A stretch of 64,000 nt of DNA from Octopus vulgaris (taxonomy: Eukaryota). Positions 1 to 64,000 of the stretch are shown here, piece after piece. The DNA lies in the NCBI GenBank assembly GCA_951406725.2, contig OX597814.1, forward strand, positions 34,658,001-34,722,000. The letters are read 5' to 3'. The position numbers and the translations under genes were made by a program. Below the pieces are notes generated by a model, which saw nothing but the letters and a program-made list of their open reading frames with translations, did not search any database and was not told the origin of the DNA. Each line of letters starts with the position of its first letter. The stretch's first letter is position 1.

Positions 1-611
1 TTTCAATAGATATTACCCAACTCTTTCTACTACGTTCTCGGTGGCTCGACCAATTCAGAATTAAGAACTGTAGTGTGTAAATTACATGCGGTGGTTCATT
101 AGAGTGCAATTTAGCTGTTAAGATATATTACCTTCATTGCAGCATCTCGTTGTAGCCACAATAAGATAGGCATGATGGGCACTGATGAAGCGTAGCAGTA
201 GTTGTCTGCACTCGCCACTGGACGTTTGCAACCCGCCACAAAGTTTTATAATGATATTTTTGTGCGTTTCTAAGTTTCTTTTTTATATTCTTTTGATATC
301 TGGACTGAGGTTAGAATTTCCGTTTCTAGGGTGGCGTTTCTTCTTCTTCTTCTTCTTCTTCTTACGTTTTTTTTAAATGTCATACATATCATAAGCTTTT
401 TAATGCCTGTACAATTAGTACATTTAATGGCAGCTATTCTTGAAAGAAAATTCTTAAGTTCCAACGAAAATCTTGATGCTAAAATCCTAAGAACGCGAAA
501 TAATATACTTACTTCCACTTGCTATTGCATCATTCCTGCTAATTGTCTCCTTAACGGTAATTGTCATTGAAAGCTTTGATCTACTGCGTTAAATTCAATT
601 TTGTCGTTATA

Positions 612-820
612 AAGCGGTGGGTTGGCAGAAGTGCTAGCATGCCGGCAAAATGCTTTGCGGTATTATGTCCATTTTACGTTCTGAGTCCAAATGACGCCGG
701 GGTGACTTTGTCTTTCAGCCTTTCGGGGCCGATAAAATAAGTATTAGTTGTGCACTAGGGTTGACCTAATCAATATAGCCCCTCCTCCAAGATTGCTGGC
801 CTTGTACCAAACTTTGAAAC
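612..820 (+). mobile_element. Decayed tRNA-derived SINE, same family as 20198-20447
   Basis: Aligns by eye to 20198-20447: GGCAGAA..TAGCA head, GAGTCCAAAT B-box-like motif, GACTTTGTCTTTCAGCCTTTCGGGGCCGATAAAATAAGT central domain. Confidence 0.75.
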
Positions 821-904
821 CACTATTCTTATCGTTGCTGAGGATGGTGAGTTTGAAGAATCGTTAAAGTCCATACTCTCAACTCGCAGTCCATACTTTC
901 AACT

Positions 905-1230
905 CCAGTATTTCATTGATTCATTATATTATCGATGCCGAAAGGATGATAAGCATTGCTGACCACGGAGTAATTTGAAATTAGAAAGAAAAGAGCCAGG
1001 AATAAATAACACAAAGTACTTTTTCTGATGATCTTCACCGGCCTAATAATGATAATAATGCCTTGAAATGTCGGTATAAATCCAGCAAACTTACAAGGAG
1101 AGGGTTAGTCGACTTAAGTGATACTTTTTTAATAATCCGAAAGGATGAAACTGAAAGGCGAACTCAACAATATTTGAAATGCCGCTTAGCTTTTTCTCCG
1201 ACATGCATACTATTCTGCCAGCTCGTTGCC
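905..1230 (-). mobile_element. Two heavily decayed reverse copies of the same SINE family
   Basis: CCGAAAGGATGA motifs at ~938 and ~1137, and TTCTGCCAGCTCG (reverse complement of the SINE head) at ~1213. Confidence 0.55.
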
Positions 1231-1267
1231 TTCCTGATGATGATAATAATATTTAACTTTGACATAA

Positions 1268-1654
1268 TGGAAGCACTCTGTCGGTTACGACGACGCAGGT
1301 TCCGGTTGATCCGAATCAATGGAACAGCCTGCTCGTGAAATTAACGTGTAAGTGGCTGAGCATTCCACAGACACGTGTACCCTTAACGTAGTTCTCGGGG
1401 ATATTCAGCGTGACACAGAGAGTGACAAGGCCGGCCCTTTGAAATACAGGTACAACAGAAACAGGAAGTAAGAGTGAGAGAAAGTTGTGGTGAAAGAGTA
1501 CAGCAGGGATCACCACCATCCCCTGCCGGAGCCTCGTGGAGCTTTAGGTGTTTTCGCTCAATAAACACTCACAACGCCCGGTCTGGGAATCGAAACCGCG
1601 ATCCTATGACTGCGAGTCCGCTGCCCTAACCACTGGGCCATTGCGCCTCCACTC
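1268..1654 (-). mobile_element. Full-length tRNA(Arg)-derived SINE (Octopus OR-type) with 11-bp target-site duplication
   Basis: Minus strand begins GGAGGCGCAATGGCCCAGTGGTTAGGGCAGCGGACTCGC, with A box TGGCCCAGTGG, anticodon-like TCG and B box GTTTCGATTCC. Flanking direct repeat CTTTGACATAA at 1257-1267 and 1655-1665. Confidence 0.9.
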
Positions 1655-2459
1655 CTTTGACATAAAGCCATATATTACTATGGGTATATCTTTCGACTGC
1701 AGTATTTGATTGGTATTTACTCCAGCGACTTTATAAGAACCAAACGTAAAAACTCAACTTCAAAATTATTGATAGTTTATTCGGACATTTCCATGAGAGT
1801 CCGAAGTAATCTCATGTAATACAATTGTTACATTGTTGAATACATAACAGAATAAGGTAACCTAATATGTTCCCGATTAATGCTATGGTAGTCAACAAAA
1901 TCAGGCATATACTCAGATGATAGTAGGAGTTTTTCTCTGATACGTTAATTTAATTTATTAGGTTGCTGAGGCACCAGCTCAGATGTTTATCGTTAACAAT
2001 GTCGGTGTTGTTAAATAGCATTTATCACCTCATTACCGTGTAGCAGCAACTTCAATAATTTCCCGAGATTTACAAAACACAATCATAATAAGCTAATACA
2101 ATAGTCTCCAATAATTTCTATTTAAGCCTTTCTATCAAGCCCGAGTGATGGTTCTGATTGTGATCTAAATTTAGTTGGAATTTATCAAATCTATTTAAAG
2201 AGCCTGTAATTCAAATATACTTATAGCCTGAAGACACTTCCTAATTGTTGTTGAGGTGTTGTGATAAATATTAGTCAGTAACTGTTTCCATACAGGAATT
2301 TTGACTAGATGAAGTGTACTATAATGTTTCAAATTAATCATAGGTCCGCTAACATAATATAATTAAGCATCAGTGTCTATAAATGCATTTATTTGTGACA
2401 CCAATTATCTAATACATTTCTATGTAGAGCTCCACACACACATATACATATATACATAC

Positions 2460-2514
<55 letters not shown>

Positions 2515-2810
2515 TACACTCAGTCATACATATAGGCACATATAATTACGTGTATGTATATATATAAATACACTTACAAATAGGTGCGCATACTTCTTTG
2601 TTGTATATATATATATCAATCTATATGTGCATATGGAAAATATATGAATATATATATATATATATATATATACATACATACAGGTATATATATATACACA
2701 CAGACATATGTATATATAAATATATATGAATATTTACTTGAATGAATATATGTGCCAATACATACACGTACAAATATGTTCCTATGTTTGTCTGTATGTA
2801 TATATATGTA

Positions 2811-2845
<35 letters not shown>

Positions 2846-3589
2846 ATGCAAGTGTTTAAACGGAACATTAAGATGTGTGTCATAATGAGAATTATAGACA
2901 TAATTACTACAAATTAATATGATTAACGAAATAATATACTGAATGTTACGAGGAAACAAAGTTTCAATTGATGGTAAACATATGTAATTATTTCTCTATG
3001 AAGAGTTCGTTCAGTAAATAGTCTTTCTGAATTTATGAAATGGAAATCAAGAAAAAACGGAAAGAAAAAAATGAAATTATATGATTTTCTAGTCATAGAA
3101 AATTATATAATTCTTTGTTTTTTTTTCTTTTTCAAAAGCGTGAAATTGTTTCACTTTTACGTTTTTTTTTTTCACAGTCATATAATGATTTTCAGAGAAT
3201 CATATTTAAACGCCTTTATCACTCTTTGAATTAACTTTATAAAGAATGAGTAGGTTAGTAAGTAAAAAGATTCTATCAGAGGAATTTAGATGACATTACA
3301 GTAAAGTGCTACATTTTGCATATTTTCTTGCATATGTTTATTGCTCTGCTTACGGATTAAAATTTCGAAATAAAATACTAATTAATGTGTTTCTTTTGCT
3401 TGAAAATCTCAGAAAATTGGAACGAAAAAATGCATATACACGTATACATACATATATGTAAATGTATGAATCTGTCTGTCTGTCTGTCTCTTTATATATA
3501 TGTACACATATACACATACGATACGTGAACACACACATACATATATGCGTAATATATATATATATTCATATATACATATACATACATAC

Positions 3590-3712
3590 AAAATACCCCG
3601 TTGTTGATGATGAAATTCCAATGATCGATCCTTGGATCTAGGTTATAAACCGGCTCTTTCTCTATTGACAAGAAATCTTGAAATATAACTGAATAATGAC
3701 ATAGATACATAG
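3590..3712. repeat. ~120-bp dispersed repeat flanked by (TACA)n; second copy at 11975-12090
   Basis: Both copies share GAAATTCCAATGA..CCTTGGATCTAGGTTA..CCGGCTCTTT..AATCTTGAAAT..ACTGAATAATGACAT. Confidence 0.8.
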
Positions 3713-3739
3713 ATATACCCACAGATACAATCATACCAT

Positions 3740-3978
3740 CTAAGAGAAAAACAGCACCATGACGCAATTCCACAAAATTGGAAACGACATGCTGTACTGC
3801 TTGGCATTCGCTCCGGAAGCTCAAATACGAACATTTCAGAGTGCTTGGGTGTCAATCTGAGGACATGTATCGAGAGCAATGAATATCAAATATCCAGTCA
3901 ACATCATGGTGTTTGGAGTAACCACTAGTTATGGGGACGGTATGCCTCCATTTATCTTCCTACACGACCACACACTCA
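3740..3978 (+). mobile_element. Tc1/mariner (maT/DD37D-like) internally deleted transposon fragment
   Basis: Homologous to 30970-31210; encodes KYPVNIMVFGVTTSYGDGMPPFIF, the region after the first catalytic Asp. Confidence 0.75.
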
Positions 3979-4415
3979 AAAGATAACGAAACATCATATG
4001 TGATTATGTGGAAAATAATTGAGAAACCCATGCCTTATGTTAATGGATCGAATAAATGTAGGCTTTGTTTAGCCGAAAGATTGCAGATCTTGTTCATATG
4101 CCTAACTTTCTACTGAACTGTAGGTATGAAATTTTCAGCGATTGCAAGCATATGTATAAATATATTTTGAAGAGTTCCTGATGAACTCCTTTACCTTTTT
4201 TAATTTTCACTTTTTATATTTTAGCTTTTCTGATGTCGCTTCCCGTTTTTCGTTTTCTTTTTTATCTTCGCGTTTTCTATATGCTGCCTTCTCAGTTTTA
4301 GTTCGTTATGATATGTCTTTTGTGTCAGATGAATATATGTTTGAGATATTTCTCAACATATGAGACTACTAATAACACTTAAAGACATGTATTGTGTCCT
4401 TTAAATAAATAATAA
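3979..4415 (+). mobile_element. Penelope-like element 3' end: C-terminal GIY-YIG region plus tail with a decayed hammerhead motif
   Basis: Translation WKIIEKPMPYVNGSNKCRLCLAERLQIL...LLNCRYEIFSDCKHMYKY matches the CxLCLxE...LLNxRxE..SxCxH C-terminus of PLE endonucleases. CAGATGA-stem-GAGAC remnant at ~4326-4366. Confidence 0.7.
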
Positions 4416-4494
4416 ACACATGTGTATGTATGTGTATGTGTGTATATGTATATATGTATGTATGTTTATGTATGCATGTATGTATGTATGTATC

Positions 4495-4890
4495 ATCTGA
4501 GTAGATCTTTTACAGTTCGCAGGAGATAAGCATAAACATTCTCTTTCTCATTGACTTTGAAAGACTTATCTAGATCTGCTGGATAGCTGATATCTACAAA
4601 AAGTACCCAGTTGTTCCTTACTGTCACAAAATATCGTACCAGGTCTGATGTGTTCGCATTTAATGGAAATTAAAGAGAATGTCCCGTAAATATTCTTTCT
4701 GTTTGCTGCAGTATTTAGTATCAAAATCACTTCGTATATTTGCCCAGGGTATTCTTCCTACGTACATCTTTGCATAATGTTTCAGTAATACCTTAGCACA
4801 TAAAACAACTAGTACCTTAATGAGCATTAGAGATAGTTGATGTCCATCTTACAATATGTTTAAAAGTGTGACATGGCCGACGATTTCCAC
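4495..4890 (-). mobile_element. R4/Dong-type non-LTR retrotransposon, restriction-like endonuclease fragment
   Basis: Minus strand, with frameshifts: SIKCEHIRPGTIFCDSKEQLG..VDISYPADLDKSFKVNEKENVY, a degenerate RPD...E/DISCP...EK..Y motif. Confidence 0.7.
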
Positions 4891-6282
4891 CCAAGATTAG
4901 GGATTTTTATAGATTTTTTCTCTATTTTATTCAAGATGTATTTTCTCTCTCTCGCTCTCTGTTGCGCATTGAAAACTTTAGCCTGTAAAATGTGAATCGA
5001 TGCAACATTTATGAGTAAAAAAGAAGCTACTCTTCCTCTTGATATTGGTAATATTCTCAGGAATTTCTACAAAAATACACACACCATTGTAGTATTTTGT
5101 CGGCATGCTGTTATTGTTTTCTATGACTTTGTCGAGGTATATTTGTTTAGTACATTTAACGCTGCATCGAATGTCATTGAAAATCGAATGTTTCGTGACG
5201 AATTTTCTCCCTATGTAAGATATTATTTTCTTTATCTGTTGATGACGATGATGGGACTGATTTTATACGGAGTCTAGTGAAGTATCTCAAATGTTGATTC
5301 CACTACTAGTACTATAAATGAATTGTGTGATATTGTTTTGTTCTGAGAGGGAAGATCCGATTACTATATATTTGAAATCTGATATAATAATTTTTGGTTA
5401 CCCTATCGTTATTTACAATATGGGGAAATACAGAGACGACTAATGCTAAAGATTTTCGTTTATAGGAAGCAATGTTCTCACTTTTAAATAAAACTGAACT
5501 TATTTTGTTGGCTAAATTCCACCCTAATATTAGCTAAAATTGTTTTCTGAATTAAGTTGTTTCTCATCATTGTAGCTATTTCCAATACAGACCTTTAAAT
5601 CACATGCATTCGCGTATATTGAATTGTACAGCCCAGGACATAACTATTATATATATATTTTAAAGAAATTACAATGGATTTAGTGCCAAAATAAAAAGAA
5701 ATACAGTTAAACTATCTCCTCCGAATATTACTATAAAAATTGGAAATTTTAGAAAGTATCACTATACATTTAGTTACAAGTAACGAATATTTGAGCTGGT
5801 GTTATATGAGGTGTTATGGCAGTAACCAGGGAAACATGTACATTTTGAAATGCAATAATTCAACTAGACTTAGAATTTATTAAACAACATTTTAATAAAA
5901 AGGTCATATTAACAGAAGAACTTTACAATTTTTAACTTCAGGCAATGCTGTTGTTCAGCACATCTCATTTCTTCCTTTCTATTTGCCTGCTCATTAATCA
6001 CAAGTTTGTTCGACTTTAGATGGTATCTCCGTCCAGATGTATGTTCTAAGTGTTACTATGCATGCATGAATGTATTTCTGCATGGAATCAAGTGAATATA
6101 TAACTGAGTTTAAATATTCAGAGATATCTTCGGTGGGTGCTATGTTAAAATAATTAATTATGAGCAAAAGAGTGGCTACATACGTTCAATCATGTACAAT
6201 TGATATAACTAAGCATTTTACTCTACAATACACACACACACATACATAGGTATATGTATACATACATATACACATACATACA

Positions 6283-6329
<47 letters not shown>

Positions 6330-6337
<8 letters not shown>

Positions 6338-6876
6338 TATATAATAGCCATTCTGTCTGTGTGTCTTCTAGGATCTCGGGCACCCTCCATCCGATTGCGC
6401 TCAAATTTGATATGTAGATATCGACGGTATCACGGCGTGTATAAGTATTGAAAGAATTACAAAAATCGATTCCAGGTGAGAATGTGATCGATACAGCCGT
6501 TTTTGTCCTGCTTTTCTTCCGTCAACCTGTACATAACTGCACCTTCCATTTTTTTTTGTTTTTGTACTCGTTTCTTTCCTGCCACGCTTACTGTTTAAAC
6601 CATGTTTGTGTTCTCTCAGTCAAAAGCCTTATCATTACTGGTATTTTAAACTCTTCGGTTGCATATTTGTGTGAATAAAATCGTTTTTCTTTGGAATGGA
6701 AAAAAAGTCTATCTATATATCTTCTTTTGGTGGTGTCTTAAATTTAGGTTAAATTAGTGTTTCTCAAAGGGGAGGCTTATGGCCTACGGGACGGTCGGAC
6801 AAGGTATTTTGAAAAAATTTGGTTTAAATGTTTGACAACTCAGCACCATCCATTGGACGGGAAGGGCGTTTTGCTC

Positions 6877-6877
<1 letters not shown>
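6330..6877 (+). mobile_element. Non-autonomous Helitron, with a second copy of its 3' end at 7275-7406
   Basis: 5' TATATAATAGCCATTCTGTCTGTGTGTC..CCGATTGCGCTCAAATTTG is typical of Helitron starts. 3' hairpin CCATCC-ATT-GGACGG followed by CTCG|T (6874-6877), and by CTAG|T (7403-7406) in the second copy. Confidence 0.65.
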
Positions 6878-6945
<68 letters not shown>

Positions 6946-6951
6946 CATATA

Positions 6952-7250
6952 GGCGCAGGAGTGGCACCTTGGGCAAATGTCTTCTACTATAGCCTCAGGC
7001 CGCCCAAAGCCTTGTGAGTGGATTTGGTAGACGGAAACTGAAAGAAGTCCGTCGTATATATGTATATATATGTGTATGTATACGTTTGTGTCTGTGTTTG
7101 TCACACCGATGGTGGTGTGTTTACGTCCCCGTCACTTAGCGGCTCTGCAAAAAGAACGATAGAATAAGTACTACACTTACAAAGAATAAGTGCGGTGCTC
7201 CAGCATGGCCGCAGTCAAATGACTGAAACAAATAAAAGAATAAAAGAAAA
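6952..7250 (+). mobile_element. SINE (Octopus CORE-like family) with most of the tRNA head deleted
   Basis: GGCGCAGGAGTGGC joined directly to ACCTTGGGCAAATGTCTTCTACTATAG; tail CTCCAGCATGGCCGCAGTCAAATGACTGAAAC. Compare the copy with an intact head at 43260-43490. Confidence 0.8.
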
Positions 7251-7405
7251 AAGAATGTATATATATATATATAAGCGTTGTCTCAAATTTAGGTTAAATC
7301 AGTTTTTCTCTATGGGACAGTCGGGCAAATTGTTTTGAGAAAAATTTGGTTTAAATGTTTGACAACTCAGCACCATCCATTGGACGGTAGAGGGTCGTTT
7401 TTCTA

Positions 7406-7461
<56 letters not shown>

Positions 7462-7519
7462 GTACGTATGTATGTATGTATGTATGTATGTATGTATGTA
7501 TGTATGTATGTATGTATGA

Positions 7520-7571
<52 letters not shown>

Positions 7572-7699
7572 CGTTGTCTGCGGTAAATGGAGAAGCGGTG
7601 ATGAGTGGCAATTCTGTAGATAGTAATAATAAAAGAGATCCTAATAGTGACAAACCTATCATTGATGCAAAAAACATCAATCAAAACGCAAAGACATTG

Positions 7700-8742
7700 T
7701 TCCAACATTTTGCCATCTTGGTTTTACAGTACGTTTTAAGTGTCCAGTTTTCCCACAATGGAAGCATTCCACTTGCTTAAATGGGTAGTTTTTTTCTTAG
7801 CTGTAGACCTCCACATGCAAAACATGGGTTTGTTTCCTGATTTTTGTCCTGTTTGTACTGTATTTTAGTACACACTTGATTTCAATTCTGCCTATTTAAC
7901 ACTTGTTTAACTTGGGAGCCACATTTGTGTTCTATTTTTTCTGTGTCGTGCCTTAAACTTACTATTTCTCACACTCTTCTGACACTTGTAAGGTTACAGC
8001 GTGGTTTTGTTTCAGCTTAGGGAGAATTCTTGTTCTTCTGCGTCTTTTTCTGAAGTTAGTCCCTGATAAATATTAGGCACTTGAACATGTCTGGCGTTAA
8101 CTCGCCGAGTTTGAGCTTTTCACATTTTCCTTTAACTCTACCAGCTTATGTGATGCAGTGTTCCTCAATGTTCTATTCAAGGCTAAAAAATTTCCAGCGT
8201 GTATTGAAGAACGAGCTTTTCTCGCTAAAAAATTTACACAATATTGTATTTCTAAATTTTATGTCTGAAGGTTTGTCGTAATTGCTGTAACACTCAAGTT
8301 CTCCTGCTGTCAGTTTTCTAAGGATTAGACGCGTTTTGATATCGTCGTCCCATTCTTTGCACTCTTAATTGAAGATCTGCAGTTGTTGATGTTGATTTTG
8401 CATCTCGAGGAAACCGGCCATCAATTCTTCCGTAATTTTACTATTTTGTATACCGTAAAATTCGCACAAGAAACTATTATGAATTTCGCAATTCCTTGTG
8501 AGTTTGTTTAATTCTCGCGAGTTTGTTAATTCCTCGTCTCCACTGTTTTACTGCAACGTCGGATTGTTATAATGACCACTCAAGTATATCAGCATGATTA
8601 GTTAAACAAATAAAGACACGGCTATCTATGATCGACTTCGCTGACTTCTCCGTCACAGAATTTGTAACGACTGCCTACGTCATTGTATTTGTAACATCTA
8701 GCACATACCACTCGGACGTGGGAGAGCTGTTCCATTATTATA
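7700..8742 (-). mobile_element. Ty3/Gypsy (Mag-like) LTR retrotransposon remnant: 5' LTR, PBS and decayed gag
   Basis: Minus strand encodes WDDDIKTRLILRKL...EKSSFFNTRWKFF...AGRVKGKCEKLKLGELTPDMFKCLIF, then remnants of CxxC zinc knuckles. PBS TGGAGACGAGGA (8542-8531) follows an LTR end ...AAAACA at 8544. Confidence 0.8.
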
Positions 8743-8791
8743 ATTATATCCAATCACACTCATACACACACACACACTCTCTCTCTCTCAC

Positions 8792-8833
<42 letters not shown>

Positions 8834-11144
8834 GGAACTATAGTATAGTGATCTATCTGGCTGTGGGGCGGTTATCTCCCCTGTCAGTATATAAAATGTA
8901 CTTCCTGCGGCTGTAAGAGCCTTTCAGTTCTTATTTCTAGGAATGTAGGTGGCACCCTCAGTCACAACAAATGTTTCCTTTTTGGTTTTATGTTGCGTAT
9001 AGCCGACTTCATTATCGTACATACATATATATATGCGCGCGCGCGCGTGTATGTATGTGTGTGTGAGTATGTGTGCGGGTGTGCATGTGTGCCTGTGTGC
9101 GTCTACTTTTATATATACATATACCTGCACATATATCCATATGCGTTTGGATACAAGCACATATACATAAAAATATTCGTTTCTATGTATATATTTCCTT
9201 TTATAGAAATATGTCGAGACTGTTCAAGTGCAAAAGTAATTATGTTATTTTCTATCAAAGTTTTTATTCATTATGGTCTGAACTGTCGACATCATCTGAA
9301 CTTAAAATCTATTTGAAAGCATCTTAAGTACCAACTTAAAGACGATTATAGCATTCTGAAATTCTGAATAAAATGGCATATTTTGTTTAGTAAGAAAACA
9401 ATTACTGTTAGCCAGCACAATTTACAAAATTGGCAGCATTTCATATCTGTTCGTTTCCTCCTTTATTTCAATAGAATTGCAAATATAATTGACCACCTTG
9501 TTATTTTGTATTGTCACAAGACGTCGGATCTTAAAGGTTGATAACTCTGTCAGTATTTAGTTTTTGCATTTACACAGATGTATGTACCTATGCCTTTTCA
9601 TAGTTGTTTTTTTTTTTATCTCTTCGAATAAATAATATTCTCTTTTAAAACGTACAGAGCTTATATATATTTTGGCATGAATGAATAAGATTATTTATGC
9701 TGTTTCCAACAGTTCATATTTCGCCACCTATTTCAGCGAATATATTTACACAGTAATCTAGGACCTTAATTATATTTCCTTTTATGAATAACAGAATACT
9801 AAAGAAGACGCTCAGATTTGTCGAAGCATGGAATAAACATGCACTGGTTGTTAGCCCTAAGAGCATTGTATTCTTCATAAACTCCATTCTACCCAAATTC
9901 TTTCCCTGACGTGTCTATGCATTTCTCTTAATGGTGTTTTTACTGTTCACTTTTTTGTATATCTTTTATTCGGTATATTGTAGATTCATTTTTGGCCAAC
10001 ATTGCTGTCTTTCTTTACTTGACTTCTTGTTTTCTGTCCGCCACAATTTTACTCTTGACCACTGTATACTATAAGATGATTATTATTTTATTTTTATATA
10101 GTAAGAATGAAGTAAAAAAGATTTTTATTACCAATATTGTGCTATTGACATTACTGCCAGAATGTTACTTTTTACTCAAGAACGGTAATTGTATCGTTAT
10201 TGCACTTTTTTTAATACTGATAATATTCCTGAACTGTAAAATTAGATCCAAGAACTCAAACGCAAACAGAAAAATATATATTACAGTCGTGAGTTAACAT
10301 CGGAAAAAATACTTGCTTATAGAGGACGTTCTGTGCGGCTACAGATATTTGACACTAATGTACTTCAGCAAAGTACTTGAAGAGAGATTTTTCCTTATCA
10401 AAACGGGTACGCACGTCTCTCACAAACATGATGATGATTATGATGATGATTATGATGATGATGATAACATTATTAGAAATTAAAGCTCTACCGGATCCAT
10501 TACCATTAGGTAACTTCATGTTCAGAAAGCGATGCTCTTGATATCTTAGAGCAGAAGACACTTAGAAAATACCTAATGAATAAAAGAGACGGTGAAGCAT
10601 TAAAATCCCTAAATTGTGATAAAAACTAACGGATATATCATACTTCTGTGGACTATATTTGCATACTCCTTGTCTGTACCCGCCAAAATTCTCAAGATAC
10701 GACTGACTTTTCAACGCAGCATGATGTTGCTAATGAATATGGAAAATATTTCTCCTGTTCAGTATACACAAACGTTTCAACATAACGTAATAAATACCTT
10801 TACCTGTATCACATGAATTAACCTATTAATAATTGACCCCATGCGGTGAACATAAGACTAAAGGGAATAATGTTCCTCATTTCTCCTCAGCAGCTTCCTA
10901 CAAAGAGCACTTCCCAAATATTTCTCACTGTTAGTAAAACATTCACATCAGAACTTCTGTCAAATACAAAAATAACAAGGCTGGTACAGTTGCTTGGATC
11001 AGTAACGAAAATTATGTAGACGTCAGCTACGTTGCATATGTGAACATTTCTTAAAAGATTAGCAAGAGAATATATTTTCCTACAACAGCTCTTACAATAT
11101 TATTAATTTACGTGTAACTATAATTATTGGCCTTGTTACAAAAT

Positions 11145-11365
11145 ATATAAGTGGGAACTCAGAAAGCTGAGGCTGTAAAGCGAAGACTATAATCAGCTCA
11201 CATACTATTTAGAAATACACCCTGTAAGTGGAACAGTAAAAATATGTAAGATATTTATAAAGGGTAACATATAACTCTACAACATTGTGGTTACCTGAAT
11301 ATCAGCGATGCAGTTTTGTTTCTTTGTTAGAAAGCAGCTTCTTTACAGACAGAATTAAACGAACT
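11145..11365 (+). repeat. Copy 1 of a ~220-bp module with a TATA-like motif and CT|GTAAGT donor-like site; other copies at ~27205, ~27830, ~28580
   Basis: Shared CTGTAAGTGGAACAGTAAAAATATGTAAGA and a downstream TTTGTTAGAAA.CAGCT block. Confidence 0.7.
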
Positions 11366-11471
11366 ACGAAGGAAAATGTAACATACATATATGCACTTGA
11401 AAACATACATGCATACATGCATACATACACATTCATTCATACATACATACATACATACATACATACATACA

Positions 11472-11502
<31 letters not shown>

Positions 11503-12097
11503 GTATGTATGTTAACATATAACTGGAGATCAGTGAAAAAGGGAACACCTACGCTAAACTATTGAGAAATCTGCAGTTACTCTATACAGATTGCCAGTTC
11601 AGGTTTATACCTGTAGTTATTGGGGCTCTGGGATATGTAACACACTGCCTAAATGCCAATCTTTAGAATTTAGGCTTCTCAAACCCGGAAAAGAGAAAGA
11701 CTACATATCTAATCGATCACTAGAAATGTAAAAATCTGTAGAACTTTCCAGAAGTTTATCATTTAAATATATATGAGCATGTCTAGATATGCAACTATAT
11801 GCATAAAGCAAAACATACACATCTGCATACATACATACATACATACATACATACATACATACATACATACATACATACATACATACATAAATACATACAT
11901 ACATACATACATACATACACACATACATACATACATACATACATACATACATACATACATACATACATACATACAAAATATACTGTTTCTGATGTTGAAA
12001 TTCCAATGAAAGTTCCTTGGATCTAGGTTAGAATCCGGCTCTTTATTGGCAAGGAATCTTGAAATAAAACTGAATAATGACATGCATACAAACATAT

Positions 12098-12525
12098 CTA
12101 CCTACCTACCTACCTACCTACCTACCTACCTACCTACCTACCTACCTACCTACCTACCTACCTACCTACCTACCTACCTGCCTATCTACCTACCTACCTA
12201 CCTACCTACCTACCTACCTACCTACCTACCTACCTACCTACCTACCTACCTACCTACCTACCCACCTACCTACCTACCTACCTACCTACCTACCTACCTA
12301 CCTACCTACCTACCTACCTACCTACCTACCTACCTACCTACCTACCTACCTACCTACCTACCTACCTACCTACCTACCTACCTACCTACCTACCTACCAA
12401 CCCACCTACCTACCCACCTACCTACCCACCTACCTACCTACCTACCTACCTACCTACCTACCTACCTACCTACCTACCTACCTACCTACATGCATGCCTA
12501 CCTACCTACCTACCTACCTACCGAC
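12098..12525. repeat. (TACC)n microsatellite, ~430 bp
   Basis: Direct reading; source of the LPTY ORFs. Confidence 0.98.
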
Positions 12526-13817
12526 CTACATACATACACACATAGATCTTTGATTAGTTTTGTTTCTATGTACTTTTCATCCTGTTGGGTGGTCATAGAA
12601 CCCTCTTCACTAGGCAAGTCCAGTTTGAGACTGGTGTAGTCGCCTACCACTCGACGATGAGTAGATAAACTCGAATTACATGGTTACGAAGCTTAGATTT
12701 CCAGTAGCTTGTGATAAAATTGGTCTCACTTTACAAACCATAACAACAACGGTGTTTCAAATAGCAACCATAATTTCAAAACAAAAAAAAAAAGGGAAAA
12801 AGGTCGAGAACATGGATAATTTAGTATTGGATAATAAATGCCTAAAGGAAGGACGCAATGTCGCGATTTGGACGCCTTTGGTCGTATTTCTCCTCTATCA
12901 ACACTAGCCTGGACTACGATAGTATGACATTAACGTAATAAATCAACAAAATCACCGTCTTGAATTAAGTCAGACTGGTATATATATAAATTTATGCATA
13001 AAAATTATAGACATTACAAGAAAGGAAAAAAGTGAATAATAAGATCGATGCCCGATAATTTTTTAAAAAGCAAAGTGTCACATTGTTATTAAAATACAAC
13101 GACAACGTTGACAACAATACCCAGAGCGAAGATATTTTTGAAAGATGGGCTATAGAAAACATAATTAAAGATAATTTGCTAAGAAGAATTATCTCGAAGC
13201 ATAATTAGTGATTATAGAAGAAATATAATGCGATATAGAAATAAGGCAATTAATCTCAAAGAGACAGAAAATGAATGGTAAATTACAAAAAAAGAACTCC
13301 AAAGAAACCAAAAAAAAAACAACATAAAGAAAAAGAAAAAGAAAAATGTTAAGTAATTTTAAATAAGTTAATAAATAGAACGAATAATTAATCACAGATT
13401 ACTGTTATCAGGTCTAACCTTTTGAATCAAGAACATTCGATCCGATAAGAATGAGTTATATTTCTATTATACTATGTAGATAATCTTGAAATTCAGTAAT
13501 AAATATTTTCAACATGAAAAAGAAACTGAAAACTCCGATCTAATAATTCCACATAAGCTGGTAAAATAAGTAGATTATATGTAATAGTATCTCAATCATG
13601 CTTTCTTTTCATTTCCTAAAATGAAAGACAAATATATGGTGCAAACAATTCTCAATATATTTTTCTTTGCTAAGCAAGATATCCATCATACTGGCACATT
13701 TCACATATACAGAGACACAGACCGGCAGACGGACAAACACACACGCACACATTTGCTATCCACTTCCTCCAGCACTATGCATATAACCCCTAACTTTAAA
13801 CCGACTGATGTCATCAA

Positions 13818-13962
13818 CATTTTTTCCCTTTTACGATCCCTTTTGATCGAAAACCTACGCCACTTTTTTCTTTTTTTCTTTTTTTCATCCCCCAAAAGAA
13901 AAGCTCTACCTTGTAATTTGTCCCATCTGTGTGCAGCCCTGTGTGGCCAATAAAGAAACTTA
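13818..13962 (+). mobile_element. Retroposon 3' end; second copy at 59922-60075 on the minus strand
   Basis: Near-identical TTTTACGATCCCTTTTGATCGAAAACCTACGCCAC...GCTCTACCTTGTAA..GCAGCCCTGTGTGGC.AATAAAGAAAC. Confidence 0.75.
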
Positions 13963-15146
13963 TTTATTTCAAGCTCCCTTCGAGGTGGGATTTGATTTCT
14001 GGGTAAACGACTAGAATTTACATGACATAAATGACATAAACCGAAACATGCGTGTTACTTTCACCAATTTAAAATTGTTTTGTCATAGCGAATTTTTATT
14101 GTCTGTAAACGCTGTATAATATAGACAATTATTGTTGTCTAAATAATTACCCCCAAATTTCGAAAAATTTGTTTGGAGTCATCTGTTTAATTTATTAAAT
14201 TTTTAACATCCAAAGGAAACATTTGTATTTGAATTGGTTGGATAATTCCAGATGATCGAAGATTTTCAAATCTCAGTATATTTCATGCATATTACCTGAA
14301 GGTTTTTTAATTCAGCTTTTCAGGTCTATGATAACCCCGAAGAAAGGAAATAAAACTATGCGTAAGCACACTTCTATGAGACTTTGTTTGATAAACAAAT
14401 AAAGTCAAGAACAATAGTGTACAAAGAACGCCTAAGATTCAGATTGTTTATGCTATCATTGCATCAGACATCCACTTAATCCACTACAGACTCCTACAAT
14501 ATACAGATGTAAAAGAGCATACTCCACATCATCACAGATTGTAGGGACAGAAAATACTAGTCCTCACAGTCCCTACATGAAAAATCACCTCCAAATACCT
14601 AGGCGCATATGCAACACTCCAAAACACAAATGCATTCTAAAAGTAGGTTCTGAAATAACTGCGACGTCAATAGCCTCATTAGCCCCCAAAGCACTACACT
14701 GCAATGCACAAAACCAATGGTAAATTCACACTGTGAACGAGCACGGATGGTTTGCTGCTGCCATAGCCAGTATCAATATTGATGTACAAGAATAGATTAG
14801 ACTGTAGAGCTAATATAATATGTATTCAACTAACCCTATGGGTTCATCGTCGCACATCGAAGTGTGCGGTATGTCTCTCAGTTATGGAACAATATGTGGC
14901 TTATGTGTTGAGTTTTTGCATATTATAGGTTTGGTCAATTAGAATTAATGTGGGTTATATGAAAGGGATTGGATAGATGTATTGAGTAATTTAGTGGTGG
15001 ATACACTAATTAGAAAGAAAGAAAGAGAGAGAGAGAGAGGGGGAGAAGGGAGAGAGAAAAAGAAAAGAACAGAGTGAGACAGGGAGAGAGAGAAACTGAG
15101 AGAGAGAGAGAGTAAGAGAAACAGATATATATATATATATATATAT

Positions 15147-15277
15147 ATTTATTATATAGAAGGAGCTTCTACAGGACTAGTACTGTTTCATTCAAGAGAA
15201 ATCTTCAGGAGCTTCCTGAAGATTTCTCTTGAATGAAACAGTACTAGTCCTGTAGAAGCTCCTTCTATATAATAAAT
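15147..15277. repeat. Palindrome with perfect 64-bp arms and a 3-nt centre (GCT)
   Basis: 15147-15210 is the reverse complement of 15214-15277. Confidence 0.95.
15207..15263 (+). ncRNA. Type I hammerhead ribozyme motif (C3-G8 core)
   Basis: AGGAGCTTC-CTGAAGA-tTTCtcttGAAt-GAAA-CAG-tactagtc-CTG-TA-GAAGCTCCT. Perfect 9-bp stem I, 4-bp stem III, GUA triplet with cut after 15254. Stem II is weak (U-U at 10.1/11.1). Confidence 0.7.
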
Positions 15278-15343
15278 TAATTTTACTCTGCTATGTATTG
15301 AGTACCTTACTTACTGTGGTTAACCCCGAATCAACCCGGGACC

Positions 15344-15396
<53 letters not shown>

Positions 15397-15398
<2 letters not shown>

Positions 15399-15595
15399 CC
15401 TCGTGTGTACCGTTGGGGATTTTTTTCCCTCTGCCTTCCCTTCTCTGGATCTTTCCTTCTCCTATGTTTCCGACGAAGAGCTCCGCTCGAAACGTTAAAC
15501 CCTCCCTCTTTCCTTCTTTCCTGAGCGTCCAATAATACTATATTTGTTCCACGTCCTCGCGTTGTGTTTTTTTTTGTGCTTTCTTGTTTGGATTA

Positions 15596-15600
<5 letters not shown>
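15397..15600 (+). mobile_element. Short (TA)n-embedded PLE-type repeat with minimal hammerhead motif at 15466-15500
   Basis: GTTT-CCGACGA-a-GAGCtccGCTC-GAAA-cg-TT-AAAC, with U4C in the core and palindromic ACGT stem III. Related sequence at 40937-41025 (minus) and, more weakly, 22340-22540. Confidence 0.6.
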
Positions 15601-15675
<75 letters not shown>

Positions 15676-17499
15676 CAAGGAAAGAGAGAGCGGCAGTGGG
15701 AGAAATTATTTCGCAAATTCTCATCATAGGGCTCATAATATACAACAATCAAAGATAAATATTATATAAAATATTTTCATATAAATGAGTTTTATACACA
15801 AATATTAATATTCAAATATTTACCGTATCCCTTTTAACGTAATCACCTGCATTTTAACGATAATTAATTCTCAATACACATTTATATATTCAGATATATT
15901 CACCTATATACAGAACATATGCATAACCGCAGGTTACTTGATATTTGAGATGTAATTCAACATTTTTACTAATGCTTTCTCAGTCCAATGAAGACATTTA
16001 ATGTCCATTATATATTTCGCTCATTTTATATTGATATTTTGAATTATTATATTACGAATATTTACACCAGTAAACTATGAAAATCTTATGCACCGGAAGT
16101 TTTCCTCATAATTTACAGAGAATGATCATATAAGTAACTATTTATATTTCATTTTGATGCGAATAGTGGAATCACTAAATGGTTTCCATGGGCTGGTTAT
16201 ATTTCATATATAATTCAGGAACGGGTGTAAAGTACGACACATTTGACAAAATTATGTTTCAAGAGAAATTGTGAATGCATATAAGAATACATTTATCAAT
16301 ACATATAAAGAGGAAGCGTCACGTATATAAATATATATTTACTAGATTTTATACATATTTAATTTCTATTAAATCACCTTCTTTGATCATAATGTAATTT
16401 ACTGTCTGAAGTTTGTTAAAAGTATTCAGTTAAAATTACACGAAGTTAAATATCAGTTAAATAGGCTCATACACATGTTATACATACATAAACTCTAAGA
16501 AAGCTATAAGATGATGCACATGCACCCAGCTCTGACTGCAACACAGAGTACGAACGACAGAGAAAATTAAGAGGTGAAAGAAATGTGTTTCCAACAGCTG
16601 TTTCTGGGATCTCGGAGATTTATCATAAAGTTGTGGTAGATGTAGTTTGTCCCAATATGCGGTCATAATGGAAACAATCAACATTGGATAAGACGAGCCT
16701 CCGACATCAGGATAGTAAATGTTCATAAATTTTAAATCTTAATGCAGAGAGGTTAAGTAAGTAAGTAAGTAAGTTAGTGAGTGAGTGAGTGAGTGAGTGA
16801 GTGAGTGAGTGAGTGAGTGAGTATGTATGTATGTATGTATGTATGTATGTATGTATGTATGTATGTATGTATGTATGTATGTATGTATGTATGTATGTAT
16901 GAATGTATGTATGTATGTATGTATGTATGTATGTATGTATGTATGTATGTATGTATGTATGTATGTATGATGCACAACACACTATTCAGTCAGGAAGACT
17001 AAACTAAATTTAAATAAAAGTCTGGCTGCGTGAGACATAAGAATGAAGCCACATTTCTTGTACGATTTTGCTGCATAGGGACGATTTTATTGAACGGTTT
17101 TTTGTTGGTCAGTCTTCTGAGAGGACGCATACACATACACAGATATACACACAGAAACACACACACAGAGACACACACACGGGAACCGAGAGACACACAC
17201 ACACACACTTGCACATACATACACACATACACATATATACACACGTACACATATGTACGCTCGCATTCACACCAGACACACATATGCGGGAACTAGTAAT
17301 CTAAATAAAATACTTTTAGACTTATCTACGTTTTACATATTTCACGTATTGTGGATTACATTGAGTTGTGTATATATACTATATAATTAACTACCGTGAT
17401 TGACTAATATATTATATGCACGCCAGAGACTTGTATATAATGGAACCAATTTCTGTCTGCAATTCTCTATTCAAACGTAAACCATTGTTAAAAAAAAAA

Positions 17500-18108
17500 T
17501 CAAAACTGGGTGGTTTACAAAAATGTGAAGCGAAAAAGAACCTGGAGGAACCGAAATGAGCTACCTTTAACCACTCTAAAACATGTAATTGATGTTAGGT
17601 ATCTGGTGCGATTGAGAGGACATTGTGTACTATGAGATCCTTCGGCAAAAGGAGACATTGAATTCAGGCAATTATTGTTCCCAATGAAAGTGATTAAAGG
17701 AGGTAATCGTTGAAAAACTTCCAAGATTAGCCAATAGAAAGGGTGCTGTCTTATTCCAGGACAACGCTAGGCCGCGTTATTCCTTACAGATGCGACAGAA
17801 ATTGGTTCAGCTTGGCTAGGATGTTCTGCCGTCATAATCACCTAACCTTGCACCTTTGGATTACCATATATTTCTATCTCTACAAAATTCTATTAATGAG
17901 AACTTCAATTGCTTGTAAGACTACAAAAATCTCTGAGAACAGGTAATGATCTAGAAAGATGCCAGGATTTGGGTGGATGGTTTTATGAATCTGCTGCTTC
18001 AAAGACAGCAAAATAGAACAAATGAGGTTGAATAAAAGTATCTGAAAATATATAGATACTATGTTTGAATATTACTTAAAAAAGTGTACTAACTTTGTCC
18101 CAACTATA
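17500..18108 (+). mobile_element. mariner (DD34D) transposase pseudogene, 3' half with right TIR
   Basis: WVVYKNVKRKRTW...LANRKGAVLFQDNARPR...QKLVQLG*DVLP..SPNLAPLDYHIFLSLQNS; ends ACTAACTTTGTCCCAACTATA. Confidence 0.88.
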
Positions 18109-18148
18109 TATGTATATATATATATATGTGTGCGTGTGTGTCTGAGTG

Positions 18149-18189
<41 letters not shown>

Positions 18190-18191
<2 letters not shown>

Positions 18192-18398
18192 CGGAGATGT
18201 ACATGCATAGCAAGTGACCTGATCTGAGATCCTGTGCCGGAACGAAAACAATTACAGCATGGAAGGTGTTTATAAGACATTTAAGAAGCACACAACATTT
18301 AAATTTAATTTGCCAAAATATTTTCGTCGCTTTGAGACCGCGATCTCTTCACTGACAAAATTCCGTGCTGCATCTGAGAAAGTAACAGTTAGTTCATG
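18190..18398 (-). mobile_element. ~210-bp (TA)n/(TATG)n-embedded repeat, copy 1, with diverged hammerhead motif at 18309-18359
   Basis: Homologous to 22781-23010; TTTGTCA-GTGAAGA-g-ATCGC..GCGAC-GAAA-atat-TT-TGGCAAA. Confidence 0.75.
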
Positions 18399-19014
18399 AT
18401 ATATATATATACGTATGTATGTATGTATGTATGTATGTATGTATGTATGTATGTATGTATGTATGTATGTATGTATGTATGTATGTTTGTATGCATGTAT
18501 GTATGTATGCATGTATGTATGTATGTATGTATGTATGTATGTATGTATGTATGTATGTATGTCTGTGTGTTTGTTTATGTATGTGTGTGTACATGTGCGT
18601 TTGCATGTGTGCATGCCTATACACATGTATGTATGTAAGCATGTACGTATGTACTTATGTATGTACGTGAGTATTTATTTGTGTAGACGTGTCTGTGTGT
18701 GGACATGTGTATGTACACGTGAACGTATGTTTATGTACTGGTATGTGTCTGTTCAAGTTGTTACTTTGCTGAAGGTAGTATACACATACATATACATGCA
18801 TATACATACATATGCATATACATATATATAGACACACATATATATGTGTGTGTGTGTGTGCGTTTGTGCCTCTCACCAACATCTAACGGTGAATGGATAC
18901 AACGTCTTAGATACATATATGCACATATAACGTTATTTATACATATATACAAGTACACACAATCATAAGGATACTTACACACACTCGCAGATATGCGTAT
19001 AATCTTAAAGAATA

Positions 19015-19190
19015 TAATCTTGACGCCACACCTAAGAACGAATTCAGTAAGGCATTCAAGAAAAGCCTGCACACAACTGGCCTTAAGATCAAAGTTGTAG
19101 AAAAGACAGGTAGGATTATCAAATCTGTATTATATAGATCATATCCATTTGATAGAATCACGTGTCAAAGTAACTGTGCAGTATGTTACT
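19015..19190 (+). mobile_element. Penelope-like element fragment, RT thumb/linker to zinc finger
   Basis: LDATPKNEFSKAFKKSLHTTGLKIKVVEKTGRIIKSVLYRSYPFDRITCQSNCAVC resembles the PLE linker (TP..EL...LKIKVVEK.G..LKS.L.RS.PF...C..C.VC). Confidence 0.65.
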
Positions 19191-19588
19191 TTGTTGTGGG
19201 TGGTATGCACATACATATACATACATGAAAGACAATATGAGGCTTTGAAGGCAGTTGCTCCTGCGAACCAAAATAAATTTGGAATTTGCGGAGGGTCAAA
19301 GTTGGTAACAAAAACATGACATACAACAAACAAACCGAAATAAATGCAAACAGGGAGGGCCGTTAGGCCAAGACGAGGTAATGTAGCGAACGCTGGAAGA
19401 TTTTTTTGATAAGAGAAAAGGCAGGAGAGGAGATAGATAAGAATGTGTCTGGACTGCGCGACAGACTGAATGAAATGAAGTATGATCACGTGAGGAATGG
19501 AAAGAAGGACGAAGGTCACGTGCGAGCAACGAGAGCGAGAAAGAATAAAGGAGGAAGAGGGAGAGAGAGGCAGATAGAAAACTATGAA

Positions 19589-19768
19589 GGAGAGAAAGAA
19601 GAATTAGAGAGAAAACGAAAGGGAGAGAGAGAGATAGAGAAACAATAAAGGATAGAGTCGCATCAAATATATTAATATATTTGATGCTTCTCTATCCTTT
19701 ATTGTTTCACACTCCCTTTCTCTCTTTCGTCTTCTCTCTGGTCCCTTCTCTAATTCTTTTTTCTCCTC
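19589..19768. repeat. Inverted repeat; core 70-bp palindrome at 19639-19708
   Basis: GAAACAATAAAGGATAGAGtcGCATCAAATATATT|AATATATTTGATGCttCTCTATCCTTTATTGTTTC. Confidence 0.9.
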
Positions 19769-19984
19769 TTAGAGTCCATAAGTCAGTCGCCATATTTCAT
19801 TGCATAACGGCTAGGTCTGAAGAGTGCAGGGTTACTCCGTTGAACCACTAGTGCGAAACCGATGGCAAAAATCGGCCGTAATGGATATATAGCACTCTAC
19901 ACTTCGATTAATATACATATACATACATACATACATACACATACATACATACATACATACATACATACATACATACATAGATAC

Positions 19985-20043
<59 letters not shown>

Positions 20044-20197
20044 TATATTATATTCATGTGCGGGTGTGTATGTGTTATTGATGCACTAAACATCATGTTT
20101 TGGTAACTGGGATTGTACTAATAAGTTTAATTCGTCAAATAGTAAAAGCATAAAGCTATCACTGAGATTTGTATTCAAATATATAAGACATAAAATA

Positions 20198-20447
20198 GGC
20201 GGCGAGCTGGCAGAATTAGGCGGCGAGCTGGCAGAAACGTTAGCACGCCGGGCGAAATGCGTAGCTGTATTTCGTCTGTCGTCACGTTCCGAGTTCAAAT
20301 TCCGCCGAGGTCGACTTTGCCTTTCATCCTTTCGGGGTCGATAAATTAAGTACCAGTTACACACTGGGGTCGATATAATCGACTTAATCCGTTTGTCTGT
20401 CCTTGTTTGTCCCGTCTGTGTTTAGCCCCTTGTGGGTAGTAAAGAAA
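20198..20447 (+). mobile_element. Young tRNA-derived SINE with Meta-like central domain, duplicated head and 17-bp TSD
   Basis: GGCGGCGAGCTGGCAGAA occurs twice; B box GAGTTCAAATTCC; CCTTTCATCCTTTCGGGGTCGATAAATTAAGTACCAG. TSD ATATATAAGACATAAAA at 20179-20195 and 20449-20465. Confidence 0.9.
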
Positions 20448-20830
20448 TATATATAAGACATAAAAGCAAATGTAATTTTTAAAAATTTCTTCGTAGAGAG
20501 AAAAAATGGTTCTTTGCTTGTCGACCCTAAACTACCGTATAAGTTCTTTTTGATATGACGCTTTTTCTAGGAATTATTCAGATTCCAGAATTTTTGAAAA
20601 GGAATATGAATTTATTTAGTTCAGAAATCTGAGGAGTGCTTTGATTTCTTTTGTACCAACGCTACCCTTTGCATCTCACCGAAGGCAGTAGTTTGTGTAA
20701 GTCAGCTAGAAAATCGTTGTGATTATAGGTGACTATAAGTGACTACTTTTGATAAAAAGACTCATTCACTGAGAAAGTTTCTGAATAGTTGTAGCATAGC
20801 AATGTAGCTGGCATGAAAATTTGTTTGAGT

Positions 20831-20924
<94 letters not shown>

Positions 20925-20929
20925 GTATG

Positions 20930-20988
<59 letters not shown>

Positions 20989-21116
20989 ACATACATATAC
21001 ATAGATAGATAGATAGATATACACACATATACCTATATATAAAAAAATTATATATTGGTATATGTGTGTATATCTATCTATCTATCTATGTATACACACA
21101 AACACACATACACACA

Positions 21117-21245
<129 letters not shown>

Positions 21246-21713
21246 TCTTCTGAAACAAAAACTACAAAATATATTGCAGAGTAATGTATTGCCATGTAAA
21301 AAAGTTATCAATGTAAAAGAAAATCCTTTATTTCTCTGAGGCGTATCAAAACGAGTAAAAGTAATTTATGGGGCGTAGAAATCCGCAGTCACTCATGTCT
21401 TTTATAATTCAGGAAAATTGTATTTTATGTCATTTTTGCCGTTTTTAGTTCGCACAAAAGTAACAGAAAGTCTAAAGTGCAAGTATTTCACAGACACAGA
21501 ACGGTTCGTGTGTTCTCAAGATTATTATATGTCCGCCTCACAATTTATATTACAAAATCATACCCATTACGATATATAGATGGACACGTCTAGGGAAGCT
21601 TTATTCTTTCTGTCCCTCCTTCTCTCTATGCTTTCTCCCTCCCTCCCTCACCTCTCTCTGTCTCTTTCGTTAACTCTCTCACTCTCTTTTTTTCTGTCAT
21701 ATGCAGATACACA

Positions 21714-22111
21714 TCTTTATATATAAAAGTAAGGTTGTGTGCTGTCTGTCTCCTACGATTTAGATTCCTAACTACTCCCACATTTTGCGGTGCAGTTTAA
21801 CCAAAACCGGGTATCTTATAGTCGTGATTCATATCGAGCCCTTCTGGGTATTAGCGCGCGTCTACGATGAGTCTACGATTTTAAAAATAATTTACCATAA
21901 ATTTTTCCCATTTTTAATGCAATTTTGGCATATATAAGGGAAGTAACTCTCTAAAAATTTATTATTAAATCTCAGAACGTAAAAAGCTACAGTAACACCC
22001 CTCCCCTTTGTGGTTAGCCATATTGAGATGGCTATTATACTTTACATCTCTAAAAATGCTTATATAGTTATTTCCCTTACAAACCCGAGCAACGCCGGGC
22101 GATACTGCTAG
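21714..22111 (+). mobile_element. Non-autonomous Helitron, ~400 bp
   Basis: Inserted between A and T; starts TC (TCTTTATATATAAAAG); 3' hairpin CCCGAGCAACGCCGGG followed by CTAG (22108-22111). Confidence 0.88.
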
Positions 22112-22564
22112 TATATAATACAGTTCTTTTTTCACATATACTATCTGTTTATGCTTCTGTGTATGGGTGCGGGATTGCGCATGTGTGTGCGTCGATGCAC
22201 GTATCTGTGAGTTTGTGTGTGCATATATACTTATATCTCCACATGCGTACATATTTATATGCTACTATATATATATACTTATATGCTAGTATATTACTAT
22301 ATTTGTAGGTATATGATAACATACATACAAGCATATGCATGAGACCGCTAATTCCGACACATTTGTTTCCTCTCTACGTTTCTTTTCACTCTCTTACCAG
22401 TTTACCCTCTAATCCATTTATGTTGCAGAACGTAGAGTCGAAACGTTAAAGGCTTTCCCATTCTTTCTGGGAGTCAAAATAATACACCTGTTTGTTGTTG
22501 CCCCGCTTGTCTTTGTCGTTTGCTTTCTGCACATTTGAACAATATGTGTGCTTATATATGTATG

Positions 22565-22700
<136 letters not shown>

Positions 22701-22780
22701 CAGGCGTATGTGCGTACATGCATACGTACATACATACACACATGTATGCATACATACACACATACATACGTACATATATA

Positions 22781-23010
22781 TGACGAACTAACTGTTACTT
22801 TCTTAGATGCAGCACGGACTTTGTCAGTGAACAGGTCGCGGATTTTAGCGACGAAAATATTTTGACAAATTAAACTTAAATGTTGAAGTGAATCGAACGG
22901 CTTTTGTGTGTTTCTTAAATGGCTTAGAAACACCTTCCACGCTGCAATTGTTTTCGTTTCAGCACACGATCTCAGATCAAATTACTTGCTATGCGAGTAC
23001 ATCTCCGTAA
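22781..23010 (+). mobile_element. ~210-230-bp repeat, copy 2, carrying a hammerhead motif
   Basis: Homologous to 18190-18398 on the minus strand. Confidence 0.75.
22820..22869 (+). ncRNA. Type I minimal hammerhead motif with G3-C8 core variant
   Basis: TTTGTCA-GTGAACA-g-GTCGC-ggatttta-GCGAC-GAAA-atat-TT-TGACAAA. Perfect 7-bp stem I, 5-bp stem II, palindromic AATATT stem III. Confidence 0.65.
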
Positions 23011-23077
23011 CATATATATATACATATACATATATATATATATGTGTATGTATATATATATATGTGTGTATATATAT

Positions 23078-23402
23078 AAAATTAGAAAAAAAAACACCTT
23101 TTATCAATTCAAAATTAACAATTAAATTACACCATCTAGAAAATTACGTATAATAGAAATGTTAAAATTAAAATACCAATAAAATGTCAATGATTAAGTA
23201 AATTGCAAAAAATAATAATAATAAATTCTACCTATTATATACGTTTTTTCAATATTATTGTGTTTTGAAATTTACTTAATCATTGACATTTTATTGGTAA
23301 ATTAAATTTAATATTTCTATTATACGTAATTTTCTAAATGGTGTAATTTAATGTTATTTAATTGTTCATTTTAAATTAATAAAAGGTGTTTTGTTCTAAT
23401 TT
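23078..23402. repeat. AT-rich foldback inverted repeat, ~135-bp imperfect arms
   Basis: Examples: AGAAAATTACGTATAATAGAAAT / ATTTCTATTATACGTAATTTTCT, and TACCAATAAAATGTCAATGATTAAGTAAATT with its reverse complement. Confidence 0.9.
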
Positions 23403-23496
23403 TTTAATATATATATTATATTTTGTGAAATTTGATATAGTATTTCTAAATTGAATTGTTTTCCTTGTAAGTTTGGATTTTTTATTCCCTCAAATA

Positions 23497-23570
<74 letters not shown>

Positions 23571-23596
23571 GGAGTTAAACGCAGATGTTATTCAAA

Positions 23597-23706
23597 TTCT
23601 TTTACTTCTGACACATGTTTCGTAGATATAACTGGTATTATTCCAAAGGAATAAAATGGTGTAAAACAATGAAACGATGTAATCTTCTCTTCAGGGAAGT
23701 GAAGAA
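23597..23706 (-). ncRNA. Type I hammerhead motif with long stem II insertion
   Basis: Minus strand: ACTTCc-CTGAAGA-GaAGAT..~55 nt..ATCTaC-GAAA-catgtg-TC-aGAAGT. Intact core and GUC triplet; one mismatch each in stems I and II. Confidence 0.55.
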
Positions 23707-25054
23707 ATGAAATATATATATATGTACATACATGTGCGTGTGTGTGTGTATGTGTGCGTGCACATTTGACTTCACAAATAAATGAAGAAATGTGACGAAT
23801 ACAGAAGTAGGTTGAAAATATTAATTTTAGTGCATAGATTATTAAAAATATCATGCGGGCTACTAGGTGTTTCATGTGTTAATTTCTCATTCGCATATTG
23901 TAACGTTGGAAGTGTTAGAAAAATTCCTAGTCGGCGAAATTATATAAACACTTCTGACTCCGTTAAATACTCGATAGTATTTATAGGCTATCCTCCTTCT
24001 ATTGGCCGAATTGTTTAAAGTTCCAGGTAAATTGAACAGAGTGGTACCGTTCCTTCTGCTTATAATTCATAACATATACATGTGATGTATGTATCTGTCT
24101 TTGGACATTCCGTGGAGACTCTTCATTCTGTCTTTCTCGTAAGAGTGAAGTTCAGAAGAATGTTAAATTCAATAGTTTAAAATCTTCAAGTGAAGGAGAT
24201 AGACAAGGAACATGTTGCATTTCCTTCAACTTTTAGGCTACTTTTAGGCAAAATAATACTAATGTGTCCATCTGTTTTAATTTAGTTAAATTCTATGTCT
24301 TTGTGCAGCTGAGGATTGCTCTGCATTTAATTAGATGTAATGGTTGCATTGTTCAATGAAATGGAGTTGCGTGAAACGATTGTCCTGCATTATCTCTGGA
24401 TATCCTTGTTGCTTATATATATTTATATTACATGCACTCAACATATATACGCACATATACACATACACACATATATAGATAGATATCGAGAGATAGACAG
24501 ATAGATATATATATTTGCATGGGGAATTATGCATAACACTAGAAATTCTGTTTTGCTTAAATTGCAACGATAATCTCCCATGTGCTATCAGTAGTCTTGC
24601 TATAATCGTATTTATTAGTTCAAATCTAGCGAAGACATTCCCTGTCTTTAAAACCGCTGCCTGCAGAATGGCAGTAGTTTATATAAGAAGCAATGTAATT
24701 AGATATCAAGTTTCTTGCAATTTCGTAATGGAAGAATTTCATTTGGAAATTATGTATAAAAACAAATGTTTTTTCTTATTTTATTATATGCAGCTTCTTA
24801 TGTCTTTGTGTTAACTCAATTCATTAACTGTACAGAGCAGAGAATGACATAATCTGTTGAACACCGGACAAAATACGTTATTGTGTTTACTTATGGCTTT
24901 TTCTCGTTCTAAGTGGAAATCCTATCAAAGTCGATTGTACATTTCATCCCCTTGGGTTCAATAAAATAAGTGGCAGTCAAGCTCCCGGTTCCATTTAATC
25001 ATTTGTACCTTTACGCACAAAATTTCTGCTACTGTGCTCATGTTAGAAATGTCG

Positions 25055-25371
25055 CCTTCTTCTTCTTCTTCTTCTTCTTCTTCTTCTTCTTCTTCTTCTT
25101 CTTCTTCTTCTTCTTCTTCTTCTTCTTCTCCTCCTTCTTCTTCCTCCCCTTCTTCTTCTTCTTCTTCTTCTTCTTCTTCTTCTTCTTCTTCTTCTTCTTC
25201 TTCTTCTTCTTCTTCTTTTTCTTCTTCTTTTTCTTCTTCCTCCCCTTCTTCTTCCTCCTTCTTCTTCTTCTTCTTCTTCTTCTTTTTCTTCTTCTTCTTC
25301 TTCTTCTTCTTCTTCTTTTTCTTCTTCTTCTTTTTCTTCTTCTTCTTTACTTCTTCTTCTTCATCTTCTTC

Positions 25372-25403
<32 letters not shown>

Positions 25404-25466
25404 CTTCTTCTTCTTCTTCTTCTTCTTCTTCTTCTTCTTCTTTTCCTTCTTCTTCTTCATCTTCTT
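25055..25466. repeat. (TTC)n polypyrimidine microsatellite, ~410 bp
   Basis: Direct reading; source of the poly-E/S/F/K ORFs. Confidence 0.98.
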
Positions 25467-25649
25467 GCCTGTGTAAAATCGTTAGCGCGTCGTACAAAAT
25501 GCTTAGCAGCATTTCTTACCGCCTTAACTTTAGATTTCAAATACGACTGATGTCGACTTTACCTTTCACCCTTTCGAGATCGGTACAGAAAATACCAGTT
25601 CAACATTGATGTACCCGATTATACGCCCTCCTTTCAAATTGCTGGTCTG

Positions 25650-26310
25650 GATATTTTTCATGGTGATCTCTGACAACAATATACGGCCTATTGGCCTCAA
25701 TTTCTCTCTCTGTGTGTATTGGCATATCCCAGAGTATGGTTACTTTTTTATTTTCTGTGACCTTTTCTGGCGTGTGCCTATACCATCTTTTTTCTGTTGT
25801 TATTCCATAGTGTTGGCATAGTTTCCAGTGTATGTAGATCCCATCTCTATCATGTCTGTAAATATGTTCTTTCTTAGCCAGGACTGAGCAGCCAAGAGAA
25901 AATATGATTTTTTTTCTTCTCCATCTCCACATATTCTGCAATTACTTGTATTTCTATTCATTACATGTTTTTAGTAATTTCTGGGAGGAAGGCTTTGAAA
26001 TTGTGCTGCAATTAAAATCCTTCAGTCTCTCCTGTGAATCATGAGCTTCTCAGCCATTGTTGGGATTTTGCTTTGTCTATTTCTTTTCTGTTTAGTTTAA
26101 CCTAGTATTTGCCATGGAGGGGCTATTCTTGCAATCGTATTATCATGACCCATTGCTGTTCCCTGTTTTAGTTTGGATTTCAGTTCTTTTACAGCTTTTG
26201 CTGTGTCTTCTTTTACATTATAGTTGCTAGGTACTACGGATTCTTTTTTGTATTTGTCAGTTTCCTTAAAGACTGAAAACAGTCTTTTGGTTTGTTCGTG
26301 TTTTGTGGCT
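25650..26310 (-). mobile_element. R4/Dong-type LINE fragment (CCHC and restriction-like endonuclease)
   Basis: GCSVLAKKEHIYRHDRDGIYIHWKLCQHYGI..WYRHTPEKVTENKKVTILWDMPIHTEREIEANRPYIVVRD; abuts (TTA)n at 26318-26350. Confidence 0.85.
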
Positions 26311-26349
26311 ATTTGTATTATTATTATTAATTATTATTATTATTATTAT

Positions 26350-26570
26350 TTCCTCCATCTTAACGAAGGCGAAGATATTATTTTCAATCGTGTTCGTTTG
26401 TCTGTTTGTCTGTGGACAAAAATATCTCAAGATCCGCTGGTTGGATTCGGATGAAACTTTCAGAAATGTTTGGCCTCATTATTGACACGAACTAATTAAA
26501 TTTTGAGATCTATTCAGTATCGGACAAGGATTCTGGATTATTTCTTCCCGTTTTGTTTTTACCTAATTGT
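26350..26570 (+). mobile_element. Helentron-associated (HINE/DINE-like) element, 5' part
   Basis: Hairpin-like start, then GTTTGTCTGTTTGTCTGT..ATATCTCAA..GGATTCGGATGAAACTTT. Confidence 0.5.
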
Positions 26571-26675
26571 TGAGAGCGGTCGGGGAGAAACACACACACA
26601 CACATAGAGGCACACACACACACGCGCGCGCGCACACACACACACAGACATACACACACATACATATATATACAT

Positions 26676-27047
26676 AGTGGAAGCCGACTCGTAAAATCCT
26701 TTCCTAGACCTATTTCACTCAAAGAAACATATCAAGTTTGGTCTCCCTATCGCTGATCACGCTTCATATGGCGTCTACGGCTTGCAAGGAACTTACATGT
26801 CATACCATACTGACCACAAGTCAGCGCCCGCTTTTAGCAGCAGCCCGACCATATGAATGCTGAGAGCTACAATGCCGAGTGAGATCACTGGCCGACCCAC
26901 GTACACTACAACACAATATACATGAGTGATTATGCTGGAAATCCCATTCGTAGAAGGGGGAACATCTATGATCACGTTCGTGGCTTAGTAAGCTTACTTT
27001 AGAGAAACAGACATTATCACACTGATCACACGGAAGAAACTTCTACA
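26676..27047. mobile_element. Putative solo LTR, ~370 bp
   Basis: GC-richer block with imperfect terminal inverted repeats AGTGGAAG..CTTCTACA, flanked by TACAT on both sides. Confidence 0.4.
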
Positions 27048-27204
27048 TACATAAATACATACATACATACTTCTGTTAAATGTAAGCATAACAGGCCGGA
27101 TATTGTTGTTTGGGATTAAGGGGCAAGGTATCACAGAGGTCAGTTGTCTTGCCGATATAAATATTCATACCAGCGCTAGGTTTTGTTAGTAAATGCTTAA
27201 AGGA

Positions 27205-28680
27205 GAATCTGTATAAACTGGGATTTTCAGAAAGAGAAACTGACCGACTAATTCATACATTACAAGTGCAATCTGTAAGTGGAATAGTAAAAATATGTAA
27301 GACTTTTATCAGGTTCCAAATATGAATTTGTCTGTGTTAACTACATCCCAAAGGTGCAGCTTAGCATCATTGTTGGAAAACGGCTCCCTCTTCAGTGGAA
27401 GATTTATAATATTTAAAAAAAAATAGTAGATACATACAAACATACATACATACGACGTGCAGGCATAGAAGGCTGTTTAAAATATATTTTTGAATATTCC
27501 CTTCTACAATTATGCTGTCTTCTCCAGCCTAAATCAGTAATTGGTTTATTTCTCCCATTATAAATAAGAGAAACACCCTTTACCTACCCACGTAGCGATA
27601 CTCAGACCGGATTTGAAAAAATATACTTCTTACCAAATGGAATTTCGCTAACACGACAATGGCTGAAACGAACACCACCACTACCGACGAAGACAACACT
27701 ACAACAGCAGTAAATTATCTAAGAAGACGTAAGTACTCCTCTAATTTTACTTGAACTGTGCATCTAAACCAAGCGCTATACCATAATAATTGGAGCACTT
27801 GCTTTTGTAAATAAATTCCTAGTTGTCAGTCTGGATAAGCTTGAATATTCAGAAAAAAAACAGCAAAACAAAATCAACTGATTCGCCCATTATAAATACA
27901 GTCTATAAGTGGAACAGTAAAAATGTTCAAGACATTTCTCAGATTAAAAACTGTGACATTGTCTTCGTTATCTACATTCTAAGAGATGGATCTTTGTATC
28001 TTTGTTAGAAACCAGCTCCTTGTTCAGAGAAAGAATTTAGATGATTAAATACAGAGCGGACAAGCACACACACACACACACAATCCCCCCCACCCATACA
28101 ATTATTCCATGGATAATTGTGTGTGTGTGTGTGGGGGGATAAAAGTTTTTCAGCTACCACACGTATAATACTATCTACGAAATACTACTACGAAATACTA
28201 ACTGCTCCTGAAACATGACATAACTTGAAAGTCTATTTACAATGCTATCCGCAGGTACGCTTGGCCCAACTTATACATTATAGGCAGGTCATATACATCA
28301 TGTGTTCACACCTTTAAAAACAAGGAATTCTGGTGGAATACTGCCATAAAAAAAGCAAATTGATTCAATCGTAAAGCTGATGCTGTAGCAAAAGCCATTC
28401 AATGCTTCAGAGATCTGCTGCCCGGTGGATGTGAAAGACCAGTGAAAAGTTCAGGAAAAAAACCCCATTTAAGGTGAATTGATGCGGAATTTACAGCTCT
28501 TGTGCTCTGACAATAAATTCTCATTTGTATCTATAATATGGGCATCAGGCTATGTATCAATGAATTTACACAAAAACAAATAAATACTAGGTTTTTCGAA
28601 GAAAGACAGCAAAAAACACTAACGCGGATTCTCTAAATCCAATCTGTAAGTGGTACAGAGAAGATTTGTAAGACGTACCA
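27205..28680 (+). repeat. Three diverged tandem copies of the 11145 module (donor-like sites at 27275, 27905 and 28646)
   Basis: ATCT|GTAAGTGGAATAGTAAAAATATGTAAGAC, GTCT|ATAAGTGGAACAGTAAAAATGTTCAAGAC, ATCT|GTAAGTGGTACAGAGAAGATTTGTAAGAC. Confidence 0.7.
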
Positions 28681-28985
28681 AATGCTTTCCATCAAAGACA
28701 TTTTTGGTGATGAGATGCACTCACTCAACTTTACACACGCTCACGCACGTACGAAGGCGCGCGCAGACACACACGTATGCATGAAGGATGTGGATTTTCG
28801 GTCTTGATATGTTGTCTGGTTCTGTCTCGTTATCTCACGCTTTTTGTTAGAGAGTAGCCAAGGATATCTTGATCCTGAAATATTGCCGGATAGTCCACGG
28901 CATACTTTACAATGTCATGCAATTTACTGTTTGAATAAGCAAGTAATACTAGCTCACACTTAAATTCTCTGTTTACACACACACA

Positions 28986-29056
<71 letters not shown>

Positions 29057-30165
29057 GTGTGTATGTATGTATGTATGTATCTAACACACACACAGAAGCA
29101 CTCACACATACACGCATATATATAACATATATCTTGTATATATAAGTTTATATATGTATGCATATGTGTGTGTACAAATATAGTTATATACGTGTATATG
29201 TATATATGCATGTATGTATGTTTGTATGTATGAATGCATATATTTATGTGTTTGTATACATATATATAAAGATACAGTTCTAAAAGTGCAAAGGGCCCAT
29301 GAAGATTAAAATGTATAAAAATTTGCTGTAAGTAACTCTATATATCGAGGTTCTGAATGGACACTGCACAACGGCTTCTCTATTTCATAATGCTTGATAT
29401 CTGCCAATAACAGAAATACCAGTATTTAAAAACAGGCATTTCAACCTTTTATCTGACCTGCGTGCCACCTGTGATACACAGGACATATTTCGAAGGCGTC
29501 CGAGCATCGTAGAAGATAAACGTTTCCAATATTCTCCAACAAAATAGAGTAAGATGGAACAAATGAGAGGGAGGCTTTATATTACTCGACGTATGAAACA
29601 AGGGCTAAACTAATTAAATGAGAACCAAGAATGCAGGCTTAGGACAAATTTATGTAAATGATTCGGATAGGGAAAAGGTTAATCGAGCATATACTAACTC
29701 TAAGAAGGATTAGAATTTAGTTGATTATAATAGTTTATCAAAAATAAATAAAGAAATGAAAAGGAGAAAAAGAATAAATAAATAGATGAAAAAGAACAAA
29801 AATCAATTTATATTACACTCAGAGATTGAAATGGTGAACCTGGTTCTCTTATTGATCTTTCTTCCGTTCTTTATTGGCATTTAGTAGATATATGCAGACG
29901 CACATAAATACACACACAAACGCTCATGCACATACGCACGCACATACACACGGACACAAAAGTATACGATGATTAAGAGCATTTTAGAATTCTGTAGACA
30001 ATCCCACTGACATATACAAACACATATGCATATAGAAATATAAATAATGCATACACACGTGCAATATATACAAAAATGTAAATATAAAAGCGTATGTATA
30101 CTGTCCATATATATATATATATATATATATATACTCACACACATACATACATATATAAATATAAA

Positions 30166-30274
<109 letters not shown>

Positions 30275-30803
30275 GTATATGTATAATCATAATTTAATAT
30301 CTCGACATATTTGCCTGACATATCAATATATTATACGTTTAAATAATCCATCTCATATGTATTCTGCAGCCAATGAAAGTAAAAAAACAAGTAGAAAAAT
30401 AAAAAAAAATTTATAAAAAATATAACAGACAGATATTCCTTGAATAGTTTTTAATGTTCCATTCTATTGGCGACAAACGTCTTTATTATTCTAAAGGTGC
30501 ATGTTGTTTCTGACAATTAGTCAAATATATTGCGGCATCAATATTCTAGCTTTTGTTCTATATCTCATAAACTGGCAGCATTTTTCACCGTTGACAGACA
30601 CACTGACCGCAACACCTTGAACTGGCGTATTACCAAAATATTTTCTATATATAACCATCGACTTTCTCACATAATTATTCCATGGAGGATAAAAGTTTTT
30701 CAGCTAGCTCACGTATAAACACGCAAGCAGACAACACATACGCACATATGAAGGCATACACATCGTGTATGCATGTATATATATATATATATATGTGTGT
30801 ATG

Positions 30804-30852
<49 letters not shown>

Positions 30853-30854
30853 TA

Positions 30855-31710
30855 ACGGGGTTTGATGAGTAAATTGCCACTATTTTATATTTTTATTTCG
30901 CGCAAGCGCATCGATTCTTTTTTATTTTGTCGGCTACAAAATATAGTAGGGTCAGTTGGGCACTATTAGTGAGGAAAACACCACCATGATGCAATCCACT
31001 CTGCCAGAAATTTTGAAATGACATGTACTACTTGCCATCGCGCCTAAACCTCCAATATGAAAATATCAGAGTTTGGGTGTCATTCTGGGACAGTGTATGT
31101 ACCGAGAGTGATAGAAATGAAACATCCAGTCAAAATCATGGTGTTTGGATTGATCATTAGTGATGGTGACGTAATGCCTCCATTTATCTTCCCACACGGC
31201 CCGACACTCAACACGGAGGCCTACATCAAGTGCCTGGAGGAGGTAGTGCTGCCCTGGGTCAAGATAGTGGCTGCTGGAGAAGACCCTATGCCTAGCAACA
31301 GTACTCTACACCATGCCACACAACCACAAGAGATCCCAGTCATGGCTGTCAGACAATTTCTGCGACCACATGACCCTTAACATCTAACTGCAACCCCTTG
31401 AATTCTACGTGTGGAGTGTAGTTGAGTGAGAGAGCAAAAAATCTCCTTGTACACCAAAGATGAACTGAAGGCAAGGATTATGACAGCATTCACCAACTTA
31501 AACAAGGAGACCGTCCAGAAGAGTTGTAGGAGATTGCAAAGTCACCTGAAGGCCGTGGTTGAAGCCATTGGCGATTTTATAGAATAAATTTACTCTTTAG
31601 TATTTCAATGTATTTTAACAAATATATTTTGGTAAATATATCTGTTAAAATATGTCAGGGTTATTTTCATTTTTACGTAACTTAGACGATAGTTTATTCA
31701 CAGCACCTTG
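30855..31710 (+). mobile_element. Tc1/mariner maT (DD37D)-like element, internally deleted, with degenerate TIRs
   Basis: KHPVKIMVFGLIISDGDVMPPFIFPHG..LNTEAYIKCLEEVVLPWV...CNPLEFYVWSVVE...TKDELKARIMTAFTNLNKETVQKSCRRLQSHLKAVVEAIGDFIE*. Ends CGGGGTTTGATGAGTAAA / TTTATTCACAGCACCTTG|TA. Confidence 0.88.
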
Positions 31711-32005
31711 TACATATATACATACATACATACATACGTACATACATACATACACTCACACACTCACATATATATATATCTATATATATAAAACTGAGAA
31801 TGTGTGTCTGTCTGTCTGAGTGAATCCCTAAAACTTGAGAACTACACAACCAATTCCATTCAAATTTTACACATGCCTTACTTAGGGTTCATGTAGTATC
31901 ATGGGCAAAACATTCTAACTTCCTGCCTAGGGCACAACAATATCATATCTTCTCCACAATTTCAGTATTACGTGTTAAAAGTGAAATAAAAACATCTCTC
32001 TATTG

Positions 32006-32057
<52 letters not shown>

Positions 32058-32845
32058 CAATAAAAGGCTTCCAAATAAGGAAGCGTAGTGCTAGAACACA
32101 AAAAGGGATAAATTCATGAAAGGAATGAAGATTAAAAACATTTACCATCTCAGCTATATCCCAGACCGACGGTTTCTACCTATTTTTAGCAAACAAACAA
32201 AATATATTTGCCAAGGCCAGGTTCTTCAGTGGGATGCCTTCGTAATCCTAGATGCACTGACTGTTAGAAGCACATGTAGATCTAACTTTTCAAACCTCTG
32301 CGCAGACGCAAATCATACCCGGCGACAGAGAGGATGCCGGTAAAAAATTAGGTAACAGATGGTAATATTGATTACAAGGCCTTCCCAGATGAGTGACTGG
32401 TTATTCAAAGACATTTATAGATTGTAAATTTATTCTGTCCAGTTACATATCAGTATAGTGGTCATTTGCAAACTCCAACTTTCATTTCTCCTTAGCCCTC
32501 ACGTCACACAGCTGTTAATGTTTATTTCAGTTGGGTCACGCCCTTTCAGTTGCTATAGATTCGTAATGCATCTTACGGCTGTGCCTGTCACCTTGATGGT
32601 GAGGAACCCTACATTGGGAGTGGTAACGACTACGGTAGGGTAACTGACTGCTTATTGTGATCATTCGTCTTTTGGTTTCCTGTAGCTTTGCTCTCTTTTT
32701 ACAAACCCAGTGAACATATATTTCCTATTTCAAAGAAATTCAAACAAAAGATATAAGACCCAAGTTAAAAAGATTCTCAACAATCCAACTTCTCTGGTTG
32801 ATATTAAGATGCCCACCCCCAGCAGGGGCCTTAACTCTCACATTT

Positions 32846-33063
32846 TAAGCGTCTCTATACAGTGGCATCTTTAAAACTATGGGTTCAGATATCCTCTCTG
32901 AGCTTGGAAAGCACCAACAAGGAATTTCCCTGATACAGAGTGATTAATTATAGCAAATCACTATTGTTTATCCAAGACAGCTTTGATCATTTGGCAGACT
33001 TTTGGCCCGTATAACTTAGGTAATTACATAGCGTGAGGCAAGGGTAACAACTCAAATGTACCT
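32846..33063 (-). repeat. 218-bp inverted copy of 34325-34542
   Basis: Near-identical; one mismatch seen. Confidence 0.95.
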
Positions 33064-33196
33064 CCTTTAGAAGCCCATTGCTTGTTGATTTATGCTTTCA
33101 TGCGGTTCTGCAAATGATATTGTCTCAACTCAAGTGCTCTTATTGCGCTTCATTGCAGATGCTTTTAGTAGTAGTATTTTAATTGATTAATTTTTT
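33062..33196 (+). repeat. 135-bp direct copy of 39606-39740
   Basis: Near-identical; one mismatch seen. Confidence 0.95.
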
Positions 33197-33502
33197 GACC
33201 TTCATTTTTCAGGAGCAAAATCTTTTTAACAGGTTCAATAAGACTTGAATTTTGGAATATACGCATAAAAATCAGTAGTATGGGATATATGTGGCATGAT
33301 TACAATTTTTGGTGGGTGTGTAAAGAGGGAAATATCCCTCATATGCAATTTTGTTAAAATTCGAAACATAGATATTCCAGTTCATTAGAGAAAATATAAC
33401 AGAAAAGTCTAATTCTTCAATTGTATGTAACACGAGCAACGCCGGGTATCTCTGCTAATATATATATATGTAACATATGGTATATGTGTGTGTATGTATA
33501 TA

Positions 33503-33558
<56 letters not shown>

Positions 33559-33640
33559 AATTGAGATAGGGGTTGTAAATGCAACCCTCCATGGGATAAC
33601 ATATATCCAATATACTGCTAGTGAAGTACCCAACAAAGTT

Positions 33641-33795
33641 AAACAATTATTTGTTTAGCTTAAATAGTTGATTTCGCTTAGTAAACTTATGCTCTAATGT
33701 TTATTGATATAAGTGTAAACTTTTGTTTTTCAGTTTTCTGCAATCGATTCCATGTGCACACTTTAATTGAAGACACAAGGAATATTACTTTTTAA
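33641..33795 (+). repeat. ~155-bp direct duplicate of 35246-35402
   Basis: Near-identical with a few substitutions. Confidence 0.95.
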
Positions 33796-33862
33796 AAAAT
33801 CTTACATAACAAATATATAAACGTATATATATATATATAGTTACCCTTATTTTATAAGTTAT

Positions 33863-33893
<31 letters not shown>

Positions 33894-33907
33894 CGTATAT
33901 TATATAT

Positions 33908-33962
<55 letters not shown>

Positions 33963-33991
33963 GGGAGATAGAGGAAGTGATACAAAGAGAG

Positions 33992-34022
<31 letters not shown>

Positions 34023-36089
34023 AATGGGGGAGAGAGAGAGATTATGACTAATTCTTTGCTAAGAGGCGTTTCATAGTTAATCCGTAGCTGTCAATTAGCT
34101 TTCTAACAAATATCACATTTTCCCACCTTTGAATGAAAATTCAACTTTCTTTGAAATGAATTCTTAATTTTTTCGAAGTTATTTTCTCTTTTCTTAGGTA
34201 GTTTATAATAATTCATGCTAATTCTTGGTTTTAATACTAAAAGCAAATTTAATTTCAATATGTATTTTTCAGCACGCAACTCATAGCACCCACTTTCTGT
34301 TGGAATTATAGAAATTCTTGTTGTAGGTACATTTGAGTTGTTACCCTTGCCTCACGCTATGTAATTACCTAAGTTATACGGGCCAAAAGTCTGCCAAATG
34401 ATCAAAGCTGTCTTCGATAAACAATAGTGATTTGCTATAATTAATCACTCTGTATCAGGGAAATTCCTTGTTGGTGCTTTCCAAGCTCAGAGAGGATATC
34501 TGAACCCATAGTTTTAAAGATGCCACTGTATAGAGACGCTTACAATGGATTGTGATGTTCAGGTATCTAATAATTTTGAATGGTTCCAAAAGTAAGAGCT
34601 ATTAGTTTCAAAAGTTGCCCAATATTTCTGATTCCACTTTAAGAGATATCGCAGTGACGCAAGATCTGAAATTTTTGATTATTCCATGCCGCATTAAATT
34701 ATAGCTTGGCTCTATTACTAGTGTTCCACCTTATTAAATTCACGCCATTTCTAGGTTTCTGAATTTCCAGACGAAATGTTTTATATTAGAGCATTGAATT
34801 TTAAAAAAAAAAAGTGTTTGCTGTCCGCTACATAATTCCTTTCAATGTTGTCTAGATATGCTATGGTTGCTTGGTGTACGACATTTTTAGAGGCAGAGAT
34901 TTATGTACAGGTATATGACGGGATAGATGATGGACGGCCATAATCTGCCATCTTTCATTCAACAATACAAAAGCTAGTGCCCATATCAAGGAAATACACA
35001 ATATACTACCCTATCTTGAATTTAAAACTAAACTCTTTCTAAGGATTTGTAGCTTAGTATGGATCTATCACTCCAAAATTTGCTCAGGTTAATTCTCGCT
35101 CGGTTTATCTTATACTTTTGATCTTATGGGTGTCTCAGTTATGGTAATATCGTTTGCACACGTAAACATTGACTCTCCTAAATCAGTCAAGATGTCATCC
35201 ACATACAGTAACAATACTAACGGTTACGCAAGTAAAAAAAGAAACAAACAATTATTTGTTTAGCTTAAATAGTTGATTTCGCTTAGTAAACTTATGTTCT
35301 AATGTTTATTGATACAAGTGTAAACTTTTGTTTTTTCAGTTTTCTGCAATCGATTCCATGTGCACACTTTAATTGAAGTCACAAGGAATATTACTTTTTT
35401 AATATCCGGAAAAAATATCCCGTAATTTTCGGAGTGAGTAAATTGGATTTGACATTCATTTATTTCCACAAGTCTTTAGGGAAATGATTGAAGACGACCT
35501 GAAGTATTACTGAAAACTCATTACACAACCATCGGATAAGAGAGATAATAAAATTTTGTTAAGGTTTATTATTCAGCGTAGCAAGATGCTCGATGCGAGG
35601 AGGCAGCTCCGCTTGTTTTATTATTAGTTCCAGCAATTTTATGCAATTTATCTACGCCAATAAAGCCCTGGATGAAAACATTACAGCTGAGTCATCTATT
35701 TAGGCTGTATAGTGAAGGGTCACTGAGCATTCGTAAAATCAAAAGCAAAACAAATCCCTTTGTTCTTTATTGCTTACTGTTTCATTTTTGTATTACACGC
35801 AGTCATTAGTCCGCGGTTATTCTGAGACACAACCATATAAAAGTTTCAGTCGATCATGTCTATTTCATGCTTATTTCAACTCAGTATTTTTTGAATGACT
35901 AAGTTAAGTTTTTTATTTATAAGAATGCACTTATAGGCAGCATTTTACAGCGATTTACACACATACACGCGAACATAAACACACACACGTACACACACAT
36001 AAACACACACATATATATATACATACACGCGCATATATATACATATATATTGATACATCTATACATATTTGTGTACAGATGTATGCATT

Positions 36090-36160
36090 TATGTATGCAT
36101 GTAAGTATGCATATAAGTATGCATGTAAGTATGCATATAAGTGTGCATGTAAGTATGCAT
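36090..36160. repeat. 22-bp minisatellite (TGCATGTAAGTATGCATATAAG-like), ~3 copies
   Basis: Direct reading. Confidence 0.85.
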
Positions 36161-37234
36161 CGTTGACGACGAAACCGGTAATAATCCCAAGCCTGCTTGG
36201 TAAAGAGGATGGCTTTAGCTGGACACCGTACAGGACGAAAAAGAAAATCTGTCAAGAGGCGGATAAATTCAATAGAGTCAACGGCTATTCAACATTTTGG
36301 AGTGAATGAGCACTAGTCTTTGTTTAGATATCTCACTAAACACTTACAAAGCTCACTTATACAAATATACGCTAAAGAAGAGGAACTCCTATGTCATCAG
36401 TTAGTCTGAAGCCGGTTTTAACGGTGATCACATGATTGGGGAGATAGAAAAAGGATATCTTAAGCCGAAGACCTACTCAAATGCTTGCATTGAAGTGCAC
36501 TCTGCTAAAGATACTCAAGGGTTCCGTTGTAATTTTATAATGGGCGGACGGGAGATTTTCAGGTACCTACTTTAACATGCACGTCAAATTTTCAGGTACG
36601 CATTTTAACATACACGGCTTGAATTAACGAGAACAATAGTAGAAGATACTTGCTCAAGATGTTGTAGAATAGTATAGAACCCAAACCTCAGTGTATCATC
36701 TGGTATTTCGTATGCTACAGTAAGTACGAAGTTCAATTGATTTTATCACTTATGCATAATTATTAAAATGTTTCATTTTTGTTTCTGACGTTTTAAATTT
36801 TTCTCAAGGTCATTCTATTTACAATGGTATGTGCTAATTGAGTAACGGAAATACAAAGCAGGTTGTATGGAATGTGAAATATAATGTGTTTGCAAACATA
36901 TATATACAATGCAACAGAATTCCTTTTAGATATTGATGACATTAACAGTATAAAAATATATACCCAAATATTGACAACAAATGCACAGAAAGAATTCATT
37001 TGCTTTATTTACTTACCTTTTTTTAAATTAACGTCGACTTAAATATATTTTTACTTTAGGTAACAGAATGGAAAGTATTTAGCTGGTATTTCGTTCGTCG
37101 ATCACAGAACGATGAAAAACATTCGAGTTTAGCGGCATTTACATTTTGGCTTTAAAATGTTATGAAATGAAATCCTGCTGTAGGCAATTTTGCATTATGT
37201 AACATCAATATTATATATACACACGCGCGCACGC

Positions 37235-37319
<85 letters not shown>

Positions 37320-37899
37320 TCGACATTGCCACAAGCATAATTCAACTGAACTGTACAATCAATAAGCTGCGTTTCGATAAAATTCTTATCTCAAACGCAT
37401 CAATGTAACAAACACAAACCATCTGAACACCACCAAATATACAAGAATAATGTCTGTAATGTCAGTTTGGTGCCCAGTTTGGAAACTCTAATATTTTGTC
37501 CGTAGGAGAAAGGAAAAGTAAATATCATATATGAGAAGTAAACATAAAATAGAATAAAAGTAAAGCAATTATCTTGATCAGTGTAAGAAATGTTAAAATA
37601 TACTATCAAAGTCAGGGGTCTTTTTTGTGTTTTACTGTAAACGAGTAAGACTGTGTTGCTTAAGATATCAGGAACAAGATTTACGAAGAAGATAGTCGTC
37701 CGCTTCTAGAAAAGCAGTAATTGTTTTCAGATGAAATATTGGTTAAGTTTAAAACAAATAAAACAGTTTTTATACGACATAGTAGTTGTCTCTTAAATTC
37801 TCTATTATTTGACATATTCGCTATGCTATACTGAGAAACCATCTTTTTTCTCTTGTATATATGACTGCACAAAACATACTCATATATCTATATATGTAT

Positions 37900-39930
37900 G
37901 AAATTCAACTTAGATTAACTTAGATGTGTTCAGGCCAAAATTGGACCAGGCCATGTATAACTTAATAGTACTACCTGATCGAAATGGTAAACCATTAAGT
38001 CGTGTTCTTTGGCATCATACCAATTCAAGTAGATATTTGTTGGTGACTGAAATGCAGCCAAGTATTAATGGCTTCTTTTGTATCCCTTAAAGAAAATTGT
38101 CCAGAAATCGTTTGGACATAACAGAATATTTTCCTTCTTTGATTTGTTATGGGATAAAACTAGACTGAGTAGGGCTTGTAGAGGAAAAGTAACTGTGTTG
38201 CAGTATATTTATGTGTTGTGCGCCTGATTTGTGTAACGGACAAATGGAAAAGTTCTCAGACTTGGATGAATTTTAAACTTGATGTTAAGGTAGTTTCGTG
38301 TCATATTCTCCAAATTGTGAAAATGTTATAACAGTCACGGCAGCGTTGGGGATGAGAGTGTTTCAATCTTTGAATGTGGTCCCAATAGTCAAGATCAGTC
38401 ATGCCATATAGTTTTCTTTTCTATAATTGTTCTCTAGTGTGCCTCAATTCTCATAATGTTTTGTTTTAGAATGAGGAGTCCACAAGTGACAATAGTATTA
38501 TTAGTGTGACCGTACAAAGGAGAGGAACACAAGGATGACACAAGGAAAGTTCTGAGGATCTATGAGCTGATTGTGAGATCCATGTTAACTTTATTGATGA
38601 TGTGAGCACTCCAGATGAGGCTGTCTTCAACAATTACTTCAAAGTCTCAAATAGTTTTGGATGCCATGAGTGTTTCCAAATTAAATGAGTTTAAATTTTC
38701 CCTCATTTAATGACATGCTGTTTTTACCAGCACGTTGACATCAGCATGTTGATCAGACTAGAATTTTGTTCGGTCTTTTCCACTGGCAAGCTTTTGAAAA
38801 TTGGTGTCTGTTTATATTGATTATAAAGGGAAGTGAGACACACAATCACTTGAAGAACATCACTGGTGACTTTCGCTGAGCTTAAGTGGATTCCATTGAT
38901 CATACCATGTTGGGTTCTGTTACCTACGAAATACTTGATACCGTGCTGTAATTTTCCACGGATTCCGATGTCGGATAATATTACAGGATATTGTGGGTGA
39001 CATTGTTGAAGGATTTGTTGAAGTCAAGATATACAACAACAAAGTTCGAGCCCTTCCCAAAACTTAAGGATGTCATTAAAGTTGTGTAGAAGAAATGTTA
39101 GGTTGTGTTTGATGCAACGAAAGCTATGTTGGTTGGAAGTTCAGAGATTGTTGCATGCCAGAAATCAGTTATTCTTCATCTCATAATCAGAGTGAGATTT
39201 GGTGATAGTTAATACTGTGTAACGTGTTTCCTTTTTCGAAAACTGTGATGACAAAATAGTATTAAAATATTTGGCTATGCAACCTGAGTCTAAAAACTTT
39301 TTACAAAGTCATCAGAACACTTGCAATGAATCAATCAAAGTCTGTTGCAGAATAATGATTGGCTTTGTTTAATGCTACAATGATGTCTGACGAGGTGAAA
39401 GTTATTTCGGAGATGATATATTGGGGGATAATTTCATTGAAATAGCCTAAGTTAACCACAGTGGGAAGACAGAGCGATATTGTCTCAGCATGACCTCCGT
39501 CATTTCTTCAGCATCCTGTGAGAGAATGTTATCTATCAGCGTTCCTATGTTTGTTGACAAACGAACAGAACAATTTCAGTTATGTTTGATTATTCAATAA
39601 CAAATCTCCTTTAGAAGCCCATTGCTTGTTGATTTATGCTTTCATGCGGTTCTGCAAATGATATTGTCTCAACTCAAGTGCTCTTATTGCGCTTCATTGC
39701 GGATGCTTTTAGTAGTAGTATTTTAATTGATTAATTTTTTTTATGGAGTCTTTTGACATTCTGATAAGTGTTTTGTTGTCTCTTGGGAGCCTACTTTCGT
39801 TTGTGTTTATGAGTGTTGTTGGAGCAGTGTTATGAACATGTATTAGTGACAGTGTACTCAAATCACTGCCAAGTTGTTCAAATATCAAACAAAGTGTGAA
39901 TGAATTATCATTCGTCATTCTACTTCGTAA
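37900..39930 (-). mobile_element. Decayed CR1-type LINE ORF2 (RT and C-terminus)
   Basis: Minus strand: NQHSFRCIKHNLTFLLHNFNDILK..GSNFVVVYLDFNKSF at ~39150-39005, and RKLYGMTDLDYWDHIQRLKHSHPQRCRDCYNIFTIWRI at ~38420-38305. Confidence 0.8.
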
Positions 39931-40070
39931 AGATCGAGGTACACTGCCGTGACACATACATATTGGATGCACTACCGTGGGGCATACATACATATATGTA
40001 TGCATATATATGTATGAGGAAAATAAGACAAAGTAGAAAATACTAAAATAATTTTATCATAAAGAATATT

Positions 40071-40108
40071 TTAGTACCGGTTTCAGTCATTGCGACTTTT
40101 TCAACTTA
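40071..40108 (-). ncRNA. Minimal type I hammerhead motif with U3-A8 core variant
   Basis: Minus strand: TAAG-TTGAAAA-AGTC-gcaat-GACT-GAAA-ccgg-TA-CTAA. 4-bp stem II, palindromic ACCGGT stem III, GUA triplet; stem I is weak. Confidence 0.55.
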
Positions 40109-40300
40109 ATTATGAAAAACAATTAAATTGTGGAAAAATAAAATAAAATGTTTTCTTTTAAAAAAAATGTCCATAGTTTTCATATGCAAGGGACATTTTC
40201 CTTTTTTCTGCTTGCATCTGGCTCACGTTTTTACTCTTATATGTTCTAGGTAGTTTGATATGAATTCTTCTCTTCGATTGTTTAAGCAGCAGCAGAGGCA

Positions 40301-40333
<33 letters not shown>

Positions 40334-40458
40334 ATGTATGTATATATATATATATAAATATAAATATATACACAAATATATAGACATGCATGTATGTATA
40401 TCTATCTATCTTTCTAACTACCTATCTATCTACCTATCTATCTATCTATCTATCTATC

Positions 40459-40546
<88 letters not shown>

Positions 40547-40671
40547 CTCTCTCTATATATATATATGCGTATACATATGTATGTGTACTTGAATCTCCCG
40601 CTGTCTCTCTCTTTCTCTCTCACTATATCTCTCTCACACACACATACACGCGCGCGCGACACACACATGTA

Positions 40672-40925
40672 AAAGAGTAAAGACCCCATCAGTCATGAAT
40701 GACCATAGGATTGCACCTAAAAATTCTCCCTCCTAGGCACTAGTCCGGGCAAGATTATCTATGGAAGACCAGCAGTTGCCTATGCATACAAGCGTCCCTT
40801 CTCCATGTCAACGATGTTATCCAAGGAAAAGGCGAAAGCAGATACAGCTTCGCACCTGTGACGTCGAAACTCGTTTCTACAGCTGAGTGAACTGGAGCAA
40901 CATGAAATAAAGTATCTTGCTCAAT
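40672..40925 (-). mobile_element. SINE fragment (head lost)
   Basis: Minus strand TTGAGCAAGATACTTTATTTCATGTTGCTCCAGTTCACTCAGCTGTAGAAACGAGT central domain; tail ends in TTTACTCTTTT. Confidence 0.6.
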
Positions 40926-41027
40926 ATATGTATATAGTCAATCCAAACGAGAACAAACATGAAAAAAACTACAACGCGAGGACGTGTGCAAGTACTGTGT
41001 TATCGGACGCTCAGGAAAGGAAAGAAA

Positions 41028-41225
41028 ATCCTTGTGAATCGATTTGGTAGATGGAAACGGAAAGAAGCCCGTCGTATATAAATATATATATATATATATT
41101 ACGTCCCTATAACTAGAATAAGTACTAGGCTTACAAAGAATAAGTTCAGGGGTCGACTTGTTCGACTGAAGGAGGTACTCCTGCACGGTCGCAGTCAAAT
41201 GACTGAAATAAGTACAAATAAAAAT
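41028..41225 (+). mobile_element. 5'-truncated SINE, family of 6952-7250
   Basis: GATTTGGTAGATGGAAAC..GAAGCCCGTCGTATAT..GCAGTCAAATGACTGAAA. Confidence 0.8.
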
Positions 41226-41227
41226 AG

Positions 41228-41288
<61 letters not shown>

Positions 41289-41950
41289 AGGAGAGAGAGA
41301 GAGAGAGGGAGAGAGAGAGAGAGAAACAGAACAAATATTTTCTCCTTTAAGTTTAACTATATAGAATCTCTATAGAATTCAGAGCTACTACTGGAAATTG
41401 CTACATTTCGTAAAGAAATACGTCTTTGTAAACAATTGATCGAAGATAGAAAAATAGGTAATAGGTGTATATGCATATTTCAAAGGTTATTGCCTTTTTA
41501 TCTTCTAAACTTATAATATACTTGGTAGAATATTAGGGTTGCAAAAGAAAGACCGTGTCCTTGCCAGCAATTGATATGTGCATACCAGTTGCCAGGCATG
41601 TTTGTAATATGCGAATTGGTCGCTAAACTTACAGGGCTTTTATGCAACATGTCCGTGGATTGTTGAAGGGTTGGATGTAGTGCTGATGAAAGTACAATAG
41701 CGCCTAAAGTATGTATATACGCCCCTTACGTTGTTTAAATATATGTTTCTGTATACGAAACGTCGTAATTTCATGTGCTAGCTCTAAATTCTATGGAAAA
41801 TCTATAGAGATAAGCTTAAAAGGGAACACACATACGTACATACAAAAATTAACATAAAGTTGCATGCGTAGGATTTCATCTGAGAAGTTGAACGTAAGTT
41901 TATTACACATGCATATACTCTGTCATATATATATATATATATATATATAC

Positions 41951-42398
41951 AAATTGAAGTGGCTACAGCTATAGGCGTACTTCTCAGTGAGCGCAAGGTC
42001 ATTGTCTACCTGGGTGCTTCTATAGTTTTTTTTTCTTTTAGCACCAGATAGAATAACTAAGAATATATACGTAAAGACTTATAGAAAAGTTTGGGGAACA
42101 ATGTAGCTAGTTCAGCAATGTTCTGGTTGGCTGACAGTTGATTTGGGCAAGATAATATACTAGATATTTGGAAAATGGAAGATGAATATGAAATGCTTCA
42201 TTAGCGATGTGTAAGAAAATGGATCAGGCTGAAAGCAAAGAACGTATTTCAGTAAGTATTGAGCAAAATAGTTGCTGCCTAAATTGAAGTGGCTACAGCT
42301 ATAGGCGTACTTCACAGCGAGCTGTGCACAAGGTCATAGTCTACCTGAGTGCTTCTATAGTTTTGTCTTTTAGCATCAGATAGAATAACTAAGAATAT
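41951..42398 (+). repeat. Two ~115-bp direct repeats (41951-42066 and 42281-42398)
   Basis: AAATTGAAGTGGCTACAGCTATAGGCGTACTTC...CAGATAGAATAACTAAGAATAT occurs twice. Confidence 0.9.
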
Positions 42399-42776
42399 TG
42401 CATTCCCCGAAGAACTGCTTTAGACATTGGCAAAAAGTTATTCGCTTGAAAAATTCTTTTAAGCGTAAGTTATGTGAATTAGAAGAATATTGTTTTCAAA
42501 GAATAATGTTTTTCTGGAAAATATATTTTAAAAATGGAAGAGAAATTTTATAGTATTTTCCATATAAACTTGTTCGTTTATTTTGTGTATTTTTATGAAG
42601 CTCAACTTTATAAAAGAACTACATTAGGGAACGCTTTTATTTAACAATTCTGAGTGAATCAACATAACTGGATCAACCGAATATTTCGAAAATCTTTTTA
42701 AAACAAGTTATTCAAAGCATAGTGATTTGTATGGTTGTATTTATTTTAGTTCTGAAGAAACTCGGAAAATGCTGGG

Positions 42777-42833
<57 letters not shown>

Positions 42834-43082
42834 AACTACATATTAGTATTGGGGTGTGTGTGTGTGTGTGTCTGCAGAACTGAATTTGTTTGTCAATGCT
42901 GGCAACACTGCAGTGAACTCAGCTTGATTAATGGCGGTATGAATTATTATTTCGACCTGGAAACCTTGGGTAGCTGCATTTACAAGATGTTTCCTTTTTT
43001 TGTTAAAAGATTATCTTTACTCTCTTAGCAGCTCGAATACTTTCCTACTAATTGAAGCATTATCATATAATATATATATATG

Positions 43083-43113
<31 letters not shown>

Positions 43114-43259
43114 GTAAAGCTCCCCTAGTGGCTAACAAATATTATCATGTTGTGCAATCGAAATTTCACTTCTTATATCTGGAATCCCGTAAATATCCTC
43201 AGAGTTAATATAAGAACACGAACAATAGAAAATAGATTGAGCAATACACCTGTTTTTGC

Positions 43260-43271
43260 ATAACACTACAC

Positions 43272-43324
<53 letters not shown>

Positions 43325-43488
43325 TAGGACGGGCTTCTTCCAGTTTCCGTCTATCAAATCCACTGACAGGGCTTTGGTCGGCCGGATACTACAGTAGAAG
43401 ACACTTGCCCAAGGTGCCACGCAGTGAGACTTAACCCGGAATCATGTGGTTGGTAAGCAAGCTTCTTACCACACAGCCACTCGTGTGC

Positions 43489-43490
<2 letters not shown>
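43260..43490 (-). mobile_element. SINE 5' half with tRNA head, family of 6952-7250
   Basis: Minus strand GAGTGGCTGTGTGGTAAGAAGCTTGCTTACCAACCACATGATTCCGGGTTAAGTCTCACTGCGTGGCACCTTGGGCAAG. Confidence 0.85.
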
Positions 43491-43523
<33 letters not shown>

Positions 43524-43696
43524 AAATACAAAATGGGACAAGAACACAAAACATCCGTACAACTAGGTGATACAAAAAGGGACAACAAAACATTCAGAAA
43601 GACGATACACAAAAAAACAAAAAAAAAAACGAGGACGGGTCATTTGAAGCTTTGTATCCTCAGTCAAGAACGAGATCATCTTCGCAATTTCGGCTG

Positions 43697-43753
<57 letters not shown>

Positions 43754-43756
43754 ATG

Positions 43757-44068
43757 TTGTTATATTTCTGTATTTAATTTTTACCTTGCCTAATAGATAC
43801 ACGTGGTATATATTCGTTGTTCACTTGTTTATTAGTTCTTATTTTATGTCCATTGCCTGGAAATCTTTCGTCACACACCTGTGATCTGTTCAGTGAGATT
43901 CCACCCGACGTGTCTCCTCCTGTTTTGTTTGGTTCATTCTGTCTTTCCATTAGAAAGGTTTCCAGACAACAAACATAAAATAAGAACAGTAATAAACAAC
44001 AACGAATATATAGTACATGTGTTTACTTGGCAAGAGAAAAAAAACAACATTATCCTGAAATATAACAA
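43757..44068. repeat. Imperfect inverted repeat, ~115-bp arms
   Basis: TTGTTATATTTC / GAAATATAACAA; GTTCTTATTTTATGT..CTGGAAATCTTTC / GAAAGGTTTCCAG..ACATAAAATAAGAAC. Confidence 0.8.
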
Positions 44069-45258
44069 TATCTGTTTCAACACCCGATTTCACACCATGA
44101 ATTTTGCAAAACAATTTCATAAACGATATATACTATGATTATATATATAATATTTGTTGCAAAGAATTATTTGATGAACGGAATAGATTGCTTAAAATTT
44201 CATTTTCACAAATATTCAGTTACGGCGGCGGGTTCAACGCTATTGACTTTATTGAGCAGAATAAATGAATATTACAACATGTATGGGATTTTCTACTGGT
44301 AAACAGCATAAAGGTACTAAAATATCCATTATCATCTACGGGGTTAGCAGAATCAGATTAACGAACAGATATTTAAAATTGAGAATTTTGTATCCACCGT
44401 AGTTTTAAGAATAAACAAAAGAAAACCGACATGTGATGAATATTCCTAGTTTTTTTTGTTACTTTCTCTTACAAAATCAATTGCAGTCGCCATTGTAAAG
44501 AAAGGAAAATAATCCAAGGCCTTGTGTAATATATTTAGTTTCACCACCTTAATTGGTGCTAAAATCCAACTGCATTTCAATTACCTCTGAAGAACGCTTT
44601 AAACTACATAATACTGTAAGAAAAGTGAGAAGAAGCAGTTTCAACCTCATTTTGTAGTCTCCTTTTAGATGTTAATTTAACATAATAATGTTTGAATGCG
44701 CTCTGTGTTTTGAAACGACTTTTTCTTTAAGAAATACTCTCATTTCTTGCAATGCCTACTTAAAGCTGAAACTAATAATTCTCTAAGGTAGTAGAGGGTT
44801 AAACAGAGAAGTCATCACAAAATATTTCATTCCTATACACGACATTTCTGACTTGGCAGAAAACCTAATTCAACACCTGGCACGTTGTATACTATAATGT
44901 TCTAGTCTACTACAGCAGATAAATATATCTGCAGAGTGGGCAAATTATTACACATCTTTATTCCCATCGGTACACGCATTTATTCTATAGTTTTTTTACT
45001 CAACCTTTTACAATGCCCCTGTAGCTACTCTTAGCCTTTTCCTTCTTTCTCTCTCCTAATTCTTGTCTCCTTCTCTCTCTTCTCTTGCCACTATTCTCGC
45101 CGTCCAATACCTTTTACTACTGCTAATGTTTATTGTTATACATGCACACAGATAATGATTACCACCAGAATATTGATTAGAAAAGAATTAAGTATGATAA
45201 TGAAAAATCATCATCTTCATTATCATCATCATCTTTATTATCGTCGTTGCGTCCTGTG

Positions 45259-45325
<67 letters not shown>

Positions 45326-45326
<1 letters not shown>

Positions 45327-45616
45327 GCCCTGATGCAGTACCGGGCAGTGGCTCTCGTGGCTTCTGATCTTGACTGATTGGAAGTGTTATCATGTACATT
45401 GATTTGTCTTGGTATAAAAGATGGGCTACAGCAAATATTCTACTCAATACCACAGATTTGCTTGCCAGTTGTTTACCCTTAACCAGTTGACCATGATCCT
45501 TTGTGGCTGACGATATGTGCATCTCTGATCATGAGCAGAAGTAGTGGGGGAGCATCATAGCCATGTGCTGAGAGGGATTCTTGGGGGTTTGAATACTTCA
45601 ACTTTGGAAGCATGGG
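45326..45616. mobile_element. Partial copy of the ~555-bp (TAA)n-inserted non-coding element
   Basis: Matches 54269-54560. Confidence 0.9.
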
Positions 45617-46075
45617 CCTCTGTCTATGATTCTTAAGTCGAATGTGCAAGTCATAAATTTGTAGTCTGTATAGGCTATTAAAAGGTTTGCGCCCCACACT
45701 ATCATTATATGCTAATGTAACGAACACACGAACACTCTAGTTGATTACGAAGTGGGTGACACAAATGATTGCTGCATACCTATGTACGAGAATATTTAGG
45801 AAATCCATGTCGGTATCTCATAGTCGTTTGAAATTCTTCGAATAGGTCTGCGAAGTTTGTGGAGGTCCTTCTATAGATTAAATCTACGCAATTCCATCGT
45901 ATATCTAAGATGCAATTCCAATCCTCCACTCGTACTAAGGAACTGAGTATTCTTAGAAATGTTCGTACACGTCTAATGAAGTCCGGTCGTCCAGTTTCGG
46001 CTCATGGATACACGTTGTAACGCTTTTAGTGTGATGAAAATAATGATGATGATAATGATGATGATGATGATGATG

Positions 46076-46146
<71 letters not shown>

Positions 46147-46425
46147 CCTTTCCACTAAAGGCAAAGTTGACTTCAGGATTTGGTAAGGACGACCGAAATG
46201 CCGCTAAACATTTTGCCCGGGGTGATAACGAATCTGCCATCTCGTCGCCTTAAAAATAATGATAATAATGATGATAATAATAATGATAATAATAATAATA
46301 ATAATATTATAATAATAATCCTTTCTACTAAAGGCAAAGTCGACCTCAGGATTTGGTAAGGACGACCGAAATGCCGCTAAACATTTTGCCCGGTGTGATA
46401 ACGAATCTCCCATCTCGTCGCCTTA
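46147..46425 (-). mobile_element. Two tandem SINE head fragments separated by (TAA)n
   Basis: 46147-46252 and 46319-46425 are nearly identical and match the reverse of the 20198-family head. Confidence 0.8.
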
Positions 46426-46444
46426 AAATAATGATAATAATGAT

Positions 46445-46558
<114 letters not shown>

Positions 46559-46569
46559 GATATAGAAGA

Positions 46570-49020
46570 TGTCTTTCAATTTTATTTTTGCTCATTTCAA
46601 ATTTTATCTGTTCTCCCTTTTCTGGATGATCCTCATAATGCACAATGCACATTACACGAAAACAAGAAGCAAAGTTTTGTTCAATACAGAAGACATCAAG
46701 GTAACAATTTTGGAAAACTATGTGGTACATAATGATGGTAGACTGTTATATTTGCGACAAGAGATATCGAAGAAGTCATTGAAAGCTCAATGATTTCAAG
46801 AATAGAAAGACGAACGAGAGAACAAATTGCTAAACGGAGCAACAAACAAAATATACTGAAAATTCAGAATGATGGTTTTATCTAATCTATGAAAACTTAA
46901 AACAGAAACTGAATCAGTAACTAGAACCACTCGGGAACAAATTATTTGTATGAATTCGATAAGCACAAAAATTGATAAAAACATAGATAGTAAACAAAGA
47001 AAGCAGACAAAAGTAATACCCATCTTGAAGGAGAGTGTGTTGAGCTACCAGATAAAGAATATGAACGGAGGCATGAGTGGGATGAGGAAAATGTCCAGAG
47101 ATATTTGTAGATCTGTAGATCTGAAGTATGAATACAAGCCAGGAACTGCCAGAGTGAATGATAATTTCAAATTTTATATGAGTTCTCCATTGAGACTAAT
47201 CATACAATCGAATTAAGGAGACGATATGTGATCGTGAAGGAGGGGAAGTACAAACAGTGTAAATCATAAACTTTGCAATCCCAATGTGATAATAGACTGG
47301 ATATCAAAGAAACCGAGAAAATCGATAGATATCAGGATCATATAAGATAGATGAAGAGATTGCGGAACACTAAGAAGAACATTTCTTCTGACGTAATTGA
47401 CACCTAGCAGTATGTCCGAAGTAATATCTAAGGCGTTGAAGAAACTGGAATTGTTATACGTGTTGCCTGCTTGCAGAAAAGTGCCATCCTATATTCTAAT
47501 AAATTTTCTTGCGATTTGTGGAGTCATGATGTTACTAAACCTGAGCACAAATCACCGCTATAATAACAATAACAATATTATTTTTTGATTTACGCACAAG
47601 ACTAGCAATTTTGTGAGTAGAGGAATTAGCTAATGCCATCGAATCAAGGACTCGGTTGCTAATTATTTTATCGATCACAAATGGATAGAAGTCAAAGTCG
47701 GCATCGTGAATTGAAATCAGAATTATAAGAAGAAACATAGATGCCCTAACTACTTTACCAGTTTACTTCAAAGCATATTTTAGCATTCCACGCTCCTGGA
47801 TACAAGAGTCACAGTACATAAGCAAAGCAAGTCCAAACCAATGAAATACAGTATTCCTTTCAAGTCAAACTAGAAAATAGTAACATCACTAAAAGGTAAA
47901 GAGGAAATAATTACATACGGTATTGTACTCAAAAGGAATGAAATCAGCCAATAAAAGATGCATGATACTCCTACCCTTTAACCCAGGTCTGGCACCACAT
48001 AAACCTATTGAAGAAATCCATTGCTAGTTACGGATACAATGGCTATGCTATAAACCATCTTCAAATAGACGAGTTGAAATATTTACAAGGAGTTGTACCT
48101 GATTGAAAAATCTCCACCATGTTGTTCATAAATTCAACCAAACATAAACTTTGAAAATAGGATACGACAAATGTGTGAAAGCTGGTAGAAGACTGGTAGA
48201 AATTAACTATAGACAATTAAATGAAATATTGATAGCGAAATCTGAGCATTAACTCTGAGCCAAACATAAAATACTTCGGACCAGATGAAACTGATATAAT
48301 ACAACAGACTGATATGAATGATAAAATTAGAAAAGAGAACTATAGAATAGTGATACTAAACCCGAACTCAATACTAGAACCATGATAGGAGTTATAAACG
48401 CTTCAGCTGTAATAAACAGTTTCAACATAAAGTAGAATTTATGCGAAATAACAAAATCATAGATACAAAAAAATCATAAAAAAAACAGGGTAACTTCTGA
48501 CAGCGTTGCTAACCCACCACGCTAAACTAATATAGATAGACTATACTTTTAAATAGAAAAATCTACGCAGTAAAATATACTGAGGAAAGATGGAGAACAA
48601 AAGATCTTTGCATAATCAATCCTGCGATAGTCGATGAAGAGGAAATGGAACCAAAGTGAAAACAACAATGATCCAAAAGCTCTGGGTTAAAAGCAACCGC
48701 ACAAGATCTGGTTCCAGCTATAGAAAACCAATACCTAACTTGAAAAAGATACACAAATAATATAACGAAAATGTTAAAATCGAGAGGTTTGACCTCATCA
48801 TTTTTGACTGCTGAATTCTTGCAAAGTCTGAGTACATAAAGCATTAGAAACGAGTCAGTATCCTTGTGTCCACTGGGCTAAATATCAACGTATCGAGATT
48901 AAAAGGTATAAGAAGTGGTATTAACATATACTAAAGAGGATAGATGAAAATCATCTGAACACAGTCACTCAGGACATGATCATCCAAACTGAAAACGAGA
49001 TCAAAGCAACTCGTAAGTTA
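46570..49020 (+). mobile_element. Old decayed R4/Dong-type LINE (RT to endonuclease), interrupted by a SINE at ~47590-47770
   Basis: FWKTMW (~46710), INHLQIDELK as degenerate HL.YMDDLK (~48050), SGLKATAQDLVPAIENQYLT (~48680), DMIIQTENEIKATR (~48975). Confidence 0.65.
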
Positions 49021-49025
49021 TAAAG

Positions 49026-49137
<112 letters not shown>

Positions 49138-49186
49138 TAAATAATAATAATAATAATGATAATAATAATAATAATAATAATAATAA

Positions 49187-49262
<76 letters not shown>

Positions 49263-49270
49263 TTAATAAA

Positions 49271-49823
49271 TGCTCTGATGCAGTACCAGGCAATGGCTTT
49301 CATGGCTGCTGATCTTAACTGATTGGAAGTGTTGTCATGTACATTGTTTTGTCTTGGTATAAAAGATTGGCTACTGCAAATATTCTGCTCAATACCACCG
49401 ATTTGCTTGTCAGTTGTTTGACCATAACCAGTTGAGCATGCTCCATAGTGCTGACAATATGTGCATCTCTGATCACAAGCAGAAGTAGTGGGGAAGCATC
49501 ATAACCGTGTCTTGAAAGGAATGCTTGGAGGTTAGGATAATTCACCTTTGGAACCATGGGTGGTTCGTTCAACATCCTTAAACAACCCGTATTCAGGGAC
49601 CTTTTGAACGGGATGGGCTACCAACTAGAAGAGAATTCTAACTGGGCCCCACATGCAAGGTCATGAGCTGTTTATCTTGATATGAGATCACCATGTCGCG
49701 CTCATATGGTTGTGATGCATGTGCCTGGTGCACCCTTATCAGACGGGTAGTCATGATGGGTATATTGGGCTTCGTATATTTTACCCCAGTGTCACTTTGA
49801 TGGCATGCACTACTCTCTCACTC
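49271..49823. mobile_element. Full copy of the ~555-bp (TAA)n-inserted element
   Basis: Colinear with 54269-54824; (TAA)n on both sides. Confidence 0.92.
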
Positions 49824-49824
49824 C

Positions 49825-49915
<91 letters not shown>

Positions 49916-50018
49916 CAACAACAACAACAACAATAAGAAGAACAACAACAATAATAAAAACAACAACAACAACAACAATAATAATAATAATAATAATAAT
50001 AATCTTATTATTATTATT

Positions 50019-51016
50019 GCCTTTGCACAGCTTCTAACGCTGTTTACTACCAGTGAACTAATGTAAAACCCCTTATTTTTCGAGCACCTTCAGGAGTATT
50101 CGAGCGTTTCCAAGCAGTACTGTTTACTGCAAATTCTCCACCCTTATTGCAGCCCCTATTTGTTCCACGTACTTCTCGAGATTTGTGCTCACTGTTCCCA
50201 GGGCTCCGACAATTATTGGTACTACTGCTACCGTTTTTATCGACCACAACTGTTTAACTTCCCAATCTAACCTGTCATATCTCTCAACTTTTCTTTCTTC
50301 CTTATCGCATACATTGTTGTCAACTGGGCATGCTATATTTATGATCTAGCATAGTTTGCTTTCCTTTTCAAGATTATGTCTGGCTTCCTATTCTCTATCT
50401 CAAGGTCACACTAAATCGTAAAATCTCTCAGGATCTTTGTATTATCATTTTCTATAATACCTTCGAATTTATGGTCGTACGAATGTTTTGCTCTGTCAAG
50501 TCCATACTTGTTGCAAAGTGTCTAATGCACAAGCCTTGCTATATTGTCGTGGCGTTTCATATACTCCTTCTGGGCTAGTGGCGTACATGGCTGGTAATAT
50601 GCCATACCGTTTCATCATTTTGTCCACAAATTCTGCATTTATCACCTGATGTGTTGTCTATTCTTTATTTTATGTAATTTGTTCTTATTGCTTGCCTTTG
50701 GGCAGCACAGATTAGAGCCCCCGTTTCCGGTTTTAAATCACTTTTAGTCATCCACAGCCAACTTCTTTTCTCTGTCTGTGTTATCTTCGACATCCCTATG
50801 AAATTGACCATAAATTCTTTTCTTTACCCACCTATTTTCAGTTTCATTCGTTTTCAATTGCTTGTACAGTGCTTTGTGTTTGAAATCTTTCATCCTACAC
50901 AAGCCGAACCCTCTTACTTCTAATAATTGCGGTTCTGTAGCATTTTTTACATACCATACTATATTGTATTCTTCTGCTCTAATGCTGTGTTCGCATTCAA
51001 TAATCTTCCTCCTCTC

Positions 51017-51017
<1 letters not shown>
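50019..51017 (-). mobile_element. 5'-truncated R4/Dong-type LINE with 3' UTR
   Basis: Reverse homologue of 55331-56102 (DLKPETGALICAAQ.., CRICGQ, RHD, KPD); (TTA)n on both sides. Confidence 0.9.
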
Positions 51018-51085
<68 letters not shown>

Positions 51086-51086
<1 letters not shown>

Positions 51087-52430
51087 GAAAAAAGGAATGG
51101 TGGCACAGGACTGATTAGTATAGACCATTGTATAAGGAGTGAAAGGGGAACGCCTGGCGAGTATTTGATAAATAGTGACGAAGATCTTGTGCAATATACC
51201 GGGACCCGTATTATTATTGATAATTTTTATATGCTATAGATAGAACGATGGTGGTAATGATAAACATTGTGGTTATGGAGGTGACACAATACAAGCACGT
51301 TATTTATATATATATATATGTGTATGTACATCTATGTGTACATGTATATACAAATAATAATAATAAGAGAGAGATGTAATCTCAATAAAAACTCTCGTGG
51401 GAACCTCACGAAAGACTCATGAAAGCATAATCCAACACAAGGAAAAACCTAACAGCGAGAATGAAGCTCTAGCTGAACATGGTGAAGGTTTCCCGCCTGG
51501 TAGTCCGAAACTGCCTACATAGGGGCAGTGATCTGGCCTCGAACGGTCGTTATATCACAACAGATCATATACATGATGTGCGCAAAAACAGAAATAAGTG
51601 GACAATGGAAGCGTATGATACACTTATTGAATGTCATGAAAATGTAAAGCTGGAAAGAAGTCACTGAATAGGTTGACTTACCTTGAAATGTTGGATGGAA
51701 AAGGACATGTGTCCAATGTCAGAAAATAAACTAATAGACCAAGTGAGGGTGATTAGGAAGAAGGGTTACTTAACTGGAGTAGAAATATCTCTGATTAGTA
51801 AGAGTCTGAGAGACCCTGCGGGCGGATGAGCTACAAAAGATGGTCGGATTTAAAAACAGAGAGGTAGGAGCTGAAAGCAAGGAGAAGAGTAGACAGGAGG
51901 AACAGGGGAATGGTGATGGGGCTGTTAAGGATGAAGAACGGGAAATGCAAACTCTTCACAGAAAGATTACAAGCGCTGCCATGATAAAGTGTGTGTGTGT
52001 ATCTTTATTGGCTCTTATGTCGTAAATACTAATATGAAGTAACAGAGAACTGGTATGAACATGTACCAAGTAAAGTTATGCAGGAGGATGGAAAAGTAAC
52101 GACACTCTGGGACTGATTTTCAGACGGTTCGTGTAATCGAACCCCGTCGGCCGGATATTGTCACATTGAATAAAAGAGACAAATACTAACAGATCATTGA
52201 TGTAGCCATACCAAATGACATGAATGTTCTGAGTAGAGAGGTTAAAAAAATCACCTAGTACTCCGAATTGAAAGTGAAAATGGCAAGACTGTATGGAATG
52301 CGAGAGGGTTATGTAAAAGTGATATCAGTGGGGATCGGAACATCGAGCTCAATCCCATTGAAACTTCAAAACTTCTTAAGCAACTGGAAATCTTGACGGA
52401 TGACTAAAGACTGCGGTGCATTTTTACTCA
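51086..52430 (+). mobile_element. R4/Dong-type LINE fragments (post-RT GGxGL, N-terminal domain, endonuclease)
   Basis: EKRNGGTGLISIDHCIRSE (51086); KWTMEAYDTLIECH...SENKLIDQVRVIRKKGYLTGVEI (51595-51790); RRPDIVTLNKRDK..IIDVAIPND (52145-52220). Confidence 0.8.
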
Positions 52431-52529
52431 CACTGTGTTATGAATGAATAACAATAATAATGATGATGATGATTTCATTTATTTGACACCAGGACGAAAG
52501 ATGATGTGGAGGCAATACAAAGACAAACA

Positions 52530-52590
52530 AAGTGTGCAAAAGCTGCTCGCGACATTTGTGTTGTGTATGGAGAGGGTACTATAGCTGAAC
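52530..52590 (+). mobile_element. Tiny mariner HTH fragment
   Basis: AKAARDICVVYGEGTIAE. Confidence 0.55.
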
Positions 52591-53830
52591 AATAAACCTC
52601 CCAAACCATTGCATACTGGAACGCTATAAAAACTCCTATGATCAATCCTAAAATGCGATTGTGTAAGATCAAACAATTTACGGGATTGTAAACGCAAAAT
52701 GCATGCTTATTAAAAGAGAAACATTCTAAACACTCTCTCTCCCCTCATTCTTTCGTTACTACTGTTATCACACTTAACCAGTATGGTAAACCATACTGTA
52801 TACACTCTGGGATGATGATCAATTATCTTCAGTATATGGATGATACTAAGTTTTGTGCTCTAAAAGTCAAACATGTGGAAGCAGTTGATTATAGTATACG
52901 ATTTCAATAAGGAAATCGCTATAAAATTTGACTGAGAAAAATGCGTCAAAGCAACATTGAAAAAAAAGAAATGAATAAAAATCGCTAATACCATGTTAGA
53001 TAAAGAACCACTAGGAAACAAAAAAATACTTAAAATTATTCAAGAATGAATGAACATGGTTATTAATGAGATAGACAATGAAACACACATAGCAAGGAAA
53101 AGACAAGGAAGAAATACCGACTATTTGCATTAATAATTAAAACAGCACTAAATGCTAAACATATGATAATTGTTATCAATAATTTAGTTGTTTCATCAAT
53201 AAGGTATAGTTATATTTCCAACTGGAAGCCATATAAAGTAACCAAATTAGAAAGAGAAGCAAAGCGAATAATGACTGCATGTGGAATCCACAGAAAATTT
53301 ATATTAACCACAAACAAGGGGATATAGTTTTTTTGCCAATTAGATAACCATTAAGCATATTTACAATAAGATTGTAAAAATCCCTGGTAATGAGTAAAGG
53401 AACACTAAAACGAATAGCAATAAAAACAACTAAAGCTATAACTCAGCTCTATCATCAAGGAAGTCAATACATATAAAACAGGGTTTCAAGCTGTAGGATG
53501 TTATGAAGAGAAAAAAGAAAGAACAACACAAGCTTTAAAACTTGTTTACGAGAAAATCGCTAATAAAAATATACGAAACTGCAAAAGGTGATTATTGAAA
53601 GTTTGAAATAATGAGAATGAATCTAGTATATTGCTTCTGATCTTGCCCCAATTTAAGCCACAAATCGAAATATGTAAACAGAAACGACAGAGTTGGGAAA
53701 CACCTATATCATTATGGAAGATGTACAAATGTTAAAAACGCAAAGCAGTGCAATACACGTCTATATGAAATAGAGAGACTATCTAAATCTTGTATCCTGG
53801 TAGTAGAGTTAAATAGAATGTGTGAAGTAA
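52590..53830 (+). mobile_element. Decayed R4/Dong-type RT fragment
   Basis: INYLQYMDDTKF at 52818-52853; downstream KF..EKCVKATL and LNAKHMIIVINNL. Confidence 0.75.
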
Positions 53831-53914
53831 AAATTGAAACAATACTCATTATGTAAAACTGAAATTGAGAATGATAAAACTTTACCATTTATCGTTTTTT
53901 TTTCTACCTTTACT

Positions 53915-54032
53915 TGTTTAAACTTCAAAAGGATGAAAGGCAACCTCGACGGCCGTAGGATTTGAGCCTGGAACGTAAAGACGTGAAAAATTCAGTATTT
54001 CGATCGGTGTGCAAATCTCTCTGCCAGCTCGC
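53915..54032 (-). mobile_element. SINE head, family of 20198
   Basis: AAGGATGAAAGGCAACCTCGAC..TCTGCCAGCTCGC. Confidence 0.7.
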
Positions 54033-54084
54033 AATAATAATAATAATAATAATGATGATGATGAGGAGGATGATAATGATGATA

Positions 54085-54125
<41 letters not shown>

Positions 54126-54159
54126 AATGATGATGATGATAATATTAATAATAATGATG

Positions 54160-54202
<43 letters not shown>

Positions 54203-54206
54203 TAAC

Positions 54207-54268
<62 letters not shown>

Positions 54269-55313
54269 GTGCCCTGATGCAGTACCAGGCAGTGGCTCTC
54301 ATGGCTTCTGATCTTAACTGATTGGAAGTGTTATCATGTACATTGTTTTGTCTTGGTATAAAAGATGGGCTACAGCAAATATTCTGCTCAATACCACAGA
54401 TTTGCTTGTCAGTTGTTTGACTTTAACCAGTTGAGCATGTCCCTTAGTGGCTGACGATATGTGCATCTCTGATCATGAGCAGAAGTAGTGGGGGAGCATC
54501 ATAGCCATGTGTTGAGAGGGATTCTTTGGGGTTTGAATAATTCACCTCTGGAAACATGGGTGGTTCTTTCAACATCCTTAAACAACCCTTATTCAGGGAC
54601 CTTTTGAGTGGGATGGGCTACTCAACCTGAAGAAAATTCTAATTGGGCCCCACCTGCAAGGTCATGTGCTGTTTATCTTGATATGAGATCACCATGTCGC
54701 GCACATATGGTTGTGATGCATGTGCCTGGTGTACCTTTATCAGACGGGTAGTCATGATGGGTATATTGGGCTTCGTATATTTTACCCCAGTGTCACTTTG
54801 ATGGCATGAACTGCTCTCTCACTCAATAATAATAATAATAATAATAATAAAAGATGGGCTACAGCAAATATTCTGCTCAATACCACAGATTTGCTTGTCA
54901 GTTGTTTGACCGTAACCAGTTGAGCATGTCCCTTAGTGGCTGACGATATGTGCATCTCTGATCACGAGCAGAAGTAGTGGGGGAGCATCATAGCCATGTG
55001 TTGAGAGGAATTGTTTGGGGTTTGAATAGTTCACCTCTGGAAACATGGGTGGTTCTTTCAACATCCTTAAACAACCCTTATTCAGGGACCGTTTGAGCGG
55101 GATGGGCTACTCAACCTGAAGAAAATTCTAATTGGGCCCCACCTGCAAGGTCATGTGCTGTTTATTTTGATATGAGATCACCATGTCGCGCACATATGGT
55201 TGTGATGCGAGTGCCTGGTGTACCTTTATCAGACGGGTAGTCATGATGGGTATATTGGGCTTCGTATATTTTACCCCAGTGTCACTTTGATGGCATGAAC
55301 TGCTCTCTCACTC
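54269..55313. mobile_element. Tandem pair of the ~555-bp element: full copy 54269-54824 and left-truncated copy 54848-55313
   Basis: Near-identical copies separated by a short (TAA)n. Confidence 0.95.
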
Positions 55314-55330
55314 AATAATAATAATAATAA

Positions 55331-56102
55331 TTGTAGTCTTACTAGTGATTTAAAACCGGAAACGGAGATTCTAATCAGTGCTACCCAAGAGCAAACTATA
55401 ACAACAAACTACATAAAATACAGAATAGACAACACAGCAGAAAGTGATAAGGGCAGAATCTGTGGACAAAACGGTGAAACCGTATAGCATACTATCAGGC
55501 AATGTACGTCACTATCCCAGAAGGAATATAAGAGACACCACGACTATATAGCCAGGCTTGTCCATTGGCACTCTGCAACAAGTATGACCTTGATAGAGGA
55601 AAAAATTGGTACGACAGCAAACCTGGAGGCATCGTCGAAAATAGAAATGCAAAGATCCTATGGGATTTTATGATATAGTGCGACTATGAGATAAAGAATA
55701 GCAAGCCAGACATAGTCTTAATTGAGAAAGAAAACAAACTATGCTGGATCATAGATACAGCATGCCCAGCTGACAACAATGTATGCCATAAGGAAGAAAG
55801 AAAAGTTGAGAGATATGACAGGTTAGATTGGGAGGTTAAGCAGTTGTGGTCGATGAAAACGATAGCAGTAGTACCAATAATTGTTGGAGTCCTGGGACTG
55901 GGAACAGTGAGCAAAAATCTCGAGAAGTACGTGGAACAAATAGGGGCTGCAATAAGGGTGGAGGACTTGCAGAAAACGGCACTGCTTGTAACTGCTTGTA
56001 TACTCCGGAAGGTGCTCGAAAAATAAGGGTGTTACCTTAGTTCACTGGTAGTAAATAGCTGACACTGTAGTACATCTCCAGCGTTAGAAACTGTGCAAAG
56101 GC
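55331..56102 (+). mobile_element. 5'-truncated R4/Dong-type LINE (CCHC, restriction-like endonuclease, 3' UTR)
   Basis: DLKPETEILISATQEQ..RICGQNGETV*H..C..YKRHHD..KILWDF..KPDIVLIEKENKLCWIIDTACPAD..EERKVERY..LQKTALL..LRKVLEK*, then (AAT)n. Confidence 0.92.
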
Positions 56103-56172
<70 letters not shown>

Positions 56173-56175
56173 TTT

Positions 56176-56240
<65 letters not shown>

Positions 56241-56543
56241 TGATAATAATAATAATAATAATAATTGCTCAGGATATCGCTCAAATTCTATTGATTTTTC
56301 TTCTATATTGAACGGTATATGTGCGAAGAGTTTTCGAATGTGCTGCAAGCGAAATAGAAACCAGACGAAAGGAATAGAAGCATCTCTACTAAATACTGTT
56401 ATTCCTAATATAATTATGAGATAGTGTGCTCACGCAATTCTTTGCTTCATAATTATATCAATCTAACGAAATAATAAACTGAGGATATTTTTGAATCGAA
56501 TCGATTCGGTGAAATGCGTTTGCATTCGATCATGTACATGCCT

Positions 56544-56609
<66 letters not shown>

Positions 56610-57014
56610 GTATATGTATATGCATATGTATATGTATACACAGCTATGTGCTATGTTTGTGTATACATATTCATGTATGCACACACTGACACTTACAAAC
56701 ACACATATAACAACTTTATCTACCACATAGGTATATGAACACGCACAGAAGTGTACATTAGCAGATAATCATAGGCACATATAGAGAAAAAGGATTCGTA
56801 TACACACATAAAATATGCATAGGAACATGTATCTCTCACATTCAGGCTATATCCCATTTCCTCATTTTATTATCTTCACTTTAACTTATACATACATGCT
56901 TTCATGCATGCGCACGCATATATACAAATACGTAAGGTGTGTGTGTGTATAGCATATACCTATAGATACATATATAATGCACATATATATATACATATAT
57001 ATGTCCATATATAC

Positions 57015-57220
57015 ATATATGTTTTCACACACACACTCATACGCAAATGGATATATATATATATATATTTATATATATACATATATAAATACATGTTTTC
57101 ACGCCCACCCACACGCAAATGTGTGTATGTGTATATATATATATATAAATATATACACATATATATATATACATATATACATATATGTTTTCACCCACAC
57201 CCACACGCAAATGTGTATAT
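57015..57220. repeat. Three-copy minisatellite core ATGTTTTCAC...ACGCAAATG spaced by (TA)n
   Basis: Cores at ~57018, ~57092 and ~57184. Confidence 0.75.
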
Positions 57221-58387
57221 ATATATATATATATGCGTACAAGCACATATATGAGCACATACATGCAGAATCACAAAACACACGCCCAAACATATTACGT
57301 ATGCATTTTTATATCTGCATATAAGAATCAGTGAAACTATACGTATAGGGATGTGTTTGAATAGATGTCTGCATCAATCAACGTTTAGACATGATATACA
57401 TGACGCAAACACTGGAACTGTCAAATTTGTATGAAATATTGATCGAATATTTACGCTACATGATCAAAACTGGTTCAATAATTCATTCCTGTTTATCAAG
57501 AAGTTTAGTTTGATTTTACTCGGTATGTAACAATGTTTGTCGTTCAGCTTTAAACATAACACATTTAGTCACGATGCGAGATTGAAAAGGATATGATATG
57601 TAAATAGATAAAGAAATGTTCTGTATGTGTTTCCCGCCCACACCCTCAAGTAATTTGGGTCTGTAAATCATATTTATCACACCAATTTTTATTGTTGTTG
57701 CAGTCCTTTTGTTTTGCGAATTTCGAAATGTTATTATGGTCTTTTTGCTGTTAATAATTTTTGTTGACGCTTTCAGTTGTAACTGTTTCCTAGGCACCTC
57801 CTCAAATCCAAAAATTACTCCTATTACATACACAACATATAATTTAGTAAATGCGAGAGTTGCAAACATACAGCTAGATAATTACATATAAATACAAATC
57901 TACATACATAAATACTAACAAGCGTGCATACTTGAATACAGATATATTCTTCTATGTACATATAATATATATTTATGTATTTACATAAGTTGAACACCTG
58001 CAATTCTGTGTATTGGTAGTTAGAGAGATGTGAGTAAATTTGCTGTCATTTCATTAAGTGTGTATTAATATTTCCTTATGTTCTTAGTAGTCTGGAGTTG
58101 ATTGGGTACTAAGTAAAGTTACCATTGCTGGGGTTTTCGCATAGAATTGTTTTTCTTAACGTATGGTCTGGACTCTTGGATTTATTTACATATTTCTATA
58201 AGCCATGTTCTGATTAGGAGAAACTTTGATGAAGGTAGAAATTGTTTTGGCGAAAAAGTGCATGCAAATTCTGAGAGGTTATTCCGAATAGCAACATACA
58301 CACATATACGTGCACATATGCATGCACACTTACATATATGCACATATGCATGGACATACCTGCATAGTACATAAATCTATATATATG

Positions 58388-59266
58388 GTAGACCCATAAA
58401 AGATCTTCCTTTCACCCATTCACGTCACACTCGGCCTCATAAAAAACTTCGTAAAAACAATGACACATGATGATTGTGGCTTCTAGTACCTAAAAGTAAA
58501 ATTTGGTGCAGAGAAAATTGATGCAAAACTGAAAGCAGGTATTTCCAATGGGCCCGGGATCAGAGAATTGATATCTGATAGCAAATTCAGAGGTAAACTG
58601 AATCCAATTGAGCTGACGGCGTGGGATTCATTCGTGTTAGTTATATAGAACTTTCTTTGGAAATCATAGAGCTGAAAACGATGCTGATTTAATAAACAAC
58701 ATGCTAAGAGCGCATGAAAGAATGGGGTGTCGAATGTCCCTTAACATGCACTTTTTGCATTCTCATCTCAATTTTTTTCCAACGAATCTTGGTGCCGTTA
58801 GTAATGAGTATGGTGAAAGATTCCAGCATCTGAGATGGAAACGAGGTATCAAGGCCCGTTCAATCCACATTTGATGGGTGGTTGCTGCTGGTTCCTACAA
58901 CAGGAGACCAGCACGACGCATAAATGCAAGATCAAATGTCTTAAGCATTTCTGAGCTGAGCATATTAAAAATAAAGTTAGTATTCCCTTAACATAAATAT
59001 AGTATGTACCATTATATTATAAAACTATTTGCCTTGAGCATACATTTACTATACACTCTACTAATATGATATTATAATAATTATTTACATTGAACTTAAC
59101 TCTTTCTGATTCTAATATAGTATTAAGATATAATTATGCGCATAACTCAAAATCTGGACGTACTACAGCAAATTTGAGTTCAGAATCGGAATCAGCATAC
59201 TCAATTTAGTTTAGTACAGCACCAGTTGTCTTGGTAGCGGACAATAAATCTTTTTGTTGCCCAGTG
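58388..59266 (+). mobile_element. Chapaev3 (CMC) DNA transposon, 3' part of transposase pseudogene with right TIR
   Basis: SPIHVTLGLIKNFVKTM...DAKLKAGI..GPGIRELI...GCRMSLNMHFLHSHLNFFPTNLGAVSNEYGERFQ..METRYQG. Ends TTTTTGTTGCCCAGTG|TTA (CAC terminus, TWA target). Confidence 0.88.
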
Positions 59267-59921
59267 TTATCTATCTATTTATACACATTTACTTTTTATA
59301 ACAACAATTTTGGAATTGACTTCACAATTTCATCGGTTCTGTGTCAAATGGACTGCCTGGTCCACAACCGATGAAACTGCGAAGTTACTGTCAAACGTTT
59401 TGTAGTCTTATGTGTGATGCTCAAATGAAATATATTGCGCGACTCTTGAGTTAATGACAGGTTTTATATCATTCAACTACGGTAGTAGTTGAATAATATT
59501 CTTAACATAGCTTTTTTTTTCGCAGTCGGCGTCTTCCAAGCAGTCTCACTAATTCAGTTTTAATCGAAATCAAATTTAGGTTTCTGAATTATGTTTGACA
59601 AGTGATAAGCTACATTTAGACATAAAATACTTAAAATCTGGTGCAGTAGAACCAAAGTTAAAAGAAAAAATGTATTGACTTACGTGAGTAACGCCCGATA
59701 TCGGCACTTGGAATCCACACCATTCTTTTAATTTTGGTTAAGAATTATTATATTCATATTAATATGAAAGAGAAATGTTAAAGGTTTCGTAAAATTTTAT
59801 CCATTAGAAATAAAAGATATTTAATTTTAACTCTCAAATTTTTATCAATTCTGCGTGATATTAAAAGGACACTACTCATATATGAACTAAACTATTTCTT
59901 AGGCCACACTCAACAAAAGAT

Positions 59922-60075
59922 AAGTTTCTTTATTAGCCACACAGGGCTGCACACAGATGGGACAAGTTACAAGGTAGAGCTTTTCTTTTGGGGGATGAAA
60001 AAAACAAAAGACAAAAGAAACAAAAAAAAAGGTGGCGTAGGTTTTCGATCAAAAGGGATCGTAAAAGGGGAAAAG
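59922..60075 (-). mobile_element. Second copy of the 13818-13962 retroposon end
   Basis: Near-identical reverse complement. Confidence 0.78.
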
Positions 60076-60907
60076 AAGAACAAAAAAAAAAAATAAAATA
60101 AGATAAAAGGCGGCACAAATCGATACAAAGAGTTCTAATATTTATGTTCATTAATCTAAATTATTTTTTATAAAAAAATGAAATTTTTTGCTTAATTTTC
60201 TGTAGTATGACTTTTTAAGGTCCATTTTGGAATGAATTATTTTAATAACAAGATTATTTCATAAAATATTAAATCTTTTTTGAATTTTGTCTCCATGAGC
60301 AGTACTCAATCATGCAGTAGGACTGTTCAGAAAAGGCAAATGACAAAAATTCAAATATTTAAACAGTGAATTTTCACTATTTTAAAATTTTCAAACATGG
60401 AGTTAATTATTTGCATGCTAAAAATGACTTTATAATTTATTTATTAATTTTATAGTAAATAGAATATGATTATTTGTGATTTTGTCTCTATGAGCAGTAC
60501 TGAAGTCTGTAGTAAGGCTGCTCAGAAAAGCAAATGCTACTTGTAATTATATTCTATTCAATATTAATTAAATTTAATTTATTTAAAATAAAATCATTTT
60601 ATTAAATTTGTATCCTCATTGTTTTCCGTTATTTAAAAAATTCTTTAAATATATTCATTTGTAAATTTGTCTCTATACAGTACCGAAATTACAGTACGTA
60701 CATTATGACAATAAAAGGAAAAGTTGCGATGATTATGATTAATTTTTAATTTAATTTCTAAACGAGAATTAGTCAAATGAAAAAAATCAAAATTTTGTTT
60801 GAATTTTCTTGGAAATTTATGAATTCAAAATGACTGCAAAAGATTGTAGTTTTATATAATCTTAATTAAAATTTTAACTTTTTCTGCAATGCCTGTAAAA
60901 ACACTGG

Positions 60908-61266
60908 ACTAGCCAATGAAAAATGCGGACGCATCCTGACAATATTCTTAACAATTAAACCTGGAAAAATAGGGGACATGAAAAACTCATTAAAATTAGA
61001 GCTTAAAATATTACTGCTAAAATTTAAATTTAAAATTTTTTATTAATTCATGTATTACAAAAAGCAAAATAAAAAGAAAAAAGAAAAATTGAAATAAATT
61101 GAATTTTTAAAAAAGTATGAAAAGTACCCAAGAGGTACTTTTTAATTTGAATTTTAGCAGCAATATTTTAAGCTCTAATTTTAATGAGTATTTTTTTTTT
61201 CTTGTCCACTAATTTTCCAGGTTTAATTGTTAAAAATATTGTTAGTCCGCATTTTCATTGGCTAGT
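60908..61266. repeat. Foldback inverted repeat, ~128-bp arms (MITE-like)
   Basis: ACTAGCCAATGAAAA.TGCGGAC / GTCCGCATTTTCATTGGCTAGT; ACTCATTAAAATTAGAGCTTAAAATATT with its reverse complement. Confidence 0.9.
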
Positions 61267-61399
61267 ATGTAACTATGCGTTTTCCTTTCTTTGAAGTATT
61301 CTTTCAAACATATATATTTCGGAAAATACTGTGGATCAATTCATTCAGCCTCTGGACAATTATGGAAACGAGTCTTAAATAACAAACATCTAATCAACA

Positions 61400-62085
61400 A
61401 AACGAAACTGATGGGAAATCGAGCTGTTGTCTTATAAGTTTATTATACGTTTGCGAAACACGAACATGTTTGTGAAACACGGATATTGAGAAGCTAGAGC
61501 ATTTTCATCAAAAACATCTCCACACCATCTTAAACATAAGAAGTACATAATTAGCAGTGCTGTTTTAGATAATGCCAACAGTCGAAGCATAGAGTTAACT
61601 ACATTAAAACACCAGTTAAGACTGATTAGGGTGTGTGGCTAGAATGGAAGACGAAAGATTTCTTCATCAAATGCTCTTCACTGAATTAATCAGAGGTATA
61701 GATTACGAGTAGTCGTTTCTGCCCTTCCACAGCTTAAAATAAAACTTCTAGCTAAAAGCCAACTTCTCAAATAACTTGAAAATGAAAGTAAAATGTGGAA
61801 ATCTGAAGCCAAGAATCGCTCAAGCTGGTATCACTCACTCTATCACCACTGGAAGTGATCTTTGTGAAATCAAGAAAAATGAAACGTTAAAAAAGAATGC
61901 AAGATGCGACAATAACATTCTCGCTATCCACCATCTCTTCCTTGTTGTCTTTGTTCTGGCTTGTTTTATGCCAGGAATGTCCTTCTCAGTCATTAACGCC
62001 ATCAACAAGGAGGAAACCTTTCAAGAATGGAAATTCTCAGGCATCAGAAATAGCTGCCGCAGATGATACACAAAACAAGCATTAC
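61400..62085 (+). mobile_element. RTE-clade LINE 3' fragment
   Basis: LLYVCETRT..IEKLEHFHQKHLHTILNI...SIELTTLKHQLRL..VARMEDERFLHQMLFTEL; runs into (TACC)n. Confidence 0.82.
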
Positions 62086-63104
62086 TACCTACCTACCAAC
62101 CTGCCTGCCTGCCTATCTACCTACCTACCTACCTACCCACCCACCTACCTACCTACCTACCTACCTACCTACCTACCTACCTACCTACCTATCTACCTAC
62201 CTACCTACCTACCTACCTACCCACAGACATATACATCCATACATATAAGCAAATACACATCTAGATACATCCATACGCACATACACATACTGATATTTTA
62301 ACACGTTTAGTGTTCTTGTAGTGTGGTCCAATGCTTACTTATGATAGTTACGCGTCCTTCTAATTGAACCTAATTGAAATGGTGGTGTTTGAGGCTAACT
62401 CCATATTCAAAAATCTTAAAATTATTGGTAATTTCTTGTATTCATATAAATATAGGAGGCGTAATTCACCAAACAATTAGAACTTAATAGTACACTACTC
62501 AGTCATTAATAATAAAATAACTAGCAATGTTTCTGATTATTGTAAATGCTTATCACAGCTTCGCTCGAGCAACGGAGCAAAGAAATGCTACTGGAGAATT
62601 AGACACGTTTATGGTGTTGATATGATTGGAAAGTGACTTGCGGCGAACTGCGAACCACATATTTGAAACATTCTTCATTGCCAACCTTTTTCCCAATAAC
62701 ATCTAATCAATGACCGACCACAAAGGAGAGGATGTGGTACAAGTAAAGTTTTGGAAAAGAAGTGAAGACTGGTTAAAACGTGATATTAACAAACTTGACG
62801 CATCTACCTCTTTTGTGAGCTTCAAATAAAAATATCTCCCATATTTGGTGTCATAAAACATTTGATGTCATAAAACCACACCGAAGCACACGAAGTTTTT
62901 TGTTGCAAAAGGGCTTCGATAAACGAAGAAGTTATGACAGCAGAAGTCTGAATGCAGGATATTTTTCTGGGCATCACGTTTCTTTTAGTCACGTAGATTA
63001 CCTACTTTAAGTTGTAAATGAGCGTTTTCTGGCTGTAAAATAACCGAACATATCAATATAAAGATGGCTAAATTGATATGCATCGTAAAGATATGATTGC
63101 TTAA

Positions 63105-63170
<66 letters not shown>

Positions 63171-63819
63171 GAAATATTTGATATTTTGCTGTTAACAAAT
63201 ATTTCCTATATTAAGAGATGAAAGTACTGCTATATCATTAACACACGTTTTACCTTAGTTATTATTTTTTAATTTGAAAAAGCCCGATGCCAGAGATGCT
63301 CTACTTATGGTTGTAGCAGTGGTCAATGATTTTTAAAGGATGTTTATGAAACTGTTAAATCTATATTTGCAACGTGACACATAATTTTAAATAACACAGT
63401 TGAAAGGGATAATCTTAAAAATTATAGATATCAGGAGTGGTTTTCAAAAGTTAATGGTATTCATTTCATCTGTATTTTTTGTTAAGAGTAAATGCCACTC
63501 TTTTACGCTATGATCAAGTCATTGCATAGACATTTCCCCATTATATCACGAGTAAATTTTAAAAGATTTAATATTTTACTTTGCTAGAAGCATCAAGTGT
63601 TAACGTTAACATGACGAGTTGGAAAAGAATTCGAAAATTCACAGAATAGATGGCTATCTTATAAAAACGTAAATAACATAATATTACAGCATTAGAAAAC
63701 TTCGATATTTTGATTTCAAGCAGGATGGACAAAAAAAGATTGAGAAAGCGAGTAAAATATAAGGAACAATACTCCACAAAAGAATGAAATATATGTTACT
63801 ATTTCTGGATTACATATTT

Positions 63820-64000
63820 ATTTCTTTATTGCTCACAGGGGGCAAAACATAGACGGGACAAACAAGAACAGACAAAGGGATTAAGTCGATTACATCGACT
63901 CCAGTGCCTAAAAGGATGAAAAGCAAAGTCGCCCTCGGCGGAATTTGAACTCAGAACGTAACGGCAGACGAAATACCACTTAGCATTTCGCCCGGCGTGC
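63820..64000 (-). mobile_element. SINE of the 20198 family, cut by the window end
   Basis: Reverse complement of GCACGCCGGGCGAAATGCT..GAGTTCAAATTCCGCCGAGG..AATAAAGAAATA. Confidence 0.88.

What the first reader, a model, noticed from the sequence alone, without database searches (positions are those of the whole stretch)
22820..22869. Hammerhead motif with inverted G3-C8 core (GUGAACA)
Seen: perfect 7-bp stem I directly abutting GTGAACA, one extra G, a 5-bp stem II, GAAA, palindromic AATATT stem III and a UUU triplet. The sister copy (18309-18359, minus) keeps G3, has a G-U wobble in stem I and a different stem II loop, but has G8. G3 is therefore a family trait; whether C8 is too remains open. 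To my knowledge G3-C8 is known mainly from engineered rescue mutants and is rare in nature.
Basis: partly seen in the sequence, partly recalled or inferred. Interest (0 to 1): 0.75.

Follow-up and report, generated by a model that had tools for sequence, protein, structure and literature searches.

The report
Swapped-core hammerhead in animal repeat
An abundant short jumping-gene remnant in this animal genome carries a small self-cutting RNA motif (a hammerhead ribozyme) in which two paired core letters have traded places across the family, a swap so far described from laboratory mutants, although cutting has not been shown.

Summary
The motif at 22820-22869 is real. It is a type I minimal hammerhead with stem I of 7 bp, stem II of 5 bp, a palindromic stem III, U17, and a G3-C8 core instead of C3-G8. 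It sits in a ~226-bp repeat flanked by TA-rich microsatellites. Contigs of four public runs (three organism labels; 16,409, 7,143, 4,478 and 1,317 laid) show no alternative letter at 2% or more at position 3 or 8, and unaligned loose ends also read GUGAACA. So C8 is the family state among copies that align, and the sister copy's G8 is private decay. Only 7-21% of peak depth reaches the core, so unseen subfamilies are possible. The anatomy matches hammerheads of Penelope-like elements. A decayed Penelope-type ORF scrap lies 3.6 kb upstream, but no link to it is shown. G3-C8 appears in none of 90 published PLE hammerhead rows that I read, and it did not exceed chance in two phage scans. Earlier unchecked notes of this scan report other isolated cases. 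Most likely this is a weak, dimer- or protein-assisted ribozyme whose 3-8 pair was reversed under selection. Verdict: new variant of a known kind; cleavage untested.

The parts
22785..23010 (+). Dispersed high-copy non-coding repeat (~226 bp), probably the 3'-terminal (pLTR-type) segment of a Penelope-like element or a non-autonomous derivative
   Evidence: 80% identical second copy with the same two ends; thousands of contigs laid, with AT-rich unrelated flanks after 23010 in 79/75/60/4 contigs; no hit to a PLE protein profile
22820..22826 (+). Stem I, 5' arm
   Evidence: pairs with 22863-22869; pair probabilities 0.70-1.0 in the 230-nt context and 0.49-0.62 in a 101-nt context
22827..22833 (+). 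Core strand G3 U4 G5 A6 A7 C8 A9 (inverted 3-8 pair)
   Evidence: sequence; no other letter at >=2% in 4 of 4 runs, and loose-end consensuses agree
22834..22834 (+). Extra nucleotide between A9 and G10.1
   Evidence: sequence; a conserved trait of PLE minimal hammerheads (PMC4209133)
22835..22852 (+). Stem II (5 bp, opens with G10.1-C11.1) and loop II; this copy's loop differs from the family form
   Evidence: pair probabilities 0.98-1.0; loop variants and the loose end at 22847
22853..22862 (+). G12 A13 A14 A15.1, palindromic stem III (22856-22861) and U17; predicted cut between 22862 and 22863
   Evidence: sequence; palindrome check; site by hammerhead numbering, not observed
22863..22869 (+). 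Stem I, 3' arm; A>G at 22865 in 7-12% of depth keeps pairing as U-G
   Evidence: table 3
18189..18395 (-). Sister copy: G3 kept, G8, G10.1 lost, 21-nt gap; decayed
   Evidence: does not fold as a hammerhead
22554..22780 (.). (TA)n/(TACA)n microsatellite on the 5' side; (TA)n also follows 23010
   Evidence: sequence; the same at both ends of the sister
19010..19190 (+). Isolated scrap of a Penelope-type ORF (RT-to-GIY-YIG linker with a C..C..C motif); belonging to the same element is NOT shown
   Evidence: 70 phmmer hits; long hits carry RT and GIY-YIG; profile hit E 3e-23 here and nowhere else in the window

Best explanation
The repeat is the retro-copied 3' end of a Penelope-like element (PLE), or of a short element that borrows PLE enzymes, inserted into TA-rich microsatellites. 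It carries the usual PLE minimal type I hammerhead, except that the source element had reversed the tertiary C3-G8 pair to G3-C8 before it amplified. Shown: the anatomy, the family-wide G3 and C8 among aligning copies, the dispersal and the flanks. Inferred: (1) G3 pairs with C8 in the active fold; (2) stem III is too weak in one molecule, so two motifs pair through their palindromes, as two pLTRs of a tandem transcript would, probably helped by the element's protein; (3) the cut falls after U22862 and is slow; (4) the swap could cross its inactive single-mutant step because PLE copying does not need cleavage in vitro. Single dispersed copies like this one are probably silent passengers.
For: All other core letters are canonical and the stems are beyond chance. 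G3 and C8 have no variant row in 4 of 4 runs. Loose ends, which are not aligned and so not filtered at these letters, read GUGAACA at 22847 in X1/X5/X8 (93/58/59 contigs) and at 22822 in X8/X10 (10/3 contigs, agreement 0.95/0.97). Two transversions landing on the two partners of one pair, and restoring it, would be a coincidence of about 1 in 150 if two of ~11 core letters changed at random (my arithmetic: 1/55 x 3/9). The extra nucleotide, G10.1-C11.1, the palindrome and the AU-rich flanks match the published PLE consensus. In an Anolis PLE hammerhead, C3G or G8C alone abolish cleavage, the double mutant partly restores it, cleavage needs the PLE protein, and catalytic mutants still insert (PMC11167929). 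(TA)n is the recorded target of several PLE clades. A PLE ORF scrap exists in this genome.
Against: No cleavage data. No ORF was found attached to the repeat. Summed depth at the core is only 7-21% of peak depth, so most family sequence was not seen there. Detection of variants near the core is probably dampened: CpG sites at 22837-22840 show no row, while most downstream CpG sites show 2-11% in X1. I saw no two-sided compensatory change in any stem and no C3-G8 relative, so covariation is not shown within the family. The minimum-energy fold pairs G3 with U17 and extends stem I, which competes with G3-C8. The stem III duplex is only -0.2 kcal/mol, and cofolding two copies did not give the dimeric hammerhead. 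No excess of copies beginning at 22863 and no head-to-tail joint is among the rows shown. No Rfam hammerhead model scores, even at E<=10.
Confidence: 0.62

Rival explanations
1. Dead relic: the source element's hammerhead lost activity, G3 and C8 arose by drift, and both hitch-hiked to high copy number because retrotransposition does not need the ribozyme.
For: Catalytic mutants do not impair PLE insertion in vitro, and no reads began at the cut site in Anolis. Naiad PLEs thrive without canonical hammerheads. G3 can extend stem I by pairing with U17. Uniformity across copies reflects one source, not selection on copies. There is no footprint of cleavage at 22863.
Against: Only the two partners of one pair changed, and complementarily, while U4, G5, A6, A9, G12-A15.1, U16.1 and both stems stayed intact. 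The same swap partly rescues in a PLE hammerhead.
Confidence: 0.18
2. The vehicle is not a PLE tail but a retrozyme-like unit or a SINE, for example a ~230-nt RNA circle released from tandem arrays, of which these copies are solo monomers.
For: Both window copies share the same 5' and 3' ends within a few bases. The size fits animal retrozyme monomers of 150-450 bp (PMC7229834). The repeat has no coding homology.
Against: No joint from 23010 back to the start among 15 of 24 joints shown; 3' flanks are unrelated AT-rich DNA; depth falls off toward the 5' end, as with 5'-truncated retro-copies. No tRNA gene. A B-box-like word on the minus strand at 22889-22899 covers 22895, where ~45-61% of depth reads another letter. 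The stem III type is the PLE minimal one. Animal retrozymes are themselves proposed to be PLE derivatives, so this rival overlaps the main reading.
Confidence: 0.12
3. The fold, including the 3-8 pair, is kept as a protein-binding or RT-positioning structure in the element RNA and does not cut at a useful rate.
For: PLE minimal hammerheads cleave poorly in vitro, and the authors leave other functions open. Unprocessed RNA is the main insertion substrate.
Against: The 3-8 pair is described as a feature of the catalytically active conformation (PMC3884650), and all catalytic letters are kept.
Confidence: 0.08

Closest known systems
Minimal/dimeric type I hammerheads in pLTRs of metazoan Penelope-like elements (Cervera and de la Pena 2014, PMC4209133)
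   Same: Type I topology, extra nucleotide after A9, G10.1-C11.1, tiny palindromic stem III, frequent U17, AU-rich flanks, mostly solo dispersed copies in large families.
   Different: Core is G3-C8. Of 56 alignment rows read, 53 are C3-G8, 2 U3-A8, 1 U3-G8 and 0 G3 (their search pattern fixed the core). Stem I is longer (7 bp against 2-7, mostly 3-5). No PLE ORF is shown attached.
Natural U3-A8 core covariants (Perreault et al. 2011, PMC3088659; S. mansoni Cercyon PLE, PMC4209133)
   Same: A compensated change of the 3-8 pair, in one case fixed in a family of ~1,300 PLE-related copies.
   Different: U3-A8 keeps the pyrimidine-purine order and can be reached through a U3-G8 wobble; G3-C8 reverses the order and needs a mismatched step (inference).
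Engineered C3G/G8C double mutant (e.g. Anolis Poseidon hammerhead, Frangieh et al. 2024, PMC11167929; Kalweit and Hammann 2013, PMC3884650)
   Same: The same two letters at positions 3 and 8.
   Different: Here it is the natural family state, with U17. In Kalweit and Hammann a G3-C8 variant was more active with G17 than with C17 (data not shown there), so position 17 matters.
Hydra, Neptune and Naiad clades of PLEs that insert into (TA)n (Craig et al. 2021, PMC8557442)
   Same: Microsatellite target; hammerhead near the 3' end (Hydra clade).
   Different: All 34 hammerhead rows of their File S2 are C3-G8 with longer stem III. A 17-nt motif of this repeat was not found in their supplement, and the 3' ends of their Octopus Naiads do not resemble it by eye.
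Animal non-LTR retrozymes (PMC7229834; preprint 10.64898/2026.07.22.740005)
   Same: Non-coding, 150-450 bp, type I hammerhead, proposed PLE dependence.
   Different: Retrozymes are tandem and carry canonical tertiary-stabilised hammerheads; here the copies seen are solo and the motif is of the minimal type.

Membership tests
Type I hammerhead ribozyme | Stems I and II around the core, in type I order | tested here: met
Type I hammerhead ribozyme | U4 G5 A6, A9, G12 A13 A14, A15.1-U16.1, H17 | tested here: met
   sequence; family variants only at the CpG touching G12 (1-3.5%)
Type I hammerhead ribozyme | Literal C3 and G8 of the CUGANGA consensus | tested here: not met
   G3 and C8 in the copy and in the family
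Type I hammerhead ribozyme | Watson-Crick compatibility of positions 3 and 8 | tested here: met
   G-C; whether the pair forms is inferred
Type I hammerhead ribozyme | Match to an Rfam hammerhead model | tested here: not met
   0 hits at gathering score; 3 unrelated chance hits at E<=10; I did not test whether canonical PLE minimal hammerheads score any better
Type I hammerhead ribozyme | Self-cleavage after H17 | not testable with these tools
   needs an assay; contigs cannot show RNA ends
Type I hammerhead ribozyme | Stems supported by covariation | tested here: inconclusive
   one pairing-neutral wobble at 7-12%; no two-sided change seen; per-copy sequences not available
PLE minimal (dimeric) hammerhead | Extra nucleotide between 9 and 10.1; G10.1-C11.1; palindromic 15.2-16.2 region | tested here: met
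   against PMC4209133
PLE minimal (dimeric) hammerhead | Activity as a dimer | not testable with these tools
   cofolding gave no dimeric hammerhead; duplex -0.2 kcal/mol; such models omit tertiary contacts and protein
Penelope-like element | RT plus GIY-YIG ORF joined to the repeat | tested here: inconclusive
   no ORF adjacent to either copy; an isolated scrap at 19010-19190; no genome held
Penelope-like element | Common 3' end, variable 5' extent, AT-rich/(TA)n target | tested here: inconclusive
   common 3' end at 23010 and TA flanks met; 5' depth decline seen, but partly technical, and the two window copies share their 5' end
Non-LTR retrozyme | Head-to-tail tandem units | tested here: not met
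   both window copies are solo; no end-to-start joint among 15 of 24 joints shown
tRNA-derived SINE | tRNA-like head with A and B boxes | tested here: not met
   ARAGORN 0 genes; the B-box-like word is not conserved in the family

The most novel reading that the evidence does not exclude
This is an active hammerhead family of hundreds to many thousands of copies, shared by several related animal species, in which the 3-8 pair was reversed by natural selection, with U17 tolerated because C17 would lock G3. Such swapped cores are invisible to CUGANGA-based searches, so some PLE lineages now listed as lacking hammerheads may carry them.
Probability: 0.35. Interest if true: 0.7.

Novelty: new variant of a known kind. 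Interest (0 to 1): 0.52.

Why it matters
The C3-G8 pair is among the most conserved features of the best-studied ribozyme, and its reversal is a classic laboratory rescue experiment. A whole natural family fixed for G3-C8 would show that evolution can cross the inactive single-mutant step, plausibly because PLE copying tolerates a dead ribozyme for a while. It would also show that the pair was still worth restoring, which bears on the open question of whether PLE hammerheads do anything. It gives a ready wild-type/revertant test pair and says that hammerhead search patterns should allow any Watson-Crick 3-8 pair.

Tried and rejected
No whole genome is held, so copies could not be collected one by one. 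Family pattern in JGI metagenomes and IMG/VR: 36 + 1 matches, all judged chance; none aligns to the repeat beyond the pattern. Rfam: nothing relevant (one search showed 150 of 177 rows, none a hammerhead). RNA: no RNA holder listed. X10 is only guessed to be RNA, and contigs show no strand or ends, so it says nothing on expression or cleavage. 'U17 is a co-adaptation to G3' is downgraded to 'permissive', because U17 is in 24 of 56 canonical PLE rows, although only 1 of 107 folding phage hammerheads had it. 'The two copies are the inverted ends of one PLE insertion' was considered: they point outward and a PLE scrap lies between them. It is not supported, because they are 20% diverged, each has its own microsatellite flanks, and no other PLE coding remnant lies between. 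'The core is constrained by an overlapping reading frame' was rejected for lack of homology: the sister has an open frame through the motif, but there is no start codon and no profile hit. An alternative register with C3 fails U4/G5/A6. The Naiad and Hydra consensus sequences of PMC8557442 do not match (2 of 59 parts read, and a line break could hide the motif). Word-index protein search for the ORF scrap found nothing, nor did Pfam. The sources of the homologous proteins remain unknown. A sequence look-up in earlier findings returned nothing. The host looks like an octopod cephalopod to me from its microsatellites and SINEs; this is recalled and untested.

Full report
Observation. In hammerhead numbering, stem I is 22820-22826 with 22863-22869, G3 is 22827, C8 22832, A9 22833, an extra G 22834, stem II 22835-22839 with 22848-22852, G12 to A15.1 22853-22856, U16.1 22861 and U17 22862. 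The six bases 22856-22861 are their own reverse complement. The 50-mer folds into stems I and II with z = -3.40, and 1 of 200 shuffles folded as well. A descriptor with free letters at 3 and 8 found three hits in the window at loose settings; only this one has long stems and a complementary 3-8 pair. In 40 block-wise dinucleotide shuffles of the window, hits with stems of at least 7 and 5 bp occurred 0.025 times per window, and never with a Watson-Crick 3-8 pair. Rfam does not see the motif: 0 hits at gathering score in the window and three unrelated chance hits at E up to 10 on the repeat.

The sister copy. BLAST and nhmmer find one other copy, 18395-18189 on the minus strand, 80% identical, with a 21-nt gap. 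It has G3, G8, the stem I wobble and a different loop II. It also has A where G10.1 should be, and it does not fold as a hammerhead. Both copies start and end within a few bases of the same points and lie in (TA)n/(TACA)n tracts.

The family. No genome is held. A run search listed 24 runs, 20 holding half or more of the words, in 11 studies and four organism labels. I laid 4 of the 24 (X1 and X10 organism A, X5 C, X8 D; none marked as a possible source) at 80% likeness, listing differences from 2%. 16,409, 7,143, 4,478 and 1,317 contigs were laid on 237 bases, so this is a high-copy repeat. The tool warns that summed depth is no copy number. My rough bounds for copies at the core in X1 are several hundred to about 20,000. 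The table of other letters has 36 rows and none at 22827 or 22832. In the motif it lists only loop II variants, CpG-type changes at 22849, 22850, 22852 and 22853 (up to 5.8% in X1), and A>G at 22865 (11.9, 9.2, 7.4 and 8.4%), which keeps stem I paired as U-G.

Independent of the alignment, the loose ends before 22847 (93, 58 and 59 contigs in X1, X5 and X8) have a consensus containing GUGAACA followed by stem II and a sister-like loop. Their median length is 13-16 letters, so about half reach C8 and fewer reach G3. Loose ends behind 22822 (10 contigs in X8, 3 in X10; agreement 0.95 and 0.97) read the same. So G3-C8 is the family state among copies that show the core, and the sister's G8 is a private change.

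Limits of that test. Summed depth in the core bin is 21, 11, 7 and 7% of each run's peak. Part of the loss is technical, because this copy differs from the family at 22819 and in loop II. Part looks like real 5' truncation, since depth 16-40 bases from the 5' edge is several-fold below that at the same distance from the 3' end. A diverged subfamily with a canonical core could hide in the unaligned majority. CpG sites at 22837-22840 show no row while most downstream ones show 2-11% in X1, which suggests that variants near the core are under-reported. Only 24 of 714 loose-end rows and 15 of 24 joints were shown. Among them there is no pile of copies starting at 22863 and no joint from the 3' end to the 5' start. 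The 3' end at 23010 is followed by unrelated AT-rich DNA in 79, 75, 60 and 4 contigs.

What carries it. The motif matches the minimal hammerheads of Penelope-like elements: extra nucleotide after A9, G10.1-C11.1, palindromic stem III, solo dispersed copies (PMC4209133, parts 1-2 of 4 read). (TA)n is the recorded target of Naiad and Hydra PLEs (PMC8557442, passages and supplement parts). At 19010-19190 on the plus strand lies a short frame that found 70 proteins at E up to 0.001. Of ten longer hits scanned, two matched RVT_1 and two GIY-YIG below Pfam's cut-offs, and the full-length ones show RT, a C..C..C linker and GIY-YIG. A profile from 68 of these proteins hits only that scrap in the window (E 3e-23) and not the repeat. 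A PLE with a C-terminal endonuclease therefore existed in this genome, but its tie to the repeat is not shown. Tandem retrozyme and tRNA-SINE readings failed their tests.

How it most likely works. In the active hammerhead, positions 3 and 8 form a Watson-Crick pair (PMC3884650, passages). In the hammerhead of an Anolis PLE, C3G and G8C each abolish cleavage, the double mutant partly restores it, cleavage needs the element's protein, and catalytic mutants still insert (PMC11167929, parts 1-2 of 4). I infer that the source element reversed the pair, surviving the dead intermediate because copying did not depend on cutting, and that the second change was favoured because it restored function. 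If two of about 11 core letters had changed at random, hitting both partners and restoring the pair has a chance near 1 in 150 (my arithmetic). Stem III cannot form well in one molecule (closing it costs 5.4 kcal/mol in the model), so activity would need two motifs paired through their palindromes, as in a tandem PLE transcript (review PMC6765202, passages).

Against this: the palindrome duplex is only -0.2 kcal/mol, cofolding did not return the dimer, and the minimum-energy fold pairs G3 with U17, which parallels the inhibitory C3-G17 pair. A G3-C8 variant is reported as more active with G17 than with C17 (data not shown in that paper), so U17 should suit G3 better than C17 would. But U17 is common in this class (24 of 56 rows by my count), so it is no sign of co-adaptation.

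How rare. In the alignment of PMC4209133 (supplement parts 1-2 of 3), 53 of 56 rows are C3-G8, two U3-A8, one U3-G8 and none G3. All 34 rows of File S2 of PMC8557442 are C3-G8. Both sets came from patterns that largely fix the core. Perreault et al. name U3-A8 as the natural covariant (section 8 and passages; their figures S6-S7 were not seen). In IMG/VR, with one stem II start and position 3 and 8 free, 104 of 111 distinct sampled matches were C3-G8 and 96 folded fully (120 loci of about 1,200). G3-C8 gave 6 matches in the whole collection, 0 folding; the mismatch controls gave 0 of 9 and 1 of 13. With a second stem II start, 107 of 128 C3-G8 folded (of about 1,400), against 1 of 93 G3-C8, where a flank-swapped null gave 3.7. 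These scans cover two geometries and types I and III only.

Earlier notes of this scan report G3-C8 motifs in several phages and behind PLE-type RT genes. They are unchecked, and my scans neither found nor excluded them. They move my reading from 'possibly unique' to 'rare and recurrent'.

In print. Searches gave no paper describing a natural G3-C8 family. Most results were seen as listings only. I also read passages of PMC10085705 and PMC7229834, part 1 of 3 and passages of PMC13282606 (its supplement was listed but not read), and part 1 of 5 and passages of preprint 10.64898/2026.07.22.740005 (supplements closed). Lunse et al. on PLE hammerhead variants and Nelson and Uhlenbeck 2008 are not held, and I saw nothing of them. 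Przybilski and Hammann 2007 is known to me only as cited. The first could already list such variants.

Verdict. It works like a PLE minimal hammerhead and fails only the literal C3/G8 letters and the Rfam models. Cleavage and attachment to a PLE are unproven. New variant of a known kind; interest 0.52.

Noticed in passing
window 19010-19190 (+): Isolated ~180-bp scrap of a Penelope-type ORF (RT-to-endonuclease linker) between microsatellites; best hits 59-67% identical.
   Followed up: partly
window 22814-22818 and 23005-23009: In the 230-nt fold, five bases just upstream of stem I pair with the last bases of the repeat, closing the RNA from end to end; both segments are identical in the sister. 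Could be chance.
   Followed up: no
window 49034-50742, 54033-56142, 25600-25941: Several related pieces beside (TAA)n tracts with frames that look to me like the endonuclease end of an R4/Dong-type LINE (recalled; Pfam gave no relevant hit).
   Followed up: partly
window 31048-31380 (+), 3744-3979: Frame resembling a Tc1/mariner transposase fragment (recalled; Pfam no hit), with a second partial copy.
   Followed up: partly
window 3493-3716 and 11880-12097: Another ~220-bp repeat pair (80% identical) between microsatellites, built like the focal repeat but with no hammerhead found by my descriptor.
   Followed up: partly
window 22340-22545 (+): A ~200-bp segment just upstream of the focal copy's microsatellite contains a GAAAC-GU word after a weak hairpin; may be a decayed hammerhead-bearing repeat of another family.
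   Followed up: no
window 15147-15277, 19606-19739, 23069-23415, 60908-61266, 2500-2815: Long inverted repeats (68-98% arm identity), possibly MITE-like or fold-back elements.
   Followed up: no
window 32841-33063 / 34325-34547, 33062-33196 / 39606-39740, 33641-33796 / 35246-35402: Near-identical (97-99%) short duplications, one inverted; recent rearrangement or an assembly feature.
   Followed up: no
window 21710-22110: Repeat-like segment ending in CTAG with a preceding hairpin, reminiscent of a Helitron end (recalled).
   Followed up: no
L161 and L162: Two phage matches with G3-C8, a good stem II and GAAAC but no stem I abutting the core; failed my fold test.
   Followed up: partly
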